This document shows, piece after piece, positions 1 to 39,546 of a DNA stretch of 39,546 nt (position 1 is its first letter; each line of letters starts with the position of its first letter). The notes beneath the pieces are model-generated. The model was given only the letters and a program-made list of their open reading frames with translations. It was not told where the DNA came from and made no database searches. Both the position numbers and the translations under genes were made by a program. The stretch is from Leptospirales bacterium (GTDB taxonomy: Bacteria; Spirochaetota; Leptospiria; Turneriellales; JAOUFE01): NCBI GenBank assembly GCA_040326155.1, contig JBEQLE010000040.1, forward strand, positions 1-39,546, read 5' to 3'.

Positions 1-1
1 C

Positions 2-271
2 TATAGCTCGGGCGCAAAAACCACAAGTAAAACTGTTAAATACTGTAATTGTAGTCGCAGCGTCTTCGGTTCCCCTCCAGTAAGAATCGGCTATCAAATT
101 TTCAAAATTGACATCAACACGTTGACCTTGTTCGAACCGTTTTTGTTGAACCGGAGCAACCTCTTGGGGCGAAGGCTGCAATATTATAAAGATCATTAGT
201 CCACTTAAGACAAGGATGAGTGTACTATTCACGTAAGTTAATATTTCTAAAAGTTTTTTCTTTGTTTCCAT
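2..271 (-). CDS. DsbA/thioredoxin-fold membrane-anchored oxidoreductase, 5' part only (runs off window)
   Basis: Manual translation from ATG 271: METKKKLLEILTYVNSTLILVLSGLMIFIILQP...RGTEDAATTITVFNSFTCGFCARAI. N-terminal TM segment, CxxC motif, GGGAG RBS upstream. Confidence 0.75.
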   Translation of the reverse strand, partial: METKKKLLEILTYVNSTLILVLSGLMIFIILQPSPQEVAPVQQKRFEQGQRVDVNFENLIADSYWRGTEDAATTITVFNSFTCGFCARAI

Positions 272-416
272 TTGTATTACTCCCTGAGACGACAGATTGA
301 AACGAAAAACCAGCTTGAAAAGCACAAAATTAGTTATTCTAAAGAAAACTGAACAATGCTTTACATTTTGGACTGCTATTTAATCTATAACTCTTTAAGG
401 GTAGAGAAAGGTAAAT

Positions 417-1664
417 ATGGGTGAAGCTAAAATACTGGTTGCTGAAGATGACGAAGTTACTCGCGAACTCATCAAAAGCATATTATTGAGCGACGGGTAC
501 GACGTCCACCTGGTACCAAACGGACATGAAGCGCTTCTCGCTTACACGCAATCACCATTCGATGTGGTAATCACAGACTTGACGATGCCTGTTATGGAAG
601 GGCAACAGTTGGTATCAGAACTCAGTATTCTGGAAAACCCTCCCATTATGGTGGTCGAAACTGGTGAAAAAAACTCAGAAATTATTATTGAGATGATGAA
701 AAAAGGGATTAGCGATTATGTGTTAAAACCCATTAATAGAGAAGAGTTCAGTTTTAAAATAAACAACGCTGTAAAGCTGGCGAAACTGCGTGAAGCCAAG
801 CTAGAACTCGAAACAGAACGGCAAACACGCAATGAGAAACAGCAAGACTGGAATATCATGAAAGAGAGAATTGCGGCGCGAAGTTACGATCGTTTCGATA
901 AAACACTTTTTTCAAGTTTAAAAGCCAGTTTTAACCAGGGGGCTGGCATCGGCTCGTTGACTTCTCTCATTTCTCACATGAAAGGCAATATTCGTAAATC
1001 GGGAACAGAGGATTACCTTGTTAGCAAGGGTATTCTCGATCTTATTTTTCAAAACTCTGCTATGGCAGAACGGGCTCTAAATACAATTACTGAGATCAGT
1101 AATATGCTCGAAGAAGAGTTTGAGCTTTCAAGAATTAAAGCTCAAGATTTATTCGACGCTTTAAGGGAAGTAAAAGATGGTGTTGAAATATTTACCAAAA
1201 TAAACAATCATAAAATAGTTTTTAATGATGCGAATTATCTCAATGTACACAAAGAAATGCTTGTAAATGTAGAACACTTAAAAAGCGCATTTAAAGAACT
1301 TTTTATAAACGCTCTAAAATTTTCAGTACCCAATTCAGATATTTATATTTTTACCAACACTACCGTAGATCGTTTTTATATTTCGATTATGAACCAACCA
1401 TCCATGAATATAACAGGAGAGTCATCGATTCCAGAAGAGTATGAAAAATTGATTTTTGAACCATTTTTCAGACTGGTAAAATTTGTGTACGAAGATTATG
1501 ATACCATTGATTTCGGGCTAGGTCTTACAATGGTAGAAAAAATTATCCGTAAAAATAACGGTAAAATTTTTACATCCACGGTTACCGACAAATCGAAGCT
1601 TGACCAGGCAAAACAGAACTCTAAAATTAACTTTGAAATTAGTTTTCCACTACTTAATTCTTAA
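417..1664 (+). CDS. Response regulator receiver domain fused to a HATPase (histidine kinase-like) domain
   Basis: REC motifs AEDD, DLTMP, LKP. C-terminal N-box ELFINALKFS, F-box IFEPFFR, G2 GLGL. Confidence 0.85.
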   Translation: MGEAKILVAEDDEVTRELIKSILLSDGYDVHLVPNGHEALLAYTQSPFDVVITDLTMPVMEGQQLVSELSILENPPIMVVETGEKNSEIIIEMMKKGISDYVLKPINREEFSFKINNAVKLAKLREAKLELETERQTRNEKQQDWNIMKERIAARSYDRFDKTLFSSLKASFNQGAGIGSLTSLISHMKGNIRKSGTEDYLVSKGILDLIFQNSAMAERALNTITEISNMLEEEFELSRIKAQDLFDALREVKDGVEIFTKINNHKIVFNDANYLNVHKEMLVNVEHLKSAFKELFINALKFSVPNSDIYIFTNTTVDRFYISIMNQPSMNITGESSIPEEYEKLIFEPFFRLVKFVYEDYDTIDFGLGLTMVEKIIRKNNGKIFTSTVTDKSKLDQAKQNSKINFEISFPLLNS

Positions 1665-1674
1665 ACAAAACAGA

Positions 1675-3333
1675 TTAAGAATTTTCAACCTGGGTATATT
1701 TTTCCAGCTTTTTATGACCAGATTCAGTTAAAGCCACGGCTTCAAAAATCATAACGGGTTCGAGTTTTCCTTTTACCAGAATGGAGTCGAGTTCACGAAC
1801 GATCAGGTCACCTTTTACTTCTTTTAAGGTAAATTCCGAAATAATCGCCAACGTACCATAAACTTTATTCGTACCCTCAAGACGCGCACCCAGGTTTACC
1901 GCATCGCCAATCGAAGTAAAGTCAATTCTCTTTTTGGAACCCATGGCCCCGGCAATAACATCGCCGGTATTGACTCCGATACCAATAGAAATGGGAAGTT
2001 TACCCTCAGCCTCTCTCTCTTTATTGTGGGCGGCCAGATCGGTACCCATGTCTAAAGCTGTTGCCACGGCGCATAAAGGGTGAAGAGGGTGGTCGAAAGG
2101 GGCTCCGTAGACGGCAAAAATTTCATCACCGACAAATTTATCCACAACGCCGCCATATTTAATAATAATTTCAGTCATAATTTCCATATAGTCGTTCAAC
2201 ATTTCAACGACCTGTGGTGGAGTCAAGGACTCAGAAATGGTGGTAAAACCCCGAATATCAGAAAAAAGTACCGTTACTGTTTTTCGCTGTCCACTTTTTG
2301 TTAAATCTTCACCGGATAACACCACCCGTGCCACTTCCGGAGAGACCAGAATACTAAGCCCTTTCAACATCACATTGAAAGTTTTCGATAGCAGGCCAAC
2401 TTCATCTTTTGAATTTGACAAAACGGAGACCGAGAAATCACCTTTCGATACAAGTCTCATCCCTTCGATCATTTTGCGAATAGGGCGAGCAATTAGTGTT
2501 GCCATTATTACGGCCATTCCAATTCCAAATAAAATGGATGCAAAACCAATCAATTGCATTTGAACCTTGCTGGCAAAAATTTGATCGTTAATAGCGTCTA
2601 AACTGATGCCAATATGTATTTCGCCAAAAGCGTCACTTAGCTCCGGGTCGCTTTTGAAAGTAACAATACGGGAAAAATCGATAACCTCAACTTCTTCCCC
2701 TTTTTTTTCTCCTTTTTGGGGAGGTAAAATAATTGTCGTAGTTTGTAATATGGGTTCAAGACTGGTGAGGCGTTGTGTCTTATAGGCGTCAAAATAACTT
2801 GTGATCCCTTTTTCAAATTGATAATAAGAGTAAGGGTCAATTTTCGTGTCGGTATGACCCAGGACGATGCCGTGTTTACCCAGAAAATAGGCATAAATTA
2901 CATCCGGTTGGCTTTTTACCTGGTCAATAAATTCAAATATTTCATCTGAAATAAAGTTATTCGAATAGAAATTACGAAACTCAGAAGGTTCTTTCAGGCG
3001 GGACAATTTATTGTTTTGCCCTGCAATAATATCAATTAAACCCGTTTTAATGGCAGAATTCAGTCCGGTTTCAATAATTTCACCTTGCTTTTTTTTCTCC
3101 ACCATCAATGCGTCGGTCTGGTTAATGGTGGCAATCCAAGTGATGGTAATTACAACAAGCAGTACAATTACAGAAACAACACTAATGAGTTTAACCCGGA
3201 TACCGAATTTAATCTCATTTTCACGGTAGTCGCGATCTTCCGCATCTTGCTTTTTTTTCTTTTTAGCTTTTTCATCAGCTATTTTATTAGTCTTTACACT
3301 AATTTTATCTTCTTTTGTATTGTCCTTGCTCAT
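1675..3333 (-). CDS. Membrane adenylate/guanylate cyclase (2 TM, HAMP, class III cyclase)
   Basis: FSDIRGFT, DKFVGDEI, GIGVNTG, GDAVNLGARLEG motifs; HAMP region RPIRKM...DEVGLL. Confidence 0.92.
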   Translation of the reverse strand: MSKDNTKEDKISVKTNKIADEKAKKKKKQDAEDRDYRENEIKFGIRVKLISVVSVIVLLVVITITWIATINQTDALMVEKKKQGEIIETGLNSAIKTGLIDIIAGQNNKLSRLKEPSEFRNFYSNNFISDEIFEFIDQVKSQPDVIYAYFLGKHGIVLGHTDTKIDPYSYYQFEKGITSYFDAYKTQRLTSLEPILQTTTIILPPQKGEKKGEEVEVIDFSRIVTFKSDPELSDAFGEIHIGISLDAINDQIFASKVQMQLIGFASILFGIGMAVIMATLIARPIRKMIEGMRLVSKGDFSVSVLSNSKDEVGLLSKTFNVMLKGLSILVSPEVARVVLSGEDLTKSGQRKTVTVLFSDIRGFTTISESLTPPQVVEMLNDYMEIMTEIIIKYGGVVDKFVGDEIFAVYGAPFDHPLHPLCAVATALDMGTDLAAHNKEREAEGKLPISIGIGVNTGDVIAGAMGSKKRIDFTSIGDAVNLGARLEGTNKVYGTLAIISEFTLKEVKGDLIVRELDSILVKGKLEPVMIFEAVALTESGHKKLEKYTQVENS

Positions 3334-3441
3334 TAAAATTTATTCCTGCTGAATTTACAATAACACAATGTTATGTATTAAGAACTATATCGGAACGTTA
3401 AAGGTTTTTCCGTACTACTTTTGCTGCACAGTTTTGATCTC

Positions 3442-4785
3442 TTAGAAATGAAATTCTGCGCCGGCATTTATATCAATTCTAGAAAAATAACTTTCGTATT
3501 CATTCTCGTACAAAGTACTTGAAATATACTTATTATCTTGAATAATATCTTTGCTATAATGGTAGGTAGCGGAGAGATAGACAAGAATTCTATGTATAAA
3601 AAGTTTCGATACACCGAGTTGCGCTTCGTAATTGTTTGAATCGTAAACTTGTGAAACATTGTCTGACTTATCATTCTTGTTTTTGTAAATTAAAGTTTTA
3701 CTTCCTGAAAACCAACTGAAACCGGCATTAATATAAAAACTATTTTTAAGTATAAAAGCAAAACCAAGTTTCAAAGTAGGCGAAAAATCAAATTTTTCTT
3801 TCACATTGAATGTAATAATCTGTGCGTTACTCCCGGTAGAATCAGCGTCCAACTCATCGGTTTTGTATTTTATTGTCATCGGAGTCATTAAATCTCCTTC
3901 TAAGTAAACTTTCATAAAAGGAAAAATTTTCTGGCTCACTCCCAATTGAACTTTTATAGGTTCCATATAAGCGTTTTTGTATTTGGTTTTACTTGTAATG
4001 TTATCTACATCAGACCCATTATAGTTATATAAATAATCAATATTACGATTCATAGTGTCTTGCATATAGCTAAAAGGTTGCACAGACAAGGTCAAATCTC
4101 CCTCTCGGGTATGGTTTACATAACCCAGTATTACACCGGTTTTCAGTCGAACTAACTTAGATTGGTTTTTCTCTTCAGAATACCCGGTAAGGCTTCCACT
4201 GGTTTCTTTAAATGTCATACTTGATTTTCTTATATAATCAAGAGACAGGTAAGATACCAGTACAGAAAGACCAATCGATTGAGATGCTGATAATTTTAAA
4301 GAAGCCCCGAGTCCGCCATGAACCCCCACGGGAGTAAATTCAAATGACATGGATTTATCCGTAACACTCATCGTAGAAGGAATAATAGATTGCAAGGGAA
4401 GATAGTATCCCATTTCTTCGAACACATTTTGAAAATTGTTGTGAAGAAATATGCCAAAGCTCATTTTGCCTTTTGCACGGTTAAAATGGGCGTAACCCAG
4501 AGAAGTTGAATTCGTCAAATAGCTTGAAACCCGGTTTCCACCGAAAAGAGGGTTTACCATTCCCAGATAAATATTGAGAGTGTCCCGGAGCAAAACTCCA
4601 TTTTTCTCTGAAGTTGTCGGAAAGGACAATAGACCGGGGTTTTCCATAATATCAGCCGGACGATCTGAACCAATCGATTTCAACCCTGCATGCATTGAGC
4701 CGGTTTCAATCGGTTCTGCAAAAACCAGAGAGGGAACTACCAGTAAAAATGAGATTAATATTCGCTTTTTTAATAAATTATTCAT
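3442..4785 (-). CDS. Putative outer-membrane beta-barrel protein
   Basis: Signal peptide ending VFA-E, alternating aromatic beta strands, C-terminal Phe (GAEFHF). Start placed at MNNLL. Confidence 0.55.
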   Translation of the reverse strand: MNNLLKKRILISFLLVVPSLVFAEPIETGSMHAGLKSIGSDRPADIMENPGLLSFPTTSEKNGVLLRDTLNIYLGMVNPLFGGNRVSSYLTNSTSLGYAHFNRAKGKMSFGIFLHNNFQNVFEEMGYYLPLQSIIPSTMSVTDKSMSFEFTPVGVHGGLGASLKLSASQSIGLSVLVSYLSLDYIRKSSMTFKETSGSLTGYSEEKNQSKLVRLKTGVILGYVNHTREGDLTLSVQPFSYMQDTMNRNIDYLYNYNGSDVDNITSKTKYKNAYMEPIKVQLGVSQKIFPFMKVYLEGDLMTPMTIKYKTDELDADSTGSNAQIITFNVKEKFDFSPTLKLGFAFILKNSFYINAGFSWFSGSKTLIYKNKNDKSDNVSQVYDSNNYEAQLGVSKLFIHRILVYLSATYHYSKDIIQDNKYISSTLYENEYESYFSRIDINAGAEFHF

Positions 4786-4905
4786 ATGAATTCCATTGTA
4801 AGGATACAATAATAGTCACTCTCAAAAAGAAAAACTTTTTTTTCGTAAAATATTTCTCAGATATACCGATTTAACTGTTAATGCAAGAGAAAAGAGGAGC
4901 CATCT

Positions 4906-5805
4906 TTGACCGCGGGAACCAATAAAATTGTCAAAGAATTTCGAGAGTACCTGGAAGTAGAACGAGGTCTTTCGGAAAACAGTATTTTTTCATACTTATC
5001 CGACATAAACAAGTTCGATAGATTCTTAAATAAAGAACATAAAGAGTTTACCGAGATCAGTCGTATAGAGATACAGGAATTTTTACGAGAGGAAACCAAA
5101 AAACAGGTCTCTACTCGCACAAAAGCAAGGGTAATTGCGTCGTTAAGGCAATTTTATAACTACCTTGAAAATCTTAAATTAATTGATATTAATCCGATGG
5201 ATAAAGTGGAAAGCCCTAAAATTGAAAGGCAGCTTCCCGATTATTTGACCCAGGATGAAATAAAAAAACTGTTCTCCGTTTTTGTAGATAGCAATCCGCT
5301 AGAAATACGCGACTTGACCATGTTCGAGCTTATGTACTCCGCCGGACTTCGTATTTCAGAAGCATGCTCTTTAAAAACCCGAGATATCGATATGGATAGT
5401 TTACTTATAAACGTAATAGGGAAGGGCGGTCGTGAACGGCTCGTCCCGTTCGGAGAAATTGCCCACGAACAACTAGAAAGATATATCAAGTCAGAGCGAA
5501 CCGAAATTCTGGGCGATCGTACATCTGAATATCTATTCGTTTCTCGTAAAGGTGGATTTTTAAACCGAAAATCAGCCTGGAGACTTCTAAAGCGATATAT
5601 TGACAGGGCCGATATTAAGAAACACATTACACCACACACTCTGCGTCACTCCTTTGCGACCCATTTATTGCAAAACAACGCCGACCTTCGCGCCGTTCAA
5701 GAACTTCTTGGTCACATCGATATTTCAACTACGCAAATTTATACCCACCTTGTATCTGACGAGCTAAAGAAAGCCCACAAAAAATTTCACCCCAGATCAA
5801 AGTAA
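4906..5805 (+). CDS. xerD: Site-specific tyrosine recombinase XerD
   Basis: ERGLSENS N-terminus, YSAGLRISE, GKGGRERLVP, HTLRHSFATHLL, VQELLGH, TTQIYTH. 299 aa, with no obvious IntI-specific insertion. Confidence 0.88.
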   Translation: MTAGTNKIVKEFREYLEVERGLSENSIFSYLSDINKFDRFLNKEHKEFTEISRIEIQEFLREETKKQVSTRTKARVIASLRQFYNYLENLKLIDINPMDKVESPKIERQLPDYLTQDEIKKLFSVFVDSNPLEIRDLTMFELMYSAGLRISEACSLKTRDIDMDSLLINVIGKGGRERLVPFGEIAHEQLERYIKSERTEILGDRTSEYLFVSRKGGFLNRKSAWRLLKRYIDRADIKKHITPHTLRHSFATHLLQNNADLRAVQELLGHIDISTTQIYTHLVSDELKKAHKKFHPRSK

Positions 5806-5817
5806 TTTTCATTTAAA

Positions 5818-5873
5818 AGGGGCAAGTCTGCCCCTCGCTCCGGCTTTTCAATAGAAAGAGCCTCCGCTACCCC
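5818..5873. repeat. Double GC-rich hairpin just after xerD (terminator-like or REP-like)
   Basis: GGGGCA-AGTC-TGCCCC and GGCTTTTC-AATA-GAAAGAGCC stems. Confidence 0.45.
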
Positions 5874-5931
5874 GACGTATTTTATTCGTTTTGTAAATTG
5901 TTTGGGGATAAAAAAGAGAAAGAATTATTGC

Positions 5932-6020
5932 AAGGAAGGCAGGAAGTGCAGGAAGTCAGGAAAAGAGGAATAAGAAAGGAGGAAGAAATTTTGACAGGAT
6001 TAACAGGATTTACAGGTTAA
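5932..6020 (+). repeat. Purine-rich island-flanking repeat, left arm of island 1
   Basis: AAGGAAGGCAGGAAGTGCAGGAAG...TTGACAGGATTAACAGGATTTACAGGTTAA, built of 8-9-nt subunits. Related copies at 12405-12486 (inverted), 19449-19612 (both arms), 34334-34420 and 38334-38377 (inverted). Confidence 0.9.
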
Positions 6021-6203
6021 ATAATTTATTATTGACACCATAATAAATACAATAGTTTTCAATATAATCCTATCTATTACTTAAAAGATAGAGTACCTTT
6101 TAAATTATATATTAGAATAAAATGAATACTGGATTGATGAAAGAGTTCGGGAAACTTACCCTCAACACCTTTAAGGTGGCACTGACCCCGTACGGCTTCA
6201 CAC

Positions 6204-6312
6204 GTGAATCGAAAAAGACTGAAAAGTACTTCTGCTTTTAAAAAGGCTGCTTGACGCAGAGCCAGTTAAAACTCAAGAAAATGCTTTTGAGTTACTGTCA
6301 AAGATCTTGTAA
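6204..6312 (+). pseudogene. Possible truncated ORF remnant upstream of the XRE-like gene
   Basis: One frame reads ...LLLLKRLLDAEPVKTQENAFELLSKIL* with no in-frame start. Weak evidence. Confidence 0.25.
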
Positions 6313-6315
6313 TAG

Positions 6316-6343
6316 TTGACAAACCGGGCTTTGACGGTAAATT
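6316..6343 (+). promoter_or_regulatory. Putative sigma70 promoter
   Basis: TTGACA-16 bp-TAAATT, then AGGTG RBS and ATG 6356. Confidence 0.45.
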
Positions 6344-6355
6344 AGTAGGTGAATT

Positions 6356-6820
6356 ATGAGCGAATTCGATAATTTTATTCAAAAAGTCCAGGAAAGATTT
6401 CCAGGCTTAAAATATGAAATTGATAAGGCTGAAACAAAATCTGGATCAACCTGGGTCGATATATATTCAGAAGAAGAAAGTATAACGATTGAATTTAGAC
6501 CGAATTATGGATTTGGTCTTTATAAAGGAGATTCATCAAGCTATGGAGAGGGACCAAATGAAATTTATCGTAGTCAAGATCTGGCTGTAAAAAGAGTAGA
6601 AGCTATATTAAAAGACCATAAACTCGAGGTTCGATTAGATGAACTACAGGAGATGTTCGGTCAAGCAGATGTTAAGTCAAAGGAAAGTAATATTTCGAAT
6701 CATAAAATTCAAGAACTAATTTCTTTTATAGAGAGTCGAGGCGGTTCATTAGAGATAAATGCTCACTTTGAAGAATGTGATTTGCCGATTTCATTAAATT
6801 CTGTATCAAACAACATGTAG
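6356..6820 (+). CDS. Hypothetical protein with a degenerate XRE/HTH antitoxin-like C-terminus
   Basis: LDELQEMFG...ELISFIESRGGSLEINAHF resembles the YIEALGGxLxIxAxF tail of XRE antitoxins, but the recognition helix looks shortened. Confidence 0.5.
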   Translation: MSEFDNFIQKVQERFPGLKYEIDKAETKSGSTWVDIYSEEESITIEFRPNYGFGLYKGDSSSYGEGPNEIYRSQDLAVKRVEAILKDHKLEVRLDELQEMFGQADVKSKESNISNHKIQELISFIESRGGSLEINAHFEECDLPISLNSVSNNM

Positions 6821-6923
6821 TAACATGGTAATATGTCTGGTTTGCTATTAACTGGAATATATGCTAATTTCATTAAAATTTCTTATAGATTCCAGTATTG
6901 CTTCATTATCATTTTCAGCGAGC

Positions 6924-7182
6924 GTCTAACGTTTCAATTTTATCTGGCGTTTTGGGGTTACTTGAGTCAGCCTTGCGAGCACCAAACGAACCTCCCGTAG
7001 GCTTTCGCTATTTGCCAAAGAGTTTGGCGCGAGCTTGGCGGATTAGTCGAGGCACCCCAAAATGTGGCCGAATAATTACTATAATACAAAAGAACAGAAA
7101 ATCTTTTTATTGTTAATACAATTTCAGGATCTATCATTATTAGGCCCGAAGGCGCGCCTGAGCAGATGAAAATTTGTTATCT
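6924..7182. repeat. attC-like fold-back recombination site, copy 1
   Basis: GTCTAACGTTTCAATTTTATCTGGCGTTTTGGGG...CCCCAAAATG...CGAAGGCGCGCCTGAGCAGATGAAAATTTGTTATCT. TAAC/GTTA termini with nested stems. Confidence 0.85.
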
Positions 7183-7201
7183 GATGTGGTGCACTGGGTA
7201 G

Positions 7202-8938
7202 TTAACTAAGTTTGGCAATTATACTATCCATCATATGATGAATGTTTTTAGTCGTAATCTCGTCTATATTCTTAAAGAAATCCTTTTGTTTGGCTTTACT
7301 GGAGTAGTATAAAGAAATAAATCCTTTTTTACAATTATTACTGCCGACTAAATTCATTAGTATAGTTTGATCATTATCAGAAAGTAAGCTTTCTATTGCA
7401 ATATTCGATGACTTATCTGGCGTATTCACGAACAGCCATTTTTTTGCTTCCTCATCCCCAAAATATTCATTGTATGTTTCGTGAGCACTCAAGCCTTCCG
7501 CATCTGAATCTAATAACAATGAATATTTATTTGACCAAGCAATGGAGTAAGAAATTAAATCCTTTAAATTTGTAGCACCTGCACCCGGTAAAATAGTGAT
7601 TGATGTATTATTGTACTTACTGATGTTTTTCAATATCATCTCAAAAAGATAAAAATCGGTAATGCCTTCTGTTATCAAGATATCATTTTCTTTGAAATTC
7701 AATACAGTACCAGCATTTAAGTGCAGCGCATGATACACAGGATCGAGTGCACCAGAAGAACGAGTGGTTTGATTATAGTCACCAAAATTTTGAAGTAAAA
7801 CACTACTCCCAACCCGACTTGCAATTTTAATACTGGAAATATTGATTATGTCGGGAACGAGCAAATGTTCTGAATGAGTACAGAATATTACTTTATTTGT
7901 CTTAGAAATTAGTTTTAATGAATTCAATAGTTCACTTTGGGCGGAAGAATGTAAGTAAGAGCCTGGTTCATCCAATAAGTAAATAGCATTTTCAAACTCC
8001 GAAGTATACTTAATATTGTATTTCAATTTTATAGCAAAGTTAAAAAACCATTGAAAACCTTTACTGCGTTCCCGAATATTGAAGTGCCTTTTTTTATCTT
8101 TAAAATTTTTATCTATTACTTTAAATGCAAAGACATGAATCCCTTTATTCGCGTCATGATCATAGTCTAACTTGAGCGTTAGACCACCAATTTCACTTTT
8201 TAATGATTGTTTCAGGACTTTTAGTTTCTGCCAATTCTTTATGATGTCCTCATCTAGTTTATCAGTAACATCATCAAGAACACCGTCTCTTTCTTCCTTG
8301 TTAACAATTTTAATGAATTTATTGAGTGGAACTTTTCTATCAGTAGCTCTGTAGAAAATCTCTTCAATAAATAAATTCCATTCATCTGGCTTAAAAGTTT
8401 CTTCAGCGGCAGTATTGGTAAAGTATGAATTAGGAAATACTATTCGATCGGGAACCCGGTCTGTGAAGTCGTCGAAATAGAGTAAAAATGGGGTAATTTT
8501 AAGTATTTTCGATACAACTTCTTGTTTAGTTTCGAGGTCAGCATCAAGTTCGGGAATATCATATTTTCTAGTATCAATATTTCTTTCAATGTATATAGGA
8601 TTTTTAACTTTAAAAAATTCATTAAGTACCATATATTTCTTTGAAGACTTTTTACCGGATAGTTTGCTTAACAATGACTCTTTTTCTTGTTTGTTGTCAA
8701 AAACTACCTCTGCTGCTATTATGTGATCAACTGAACCATATTCGTAACGATTTCGAGCATCCAAATGTGCGCCGTTTTGAATGTTATCACAATCATGATC
8801 GAATGCTAATATCGCTTGTAATATACTTGTTTTCCCAGATTCATTGATACCAATTATCGGTATCAAACTGTTTTTGAATTTAATTTCTGCATCTTTGACA
8901 GCTTTGTATTTTTTAATAACAAACCTTTTGTATTTCAT
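7202..8938 (-). CDS. OLD-family-like ATP-dependent nuclease (ABC ATPase + TOPRIM), cassette cargo
   Basis: Walker A GINESGKTS, signature-like RSKGFQW, Walker B LLDEPGSYLH, H-loop CTHS, TOPRIM ITEGITD and LLDSD. Start placed at MKYKRF. Confidence 0.85.
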   Translation of the reverse strand: MKYKRFVIKKYKAVKDAEIKFKNSLIPIIGINESGKTSILQAILAFDHDCDNIQNGAHLDARNRYEYGSVDHIIAAEVVFDNKQEKESLLSKLSGKKSSKKYMVLNEFFKVKNPIYIERNIDTRKYDIPELDADLETKQEVVSKILKITPFLLYFDDFTDRVPDRIVFPNSYFTNTAAEETFKPDEWNLFIEEIFYRATDRKVPLNKFIKIVNKEERDGVLDDVTDKLDEDIIKNWQKLKVLKQSLKSEIGGLTLKLDYDHDANKGIHVFAFKVIDKNFKDKKRHFNIRERSKGFQWFFNFAIKLKYNIKYTSEFENAIYLLDEPGSYLHSSAQSELLNSLKLISKTNKVIFCTHSEHLLVPDIINISSIKIASRVGSSVLLQNFGDYNQTTRSSGALDPVYHALHLNAGTVLNFKENDILITEGITDFYLFEMILKNISKYNNTSITILPGAGATNLKDLISYSIAWSNKYSLLLDSDAEGLSAHETYNEYFGDEEAKKWLFVNTPDKSSNIAIESLLSDNDQTILMNLVGSNNCKKGFISLYYSSKAKQKDFFKNIDEITTKNIHHMMDSIIAKLS

Positions 8939-9004
8939 ATAGACATTATGTCCCTTTAAGTTCAAGTGTAAATAACTATATCGAATTTAATCGTGCACCA
9001 TTTC

Positions 9005-9178
9005 AGGTAACGTTTAAATTTTATCTGACGTTTTGAGATTAACCGAGTCAGCCATGCTCGCACCAAACTAACCTCAAGTTTCGTGCGAGCTTGGCGGTTA
9101 AACTCAGGTAGTCTCAAAATGTGGTTGAGCTCTAGCGAAACCCGAAGGCGCGCCTGAGCAGATGAAAATTTCTAATCG
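9005..9178. repeat. attC-like site, copy 2 (right core mutated GTTA to CTAA)
   Basis: AGGTAACGTTTAAATTTTATCTGACGTTTTGAGA...TCTCAAAATG...CGAAGGCGCGCCTGAGCAGATGAAAATTTCTAATCG. Confidence 0.85.
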
Positions 9179-9261
9179 GATGTAAACGCTAGTATAAGCA
9201 AACACCAAGTGAAGCACGAGGCCGAGCTGGTGAGTAAAATTACTGTAACTTTTAATACAGG

Positions 9262-10023
9262 TTATTTTAGATCAGGTTTGTTGTTGTTAGTAGTTGCCTT
9301 TGAAACGTTTATAATATCGTGAATTAAAGATAGCTCTTTACTATTTAGAATATCACGCTGAATAATACAAAAAGGTAAATTAGGTTTTAACATAAATTTT
9401 TCAAAAAGACCAGTAGTTTTGCGTTTGTCGACTTTAATATAAACAACGTAAATACCAAGATAGATACGATAAAAGTTTATTTGATCCCATTTTTCCAAAT
9501 GCGGATCTAGAATAAAGGCTTTAGTATCTTTTGGCAGTTCAAATTTAGATAGAATAACACTGAAATCATTTGCAGATCCGGGTTCTCTGCGCTCAATATG
9601 ATTTTTGGCGATTGATTCAAATGGTCCAAGGTCTATTTTGGCAAAAAAATCATGATTTGTGATTGATGCTCGCCACAACAATGAGATAAAAAATAATTTT
9701 AAAAGATCATATTTATATTGAGATATTTCATAGCCAACAATTACCTCATCTTTGATTTTTGGTATTGCATCCTTAGGATTATTGGTGAGAAGAGTTTGTG
9801 CATAATTATCCCAATCAGCGAAAATGCCATCACAATCTTTACATAAAATATTCTCATCATAAATACCAATAGGTGAACGTTTGGGAAAATCTTTATTATT
9901 GTTGAGGATTTTAAGAACATTTTTTTCACTTCGGATTTGCCTATAAAAACCTTCAGGAATTATATGAGCCTTTATGAGTTTTTTTTTATACCCGCAGAAT
10001 TTACATCGATTGGTTTGTTGCAT
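9262..10023 (-). CDS. HNH-like zinc-binding endonuclease family protein, cassette cargo
   Basis: CKFC...KAHIIP...ENILCKDCD pattern; C-terminal LFFISLLWRASI. Start placed at MQQTNRC. Confidence 0.65.
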   Translation of the reverse strand: MQQTNRCKFCGYKKKLIKAHIIPEGFYRQIRSEKNVLKILNNNKDFPKRSPIGIYDENILCKDCDGIFADWDNYAQTLLTNNPKDAIPKIKDEVIVGYEISQYKYDLLKLFFISLLWRASITNHDFFAKIDLGPFESIAKNHIERREPGSANDFSVILSKFELPKDTKAFILDPHLEKWDQINFYRIYLGIYVVYIKVDKRKTTGLFEKFMLKPNLPFCIIQRDILNSKELSLIHDIINVSKATTNNNKPDLK

Positions 10024-10193
10024 AATACTAATGTTGAGGCTTTGCAAGCCGTACAAATATCAAGAGTGTAGTGCCAATATGTTTCCCCTTTTACAAGTGT
10101 TATTTTCAGCTAATAAAGCTATATCCGACATAGCCCTGTAACCAAAGAATAATTGCTCTTCGTTTTACACCAAGCAGAGAAACACATTATAGT

Positions 10194-10321
10194 AGGTACG
10201 AGGGAGGGAATTCGAACCCCTCTACGTCCTTATCGGCCAGCAAACATTTCAAATAAATACACCACCTCTCGTAAAGGTTGGAATGTCCCACCATGGCCTC
10301 GCAAGAACGCCACTCCGCACC
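10194..10321 (-). ncRNA. tRNA-shaped RNA with an enlarged anticodon arm (candidate C4/CI-like antisense RNA); not a functional tRNA
   Basis: Minus strand: closing stem GGTGCGG/TCGTACC, D-like hairpin TGGC...GCCA, long stem TGGTGGGACATTCCAA/TTGAAATGTTTGCTGG, variable arm CC-GATAA-GG, T-arm GAGGGG-TTCGAAT-TCCCTC, 3' end ACCT. Confidence 0.6.
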
Positions 10322-10469
10322 ATACACATGATTTAACGTTTGTAATTTTCAATACAAGCTCCTTTACTTTATTTACGCTACTTTTGATAGTTTCAACTAG
10401 CTCAGTCACCTGGGATTCCAACCCAAACGAGATGTCAGTATTTATTTCCACATTTACATTTACAGCCAA
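10230..10469 (-). CDS. Possible 79-aa leader ORF overlapping the tRNA-like RNA and its complementary site
   Basis: ORF track, TTG start. Position is analogous to ORFs overlapping phage immunity RNAs; may be non-coding. Confidence 0.25.
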   Translation of the reverse strand: MAVNVNVEINTDISFGLESQVTELVETIKSSVNKVKELVLKITNVKSCVWCGVAFLRGHGGTFQPLREVVYLFEMFAGR

Positions 10470-10612
10470 TTCTGAGCGTTTCTACAACCCATGTACAACA
10501 CTCACATTTATGATATCTAAAAGGATTACATAATTCGGTTACAATGTCAATACTTATTCTTTATCCCATGAGCACAGGAGGTGCGAGCTTGAGAACCAAA
10601 CCGCGTTTTTTC

Positions 10613-10860
10613 GCATAACGCTTCAATTTTATCTGACGTTTTGGGGTTAACGTAGCTAGCCCTGCGAGCGCAAAACAAACCTCAAGTTTGGTGCGAGTAG
10701 GGCGGTTAAGCGGAGTTAACCCCAAAATGTGGGTGAGCATCTGCAAAAAAAACAATTGAACGAATGTCTCTATAAAAGTACAATCCATTTCAAAGTATAA
10801 AACGATGCGAACCCCGAAGGCGCGCGCAGTCGCGCCTGAGCAGATTAAAATTTGTTAGGC
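10613..10860. repeat. attC-like site, copy 3
   Basis: GCATAACGCTTCAATTTTATCTGACGTTTTGGGGTTAAC...GTTAACCCCAAAATG...CGCCTGAGCAGATTAAAATTTGTTAGGC. Confidence 0.85.
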
Positions 10861-10876
10861 GCAGGATTAACCCTAG

Positions 10877-12229
10877 ATGGACATAGAAGAAATTACTAAA
10901 GAATATCATGAAATAAAGAAGTTGCCTTCTGCCAAGATTACTGCTCAGCAAAGAGGGATTACATTTGAAAAACTTATCAATCAATTATTTGATATCCACA
11001 ATATTTCAATTAAATCAGGTTATCATACTAGTGATAATAAGTCGGAGCAAATTGATGGAGTGATAGAAGTATACCATAGAATAATATTACTTGAAATTAA
11101 ATGGGTGGAGGTGAATTTAGCTGCATCACATTTATATTCATTTATTGGAAAAGTAGATAACAAACTTGATGGAACTTTGGGCCTGTTTATCTCATACGAA
11201 GAATTATCAAATAATTTTATTGAATCAATTAGTAAAGGTAGACATAGAAATATTTTGATAATTCATGGATCAAGTAATATTGATCTATTATTTACAAAAG
11301 ATTTTCCAATAGTATTATACCTAGAATACATAATTAAACTGAGTTCATACGATAATATCAATGAATTTTCTGCAACACAATTCAACAATTTAGTAAAAGA
11401 AGACAAGGTGATTTCAAAAAATATTACTCGATTGGATAAATCAACAAAAAGTGATTTTCTTAAATATATTTTAGTGAAAAAGGAAATCGAGGATTATTTG
11501 ATTGAGGAGAAAGTGGCCGATTTGTCTGAAGAAATTATGGTTGGCGTAATTGAGTACTTATTGGAAAATTTTTCAATGTACTATAGAAGTTATATTGCTA
11601 ATGTTTCAAAAAAGAAAAATTATTTATTTCTAAATTTTGCAAGTGCTATCAGCCTTATATTAAAAAATGGAAAGATTATCAAATCGGTAACACCAAAATA
11701 TGTAAAGTTATTTGAAAAAACTCATGACTTAAACTTGTTAAATCCAATTATATTTACAAGGCTTGAAAAACCAATATATGAGTATGAAAGTTCCAGGAAA
11801 AAGAAAATATTTTCCGAAACATTGTTGGAAACGTTGAAAGAAAACCGAGGTGATTTTAATACAGAGAATACACTTACATATATCTTAGAAAATGTTTGGT
11901 CAAAAATACCAGAGAATATACGCAAGGAAATATTTGGTATTTATATGGATTTTCTATTTAGTTCAAGAAATTATGGCTTTGGACAGAAAGATTATGCAAA
12001 AACATTGATTAGCACAAATGTTGAACCCCTTAAAGAAAGTTTTATAGAAAGTTGGCTGGAACAACAAGTAGCTCTAGAGGTAGAAGAGTTCCCCATTAGC
12101 ACAGATGACCTAGACAGGGGAGCAAAATATTTTACGAGACGGTTCAAAGATGTAGCATATGGTTTAAATAAATCTGATGAAGAGCTGTATATTTACATTA
12201 GGAATTTGTTCGAAAGACACATGCCTTAA
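10877..12229 (+). CDS. PD-(D/E)XK (Mrr-like) restriction endonuclease domain plus an unrecognised C-terminal domain, cassette cargo
   Basis: RGITFEKLI...EQIDGVIE...LLEIKW...GLFIS motifs; very AT-rich. Confidence 0.75.
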   Translation: MDIEEITKEYHEIKKLPSAKITAQQRGITFEKLINQLFDIHNISIKSGYHTSDNKSEQIDGVIEVYHRIILLEIKWVEVNLAASHLYSFIGKVDNKLDGTLGLFISYEELSNNFIESISKGRHRNILIIHGSSNIDLLFTKDFPIVLYLEYIIKLSSYDNINEFSATQFNNLVKEDKVISKNITRLDKSTKSDFLKYILVKKEIEDYLIEEKVADLSEEIMVGVIEYLLENFSMYYRSYIANVSKKKNYLFLNFASAISLILKNGKIIKSVTPKYVKLFEKTHDLNLLNPIIFTRLEKPIYEYESSRKKKIFSETLLETLKENRGDFNTENTLTYILENVWSKIPENIRKEIFGIYMDFLFSSRNYGFGQKDYAKTLISTNVEPLKESFIESWLEQQVALEVEEFPISTDDLDRGAKYFTRRFKDVAYGLNKSDEELYIYIRNLFERHMP

Positions 12230-12235
12230 TCTTGC

Positions 12236-12390
12236 GTCTAACAAATTTTATCTGCCCACCCCCGACCTAAATGGGCGTAGCCCTTCATGGCGCTCGTTCT
12301 GTCTCACAATGATATTTTTCATCAATTGTTTTTTCGTAGATGCTCAACCACATTCTCATGCCACCTCCGCTTACCCGCTTTGCTCACCTG
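12236..12390. repeat. attC-like site, copy 4 (inverted relative to copies 1-3, degenerate and truncated)
   Basis: GTCTAACAAATTTTATCTGC and CAATTGTTTTTTCGTAGATGCTCAACCACATT...CTCCGCTTACCCGC match the reverse complement of copy 3. Confidence 0.75.
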
Positions 12391-12404
12391 TCTGACTCCG
12401 GCGC

Positions 12405-12486
12405 CACACAATCTTCTCTCAAATCATGTTAATCATGTAAATCCTGTCTATTCCTCTCCTCTTTTCCTGCACTTCCTGCCTTCCTT
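12405..12486 (-). repeat. Purine-rich island-flanking repeat, right arm of island 1
   Basis: AAATCATGTTAATCATGTAAATCCTGTC...TTCCTGCACTTCCTGCCTTCCTT. Confidence 0.9.
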
Positions 12487-12538
12487 AAAAAAATTTCTTT
12501 CTCCTCTTTCGTGACTCTTCAAAAGTATAAACCGATCT

Positions 12539-12620
12539 GTAGTGCGGTCGAATTCCGAACTACATACCAATGAATTTTCTACCTTAACAACCCTGAAATA
12601 CCGGTCTCGTTGCCGGCCAT
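12539..12620 (+). repeat. GTAG...CTAC REP-like repeat, copy A
   Basis: GTAGTGCGGTCGAATTCCGAACTACATACCAATGAATTTTCTACCTTAACA (51-bp core) followed by a GGTCTCGTTGCCGGCC tail. Confidence 0.85.
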
Positions 12621-12689
12621 ATTCTTTTTCTTAATCAGGTTTTTAAATAATATCTATTGACATTAGAGTTCAATAATATTTGGTTGCTC

Positions 12690-13055
12690 ATGAATCGTTG
12701 GTTCAGTGCCATTATAATTGCCGTACATTTGGTCGGGGTAGGATACATTTCTATGTCTTACAACCATAAGCAGATTAATGCAATTTGTGGTGATGTTTTG
12801 ACGGATGTTTCAGACAATACAAAATCTGAATCGAACCCTACAGGCGACAATGAAGATTCTATTTTCAGCCGTATGGGAATACCCGTTGCCACGGATGCGG
12901 GGCGTAATGTTGAGAAAGAAGAAAACCGTTTATTAGCATCTTTCTTCGAAGAGCTTGACCCGTCGTTAAACTCGAATCAATTTACGTTTATAAAACTCAA
13001 AAACGATCTCATACCTCCAGAATATAATCCAGACATTCTTCTTCTACCTTCCTAA
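12690..13055 (+). CDS. Hypothetical exported/membrane protein, first gene (possible leader) of the redoxin operon
   Basis: N-terminal hydrophobic segment, Pro-rich C-terminus; ATG 12690. Confidence 0.5.
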   Translation: MNRWFSAIIIAVHLVGVGYISMSYNHKQINAICGDVLTDVSDNTKSESNPTGDNEDSIFSRMGIPVATDAGRNVEKEENRLLASFFEELDPSLNSNQFTFIKLKNDLIPPEYNPDILLLPS

Positions 13056-13109
13056 CCCTCTACTTAAAATTTTCCCGATATTTACAAATTTTTACTAGAG
13101 GATATTGTT

Positions 13110-13616
13110 ATGTTTAAAAAAAGTTTTTTGGCCCTGAAATACATATTAAAATTTCTGGTGGTTTTTCCGGCATTTTTCTGGATGCACGCCGCCGACATGA
13201 ATTTAAATTACAGTGAATACAACTTGACCAATGAAAAAGGGGAAGTTGTTACTTTAGAGCCATATAAAAATAAAGTTTTGGTTGTTAACTTCTGGGCAAC
13301 ATGGTGTTCTCCATGTTTAAAAGAGTTACCAGAACTAAATCATATCAGTAAACAGTTTAACAGTAAAAAAGTCAAATTCATTGCGGTTGCGGTAGATAGC
13401 AAGCTTAAAAAAATATTAAAATTTAAAGAAAGGCATAACATCGATATGCAGCTATTGCTCGATACTAATGAGGAATTTTCAGATTTCTTACGAGTTTCTA
13501 TTATGCCCTCTACCTACGTATTCGATCAAAATGGAAAAATGATATTGGAAATAGAAGGATATTCAGAAAAAGGCATTCAAAAGCTTATTCAAGAAGTTGA
13601 AAAATTAATTCAATAA
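13110..13616 (+). CDS. TlpA/ResA-family thiol-disulfide oxidoreductase
   Basis: VNFWATWCSPC motif, cis-Pro loop MPST, GAGG RBS. Confidence 0.9.
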   Translation: MFKKSFLALKYILKFLVVFPAFFWMHAADMNLNYSEYNLTNEKGEVVTLEPYKNKVLVVNFWATWCSPCLKELPELNHISKQFNSKKVKFIAVAVDSKLKKILKFKERHNIDMQLLLDTNEEFSDFLRVSIMPSTYVFDQNGKMILEIEGYSEKGIQKLIQEVEKLIQ

Positions 13617-13638
13617 GAAAATTATACAAGAGGATATT

Positions 13639-14496
13639 ATGTATTTACAATCATTAAAAATTATCAAAAATTCACTATCAAAAATATACGTTAACAAATT
13701 AAAAACTGTTGGGGTTGCTCTTTTGCTGTTGCCTCTACTAAATTGCGCGGCACTGGAGTCTTCGTATACGGCGACTCTGGTTTCGGGAGGAACTCACATC
13801 GTAGGAAAATCTAATTTCGATATTAAAATTATCGATGAAACAACCGGCGAAGGCGCTGAAAACCTGACTGTAACGGTTACACCTACCATGACCATGGACA
13901 GCGGTATGGTCCATACCACTCCCGTGTACTCTGTTACCGATTCTGGAAGTGGGGTGTATAGTGTGGAGGCTTATTATCTTATGCCCTCCATGGCAGGCAG
14001 CTGGCAAATTCATGTAGATGTAGATGGAAGCAACATTGCCAAACTCGACACCACCGTATCTGGAGCTGGAACGGATAAAGCTACCTTAAAAGGTGTTACC
14101 GATAAGTTTCTGCAAATGGGAATGGTAACGAACCGTTTCTATTTTATTTTTGAAAACAATATAGACGCAGCCGGCAATAGCGCTCTCTTATTTGTTGCTA
14201 CTCGAAATTCCCTTACGGAACATCCCTCCTTATATTATGGGTTGAGTCTTACAGATGAAAACTCCGCCGACTGGACGGTAAACAGTGCTAGCAATGCAAC
14301 GACTGTCAAGATTAATACTCAATCGGATGGATTGGGCGCATGGCAGTCCTTAACCCATTTAGGTGGGGGCTACTACCAGGGGACCGGTTTGACCATACCA
14401 CCCGCTCCCATTGCTGTGGAAGTACAAGTGAATACAGAAATAAAAACTCTGGATGGAACCGGCGGCGGACAAGCTTTCGGATTTTTGCCATATTAA
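13639..14496 (+). CDS. YtkA/FixH-like lipoprotein
   Basis: Lipobox-like LLNC; PTMTMDSGMVHTTP and YYLMPSM Met/His motifs. Confidence 0.6.
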   Translation: MYLQSLKIIKNSLSKIYVNKLKTVGVALLLLPLLNCAALESSYTATLVSGGTHIVGKSNFDIKIIDETTGEGAENLTVTVTPTMTMDSGMVHTTPVYSVTDSGSGVYSVEAYYLMPSMAGSWQIHVDVDGSNIAKLDTTVSGAGTDKATLKGVTDKFLQMGMVTNRFYFIFENNIDAAGNSALLFVATRNSLTEHPSLYYGLSLTDENSADWTVNSASNATTVKINTQSDGLGAWQSLTHLGGGYYQGTGLTIPPAPIAVEVQVNTEIKTLDGTGGGQAFGFLPY

Positions 14497-14587
14497 AAAA
14501 AGATTGAAAAGTGGATATCGAAGCGGCGTAAAATTGTCGCTTCGATTACCTGAAAAACATGAATAATATATACCGGAAGATTTGAAT

Positions 14588-15604
14588 ATGAAACGCATTT
14601 TTTATAAAATTCAGAAAACAAAATATCAAAAAAGAAAAAGTGTGAAGCTTATTCAGGCGTTAATTATAGCAATTACCGCCTGGATAATTCCTGTGGAAGT
14701 TCACGCCGCTTCCTGTTGCGGAGGTGGGTCGAGCACTTCATTAATTTTACCAAAATTTTCTAAAAGCATGGTTAGCTTCTCAGCAGGCTCTGAAATATAC
14801 CATGGCTCTTATGACGTCGAAGGATTTCATAATCCCGACCCCCCACAGTCCGATCTGAAACAGTATAAAACCACCATTGGTGGGGCTATACGATTGAGCG
14901 ATCGGTTTCAACTGGCTTTAAGTATTCCTTATGTATGGAACTCCATTCAATACTCCGGCGTCTCTTCAACCAGCAATGGCCTGGGAGATTCCTCTTTAAA
15001 CTTAACTTACGAAACCTTCGACAATGTTCGCTGTGTCTGGAAAGTTCGAGATTTTAGTGATTTAATACCCGCTATATATTTTGGCGTGGGCTTTTTATTG
15101 CCGACGGGAAATTCCCAATATTCCAGTATAAAAGACAATTTTCATATTACCGGGCGCGGGTTTTACAGGGGCGATCTAAAACTTTTAATCGATAAATCGA
15201 TTTATGCTTTTAATATTTCTCTGGGAGCCACCTATGGAAAACATTTTACCAGACCGGTCAATCGTGAATACGGAGAGTATATAACTCCGTATACGAAACA
15301 GCTGGGTGACAGGTTGGTTCTTAACGCTGCAATGGGATATACGTTTAACTTAGATATTGTAAATTTGACTTTAACGGGGGCTTACTCTCGTGTTGAAGAG
15401 TTTGCGGGTAAAATAGGGGGAAAATCGAACCCCTTTACCGCTTTTACAAAAAATGTATTGTCATTTACAACTTCAGTTGCAACAGCAGATAAAAACAAAG
15501 TGTTAAAGTTTACAATATCTCATTCTCCAGAAAAAGATTATTGGGGAACAAATACAGCGGCTACAAATACATTTTCAATAGAGGTTTGGAATGTCATACG
15601 TTAA
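14588..15604 (+). CDS. Putative outer-membrane 'transporter' beta-barrel with an N-terminal CC motif
   Basis: Signal peptide then AASCCGGG; GLGDS and LPTG motifs typical of MetA-pathway/DUF3187-like barrels. Confidence 0.6.
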   Translation: MKRIFYKIQKTKYQKRKSVKLIQALIIAITAWIIPVEVHAASCCGGGSSTSLILPKFSKSMVSFSAGSEIYHGSYDVEGFHNPDPPQSDLKQYKTTIGGAIRLSDRFQLALSIPYVWNSIQYSGVSSTSNGLGDSSLNLTYETFDNVRCVWKVRDFSDLIPAIYFGVGFLLPTGNSQYSSIKDNFHITGRGFYRGDLKLLIDKSIYAFNISLGATYGKHFTRPVNREYGEYITPYTKQLGDRLVLNAAMGYTFNLDIVNLTLTGAYSRVEEFAGKIGGKSNPFTAFTKNVLSFTTSVATADKNKVLKFTISHSPEKDYWGTNTAATNTFSIEVWNVIR

Positions 15605-16148
15605 TAAAATACTTACTTTCACTTTTGTTATCTTGTTGAGTGTTTCAGGCTCACGGTGCTCCAACCTTACGGACGATCTGTTCCCCAGCTCAGAAGATTT
15701 ATCGGACACACAGACAACATCCTATGACGGTGATGTTGGCAATATCGTAGACGATTTAAGTTTTGTGGACTCCGACGGTATTTCTAGAAACTTTTCAGAT
15801 TACATACCAGCTCAATCTGGTATTGTTTTATATTTTACCATGTGGTGCGCTATTTGTACAAGTCATACGGACCATATAATCAATAATATTGAACCTTTTT
15901 ATGCAAATGTTACCTTTTTGGTTGTTGATTATGTTTCCGGGAGTGTTTCCAATACGAAAACTTCAGCCATTGCTACTGGAATTAACGGTAAAATAACCGT
16001 AATATCGGATAAAAATGATACTCTGGCGGATTATTTTGGCGGTTTAATGTCAAAAACGGTTTTAATTGATGCAAATGGTGAGGTTTTACTGAATGAAGAC
16101 TTTAGGAACGGCGCTCGCCTGGAAAATCTTTTAAACACTCTGCCTTAA
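15591..16148 (+). CDS. Redoxin/peroxiredoxin-like lipoprotein
   Basis: Lipoprotein-like Cys (SRC-S); LYFTMWCAIC motif. Confidence 0.75.
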   Translation: MSYVNKILTFTFVILLSVSGSRCSNLTDDLFPSSEDLSDTQTTSYDGDVGNIVDDLSFVDSDGISRNFSDYIPAQSGIVLYFTMWCAICTSHTDHIINNIEPFYANVTFLVVDYVSGSVSNTKTSAIATGINGKITVISDKNDTLADYFGGLMSKTVLIDANGEVLLNEDFRNGARLENLLNTLP

Positions 16149-16182
16149 GCTTGAATCTCTTGACGCCCCGTCTTCAATCGAA

Positions 16183-17037
16183 TTGGCTACAAAACTCATG
16201 AAGGTTAAACGGCAAACAGATTGCCAGATATGTGCTGTGGCTTTAAAAATGCCAAATAAGGCGTATGGAAAGTGTCCCGATTGTGGTTTAATTCACTTTG
16301 CGCAGGCGCGTAGTGTAAAATATGAGTCAGATTATTTTAACACAGAGTATATAAACCAATACGGTAGATCTTACCTGGACGATAAAATTCAAATACAAGG
16401 AAAGATGAAAGAGAGACTTGAAATTTGTCATCATTATTCGGCGCAGATGAACAAAGGTCAGCTGCTTGAAGTTGGTTCGGCGGCAGGTTTTTTTTTAGAG
16501 TTGGTTAAAGCCAGAGGTATGTCAGCGCAAGGGTGGGAGATTTCAAAGAAAATGGCAAATATAGCAAACCAAAAAGGTTTAAAAACAAAAGCCGGTGACT
16601 TTTTTTCTTTGTATCAAAAATGGTCAAAAGGGAAAAATGAACCTTTTCAATCTGTTGCTATGTTTTATGTATTGGAGCATGTTTCCCAGCAAAAAAAAAT
16701 GTGGCAAGCTTTAAGCCAACTCGTGGAAAACGGGGGGCATCTGTTGCTTGCTTTACCATCCACAGCCGGCCCTGGTTTTTTCTTTCATGGAAAGAAGTGG
16801 GTTAAAGACCATCCGCTAGACCATTTTGTCGATTACTCTCCGCGAACTCTTAAAATTATAGCAAAAAAATTCGGGTTTAAAATGCTCGTAGCCAAATCAG
16901 AAGGAATACACCCGGAACGTTTTCCATTGGGCAGGTTTCGTTTGTTCAGAAACTTCTGGAAAATGGCGCAACGTGCATATCCGGTTTCAGATACATTTTT
17001 TGCTTTGTTGCAAAAACGTACACAGAATAATTTTTAA
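16183..17037 (+). CDS. Class I SAM-dependent methyltransferase with N-terminal Zn ribbon
   Basis: CQIC/CPDCG, LLEVGSAAG, VLEHV motifs. Confidence 0.85.
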   Translation: MATKLMKVKRQTDCQICAVALKMPNKAYGKCPDCGLIHFAQARSVKYESDYFNTEYINQYGRSYLDDKIQIQGKMKERLEICHHYSAQMNKGQLLEVGSAAGFFLELVKARGMSAQGWEISKKMANIANQKGLKTKAGDFFSLYQKWSKGKNEPFQSVAMFYVLEHVSQQKKMWQALSQLVENGGHLLLALPSTAGPGFFFHGKKWVKDHPLDHFVDYSPRTLKIIAKKFGFKMLVAKSEGIHPERFPLGRFRLFRNFWKMAQRAYPVSDTFFALLQKRTQNNF

Positions 17038-17066
17038 AAATATAGATTGAAGTACCCAATATAGAT

Positions 17067-18323
17067 ATGATGCAAATTCAATACAATACATTAAGAAAAC
17101 ACCTTTGCGATCTGCAACAGTGGGAGCTAGAGCAAGAGTGGGATATTCTTAAAAAAATAGAGATGGCTTCAGGTCAAACGGAAATAGGTTCCAATCTTTT
17201 TTTTACTCAGGCGGGAAAACTAACCATTTTAATTTCTAAAGAGAACGCCCTGTGGACGGAACTTAACCTGCCTGTTTCGGAACAGACTTTGCATGTTTCT
17301 TCTTTTGTCAATGAGAACGAGAGTTCAAATATTCCCGAAACATTTCATGAAGTGAAAATTGTTCCGGTTAACCAAACCAGGGAATTCAATATAAAGGCAA
17401 CAGACAATTCCATTCAACTGCTGGAAAACTACGAAGCTGAAGACATATTAGAAGCAGCGCGCCTCGTTTCTCGGTATCTGTTTTTACAATATGAAACCAT
17501 AAAGCCGAAAGATATTTTGCCAGAATTTTTATCCATTGCTTATGGTCGGCGAAAATATTATTTTGAACAAATTTTGCTTGGTAGAAAGCCCTCCAGGGCA
17601 TTTCACTTTTTTGAGCATTGTGAAGTTCATAATGTCTTTTTTCCGGAAATCTTTATAGGAAAGGGTTTAAGCCAGAACCGGTTTCACATTTATGATATTT
17701 ATGACCATTTAATTAATGCCTGTGATGGAGTAGAACAGCCAGATTTTATTTTGCGCGCGGCGGCTTTGTTGCACGATATCGGAAAAGTTCCCACTCGCAA
17801 AGTAAAACCTTCCGGAGAGGCATCTTTTTATAATCATGAAATTGTATCGGCGAATATTTGCGTACCTATTCTTAAAAGATTCGGCGTACCGAAAGAAATT
17901 GGCCTGAGAATAAAATTTCTTATTCGAAATCATATGTTTCATTATACGAACGAATGGACTGACCGCGCGGTGCGTCGTTTTTTACGAAAAGTTTCGAATG
18001 AAGAGTTAATGGATTTAATTGAACTTCGAAAAGCGGACCGTATCGGTTCGGGTAAAAAGAATCCTTTTCCAAAAGGACTAGAAAAGTTAATTTCTCATAT
18101 CGAGGAAGTAATTGCTTTGGACAAAGAAATGAAGGTTACCGATTTACAGGTAGGCGGCGCCGATCTTATTGAGCTTGGTTTATCGGAAGGGCCGAAAATT
18201 GGTATTGTGTTAAAAACTATTTTGGACGAAGTAAAAGATGAATTATATGAAAATGAATATGAAACTTTGCTACAAAGAGCGAAAGAGATTTTAGAGTCAG
18301 AAAATGCAGGAAATCTAAAATAA
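17067..18323 (+). CDS. HD-domain protein resembling the C-terminal half of CCA-adding enzymes
   Basis: FHIYDIYDH, ALLHDIGK, FYNHE, NHM, ADR, LQVGGADL...GPKIG motifs. Confidence 0.75.
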   Translation: MMQIQYNTLRKHLCDLQQWELEQEWDILKKIEMASGQTEIGSNLFFTQAGKLTILISKENALWTELNLPVSEQTLHVSSFVNENESSNIPETFHEVKIVPVNQTREFNIKATDNSIQLLENYEAEDILEAARLVSRYLFLQYETIKPKDILPEFLSIAYGRRKYYFEQILLGRKPSRAFHFFEHCEVHNVFFPEIFIGKGLSQNRFHIYDIYDHLINACDGVEQPDFILRAAALLHDIGKVPTRKVKPSGEASFYNHEIVSANICVPILKRFGVPKEIGLRIKFLIRNHMFHYTNEWTDRAVRRFLRKVSNEELMDLIELRKADRIGSGKKNPFPKGLEKLISHIEEVIALDKEMKVTDLQVGGADLIELGLSEGPKIGIVLKTILDEVKDELYENEYETLLQRAKEILESENAGNLK

Positions 18324-19429
18324 TGATATATCCGAAAACACTCTGGGTAGCCGCAGGCGGAACAGGCGGCCATATCTCTCCCGCAGTTTCCGTATGTGAA
18401 GAATTTATTTCCAAAGGTTGGAACATCGTTTTTTTTACATTGCCTGGCAACCTTACTTATCCCGACCTGGAAAAAAACAGAAAAAGATATGAACTTATCG
18501 CTTATAACGCTCCAAAAATTGTAAAGAACCCGTTGGCTTTTTTCTCATTTTTTAAGAATATGCTGAGCTGTTGGATGAAACTAAAAGAAGCGTCAAAAGA
18601 GGGTAAACCTGACGCCGTAATCGGTTTTGGCGGTTACCCGTCATTTCCTGCCGTTTTATGGGCGAAGTTTAACCACATTCCCTACTTTTTACAAGAGCAA
18701 AATGCCGCCTATGGTATGGTTACCCGGTTAATGAAATCTAAAGCAAGAAAACTTTTTCTCTCTTTTCCTTCGAAGCATAAACAACCCAATGAAGTTGTGT
18801 GCGGAAACCCCATTCGGCAACAATTTCAAACGGCTTTGGATGATGCCAAAGATGCCCAACCAACCGCTAAAAAGAGTAAAAGTAAAAAGACGCAAAATGC
18901 AATAAAAATAAAAAATATACTTTTGCTGGGGGGCTCTCAGGGAGCATCCGATATAAACTCGCTATATTTGAAATTAATGCAGCAACCGACCTTTCAAAAA
19001 GTAGTTTTTACGGTTTCAAGCGGCGAACGTGAATTTGACGCTGTACTAAAAGCGGCAAGAAAAATAGACAAAATATTTCCGTTTATTGAAAACATGGCAG
19101 AAGAAATGATACAAACCGATTTTATTATAGCCAGGGCAGGGGCGGGGTTGGTTTTTGAAATTTTAGCCGTCCGCAAACCAGCTCTGTTCTTACCCTATCC
19201 CTATGCCACAGATGATCATCAGAAAATGAATGCAGCTATGCTTGCAGATAAAAACCTGTGCGCAGTTATTGACTTACGTCCATTCGACGCGAACGCCGCC
19301 GTAAAAACCATCGAACAGCTACTCACTTCCGAGAAAATAACAGAGTATCAAACCAACATGCTCCAGCATGATATCACCCTCAATGGCGCTGAAATAATTT
19401 ACGAAGAAATAAGCGGCCTGGTTTATTGA
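18323..19429 (+). CDS. murG: Lipid II GlcNAc transferase MurG
   Basis: GGTGGHISPA, GFGGY, EQNA, GNPIR, GGSQGA, DDHQKMNA motifs. Confidence 0.95.
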   Translation: MIYPKTLWVAAGGTGGHISPAVSVCEEFISKGWNIVFFTLPGNLTYPDLEKNRKRYELIAYNAPKIVKNPLAFFSFFKNMLSCWMKLKEASKEGKPDAVIGFGGYPSFPAVLWAKFNHIPYFLQEQNAAYGMVTRLMKSKARKLFLSFPSKHKQPNEVVCGNPIRQQFQTALDDAKDAQPTAKKSKSKKTQNAIKIKNILLLGGSQGASDINSLYLKLMQQPTFQKVVFTVSSGEREFDAVLKAARKIDKIFPFIENMAEEMIQTDFIIARAGAGLVFEILAVRKPALFLPYPYATDDHQKMNAAMLADKNLCAVIDLRPFDANAAVKTIEQLLTSEKITEYQTNMLQHDITLNGAEIIYEEISGLVY

Positions 19430-19448
19430 GAAAGAGAAGAGTAGATAT

Positions 19449-19612
19449 AAGGAAGGCAGGAATTACAGGAAAAGAAAAAGATTAATAGACAGGATTTACA
19501 TGATTAACATGATTTAAGAGAAATCGTTGTGTGCTAATTGAATATATCATCTTTCTTAACCTGTTAATCCTGTCAAAATTTCTTTTTTCATTCCTGTCTT
19601 CCTGCTTTCCTT
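19449..19612. repeat. Empty 164-bp inverted-repeat element (both island-flanking arms, no cargo) between convergent murG and metG
   Basis: AAGGAAGGCAGGAA...GACAGGATTTACATGATTAACATGATT, short spacer, TTAACCTGTTAATCCTGTC...TTCCTGCTTTCCTT. Confidence 0.9.
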
Positions 19613-19628
19613 ATAAAATTCTTTTTTT

Positions 19629-21185
19629 TTATTTTTCTTTTTCCACCAGGCTTAAGCGAGGAAAGTAGATCGGCCACTCTTCGAGTTTCATTGCCGTCAA
19701 TTGAATTTCTGAAATATTTTGGGGAAAACGATTTAGCTCTTTTTGTTGTAAAAGGTCGAAAATCTTTTTACTGCGTTCGGGCAAAACCGGTTGTAAATAG
19801 AATAATACTGTTAATATTCCTTTTAATAAGGTTTCGAGCAAGGGACGAAGTTCAGGTGAATTTTCTTTTGCCATTGCCCAGGGTTTATTTTCTTCTATAA
19901 TTTGATTTTGCAAACCGACCCATTCAAATACGGTTTCATAGGCCATGTGAAATTTGAAAGAGTTAAAGTTTTCATGAAACCCGTTCACTTTTGTATGAAT
20001 GAGATCGTTAATTTGTTTAGCACAGGCATGGTCTTCCAGGTTACCGACAATTTCACCGTCGAAATATTTTTTTATCATGCTTAAGGTGCGTTGCAATAAG
20101 TTACCTAAGCCATTGGCCAGGTCAATATTAACTCTGCTTTCTATGGCAGCTTCACTGAATTTTGAGTCTGAACCAAACGCCATTTCTCGAAGTAAAAAAT
20201 AACGCAATAGATCGATTCCCCCGACTTTTTCAGCTAATTCAATGGGGTCTGCGGCGTTTCCTAAAGATTTAGACATTTTTGCTTCACCAAAACCAAGCCA
20301 GTAACCATGCACCATTAATTTTTTATAATTCGGAATTTTGGCAGCCAGTAGCATCGAAGGCCAGAAAATACCATGTGGTTTTAAAATATCTTTCGCTATA
20401 ACATGGGTAGATTCGGGCCAGTAGGTTTTAAATTTTTCACTGTCCGGGCCGCCAATAGCGCTGATATAATTTAACAAAGCGTCAAACCAGACATACGTTA
20501 CAAAACGATTATCAAACGGAAGTTCAATTCCCCAGTCTAGCCGGGACTTTGGTCTTGAAATAGATAGATCTTCCTCTGTTTTTTTTAATTCCTGAATTGT
20601 TCCTAATACCTCATTGTAATATTGTTTGGGGCGAACAAATTCGGGGTTTTCTTTCAACTGTTTTTCGAGTTCTGGAAGGTATTTTTGCAGTTTAAAAAAA
20701 TAGTTTTCTTCTTTAATTATCTGCGGCTTTTGTTTATGGTCAGGACATTCCCCATTTTCGTTCAACTCTTTTTCTGTTAAATATCTTTCACAGCCAACAC
20801 AATATCGACCCTCATATTCAGAAAGATAGATATCACCCTGGTCATAAATTTTTTGCAAAATTTGACCGACAATTTTTTTGTGGTCGTCATCTGTAGTTCT
20901 TATAAATTGAGAATAGTCAATATTCAGAGAGTCCCATGTTTTTCGGAAAGTACCCGAAATTTCATCAACGTACTCACGAGCAGTTTTACCCTCTTTTTCT
21001 GCGGCCTGTACGATTTTATCGCCATGCTCATCGGTACCGGTTAAAAAATAGACATCTTTTCCCGATTGACGCTGGTATCTGGCCATAGCATCACATACAA
21101 TGGTTGTATATGTATGTCCAATATGGGGCAGACCGTTTACATAGTAGATCGGGGTTGTAATATAGTATGGTTGGTTATTGCTCAT
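19629..21185 (-). CDS. metG: Methionine--tRNA ligase (short form)
   Basis: TTPIYYVN, HIGH, TGTDEHG, YVWFDAL, KMSKS motifs. Confidence 0.97.
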   Translation of the reverse strand: MSNNQPYYITTPIYYVNGLPHIGHTYTTIVCDAMARYQRQSGKDVYFLTGTDEHGDKIVQAAEKEGKTAREYVDEISGTFRKTWDSLNIDYSQFIRTTDDDHKKIVGQILQKIYDQGDIYLSEYEGRYCVGCERYLTEKELNENGECPDHKQKPQIIKEENYFFKLQKYLPELEKQLKENPEFVRPKQYYNEVLGTIQELKKTEEDLSISRPKSRLDWGIELPFDNRFVTYVWFDALLNYISAIGGPDSEKFKTYWPESTHVIAKDILKPHGIFWPSMLLAAKIPNYKKLMVHGYWLGFGEAKMSKSLGNAADPIELAEKVGGIDLLRYFLLREMAFGSDSKFSEAAIESRVNIDLANGLGNLLQRTLSMIKKYFDGEIVGNLEDHACAKQINDLIHTKVNGFHENFNSFKFHMAYETVFEWVGLQNQIIEENKPWAMAKENSPELRPLLETLLKGILTVLFYLQPVLPERSKKIFDLLQQKELNRFPQNISEIQLTAMKLEEWPIYFPRLSLVEKEK

Positions 21186-21278
21186 TAGGCTCGTAGGATG
21201 TTGTTTTTTTGTCCGGCGTCAAGGAATTTTAATATGATTGTATTAAAATAGTCCGAAAATAGTATCAGGTAATACGTA

Positions 21279-22100
21279 ATGGAAGCTCGCAACAGATATT
21301 TTAACCAGGCCAAAGAAAATGAGCAAAAAGGGGAGCTTAAAGTCGCCCTTGCAAACTACAAGAAGTCATTGCAAAAGGATAACCGCTTTTTTGACGGGTG
21401 GCTTAATGCAGGTGTTGTATTTTCGAAGCTCGAGAAGCCAGATAAAGCTGTTCATTGCTTTAAAAAAGCAATCGATTGTAAAGAAGACGAACGGGCCTAT
21501 TACAACCTTGCCGCAGAGCTATATAAACAAGATAAATTTGATACGGCGATCTCAGCACTCGAAACATCCATACAGTTAAACCCTCGTTTTATACGCTCTT
21601 ACCTTCTGGCTGGTTACTCTTTTCTACGGTTATCGGAAGCGAAAAAAGGGTTAAAGTGTTTTAACCAGGCGTTAAAAATTGAGCCTGAAAATATCTCCAT
21701 TCATATCGCCATTGTAATGGTATTACACGATCATTTCGACCTGGCCTCTGCGACAAAATTTCTGGATAACGCAATTTCGATTGCCCCGAATCATCCCGCT
21801 TTGACTAAAATGAAAGGGATAATAAACCTGGAAGAGGGCAAAGTTGTAGAGTCAATTGAACAGTATAAAAAACTGGCCGCCTCTGACGCTGAACTGGAAA
21901 ATTTAAGCACTCTGTTTTCGACTCAATTAGATACAGATACAAAAACAAAAATTGTAAACAAGAAAACCAATCTGGAAACAAAACCTGTTAAAACCTCGAA
22001 AGACTTTTTTGATTTGTCGTTAATGTCAATATTGCAAGGCGAAGGGGAGTTGGCTATGGACTATTTGTTGCGTGTTGTCGAGAAACCCGAACTCAATTAG
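21279..22100 (+). CDS. Tetratricopeptide repeat protein
   Basis: Repeated TPR-like helices (WLNAG, YYNLA, A...P). Confidence 0.85.
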   Translation: MEARNRYFNQAKENEQKGELKVALANYKKSLQKDNRFFDGWLNAGVVFSKLEKPDKAVHCFKKAIDCKEDERAYYNLAAELYKQDKFDTAISALETSIQLNPRFIRSYLLAGYSFLRLSEAKKGLKCFNQALKIEPENISIHIAIVMVLHDHFDLASATKFLDNAISIAPNHPALTKMKGIINLEEGKVVESIEQYKKLAASDAELENLSTLFSTQLDTDTKTKIVNKKTNLETKPVKTSKDFFDLSLMSILQGEGELAMDYLLRVVEKPELN

Positions 22101-23733
22101 TTTCAAATTCTGATATTCTTTTCCCGTTTTCGTAAATGAGCGCTTTTACACCGGGATGCTTTTCTTTATGAATAATTATTTTGGGGATAAAATCGTATTG
22201 CGGCCCACGCGTATCTAGTGTTTCAATTTCTGCATCGGTCTTCTCTATCCACTTTTCCAGTTTTTGAAATTGTTCAAATAAAGTGGTAATACCGGCCCGT
22301 TTCTCTTCACATATTTTTGACAAGGCGATTTCAGGGTCACGAAAAAAACCTGGCGATACATTTTTCTTCAATTGTTCTTCAATGTAATTTTTACGATCGA
22401 TTAAAATATTTAACTCTTTTCGTTTTAGCTTTATTTTTTCATCAAGATCTTGATCTACCCCGGCGATAATTTCGGTTGCAACTCCGTTTTTATTTCCAGC
22501 CTGGTTACACTCGACCTCTTTTTTAACTATAAGTTTTCCGCCCAGAATAACGCCACTTTTTTCTATAACTTTGACTTTTCCGTTGCATACGACATTACTG
22601 TGGTATATGAAATCAATAATATTCATGTCCTTTTTTACATGGACTTGTGCGTTTTGAATATACCGGGCTGAAAAATTGCCCAGGCATTCGATTTTATAAC
22701 CTTCTTTACTGAGAACACCGCCCAGCAGATCCATGTTGTGACTGGAAAAGAGGTTCGCTCCCTCTACCACTCCATGAACGGTTAAGTTACCAAAAGTTGT
22801 TACGGAGAAGCCCGAGCTTACTTTACCTTTAATTTCAATGGAACCGGAAAACTCTATGTTTCCAATTTCATAGTCAACATCGCCTTCAATTATTAAAGTT
22901 TCAATAACATCAAGTACTTTGTTTTTAAGATTTATATATCCGTTAATTTTACTTTTAACGATTCCTGGCTCATCTTCATCCATGTAAAGGTTCTTACCCA
23001 GGGCAGGGCCTTTTTCAGTTTTGTTCACTAAAAGTTTTTCACCAAAAACGCTAAAGCCTTCTTTTCCGGGATTACCGGGAAAAAATTTACCTATTACATC
23101 ACCTTCAAACACTTCTTTAATAGCATCTCTGTCTTTGTAATCGATTTTTCCCGCATTATTGATTTTACCTACACTTTTTTCCAAATCAATGATCGAAATA
23201 ACATAATCTTCGAACGCCTCTTCCATAGCGCGTCCTCTGGCAATAACTACATATTTTTGTTTCGTATTAATGGCATTGGCTAAGTTCTTCTCTAGTTGCA
23301 CTTTATCAATAGAAGGAAATATCTTTTTACTCTCGATTACAGAATAAATATCATCAATATTCGGGCAACTTTTCACATCATCCGGGTTTATATATAATCG
23401 AGCGATGGAATTTCCAGAGTCCAAAAGTAGGGGTGCAACCACTGTAAGTCGATTATTTACAAAACCACAAAAACCAAATATTTTAGCCATAAAAACATTT
23501 CGGGCAGTTTCATGAAATACCGTGTAGGAATCGTATTCAATTTTTTTAGTAGGCCCTTTTACTACAGGAGTCTTTAGAGCGCTATTTGTCTCTATGACCA
23601 TCTGGGCAATAAGCAGGTCACCTTTTTTTTTCAGGTTTTGCTGGTAAGGTATGGCGAGCGATACCTTATTATTTTTTGTAGTGTAGTCAAAAGGCTTTTT
23701 TTCGCCAAATTGAAAGTAAAACCAGTCTTGCAA
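22093..23733 (-). CDS. FapA/DUF342 family protein
   Basis: GKIDYKD, GFSVFGE, GDVDYEIGNIEFSGSIEIKG motifs, beta-helix then coiled coil. TTG start with GGGGGA RBS. Confidence 0.85.
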   Translation of the reverse strand: MQDWFYFQFGEKKPFDYTTKNNKVSLAIPYQQNLKKKGDLLIAQMVIETNSALKTPVVKGPTKKIEYDSYTVFHETARNVFMAKIFGFCGFVNNRLTVVAPLLLDSGNSIARLYINPDDVKSCPNIDDIYSVIESKKIFPSIDKVQLEKNLANAINTKQKYVVIARGRAMEEAFEDYVISIIDLEKSVGKINNAGKIDYKDRDAIKEVFEGDVIGKFFPGNPGKEGFSVFGEKLLVNKTEKGPALGKNLYMDEDEPGIVKSKINGYINLKNKVLDVIETLIIEGDVDYEIGNIEFSGSIEIKGKVSSGFSVTTFGNLTVHGVVEGANLFSSHNMDLLGGVLSKEGYKIECLGNFSARYIQNAQVHVKKDMNIIDFIYHSNVVCNGKVKVIEKSGVILGGKLIVKKEVECNQAGNKNGVATEIIAGVDQDLDEKIKLKRKELNILIDRKNYIEEQLKKNVSPGFFRDPEIALSKICEEKRAGITTLFEQFQKLEKWIEKTDAEIETLDTRGPQYDFIPKIIIHKEKHPGVKALIYENGKRISEFETN

Positions 23734-23902
23734 TCAGATCCCCCAAAATATAATTTGAAAATAAATTTAAGAAAGCCAAATTTACAAATTTTAACCATTG
23801 TACAACTGTTTTTATGAAAATTCTCGAAAACGAACGATAAATTTTTTTGAAATTCAATACACAGGTTTGTGCATGCCGATAGAGAAAACAGGACGTTTTT
23901 AT

Positions 23903-24931
23903 ATGAGTACACTTCCCGTTTTAGTGGCAGATATCGGTGGAACAAAATCTTTGTTTGCGCTGGCTAAAAAATCTGGTGCTCCTTATCCTCATTATCAGTT
24001 ATACGAAAAACGGCTTTACAACAACGAGCAATTCAGTTCCGGGTATGCTGTTCTATCTGAGTACCTAAAATCAATCGGTAATATTGCAATTCATAACGGT
24101 GTGTTGGGTATTGCAGGCCATGTACAAGCAAATTCCGTCTATATGACTACTTTGAAATGGCAATTCGACGAAGCCCAGCTAAAAAATGATTTTGGCTTTC
24201 GTAAAATAAATTTACTAAATGACCTCGAAGCAATGACCATGGGAGTCCCCTTTTTAAACAATACCGATTATATTGAAATTCAGAAGGGGGTACGACAACA
24301 AAAGGGAAATATTTGCCTGGTTGCCGCGGGTACAGGGTTAGGCGAGGCTTCTTCCGTTTATTGTGAACAAATACAAGATTACCACGTAATTCCAGGGGAG
24401 GGCGGCCAGGCCGGTTTTTCGCCGGTTACAATAGAGCAGTCTGAACTATGGAATTATATACTCAAAACAGAGCCTTATGCCAGTCTTGAAAGTTTGCTTT
24501 CGGGCCCGGGGCTGGTCAATATTTATAAATACCTTGTTGAAAATTCTCGGGTAGCTGAGAATCCATCGGTTTCTATAGTAGAAAAAAACCTGACAGCGAA
24601 AGAAATTACAACTCGAAGTAATTCAGGAGAAGATGAATATTGTATAAAAGCGGTCGATCTGTTTGTTTCCATTTATGCCAACGAAGCTAGAAATTTAGCG
24701 TTTCGAACATTACCATATGGCGGTTTATATCTTGGCGGTGGCATCGCTCCAAAAATATTCGATACGCGAAATTCTACAAGGTATTTAGAGTACGTTACTA
24801 ATTTTTTACAAATGTTTTTAAAAAAGAGTAAAATGAGTAATTTTCTTGAAAACATTCCTGTATATATAATTACAAATGAGAACAGTGCTTTGTATGGCGC
24901 AGCAGCTTTCAATGAAACGGATATAAAATAA
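23903..24931 (+). CDS. glk: Glucokinase
   Basis: ADIGGTK, LLNDLEA, AGTGLGEA, GEGG, GGGIAPK motifs. Start placed at MSTLP. Confidence 0.9.
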   Translation: MSTLPVLVADIGGTKSLFALAKKSGAPYPHYQLYEKRLYNNEQFSSGYAVLSEYLKSIGNIAIHNGVLGIAGHVQANSVYMTTLKWQFDEAQLKNDFGFRKINLLNDLEAMTMGVPFLNNTDYIEIQKGVRQQKGNICLVAAGTGLGEASSVYCEQIQDYHVIPGEGGQAGFSPVTIEQSELWNYILKTEPYASLESLLSGPGLVNIYKYLVENSRVAENPSVSIVEKNLTAKEITTRSNSGEDEYCIKAVDLFVSIYANEARNLAFRTLPYGGLYLGGGIAPKIFDTRNSTRYLEYVTNFLQMFLKKSKMSNFLENIPVYIITNENSALYGAAAFNETDIK

Positions 24932-24968
24932 GATGTAAGCCTGAAACTTCTTACGGAAAAAACAGATT

Positions 24969-26678
24969 TTAGAGAACATCTGGAAGCGGCTTGCCAAAAT
25001 AATAACCCTGAGAGTAATCTATACCCAGTTCTTGAACGGCTTTGTAAACTTCTTCCGTATGTATATATTCAGCGACAGTCTTATAATTCATCTGTTTAGC
25101 AAAATTTACAATCGCTTGGACAATGATTTTTAATGTTGGATCTTTATGTATATTTTTTATAAGCGAACCGTCAATTTTCAGATAATCAACTGTTAGCTGG
25201 GTCAGGTATTCAAAATTGGAATAACCGCTGCCAAAATCATCCACTGCTATTTTACACCCAAATTGTTTAACCTTGTCTATAAAATCTTTTACCTCTGCAA
25301 AATTGTCAATATTTTCAGATTCCGTAATTTCAAAAATAATATTCGATTGCGACTCGGGGTAAGCCTGTAAAGCTTCATAAATAACTGATTTGATCTTTTC
25401 ATTGGCAATATCTTCTACGGATAAATTAATTGAAAATTCCATATCTTTATTTTTAGCCATCGTCAGAACATTATCGAGCATTGCCATCGTGATGAAAGGG
25501 TAAAGTTTGGATCGTTTTGCAGCCTTCAAAAAAGATTCCGGTAAAAGAATATTATTATCAGAGTCAATTAACCTTGCCAGACTTTCATACTTCTCAATTT
25601 TTCCAGTCTTGTTATTGACAATGGGCTGATAGTAGGGAATTATTTTATTTTGGGCTATCGCATGCTTCAGCATTCTTACCGAATTTAGATTTTCCCGATG
25701 TTGTACTTTTATTATATCGTCATAAAGATAATACACTTTTTTGGTTTCTCTTGCATACTTCATTGCTATTTTAGCTTTGTTTACACTGTATTTTTCAACG
25801 CCGGTATAGGAACCAATGGATAGGGAATAATGGATGTCCACAGTGCTTGTTCGCAGTACACCATCCCGGTTCACATAGGTATGAATAAATTTAGTCAGTT
25901 CTTCTAACTTTTCATTCGTAGTTGTACGACCCATAAAAAAAGCATATTCATCGCCATATAATTTATACAAATTAAACTTCTTATTAATTTTCTTTAAAAG
26001 CCTTCGTAATTTTTTTTGCACATCATGCAGAACCTGGTTGCCGATTTCTTCGCCATAAAAATCTATAATCTCTCTAAACAGGTCTATATTCAGTAAAATG
26101 AGGGTTTTGCCTTTCGCAATTTCCGCGTCTTCAGCAAGTTTATTATAATTGGGTAAACCTGTTAAAGCGTCTGTAGTCTGTTTTTTAATTTGTTGCGTTT
26201 GCTCCATTAAACGAGTTATATCTTTTCTAATTGCAATATATTCATTAATCTTGTTATTCGAATCGAGTATGGGGATTATGGTTGCTTCTACATAGTAAAA
26301 ACCACCGTCTTTCTTTTTGTTTTTTACAATTCCATGCCACGTTTGTTTTTGCAGAATTGTTTTCCACATTCCTTGAAAAGCACTCGCAGGCATATCCGGG
26401 TGTCGTATAATATTATGGGGTTTCCCCAGGAGTTCTTTGGCAGTATATCCTGAAATCTCTTCGAATTTTGAATTTATATATGTTATAATTCCTTTTGGGT
26501 TTGTTTTAGATACAATATTGCTTTCGTCTACGACTTCTTTATACTGTTCGAGTAATATGATATGCTCTTTAAGCTGTGTATCTATGTCGGGAAATTGTCC
26601 CAATATTGGTATTTTGTTTTCGGTATCCATGGTTGGGTTTTTTAACAACATGTTTTTAGTTTGAACAAGGTCAAACAT
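24969..26678 (-). CDS. PAS - degenerate GGDEF - EAL c-di-GMP phosphodiesterase
   Basis: PAS (GKPHNIIRHPD), YGDEY, YESLARL, EITESE, DDFGSGYS, QGY motifs. Confidence 0.9.
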   Translation of the reverse strand: MFDLVQTKNMLLKNPTMDTENKIPILGQFPDIDTQLKEHIILLEQYKEVVDESNIVSKTNPKGIITYINSKFEEISGYTAKELLGKPHNIIRHPDMPASAFQGMWKTILQKQTWHGIVKNKKKDGGFYYVEATIIPILDSNNKINEYIAIRKDITRLMEQTQQIKKQTTDALTGLPNYNKLAEDAEIAKGKTLILLNIDLFREIIDFYGEEIGNQVLHDVQKKLRRLLKKINKKFNLYKLYGDEYAFFMGRTTTNEKLEELTKFIHTYVNRDGVLRTSTVDIHYSLSIGSYTGVEKYSVNKAKIAMKYARETKKVYYLYDDIIKVQHRENLNSVRMLKHAIAQNKIIPYYQPIVNNKTGKIEKYESLARLIDSDNNILLPESFLKAAKRSKLYPFITMAMLDNVLTMAKNKDMEFSINLSVEDIANEKIKSVIYEALQAYPESQSNIIFEITESENIDNFAEVKDFIDKVKQFGCKIAVDDFGSGYSNFEYLTQLTVDYLKIDGSLIKNIHKDPTLKIIVQAIVNFAKQMNYKTVAEYIHTEEVYKAVQELGIDYSQGYYFGKPLPDVL

Positions 26679-26772
26679 TTTTTATGAAAAAAATGCCAAA
26701 AAAACAGGGATATTACTTTTTAATATATTGTAAAACTGTTTACGGCTTGAATGCGAATGTATTTCCTTCTAT

Positions 26773-27642
26773 ATGAAAATTTCGGGCTTTACTTTTATTC
26801 GTAATGCAGTAAAATATGATTATCCGGTTGTGGAGTCCATCTGTTCCATTTTGCCTCTTGTTGATGAATTGATTATTGCAGTTGGGCAATCGGAAGACGG
26901 TACCAGAAAGTTAATAGAAAATATAGGTTCTAAAAAAATTCGTATTATCGATACAGTATGGGACGACTCATTGCGTGAGGGCGGAGCCGTTCTTGCCATT
27001 GAAACCAACAAAGCCTTTGATGAAATATCTCGAGATTCAGACTGGGCTTTTTATATTCAAGGTGATGAAATAATACATGAAAAATATTTACCTGCCATAC
27101 GCCAGGCAATGGAACAATATAAAGATGATCAAAGGGTTGAGGGTCTTCTGTTTAAGTACCTTCACTTTTATGGCTCGTATGATTACGTAGGCGATTCAAG
27201 AAGGTGGTATCGAAATGAGATACGAATTGTCCGCCCGGACCCTTCCATTCGGTCGTATAAAGACGCCATGGGTTTTCGAAAAGACGATCGCAAATTAAAT
27301 GTGAAACCGATTGATGCTTTTGTGTATCATTATGGATGGGTAAAACACCCTCGGGAACAACAAGAAAAACGTAAGACGTTTAATAAATACTGGCATAATG
27401 ATGAATGGATGAAGAAAAATATTGAAGATGTTGATAACTTTGATTATTCCAAAATTGACTCTTTGCAGAAATTTGAAAGTGACCACCCTGCCATAATGAA
27501 AGAAAGAATAGAAAAAGTTAATTGGACATTTAGTTTTGACCCTACGCAAAAAAAACTTACTTTAAAAGAAAAGATATCGTTCTGGATTGAAAAAGTTACA
27601 GGCATTCGACCTGGAGAATATAAAAACTACAAAATTCTATAA
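26773..27642 (+). CDS. Glycosyltransferase family 2
   Basis: KISGFTFIRNA, SEDGT, IQGDE, YHYGWV motifs. Confidence 0.8.
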   Translation: MKISGFTFIRNAVKYDYPVVESICSILPLVDELIIAVGQSEDGTRKLIENIGSKKIRIIDTVWDDSLREGGAVLAIETNKAFDEISRDSDWAFYIQGDEIIHEKYLPAIRQAMEQYKDDQRVEGLLFKYLHFYGSYDYVGDSRRWYRNEIRIVRPDPSIRSYKDAMGFRKDDRKLNVKPIDAFVYHYGWVKHPREQQEKRKTFNKYWHNDEWMKKNIEDVDNFDYSKIDSLQKFESDHPAIMKERIEKVNWTFSFDPTQKKLTLKEKISFWIEKVTGIRPGEYKNYKIL

Positions 27643-27653
27643 ACGGTACATTT

Positions 27654-28610
27654 TTATACCTGTCTTTTAGCCAATACATTCGAGAAATATTCTACAGTTA
27701 AGGCGAGTCCGTCTTTTAACTTTACGCCGGGGGTCCATTGCAATATAGATTGAGCCTGGGATATATCGGGGCAGCGTCTTGTCGGGTCGTCTGCCGGTAG
27801 TTCTTTATAATCGAGTTTTATCTCCTTTTGAATTGTTTCTCCAACCAGAGTGGTAAGTTCACTGATGGTAAATTCATCAGGATTCCCGAGGTTAATCGGG
27901 ACGCCCGGAGAAGTTTTCAAGTTCATCATGGCATAAAAACCTTCTACCAGATCAGAGACAAAGCAAAAAGAACGAGTCTGGGCGCCATCTCCATAAATTG
28001 TTAATGGTTTGTTTTGCAAAGCCTGGACAATAAAGTTAGAGACCACTCGACCGTCATCGGGCAGCATAAAAGGACCATAGGTATTAAAAATTCGAATGAG
28101 TCGAACATCGGTTCCATAGGTTCGCATATAATCAGTAGCGAGGGTTTCTGCCGCTCTTTTTCCTTCATCGTAACAAGAGCGAATTCCTATGGGGTTTACG
28201 TTTCCCCAATAGGTCTCTTTTTGCGGGTGTTCGAGTGGGTCCCCATACACTTCTGAAGTCGAGGCGTGTATAAATATAGCATTGTTTTTTTTAGCGAGCT
28301 TCAAAAGGTTTAATACTCCGAGCGCTGAAGTCTCCCATGTGTAAATCGGGTCTTTTTGATAATGAGGCGGTGAGGCGGGACATGCCAGATTAATAATAAC
28401 GTCGCATTCAATTTCTTTGTATTCTCGAATATCATGGTTCTCTAATTTGAAATTTCCATTGGAAATAATTTCCGTCAAATTCGATTCTTGTCCTGTATAA
28501 AAATTATCCCAGACAATTACCTTGTGGTTTTCCTCGAGCAGTTTGCGAATTAAGTTGGCGCCTATAAAACCGGCTCCTCCGGGTATTAGTACTGTTTTTT
28601 GAACATTCAT
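27654..28610 (-). CDS. UDP-glucuronate decarboxylase family SDR
   Basis: GGAGFIG, LACPASPPHYQ, STSEVYGDP, CYDEGKR, RIFNTYGP motifs. Confidence 0.93.
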   Translation of the reverse strand: MNVQKTVLIPGGAGFIGANLIRKLLEENHKVIVWDNFYTGQESNLTEIISNGNFKLENHDIREYKEIECDVIINLACPASPPHYQKDPIYTWETSALGVLNLLKLAKKNNAIFIHASTSEVYGDPLEHPQKETYWGNVNPIGIRSCYDEGKRAAETLATDYMRTYGTDVRLIRIFNTYGPFMLPDDGRVVSNFIVQALQNKPLTIYGDGAQTRSFCFVSDLVEGFYAMMNLKTSPGVPINLGNPDEFTISELTTLVGETIQKEIKLDYKELPADDPTRRCPDISQAQSILQWTPGVKLKDGLALTVEYFSNVLAKRQV

Positions 28611-28737
28611 TATTGGGTTATTTTTGCAGTGCGTTATGCTCCGACAACTTTATTTCTGGCCATTTATCTTCTTTAGACTTAAAAAACAATTTACCGGTAC
28701 AAGGGAATTTCGATAATATCCGGCTATTGTATAAAAA

Positions 28738-30513
28738 ATGGTTATTATTATGAAATCTTATCTACGAAAATTATTAGTATTAGCAGCGGTAATTAGTTTT
28801 AACTTTACTGCAACGGTGAATGTCTATGCACAAGCTGGAAGTGATTCAGCAGGAAGTAATTCCAAAGAAGCGTCTATAATTCCAAAAGAGAGTCTGGTTA
28901 TATCGAACTTTACGAAAGAGAGTTCGAACCACACACCAAGCGAAAAGGTAATTGAGACCACTTATTTCAATATTACGATAAACTCGAAAGGTGGAATGTT
29001 GACTTCGTTTCGGCATAAAGACCCCGAAAATCAGTTAAAAAATAATGTAGAGATAGTCGATGTTGAAAATCCGTTTCGATTTGACTTTTACTTGTACAAT
29101 CGAGCAGGGAAATTCGATACTCGTGAATTTATGCAGGCATTGCAGTATAATTTGGATGTTAGAGAATCTGGCGATTTTATTACAGTGCGCGCTCAGGTTT
29201 CCATTGACGCGGTACACACCGATGTTCAAAAAAACAAAGATACTATTATTCCTCTACTACTTGAAAAAGTATACCGTTTTCATAAAACTCTGCACTACTG
29301 GGATTTCCAGTGGAATGTTACCAATAAAAGCAGCCATATGGTGAGCTTGTCTGAACTTCGTTTTTTACCAATTAATAAAATTGGTCCGGTACCTGAAACG
29401 AACTCTTCGATGGAGATGAGAAATTTTAATGCGTTTTACTATCTAGATGAAGACTTTGAAACTAAAAGCAGTGTAGATTCCGGTGAAGGAATGATGGGCT
29501 TCGGTGGTAGCGACGAGATATGGGAAAAAGATGAAAAAGCCGGAACCCTGGGGTTTTTCGGTATGGCTTCTCGTTTTATGATTATTGCAATGCAACCGCT
29601 GACAAAGACAGACGGTGTCGTTGTAGAGAATGACTATGAGAAAGAGATGGTCATGCTACATGCTATGCCAGAGCAGTTAACGATCAAACGCGGGCAAACA
29701 ATGTCGCACTCTTATATTGTGTATACGGGACCAAAAGTGAACCACTATATGGAAATAGATCAGGCAAAACTGCAAAAGAATCCTGAATTAAAGCATATGC
29801 ATCCAAAAATCTATAAGGCTTTTGATTTTGGAGTTACTGCCCCTATTCGAGATGCAATTGTATCTATATTGAAATTTTTCTACAAATTCATTCCAAACTA
29901 CGGAATTGGAATTATCTTATTTGCTTTATTTTTTAAATTAATATTTTTCCCCTTGAATCAGGCGCAAGCAAAATCTATGAAAAAGATGCAGGTTTTGCAG
30001 CCACAGATTAAAGAAATTAATGAAAAGTACAAGAATAATCCACAACTGAAGCAACAAAAAACACTGGCGCTTTACAAGAAGAACAAAGCTAACCCACTTG
30101 GTGGTTGCCTTCCCATGGTTATCCAGATACCGATTTTTATTGCATTGTATAGCGCATTTAGTAATGCATATGAACTTTGGGGCTCCCCTTTTATTCCCGG
30201 CTGGATAGACGATCTATCTAAACCTGATACACTCTTTCTTTTTCCAGAAGGAATTCCTTTTATCGGGGGTGGAGCCATGAACTTACTTCCATTATTGATG
30301 GTTGCGAGTCAGTTCTTACAGACTAAATTAACTACGGTTTCGGGTGACAAGAATCAGAAAATGATGATGTTCGCTCTTCCTTTTATGATGTTGTTTTTCT
30401 TTTACACCATGCCATCTGGAGTGGTTTTATACTGGATTGTTTTTAATGTATTTTCCATTGTTCAACAAGTGCTTACAAAATCTGGTGTGGCTGCCGCAGT
30501 AGCGCCTAAATAA
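28738..30513 (+). CDS. yidC: Membrane protein insertase YidC
   Basis: [46 protein letters not shown] motifs. Confidence 0.96.
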
Positions 30514-30548
30514 TTTGTGTTTCGCTGGGAAAATAAAAGGATGTTTAC

Positions 30549-31373
30549 ATGCAAATACTTGAAGTAAAATCTACAACAGACAAGGACGCTTCCAAAAAAG
30601 CGGCCCAGATATTAAAAATTCAACCCGATGAAATTGAAGCCAGGCTTCATATTAAAGGCGGGGGAGGGTTTCTCGGCCTTGGCTCAAAAGAGCCATCTAC
30701 ATATAGAATTTTTGCCATACAGGGTAAAACTCCAACAGAAGCCGTAATTACCGGTATTATTATGTTTGTAACTTACAAAATGGGTTATTTTGTAACGGTT
30801 GAAGAAATCGAAAAAACCGATGAAGATAAACTCTACGTCACCATGGTTTCGGAAAATGCCGGTCATGTGATCGGTAAACGTGGAAAAACCTTAGAGTCAT
30901 TGCAATTTATTGTTAATCTGGTTACCCAGCAATTTACTGGCGAACCGCCTAAAATTCTTCTGGATATAGAAAATTATCGTAAAAGAAGGGCAAAGTACCT
31001 GGCAGACATGGCTATACGAATGGCTGACGCGGTTGCCAAATATGGTAAAAGCCGTCTACTAGAACCTCTAAACCCGTTTGAACGCAGGTTAATACATGTG
31101 GAACTGCAAGAAGACGACAGAGTCGAAACAGAGTCCGAAGGCACTGGTATTTATAAAAGAGTTCGCATTAAAGTTCGGCCTGTTCCGGGAGCCGAAGTGA
31201 ATACGGATAAAATGCCGGAAGAAGTTCCTGCTGATCAGGATGAAATCGATGAAGAAAAAATTCTGGTTGGTTCAGATGCAGACCATGAGCATGAAGACGA
31301 CGATGTGAATAGTCCCTTAGAAGAAGATGTCCAGTACGCAGATGGTAACTCAGGCGATCATAATAACCCTTGA
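30549..31373 (+). CDS. jag: Jag/EloR/KhpB RNA-binding protein (KH + R3H)
   Basis: IGKRGKTLESLQ, ERRLIH; acidic tail; lies between yidC and mnmE. Confidence 0.93.
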   Translation: MQILEVKSTTDKDASKKAAQILKIQPDEIEARLHIKGGGGFLGLGSKEPSTYRIFAIQGKTPTEAVITGIIMFVTYKMGYFVTVEEIEKTDEDKLYVTMVSENAGHVIGKRGKTLESLQFIVNLVTQQFTGEPPKILLDIENYRKRRAKYLADMAIRMADAVAKYGKSRLLEPLNPFERRLIHVELQEDDRVETESEGTGIYKRVRIKVRPVPGAEVNTDKMPEEVPADQDEIDEEKILVGSDADHEHEDDDVNSPLEEDVQYADGNSGDHNNP

Positions 31374-32809
31374 TGGACAAACCGGTATGTGCTGTGGCTA
31401 CCCCTATTGGCCACAGCGCCATCGCAACCTTGCGATTAACCGGAGAAAGCACTCTGGCCTTAGTCGAAAAAATTTTTCAACCTGCGAAAAAGCAGGTAAA
31501 GTTGAAAGATTACCCCCGAATTTCACTTCTAGGTAACATTACTTTTAATAACGAACTTATTGATGAGGTAATTCTCGTCCCGTTTCTATCTCCTTACTCT
31601 TTTACCGGAGAAGAGATGGCTGAAATCCATTGCCACGGAAACCCTTTAATCGTTAAAAAGATTATACAGGCTCTTTATAAATCTGGTTTTGAACCGGCAC
31701 GCCCGGGGGACTTTAGTAGGCGAGCTGTTTTAAATGGGAAAATTGATCTGACCCAGGCGGAGGCAATTCTAGAAATTATCGAAGCGCGAGGCGAAAGGGA
31801 ATTACAAAAAGCCCAGCTAATGAAAGAGGGTAGTTTTCGAAACGAACTTCTACGGTTTCGTTCCTCCTTGTTGAATTTAGCCGCAGATTTGAGCGCTGAG
31901 CTCGATTTTATTGAAGAAGATATTCAATTTCAAGAAAAACCCGAGAAAATAAGAATTATCGATGAAATATGCAATGAGGTAAAAATTCTGCTGAAAAATT
32001 CCGAGCAGATGCAAATATTGCGTTCGGGGTATGAGGCTGTTTTGTTGGGCGCCCCCAACGCAGGCAAATCTTCTTTACTGAATTATTTAATTGGAAAAGA
32101 CCGGGCTATTGTTTCGGAACTTCCGGGAACAACTCGAGATTATCTGGAATCGGAATTGCAAATTAGCGGGATGCCAGTAAAGTTTGTGGACACGGCGGGC
32201 CTTCGAAAAGCGACTGACGATAACACCGAAAATCTGGGTATGAAGCGCAGCAAAGAAAAATACAAAGAGTCTGACATTTGTCTTCTTCTAATAGATTCGT
32301 CTATTGCCCCTGAAAACCAATTGCTTCAGGAATTAGACGATTTAATAGCAAATAATAAAAGTCCGATTCTGGTTCTTGTTTTAAACAAATGGGATATCGT
32401 TCAGGAAGAGTGGCTAAAGTCAATTTCGTCAAAACAGGCACTAAAAAAGAACCTGATAGTTGCTGGCTTATCTGAAAGTGTTGTTGAAAAACTTATAGCA
32501 GAAACACACCATATTTCCATTACTCAACAGCTAAATACGGAAGAGCTTAGAGACCGACTATCGACTTTAGTTGAAAATTTGCACCCTCATACGGGGTCCA
32601 TTTTACTTGCAGGGTGGCAAACAGAGATTATGGAAAAAATGTATGAGGAGCTTTTGAAGATGTCCGATGCGATAAAATTGAACGAATTGGCTGAAATTGT
32701 GGTTTCTCACATACAAAATTGTATCGACTTCATGAGTGAATTAACAGGCGAAATAACGAACGAAGAACTGCTCGGTAGAATTTTCAGCCGCTTTTGCATT
32801 GGTAAATAA
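31370..32809 (+). CDS. mnmE: tRNA modification GTPase MnmE
   Basis: SFTGE, GAPNAGKSS, GTTRD, DTAG, NKWD motifs; C-terminal FCIGK. Confidence 0.97.
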   Translation: MMDKPVCAVATPIGHSAIATLRLTGESTLALVEKIFQPAKKQVKLKDYPRISLLGNITFNNELIDEVILVPFLSPYSFTGEEMAEIHCHGNPLIVKKIIQALYKSGFEPARPGDFSRRAVLNGKIDLTQAEAILEIIEARGERELQKAQLMKEGSFRNELLRFRSSLLNLAADLSAELDFIEEDIQFQEKPEKIRIIDEICNEVKILLKNSEQMQILRSGYEAVLLGAPNAGKSSLLNYLIGKDRAIVSELPGTTRDYLESELQISGMPVKFVDTAGLRKATDDNTENLGMKRSKEKYKESDICLLLIDSSIAPENQLLQELDDLIANNKSPILVLVLNKWDIVQEEWLKSISSKQALKKNLIVAGLSESVVEKLIAETHHISITQQLNTEELRDRLSTLVENLHPHTGSILLAGWQTEIMEKMYEELLKMSDAIKLNELAEIVVSHIQNCIDFMSELTGEITNEELLGRIFSRFCIGK

Positions 32810-32818
32810 GATCTATTT

Positions 32819-33442
32819 TTATGGCTGCGCTGTGATATCAGGTTTGGTGTGAAAAAGCTGAACGTCAAAGAAAGCCAGATACCTGGCCAAAAATTCACGA
32901 AAGATATGCCTGAAAGAGGGTTGGATTCCGGGGGCGCTTGCAGAAAACCCCACCGCTTTTATACCGAAATGATCAGCGAGATATATGGCGCGCGGCAGGT
33001 GATAAAACTGTGAGACGATAATTGCTTCTTGTATATTATGAACGTTGCGGGCCCGATAGAGAGAGTCCAGGGTGCGTACGCCTAATCCGTCTTCTATTAA
33101 GTTTTCAGCCGGAATACCTTTAGCCAAAAGCTGTTTTTTCATTATTTTAATTTCGTCGTAATAGTCGTCCGTGGAGTCCCCGCTGATTAATATTTTGGAT
33201 ACATTCTTTTGGTGGTATAATTTTACGGCAGCTTCTAGTCGTTCCGCTAACATTGGCGATGGTTCCCCGTTTGCCTTTACGGAGGCTCCAAGAACAATTG
33301 CCATTTCTGTCGAGGGGGCATTTCCTACATTATAAAATATATTTTTTTTTACTTTGTCAGCCTGGTTTACATTCCATAAAGTTAGCGAGAGAGCGAGTCC
33401 GATACCAAAAGATGGAATAGAAAGAAAAAACCTTTTTAACAT
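32819..33442 (-). CDS. SanA/ElyC (DUF218) family protein
   Basis: IVLGA, LISGD, RTLDS, SQFYHLPRA, RE motifs. Confidence 0.88.
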   Translation of the reverse strand: MLKRFFLSIPSFGIGLALSLTLWNVNQADKVKKNIFYNVGNAPSTEMAIVLGASVKANGEPSPMLAERLEAAVKLYHQKNVSKILISGDSTDDYYDEIKIMKKQLLAKGIPAENLIEDGLGVRTLDSLYRARNVHNIQEAIIVSQFYHLPRAIYLADHFGIKAVGFSASAPGIQPSFRHIFREFLARYLAFFDVQLFHTKPDITAQP

Positions 33443-33499
33443 TATGGGTTGCCCTCTGGCCTTACATTCTCAGCAAAAACGAATTACCGAACTACCGAT

Positions 33500-34252
33500 T
33501 TATGCATGGGGGCCTGCGGCTTGTTTGGCGACAGCTTCTTGAGCTTCTTTAATAGCGTCTTCATCACCTAGAAAATAGCGTCGAATTGGTTTCAGGTTTT
33601 CATCTAATTCATAAATTAACGGTATGCCTGTTGGAATATTGAATTTCGGTATCTCTTCTTCGGAGAAATTGTCGAGGTACATAACCAGGGCTCGAAGCGA
33701 ATTTCCATGCGCTGCAATAATGACCTTTTTGCCCTGCAAAATCGACGGTGCGATTGTGTCTGTCCAATAAGGCAGTACTCGTTCGACGGTAAGTTTTAAA
33801 CTCTCCCCGCGCGGTAGCATCCTTTTGTCAATTTCTTTGTAACGTTGATCGTTCGCCGGATGACGTTCGTCAGATTCTTCGAGTAACGGAGGAGGGGTAT
33901 CGAAACTACGACGCCAGATAAAAACCTGTTCATCGCCATATTTAGCCGCCGTTTCTGACTTGTTTAAACCCTGCAAATCTCCATAGTGTCTTTCGTTCAG
34001 CCTCCAGTTTCGAAAAACCGGAATCCACAATATATTCAGTTCGTTTAGTACAGCCCAGAGTGTACGAATTGCTCTGGTTAAAACAGAGCTGTATGCGATG
34101 TCAAAAGTAAAATTATTCTCTTTCAGCAGTTTTGCCGCCAATTCAGCTTCTTCGCGACCTTTTTCGGTTAAATCAACATCATGCCAACCCGTAAATCGGT
34201 TATCTTTATTCCAGATACTTTGACCATGACGCAACAATACAAGCTTATACAT
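33500..34252 (-). CDS. gpmA: 2,3-BPG-dependent phosphoglycerate mutase
   Basis: [25 protein letters not shown] motifs. Start placed at MYKLVL. Confidence 0.97.
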
Positions 34253-34333
34253 ATAGGGCATGAGGGCTTAATTCCCTGTTTTGTAAATGAATTATTGTAG
34301 AGTAGCGGGGTTAATGAAGAAAGAGTTCAGGGT

Positions 34334-34450
34334 AAGGAAGGCAGGAAGGAAGGATAAGGAAGTACTGGAAAAGAAGGAAGAAGAGATTTTGACAGGATTT
34401 ACCGGTTAACAGGTTAAGAAAATACGGCCGGAAACGAGACTTGTATTTTA
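34334..34450 (+). repeat. Left arm of island 2: purine-rich repeat plus inverted tail of the REP-like repeat
   Basis: AAGGAAGGCAGGAAG...TTGACAGGATTTACCGGTTAACAGGTTAAG, then GGCCGGAAACGAGAC (reverse complement of the copy A/D tail). Confidence 0.85.
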
Positions 34451-34575
34451 AGCTCAAAACTTGTGAAATATAAGGTTCTGGGGCAAAGCGTATATGGGGA
34501 ATTGGGCTTTATTTATTATAATAACGAAGAAACAAAATGCGTGAAAACAAACAAGGTTAAAAGTATAACATTGTT

Positions 34576-34626
34576 GTAGTGCGGTCGAATTGTGAAGTGA
34601 ATAGCTATGAATTTTATACCTTAACA
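34576..34626 (+). repeat. GTAG REP-like repeat, copy B (diverged)
   Basis: GTAGTGCGGTCGAATTGTGAAGTGAATAGCTATGAATTTTATACCTTAACA. Confidence 0.8.
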
Positions 34627-34921
34627 TTTATTATATGCCTGTTTTGTTTATCGGAAATTATGCATAGCTTATTCTAGAAAGTTTACCAAAGCATAATTTA
34701 AGACATGTATATCATTCGATGATTATTATTTGTAATATATTATTGCAATTTACCGTCTGGATTTCATTGCGAAAACAGTATTCAACCCTGACAGAATTAT
34801 TGCTTTTGAGGGATATTTTGATTTTCGTTTGAATGATTAATAATTTGATTTAATCGATCTTAACATCAAAGGGAACCAAAATCTATATTCTGAATCGAAT
34901 CGCAGTTAAATACATTAATGT

Positions 34922-34964
34922 GCAACTAAATATTAGTTGCCAATACCGCTATATTTTATATATT
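34922..34964 (+). promoter_or_regulatory. hicAB promoter with palindromic operator
   Basis: GCAACTAA-ATA-TTAGTTGC overlapping TTGCCA-16 bp-TATATT. Confidence 0.6.
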
Positions 34965-34969
34965 AGATT

Positions 34970-35227
34970 GTGAGTAAGCAAGAGAAGCTACTGAAAAGAT
35001 TTCTTTCGAAACCTAATGATTTTAAATACACTGAACTTGCAACTATGCTTTCTAAAATGGGCTATAATGAAATTAAAAAGGGGAAATCAAGTGGGTCTAG
35101 AGTTGCATTCGTTAATGAAAAAACTAAGCATATGATTCGATTACATAAACCTCATCCGAAGAATATATTGAAATTGTACCAAATAGAATTGATTATACAA
35201 GAATTTAAAAAAATGGAGTTACTATAA
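34970..35227 (+). CDS. hicA: HicA family toxin
   Basis: GKSSGSRVAF, LHKPHP motifs; paired with hicB. Confidence 0.9.
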   Translation: MSKQEKLLKRFLSKPNDFKYTELATMLSKMGYNEIKKGKSSGSRVAFVNEKTKHMIRLHKPHPKNILKLYQIELIIQEFKKMELL

Positions 35228-35568
35228 TGAAAGATGTTATCGTTCACAATGATTTTATCGGTTCAGTTCACTTTAGTACTGAAGATGAAATATTTTTCGG
35301 TAAGATCGAAGGTATTACTGACTTGGTAACCTTTGAAGGCGAGACTGTAAAAGACCTAAAAAAAGCATTTGAAGAAGCTGTTGCAGATTACATTGAGTTA
35401 TGTGAATCTTCCGGAAAGGAGATTTACAAATCGTATAAAGGTAGTTTCAATATTCGGATATCACCTGAATTGCATAAAAAAGCGGTTGAAATAGCTCAAT
35501 TGTCCGGGCTTTCGTTGAATCAATTTGTTGAAAACGCTATTGAGCACGAGGTTGTAAATATTGCCTAA
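35227..35568 (+). CDS. hicB: HicB family antitoxin
   Basis: FFGKIEGI.DLVTFEG, AVADY, YKGSFNIRISPELH, SLNQFV (RHH) motifs; TAATG coupling to hicA. Confidence 0.92.
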   Translation: MKDVIVHNDFIGSVHFSTEDEIFFGKIEGITDLVTFEGETVKDLKKAFEEAVADYIELCESSGKEIYKSYKGSFNIRISPELHKKAVEIAQLSGLSLNQFVENAIEHEVVNIA

Positions 35569-35602
35569 TTGTGCTAACTTCCGAAGAACCGACTTTCCTC
35601 CT

Positions 35603-36319
35603 TTAACTATTCAGGAGCGATTTAAAATAGCCAGGAGTGGGGGCCTCAAATACCATCTTTTCTTTAGATACAGGATGCAGCAGAGTCAAAACCCCCGCAT
35701 GCAGCGCCAGCTTTCGATTCTCTTTGTCGTTGTTCCCATAAACTTTATCCCCGGCAACAGGGTGGCCCATTTCAGAAAACTGGGCGCGAATTTGATTCTT
35801 TCTGCCTGTTTTTAAATCGATTTCAAGAAGACTATAATTTTTGCCCTCTTTTAGAACCTTATACCCGGTTTGGGCGAGTTTCCCCTTGGCCGGGTCTTGC
35901 ACAGAATATACTTTATGCGCTATGTTTTCCGTTAAATAACTAGAGATCACATCCTCTTTTTTAGACAAAATCCCATGGACCACGGCGTAGTATTTTTTGG
36001 AAAATCCTTTCCATTCTGCCTGCAAAAAGATTTTTACTTTTTCACTTTTCGCAAACACAAGTACACCAGAGGTATCTCGATCTAATCTATGTACAATGAA
36101 TACTCGGTTTCTAGATTTCTCAACTCCTTTGCGTACATAGTTATTCAGAAGAAAATAGGCAGTTTTGTCTCGAATTCTATCCGTGCTCATAGTAAGCAGC
36201 CCGCTGGATTTAAAAACCACCAGAATATCATGATCCTCATACAGAATCTTAAGCCCTCTGGGATGAAACCTTTTTGGCGATGCCTTAAACTTTTTTCGAT
36301 TATCCTGCATGTTGGTCAT
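35603..36319 (-). CDS. RluA-family pseudouridine synthase
   Basis: ILYED, VHRLDRDTSG, TGRKNQIR, GDKVYG, LALHA motifs. Confidence 0.93.
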   Translation of the reverse strand: MTNMQDNRKKFKASPKRFHPRGLKILYEDHDILVVFKSSGLLTMSTDRIRDKTAYFLLNNYVRKGVEKSRNRVFIVHRLDRDTSGVLVFAKSEKVKIFLQAEWKGFSKKYYAVVHGILSKKEDVISSYLTENIAHKVYSVQDPAKGKLAQTGYKVLKEGKNYSLLEIDLKTGRKNQIRAQFSEMGHPVAGDKVYGNNDKENRKLALHAGVLTLLHPVSKEKMVFEAPTPGYFKSLLNS

Positions 36320-36641
36320 TCCTTGTTTAGATATCTATCGTTTGTCAATGCATTATTTGACAGTATAAAACCATAACATAGAACAATCCACCTTCTGTAT
36401 TCGCCCTGTAAAGGTATAACATAAACTGTGTTCGTTCAACGGCTTTATATGATAAAAATCGAGACTATCCGACTGAAGACCACGGCCCAAAAGTCAATAT
36501 TATGAGGTTATATGGGGTGATTCCGACTAGGTCAGGTTTAGAATAGAGATTGATAAATTATCCATAAAAATATATGAAAATAAAATCAACAAAAATCTGC
36601 GAAGCAAACATGAAATAAGGTTTTTGAATATATTCATTGTC

Positions 36642-36714
36642 GTAGTGCGGTCACATTCTGAACTATATACCAATGAATTTTCTACCTTAACATTTCTTAA
36701 ATACTGGTTTTGTT
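36642..36714 (+). repeat. GTAG REP-like repeat, copy C (tail similarity ends at GTT)
   Basis: GTAGTGCGGTCACATTCTGAACTATATACCAATGAATTTTCTACCTTAACA...GGTTTTGTT. Confidence 0.8.
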
Positions 36715-36734
36715 ATGCAAAAAAAATGATTTTA

Positions 36735-36763
36735 TTGACTATTGGTAATTTATATAGTATATT
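36735..36763 (+). promoter_or_regulatory. Putative sigma70 promoter
   Basis: TTGACT-17 bp-TATATT, followed by GAGG RBS and ATG 36789. Confidence 0.65.
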
Positions 36764-36788
36764 ATGTAAGAGAAAGAGGTAAAGCTAT

Positions 36789-37007
36789 ATGCCAGTGAAA
36801 TCAACTAGAGAATTAATCAAAAGTAACAGGTCCGATTCATTAAATGAATCTTTATCAACAAATCCGACTGAAAATGTTACAGTTAACCCACCACCAACAA
36901 TCATAAGTGGCATCACCATTGCTCCGCCAGTACAAGCTACCTCAACTGTGGGAAACCCTGGTATGGGATCGGGTGCGCAAGAAGGGCAACAAATAGCTCA
37001 AGAATAA
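36789..37007 (+). CDS. Small low-complexity (Pro/Ser/Thr-rich) hypothetical protein
   Basis: 72-aa ORF with good promoter and RBS. Confidence 0.55.
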   Translation: MPVKSTRELIKSNRSDSLNESLSTNPTENVTVNPPPTIISGITIAPPVQATSTVGNPGMGSGAQEGQQIAQE

Positions 37008-37030
37008 CTGTAGAGCGTAAAATTTTTTAA

Positions 37031-37999
37031 ATGCCGTTAAATTCCTTTGCTCAAGTTGTAATATTAATAGTATTTCTATTACCAGGTTTTATTTTAATAA
37101 AGGTAAGATAATATGTGCGCGAGTATAGAAATTTCGACTTATTTACAGCCACAATTCAATCTCTTTTCTTAAGTATCATCATAATCACGACATGGGGCTT
37201 AGTTAATTATTTTTCAGAATATTTTTTCCCTCACTATCACTTTTCTGAACACATTAAACAACTGTTAACAGTAGAGGAATACAATAATGTTTTGAATGGG
37301 AGTTGGCTTATTTTTGGGTTCTTAACGTTCCTTTCTACTGTTGTAATTTTTTCTATAATATTCTTCGTCTGGGAGTGGTTATCTTTAACACACCTCTTTG
37401 TTATAAATGTGCTGGGTTTTAAAAATAAAACTAAGAATTTAACTCCCTGGGAAGATCTTTTCACTTTAAGTCTCGGAAAATATGCCTTTATACGTACTAA
37501 AGATAAATTTTCTTATATGGGAAAAATTAATTATGTAAGCCACCACCCATTTGAAAGAGAATTAATACTTAGTGAACATGAGCACTATCCTTTAACAATA
37601 ATAAATGACTCTGGCGTGGAAGTTAAGTTTTCGGAAACCATAAATCATGCGTATATAAATGCCAAGGAAGTAGATTCCGTTTACATTATAGATACTGGTG
37701 TTAAGATTGATAAGTTGAAGCCCAGTGCAGATAATTCTGGAATACGCAATTTAATCATAACTCTCACGAATGTATTAACTGATTTAATCAAAAAAGCACC
37801 CGTATTTTTAACATTGTTATCATCATTGGTTTTTGCCATCAGTATGTATATTGGGACATTCACGCTTGCTAGCATTTTTGCTTGCGAACGAACATTTGAC
37901 TTTATAGATATCTTTTTATTAGTATTACCTTTTATTCTATTTTTTACTACAGTCCGTTTAGCGCGCTTCGGCTATTATAAATATTCAAATTTAATTTGA
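37031..37999 (+). pseudogene. DUF6338-like multi-TM protein interrupted by an in-frame TAA at 37109-37111
   Basis: ATG 37031 gives MPLNSFAQVVILIVFLLPGFILIKVR*YVREYRN..., in frame with the 294-aa ORF; LLPGF and TPWE motifs. Confidence 0.65.
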
Positions 38000-38015
38000 T
38001 TCTAATGTTTCTTCA

Positions 38016-38186
38016 GCATAACAGATTTTCATCTGCTCAGGCGCGACTCACACTTTGACAAGCTCAGTGCATCGCTTCGGCTACGTTCAGTGCAATTCGT
38101 GCGCCTTCGGATTTCGCATCTTATTATCCATCAAAATGATATTCACATTTAAAGATACTTCCGATCAAATGTTTTTTCCATAGAGC
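38016..38186. repeat. attC-like site, copy 5 (same orientation as copy 4, truncated, with ~50-bp insertion)
   Basis: GCATAACAGATTTTCATCTGCTCAGGCGCGACT[insert]GCGCCTTCGGATTTCGCATC... matches the reverse complement of copy 3. Confidence 0.85.
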
Positions 38187-38250
38187 TTTTTATGCCTTTG
38201 CAGTTAAATTATCTCCTCTTTCGTAATTCTTTAAAAGTATAAACATTTCT

Positions 38251-38330
38251 GTAGTGCGGTCGCATTCCGAACTACATACCTATGAATTTTCTACCTCAAC
38301 ACTCCTAAAATTCAGGTCTCATTTACGGCC
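38251..38330 (+). repeat. GTAG REP-like repeat, copy D
   Basis: GTAGTGCGGTCGCATTCCGAACTACATACCTATGAATTTTCTACCTCAACA...GGTCTCATTTACGGCC. Confidence 0.85.
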
Positions 38331-38333
38331 ATC

Positions 38334-38377
38334 TTCCTCTTTTCCTGCCTTCCTTATCAATCCTTCCTACCTTCCTT
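38334..38377 (-). repeat. Right arm of island 2 (purine-rich repeat, inverted)
   Basis: TTTTCCTGCCTTCCTT...TTCCTACCTTCCTT. Confidence 0.8.
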
Positions 38378-38513
38378 ACAAAAATTTCTTTATTCTCTTT
38401 TTTCCTTCCTGCTGCCCTTGTGGCTAATTTCTGGAACGCTCTATTACAGTAAATAAAACTTGTCGCGAGGTATCGAAGCCATTTTTTGACTTAAATAGCG
38501 GGGTTTTACTATT

Positions 38514-39546
38514 ATGAAAAAGAAAAATATAGCCATTATTGCTCACGTCGACCACGGCAAGACAACTCTTATCGATACTATCCTTAATTTCTGTTCGGGT
38601 ATTGATGAAAAAGATAAAGCAGATCGTGTGATGGATTCGAATGATATCGAAAGAGAACGAGGCATTACGATTTTATCTAAAAATACTGCCGTTCAGTATG
38701 ACGATTATACAGTTAATATTGTGGATACTCCCGGCCACGCTGATTTTGGCGGCGAGGTGGAGCGTGTTCTAAAAATGGTTGACGCTTGTCTTTTACTCGT
38801 GGACGCCTTCGAAGGACCTATGCCACAAACCCGGTTTGTATTAAACAAGGCCCTTGAACTTGGCCTGAAAATTATTCTAGTCATTAATAAAATAGATAGA
38901 GACGGTTCGGACCCGAAAGGCGTTATCGATAAAACCTTCGAACTTTTTCTAGAACTAAACGCTACCGACGCACAAATCGATTTTCCCATTGTCTATGCCA
39001 GCGCTAAAAACGGCTATTCCAAAATTGAGCTGGAAGATGAAGACAAAGACATGAAACCGCTTATGGACGCTATTATTGAACATGCACCTGATTCTTCAGG
39101 GGATGTGGCTGCGAAATTCCAATATCAGGTTACTACGCTTGATTATAATGAATACCTTGGTCGAATTTGTATCGGACGAGTATTCAATGGGGCAGTCAAT
39201 GTCGGCGATACAGTATCGCGAGTTGGACATGATGAAAATGGTAAAGAGGTTATCTCCAACCATAAAGTTACGAAATTATTCAGTTTTCTGGGTCTTAAAA
39301 GAGTGGAAACGCAGCGGGTGGAAGCCGGAGATATTGCTGCCATTGCCGGTCTGCCTGACCTAACCATTGGCGATACCCTTTGCGCTGATGATAAAATGAC
39401 ACCTCTTCCTAGAATTGAAATTGAACCTCCTACAGTTTCGATGCAGTTTCTGGTCAATGATTCACCTTTTGCAGGTCGCGAAGGTAAATATGTTACTTCG
39501 AGAAATCTGCGGGAAAGACTTGAAAAAGAGCTTATGACTAATCTTT
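38514..39546 (+). CDS. typA: Translational GTPase TypA/BipA, partial (runs off window)
   Basis: Manual translation: [19 protein letters not shown]...[18 protein letters not shown]...[16 protein letters not shown]...[16 protein letters not shown]. Confidence 0.96.

Follow-up and report, generated by a model that had tools for sequence, protein, structure and literature searches.

Next to a xerD gene in this Leptospirales genome, long fold-back repeats alternate with single AT-rich genes, which raises the question of what the repeats are, whether the genes between them are mobile units and which enzyme might move them. An earlier note on this DNA had proposed a cassette-capture system distinct from classical integrons, with attC-like sites and a recombinase that is either encoded elsewhere or of the Xer type. 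We analysed the window (the whole stretch of 39,546 nt) together with its source assembly, hereafter G000 (4.26 Mb, 171 contigs, 94.7% complete; C plus a number denotes one of its contigs), and related genomes.

A dispersed family of branched hairpins

The window holds five copies of the repeat where they had first been noticed, here numbered c1 to c5 from left to right. Profiles of the 5' and 3' modules were constructed from these copies and run with nhmmer; the former matched c1–c3 (E 2e-36 to 3e-41) and the latter all five. Three copies are full length and lie on the minus strand. c1 (6924-7182, 259 nt) is complete, with AAC at 6928-6930 and GTT at 7176-7178 (plus strand); it is enlarged by two optional inserts, one extending a stem by 25 nt and the other an AT-rich segment of about 70 nt. 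c2 (9005-9178, 174 nt) is the shortest full copy and is present as described, except that one core has decayed, reading CTA for GTT at 9172-9174; c3 (10613-10860, 248 nt) is complete. The other two copies, c4 (12236 to about 12420) and c5 (38016 to about 38140), lie flipped on the plus strand, as the note had indicated for c4, and are in addition truncated. c4 has lost its last 30 nt or so (the L and R arm) and probably cannot recombine; next to it comes an intergenic repeat, and a copy on C138 shows a similar breakage with the same repeats after it. Of c5, only the core, L arm and GC hairpin remain, with 87-94% complementarity to the ends of c1–c3. G000 is also rich in further intergenic repeat families.

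Beyond these five copies, the family is dispersed genome-wide: G000 yielded 54 hits of the 5' module on 39 contigs and 53 of the 3' module on 37 contigs, amounting to approximately 50 copies over approximately 45 contigs, many of them singletons within long contigs. Such dispersal would also be expected of a self-spreading repeat, either REP-like and palindromic or a miniature transposable element, with the intervening genes not being mobile units; both the abundance of other intergenic repeats and the mixed direction of genes around the copies are consistent with this idea.

One end of the repeat reads ..TAAC-GTTTC-AATTTTATCTG.. and the other ..CAGAT(N)AAAATT-T-GTTA.., so that the asymmetry of the spacers reported earlier is real, at 5 nt versus 1 nt plus one bulged base. 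Among the ends kept in G000, 22 of 29 5' ends begin with TAAC and three with CAAC, while 40 of 52 3' ends start with GTT. As in attC sites, AAC and GTT triplets close the R box (c2, with its CTA, is the exception). Inside lies an L stem of 11 bp that is nearly invariant, with a single bulged base, whose identity varies and which some copies lack, and beyond it a terminal structure of three branches with optional inserts. attC sites measure roughly 57-141 nt; the 15 copies that could be bounded precisely span 154-303 nt and thus fall outside this range.

The sites are conserved branched hairpins, as the note's multibranched fold-back body had implied, and in the window they take the form of structures of 150-300 nt interspersed with AT-rich genes. 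Folded as single-stranded DNA, c2 gave z = -5.7 for the plus strand and -5.1 for the minus strand, with none of 200 shuffles equally stable, and the minus strand of c3 gave z = -2.9 (2/200). Scored against the branched structure, 13 genomic copies have 81% of cells paired, compared with 30-43% when partners are slid, and two-sided changes were seen in 18 pairs, a figure matched by 0/500 shuffles. A strong fold with compensatory changes, located at gene ends, might also mark a transcribed structured RNA or terminator kept for its RNA function. We judge this highly improbable: no Rfam family matches the repeats even at E up to 1, the two strands fold about equally well, and an RNA role leaves unexplained both the complementarity between flanks of neighbouring copies and the link to a recombinase described below. 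The hairpins may nonetheless have a secondary role as terminators. The intervening genes are AT-rich and use both strands, as first reported, with a G+C content of 29-33% compared with 43-47% for the repeats and 39.6% for the genome.

Flanks, orientation and the units of the window

Neighbouring sites are related through their flanks. The approximately 18 nt after one site's core triplet are complementary to the 18 nt that precede this triplet in the next site; the two flanks of any one site, by contrast, are unrelated. For the ten 5' ends in G000 that have a same-strand upstream site within 6 kb, the mean match was 10.1/18, compared with 5.3 between the two flanks of a single site (n = 15) and a background of 5.7. 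Five of the ten pairs (15, 14, 13, 12 and 11 of 18) scored best of all 52 comparisons; they include c1–c2, for which positions 7176-7197 and 8990-9011 are complementary at 12 of the 18 scored positions. The c2–c3 pair matched at 6/18, the background level, in line with the decayed end of c2. The pattern is sharper in the array that adjoins a recombinase gene in the related genome G012, where 13/13 adjacent pairs matched at 13-18 of 19 positions, each the top of 20 comparisons, with own flanks at 8.0 and background at 8.1 on the same scale. Complementarity across neighbours is what would result if a circular cassette with one complete site were opened within that site and then inserted. In both G000 and G012, then, a cassette begins with sequence that pairs with the stretch ahead of its own site's core, and the sites are chimeric, as for gene cassettes. 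Three single cassettes in G000 (on C7, C112 and C138) run from a junction with unique DNA at the core triplet through a sense gene to a site.

These flanks bear directly on the self-spreading repeat considered above. Transposition would call for inverted ends belonging to the element and for duplication of its target. Instead, the two flanks of a copy agree at background level (5.3 versus 5.7 of 18) and it is the flanks of neighbours that match, across a gene. Moreover, arrays of 14 to at least 20 sites in a single orientation adjoin a recombinase gene in four relatives. We therefore regard a transposable repeat as very unlikely and take the sites to bound cassettes.

The unique-DNA junctions and the layout beside the recombinase reverse the orientation originally assigned to the copies: the top strand of c1–c3 would be the minus strand of the window, and that of the flipped c4 and c5 the plus strand. 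Crossover would take place at the core triplet of the end that the earlier note labelled the start (..TAAC); with crossover on that side and the minus strand on top, two genes in the window, encoding an OLD-family protein and a 264-aa protein, each precede their own site. In G012, 16 of 20 cassette ORFs face away from the recombinase and stop no more than 72 nt before their own site, and unique DNA joins a cassette-start flank, both there and on C12 of G000, at a point approximately 150 nt upstream of that gene. In G000, genes show no uniform direction with respect to the sites (25/48 versus 14/27). The strand that folds for recombination is probably the one with a G-T wobble at position 11 of the extended stem, the other strand having an A-C mismatch there.

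Two putative cassettes can be delimited on the minus strand of the window. The first, an inferred unit of 2081 nt (6930..9010), comprises a gene for an OLD-family ATPase with a Toprim nuclease domain (7202-8965) followed, after 20 nt, by c1. The second (9011..10618, 1608 nt) would consist of 556 nt of non-coding DNA (10057-10612) and the 264-aa gene (9262-10056), separated by 84 nt from c2. Between c3 and c4, which face inversely, lies a unit (10857..12239) with a 450-aa gene on the plus strand (10877-12229, G+C 29%), whose two proximal flanks are one type of 17-mer, inverted, matching at 15/17 positions. To the left, outside the minus-strand array and beyond its last site, is a 154-aa gene (6356..6820, plus strand, G+C 33%); on its c1 side, the flank (reverse complement GTTAGACGCTCG) departs from the usual pattern at position 11, and the profile search found no additional site to the left of c1. 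A further unit on the plus strand, 37115..38140, has a gene for a 294-aa membrane-like protein (37115-37999) with c5 following after 17 nt. c4 and c5 fit a simple cassette model poorly. If the sites count as attC-like, the window has what defines a CALIN, at least two sites with no integrase of the system nearby. It would then be a CALIN-like satellite of three cassettes and two dead sites, now partly immobile and partly decayed, with the main platform elsewhere.

The probable recombinase

Within the 39.5 kb of the window, xerD (4906..5805, plus strand) is the sole recombinase gene; its product has Pfam Phage_integrase and SAM-like N domains and scores 356.1 bits against TIGR02225, above the curated cut-off of 329.6. 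The left-hand synteny (p417, p1675, omp, xerD) is conserved in G001, and no hairpin sites adjoin xerD at the loci of four relatives (G001, G002, G003 and G013). We rejected this neighbour as a component of the system, given its housekeeping type, the site-less xerD loci of relatives and the presence of sites on approximately 45 contigs.

Four tyrosine recombinases were found in G000 and no others: XerD, a XerC-like gene in a topA-xerC-hslVU context, a Xer-like gene on C141 and a 352-aa IntI/Xer-like protein on C12. The last scores 181.8 bits against the IntI model TIGR02249 (cut-off 265), in two stretches that skip positions 185-237. Aligned with a canonical spirochaete IntI, it shows 31% identity and 43 gap positions, most of them opposite residues 178-236. 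It is 36% identical to the XerD of G000 over 238 aa, and scores 183.6 bits with the XerC model and 164.6 bits, under the cut-off, with that for XerD. An IntegronFinder-type search, which asks for PF00589 plus an IntI-specific region, would pass it over, with TIGR02249 taken as proxy for the intI_Cterm region.

Homologues of the C12 protein occur in 20 of the 34 genomes of the order, G000 counted. In four genomes of one related genus, they directly adjoin arrays of homologous sites in the layout of a classical integron, with gene and array divergent and an attI-like junction approximately 150 nt from the gene. Counting upstream of the homologue, we found at least 20 sites in G012 (a single-contig genome), at least three in G019 and at least 14 in G028; G018 has repeat families with the same end motif on this side, and G013 two 212-nt repeats. 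The homologue in G021 has no array in the 20 kb to either side. In G000 itself, contig C12 breaks off 256 nt upstream of the gene, beyond which an array would lie. On the strength of adjacency in five relatives, the system's enzyme is probably the C12 recombinase, without the IntI-specific insertion. The note's suggestion of a recombinase elsewhere in the genome thus finds a candidate, while a part for the adjacent xerD is not supported.

Could XerC and XerD, the adjacent xerD included, move the units, as dif-like modules or Xer-dependent integrative elements? Only 1.1 kb separates xerD from c1, and the C12 protein is itself Xer-like, as its XerC score and its identity to XerD attest. A dif site has two 11-bp arms and a 6-bp spacer, an arrangement that the repeat ends, inspected by eye, do not have, and the arrays of relatives adjoin the C12-type gene rather than xerC or xerD. 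Together with the housekeeping type of xerD, its site-free loci in relatives and the spread of the sites, this leaves the Xer explanation only a slim chance.

Alternatively, the window could be an ordinary integron remnant served by a canonical IntI encoded in the 5% of the genome that is unassembled, with the C12 recombinase unrelated. The assembly is indeed incomplete and in 171 pieces, the AAC/GTT cores of the R box and the bulged base of the L box are attC-like, and 29 of the 301 genomes of the phylum do encode canonical IntI, matched over its full length at 335-508 bits. These matches serve as a positive control for the intI search that the note had called for, which placed none of the 34 genomes of the order, G000 included, over the TIGR02249 cut-off. 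Large arrays beside the insertion-less recombinase are present in single-contig G012 and in G018 and G028, which have few contigs, and sites of 150-300 nt with spacers of 5 and 1 nt differ from the attC scheme as set out in Cury et al. 2016 (PMC4889954). A hidden canonical IntI is accordingly very unlikely. We consider it likely that the repeats are attC-type recombination sites of folded DNA that bound cassettes, probably recombined by the C12 tyrosine recombinase; the proposal of cassette-bounding sites in a system that differs from classical integrons is upheld by the flank signature and the lack of canonical IntI in these genomes.

Relation to known systems and cargo

The definition of integrons, the searches for them and their mechanism rest on an integrase domain that touches flipped-out bases of the folded attC site. 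IntegronFinder is described as calling an integrase when a protein matches PF00589 and also the region near patch III that is specific to IntI (Cury et al. 2016, PMC4889954), and the same text cites Messier and Roy 2001 for the insertion being necessary for activity. Sedentary chromosomal integrons and CALINs (IntI, attI and attC cassettes) share with the system described here units of a gene plus a folded site in arrays, AAC/GTT cores that close the hairpin and, probably, an inner L stem holding one bulged base, with a spacer left unpaired and terminal structures that vary. Also shared are a cassette start complementary to the sequence preceding the next core, divergence of recombinase gene and array (in the relatives, with the junction about 150 nt from the gene), satellite clusters without integrase scattered in the genome, and defence-like cargo. 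The differences are a recombinase without the IntI-specific insertion, multibranched sites of 150-300 nt with a 5 versus 1 nt spacer, an R stem extended to approximately 18 bp with a conserved G-T/A-C position, and mixed gene direction in G000.

By description, the rAID-1 clusters of Bacteroidales are also similar, with a non-IntI recombinase of the XerD family heading an array of low-G+C accessory genes and repetitive intergenic sequences that the authors liken to integrons (Ross et al. 2019, 10.1101/471110). As that account presents them, they differ in having the recombinase at the 5' end with co-directional genes downstream and a cargo of immunity genes against interbacterial toxins, and their description there includes neither long branched hairpin sites nor the cassette-flank signature. 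XerC/XerD-dif and dif-like modules have in common with our system a Xer-like recombinase sequence and, in the window, a xerD neighbour, whereas dif is a 28-bp double-stranded site rather than a long hairpin and the adjacency of xerD is not conserved.

A broader reading, which we hold tentatively and at a little under an even chance, is that this is a second lineage of integrons. Its tyrosine recombinase would lack the IntI additional domain, never present or lost; its sites would be branched hairpins of 150-300 nt, in which the conserved G-T/A-C position of the extended R stem of about 18 bp sets strand choice instead of extrahelical bases read by protein; and satellite cassettes would be spread over the chromosome in their dozens, often carrying defence genes. 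If true, present finders overlook a whole class of gene-capture platforms, the IntI additional domain is no prerequisite for recombination of folded sites, and a living form, intermediate or parallel, would be available in which to study how integrons arose from Xer-like recombinases. The order would also provide a second, different spirochaete case after Treponema, given as the only spirochaete clade known with integrons in Wu et al. 2013 (PMC3607928).

Judged from its sequence, the cargo of the window looks like anti-phage nucleases. The OLD-family protein matches Pfam AAA_15 (4.7e-17) and OLD-like_TOPRIM (1.2e-4), and in PADLOC AriA (6.5e-20) and Old (2.6e-19), with GajA and PtuA weaker. 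The 264-aa protein matches PHROGs families of no assigned function (7.6e-20) and unnamed ESM Atlas clusters (0.98); HNH_5, carried by 13% of one of these clusters, is a weak lead. Pfam, PADLOC and PHROGs gave no family for the 154-aa, 450-aa or 294-aa proteins. The 450-aa protein has a probable Mrr-like nuclease head, with a link to Mrr_cat clusters in the ESM Atlas (0.83) that serves as a lead only. Chromosomal integrons are reported to carry defence genes (10.1101/2024.07.02.601686), and an OLD-family nuclease, a probable Mrr-like nuclease and an HNH-like protein would fit cassette arrays as stores of anti-phage genes.

Sites and genes of the window

All five copies of the long attC-like folding repeat (c1-c5) were located, and the coordinates and end motifs that the earlier note had assigned to them proved correct. 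The site cluster lies between xerD (4906-5805) and a redoxin operon (start 13110) on contig C106 of a 4.26 Mb assembly (171 contigs, 39.6% G+C, 94.7% completeness). The full palindromic copy c1 (6924-7182) is followed by two further full copies, c2 (9005-9178), which has lost one core triplet, and c3 (10613-10860). Copies c4 (from 12236) and c5 (from 38016) have the opposite orientation to c1-c3 and are truncated, c4 lacking its last ~30 nt and c5 more than this; each runs into unrelated intergenic repeats, and a copy on contig C138 is broken similarly. The genes that alternate with the copies encode proteins of 154 aa (plus strand), 587 aa (an OLD-family ATPase with a Toprim domain, minus strand), 264 aa (minus strand) and 450 aa (plus strand); their G+C content is 29-33%, whereas that of the repeats is 43-47%.

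The repeat has two conserved modules, a 5' module with the AAC core and a 3' module with the GTT core, and profiles built for them match c1-c3 with E-values of 2e-36 to 3e-41. Folded as single-stranded DNA, c2 gives z-scores of -5.7 and -5.1 for its two strands. When the branched structure derived from c2 was imposed on 13 genomic copies, 81% of cells paired against 30-43% in controls, and both-sided pair changes numbered 18 against 3-10 in slid controls, with partners shifted by 1-3 columns; 0 of 500 shuffles reached the structure. The inner closing stem, AATTTTATCTG / CAGAT-N-AAAATT, is nearly invariant, while the branches vary by compensatory changes and optional inserts (a stem extension of 25 nt, and ~70 nt of AT-rich sequence).

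Across the source genome, profile searches returned 54 non-overlapping 5'-module matches on 39 contigs and 53 3'-module matches on 37 contigs, of which 28 pair into elements of 99-309 nt; the 15 elements with both ends exactly located measure 154-303 nt. Matches that lack an end motif (seven 5' and one 3') were left out of the set of located, profile-anchored ends, and the flank comparison and gene-direction counts below also leave out a spurious 5' end on C132; a fuzzy regular-expression census, consisting mostly of false matches, was discarded. The small contigs C7, C16, C41 and C140 carry 2-5 copies each at a spacing of ~1.5 kb. At BLAST level, members of this sequence family were found in only 2 of the 34 genomes of the order (the source genome and G003), the sites of other genera being too diverged in sequence from those of the window. 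Rfam and tRNA/tmRNA scans of the window gave no match.

Flank complementarity between neighbouring copies

For each 5' end, the 18 nt that precede AAC were reverse-complemented and scored against the 18 nt that follow GTT in the copy itself, in its nearest upstream neighbour and at each of the 52 located 3' ends. In the source genome a copy's own flanks match at background level (5.3/18, n = 15, against 5.7), and the flanks of upstream neighbours match at a mean of 10.1/18 (n = 10). In five cases (scores of 15, 14, 13, 12 and 11) the upstream neighbour is the top match of all 52 3' ends, and c1-to-c2 in the window (GTTATCTGATGTGGTGCAC against GTTACCTGAAATGGTGCAC) is one of these. Low upstream scores are accounted for in four cases, namely two missed intermediate 3' ends on C16, a small palindromic element inserted at the core on C83, and the core decay of c2. 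In the array of a relative, G012, the signature is present in 13/13 adjacent pairs, with 13-18 of 19 positions matching and each pair the best of 20; own flanks there score 8.0 against a background of 8.1.

Were the sites copies of a transposing repeat, the opposite flank pattern would be expected to this complementarity between neighbours. A circular unit with one complete site, opened within that site, would leave the pattern observed, as in integron cassettes with their chimeric sites (Cury et al. 2016, PMC4889954). We consider it well supported, and very probable, that the gene-plus-site units are cassettes; the earlier proposal of a cassette array is supported by the matching of neighbouring flanks across the intervening gene.

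Candidate recombinase and arrays in relatives

Only four tyrosine recombinase genes were found in the source genome. The xerD of the window passes the curated XerD cut-off of 329.6 bits with a score of 356, the C83 gene lies in a topA-xerC-hslVU context, the C141 gene is Xer-like, and the fourth, C12:8247-9305, encodes a 352-aa protein with an 80-aa N-terminal extension that falls under every curated cut-off. The earlier note had proposed a recombinase that is either encoded elsewhere in the genome or of Xer type; involvement of the adjacent xerD is unlikely given its ordinary XerD score and the lack of sites at the xerD loci of the four relatives examined. In G001, which belongs to the same family, the genes left of xerD are syntenic with the window and those after it differ; generic intergenic repeats flank this variable spot on both sides, and the adjacency is best read as coincidence.

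The C12 protein scores 181.8 bits against the integron-integrase model; the match is split in two and passes over model positions 185-237. It is 31% identical to a canonical IntI of another spirochaete family (508 bits with the same model), and most of the 43 gap positions in that alignment lie opposite IntI residues 178-236, the IntI-specific insertion; both proteins have an SPL/SPI tail after the catalytic tyrosine. Identity to the XerD of the source genome is 36%, and the nearest solved structures are archaeal XerA-type, then VchIntIA (2a3v), then XerD. No IntI match over the cut-off was obtained in the 34 genomes of the order; the search does detect IntI where present, since 29 of 301 genomes of the phylum gave full-length matches. 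A recombinase-profile scan of all species genomes recovered a broad IntI/Xer-like family from many phyla, and near only 8 of the 79 loci taken (of at least 602) was a 13-mer repeated at least four times.

Homologues of the C12 protein (36-46% identity) are found, one per genome, in 20 of the 34 genomes of the order, including the source genome, and we inspected their flanks in ten. In G012, whose genome is one contig, 20 sites of ~246 nt lie in one orientation within 20 kb upstream of the gene, spaced by 690-1250 nt, and their ends (..CAAC-GTTGG-ATTTACCTG.. / ..CAGGTAAAT-CTT-GTTG..) have the architecture of the window's sites. At least 14 such sites adjoin the homologue in G028 and at least three in G019; G018 has repeat families carrying the same end motif, and G013 two 212-nt repeats. 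The window's own profiles match the recombinase flank of one relative only, G001, where the contig opens with a 5' module of the same sequence family, 1.7 kb ahead of the gene. In G009 the contig ends after just two copies of a 600-nt tandem repeat, the contigs of G002 and G003 begin less than 500 nt from the gene, and G021 has no sites within 20 kb either side. A separate feature in G018 (L070, C1:3456432-3458108) comprises four tandem 459-nt units with one site each, adjoining the homologue, which look like amplified near-empty cassettes. It is plausible, and on balance probable, that the C12 protein is the recombinase of these sites.

The layout works like that of a sedentary chromosomal integron with satellite clusters. 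The sites of integrons are shorter and shaped differently, and the recombinase here lacks the IntI region by which Cury et al. 2016 (PMC4889954) define an integron integrase. Near attC sites, that study found 21 tyrosine recombinases that lack this region, and it judged none of them to be IntI; the four that it placed between IntI and Xer never had as many as three attC sites beside them, whereas the arrays here comprise 14 to 20 or more. Among published systems with a non-IntI recombinase, the closest parallel is the rAID-1 cluster of Bacteroidales (Ross et al. 2019, 10.1101/471110). In the literature outside subscription journals we found no integron-like arrays with an insertion-less integrase described for Leptospira-like spirochaetes, and no description of the system in spirochaetes outside Treponema.

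Crossover side, cargo and associated repeats

The flank test is blind to which core triplet is the crossover. In G012, 16 of the 20 units have an ORF of at least 130 aa directed away from the recombinase, with its stop at most 72 nt before the site, and at the array end facing the recombinase a normal before-AAC flank gives way to unique DNA rather than to a hairpin, ~150 nt from the ORF. The C12 gene has a junction of the same kind, from unique DNA to GTTATCGGCAATAAACGC, 153 nt upstream. Three single units of the source genome (C7:362-2003, C112:5151-7316 and C138:45260-46900) each start at such a junction and run through a single gene in sense orientation to a terminal site; judged by eye, the products are a ParA-like ATPase, a secreted protein and a metallo-hydrolase-like protein. 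Together, the ORF direction in G012, the recombinase-proximal junctions and the three single units point to the TAAC triplet, which the earlier note had taken as the start of the repeat, as the crossover, and the top strand would then be complementary to the strand on which c1-c3 are written. In the extended stem, position 11 is G in the flank by the 3' module and T in its partner (13/13 pairs in G012, 5/6 in the source genome), so that one strand can form a G-T wobble where the other has an A-C mismatch; this asymmetry weakly supports the orientation. Gene direction around the sites of the source genome is mixed (25/48 against 14/27) and does not settle it; a stricter count (ORFs of 100 codons or more whose stop falls within 60 nt) gave 13/48 against 5/27. 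A comparison of C138 and C118 paralogues, with only 70 shared nt, gave no decision on the crossover side.

A ~55-nt sequence starting GTTATCGGCAATAAACGC is shared by six unique-DNA junctions (C7:362, C12:9459, C82:9632, C91:2203, C112:7316 and C138:45260), and could either be a 5' module common to these cassettes or derive from the insertion site.

Read in this orientation, the window would hold a minus-strand array of the 450-aa gene (antisense) with c3, 556 nt of non-coding DNA and the 264-aa gene with c2, and the OLD gene with c1, while c4 and c5 would be plus-strand sites after the 450-aa and a 294-aa gene; we infer this assignment of genes to sites. The stops of the 264-aa and OLD genes lie 84 nt from c2 and 20 nt from c1, and the 450-aa and 294-aa genes end 10 nt before c4 and 17 nt before c5. 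The D2 repeat (GTT end at 36711) was considered as the point where the c5 cassette begins and rejected, its match of 13/22 by eye being too weak. Sites c3 and c4 enclose the 450-aa unit in mutually inverted orientation and have the same type of 17-mer on their inner flanks, and the 154-aa gene lies beyond the last site next to an atypical flank. These two features, together with the mixed gene direction, the truncation of c4 and c5 and the core loss of c2, make the cluster resemble a CALIN-like satellite of the main platform in partial decay. Within the non-coding part of the second cassette, 10196-10232 (minus strand) resembles a tRNA T arm and 3' acceptor strand; it has no ARAGORN or Rfam match and no paralogue in the source genome.

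The OLD-family protein matches the AriA, Old, GajA and PtuA models. The head of the 450-aa protein is probably Mrr-like, with an Atlas link of 0.83 (a lead only) and a PD-(D/E)xK-like motif seen by eye. For the 264-aa protein there is a weak HNH_5 lead; its family is widespread, unnamed and also represented in phages. All three genes are candidate defence genes.

Several other repeats share these intergenic regions. A dispersed ~130-nt repeat (core GTAGTGCGGTCG.ATTCCGAACTACATACC) occurs at 12508-12639, 34538-34676, 36604-36741 and 38220-38348, in the window always upstream of plus-strand genes, with 37 profile matches genome-wide; its copies end ..GTT, and one directly follows each of the truncated c4, c5 and C138 sites. 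A HicA toxin/HicB antitoxin pair (34970-35568; Pfam 1.3e-6 and 2.1e-20; 33% G+C) sits between two copies. Abundant intergenic repeats with CAGGAAGG... and GACAGGATTAACAGG motifs (5910-6011, 12414-12509, 19448-19635, 34318-34417 and 38338-38400) number dozens in the genome, with inverted copies on both sides of the cassette island.

IS1111-attC elements and attC introns are mobile elements specialised on integron sites. In the source genome, a ~97-nt palindromic miniature element with ends GAGKCTGTAGAATAAGT lies exactly at the GTT/AAC core of hairpin sites (C21:355-449, C81:13081-13176 and C114:297-392; also on C58, C83:4628, C91, C154 and C159), and longer insertions sharing its first 17 nt take the same core position, which suggests that both are mobile elements specialised on the hairpin sites.
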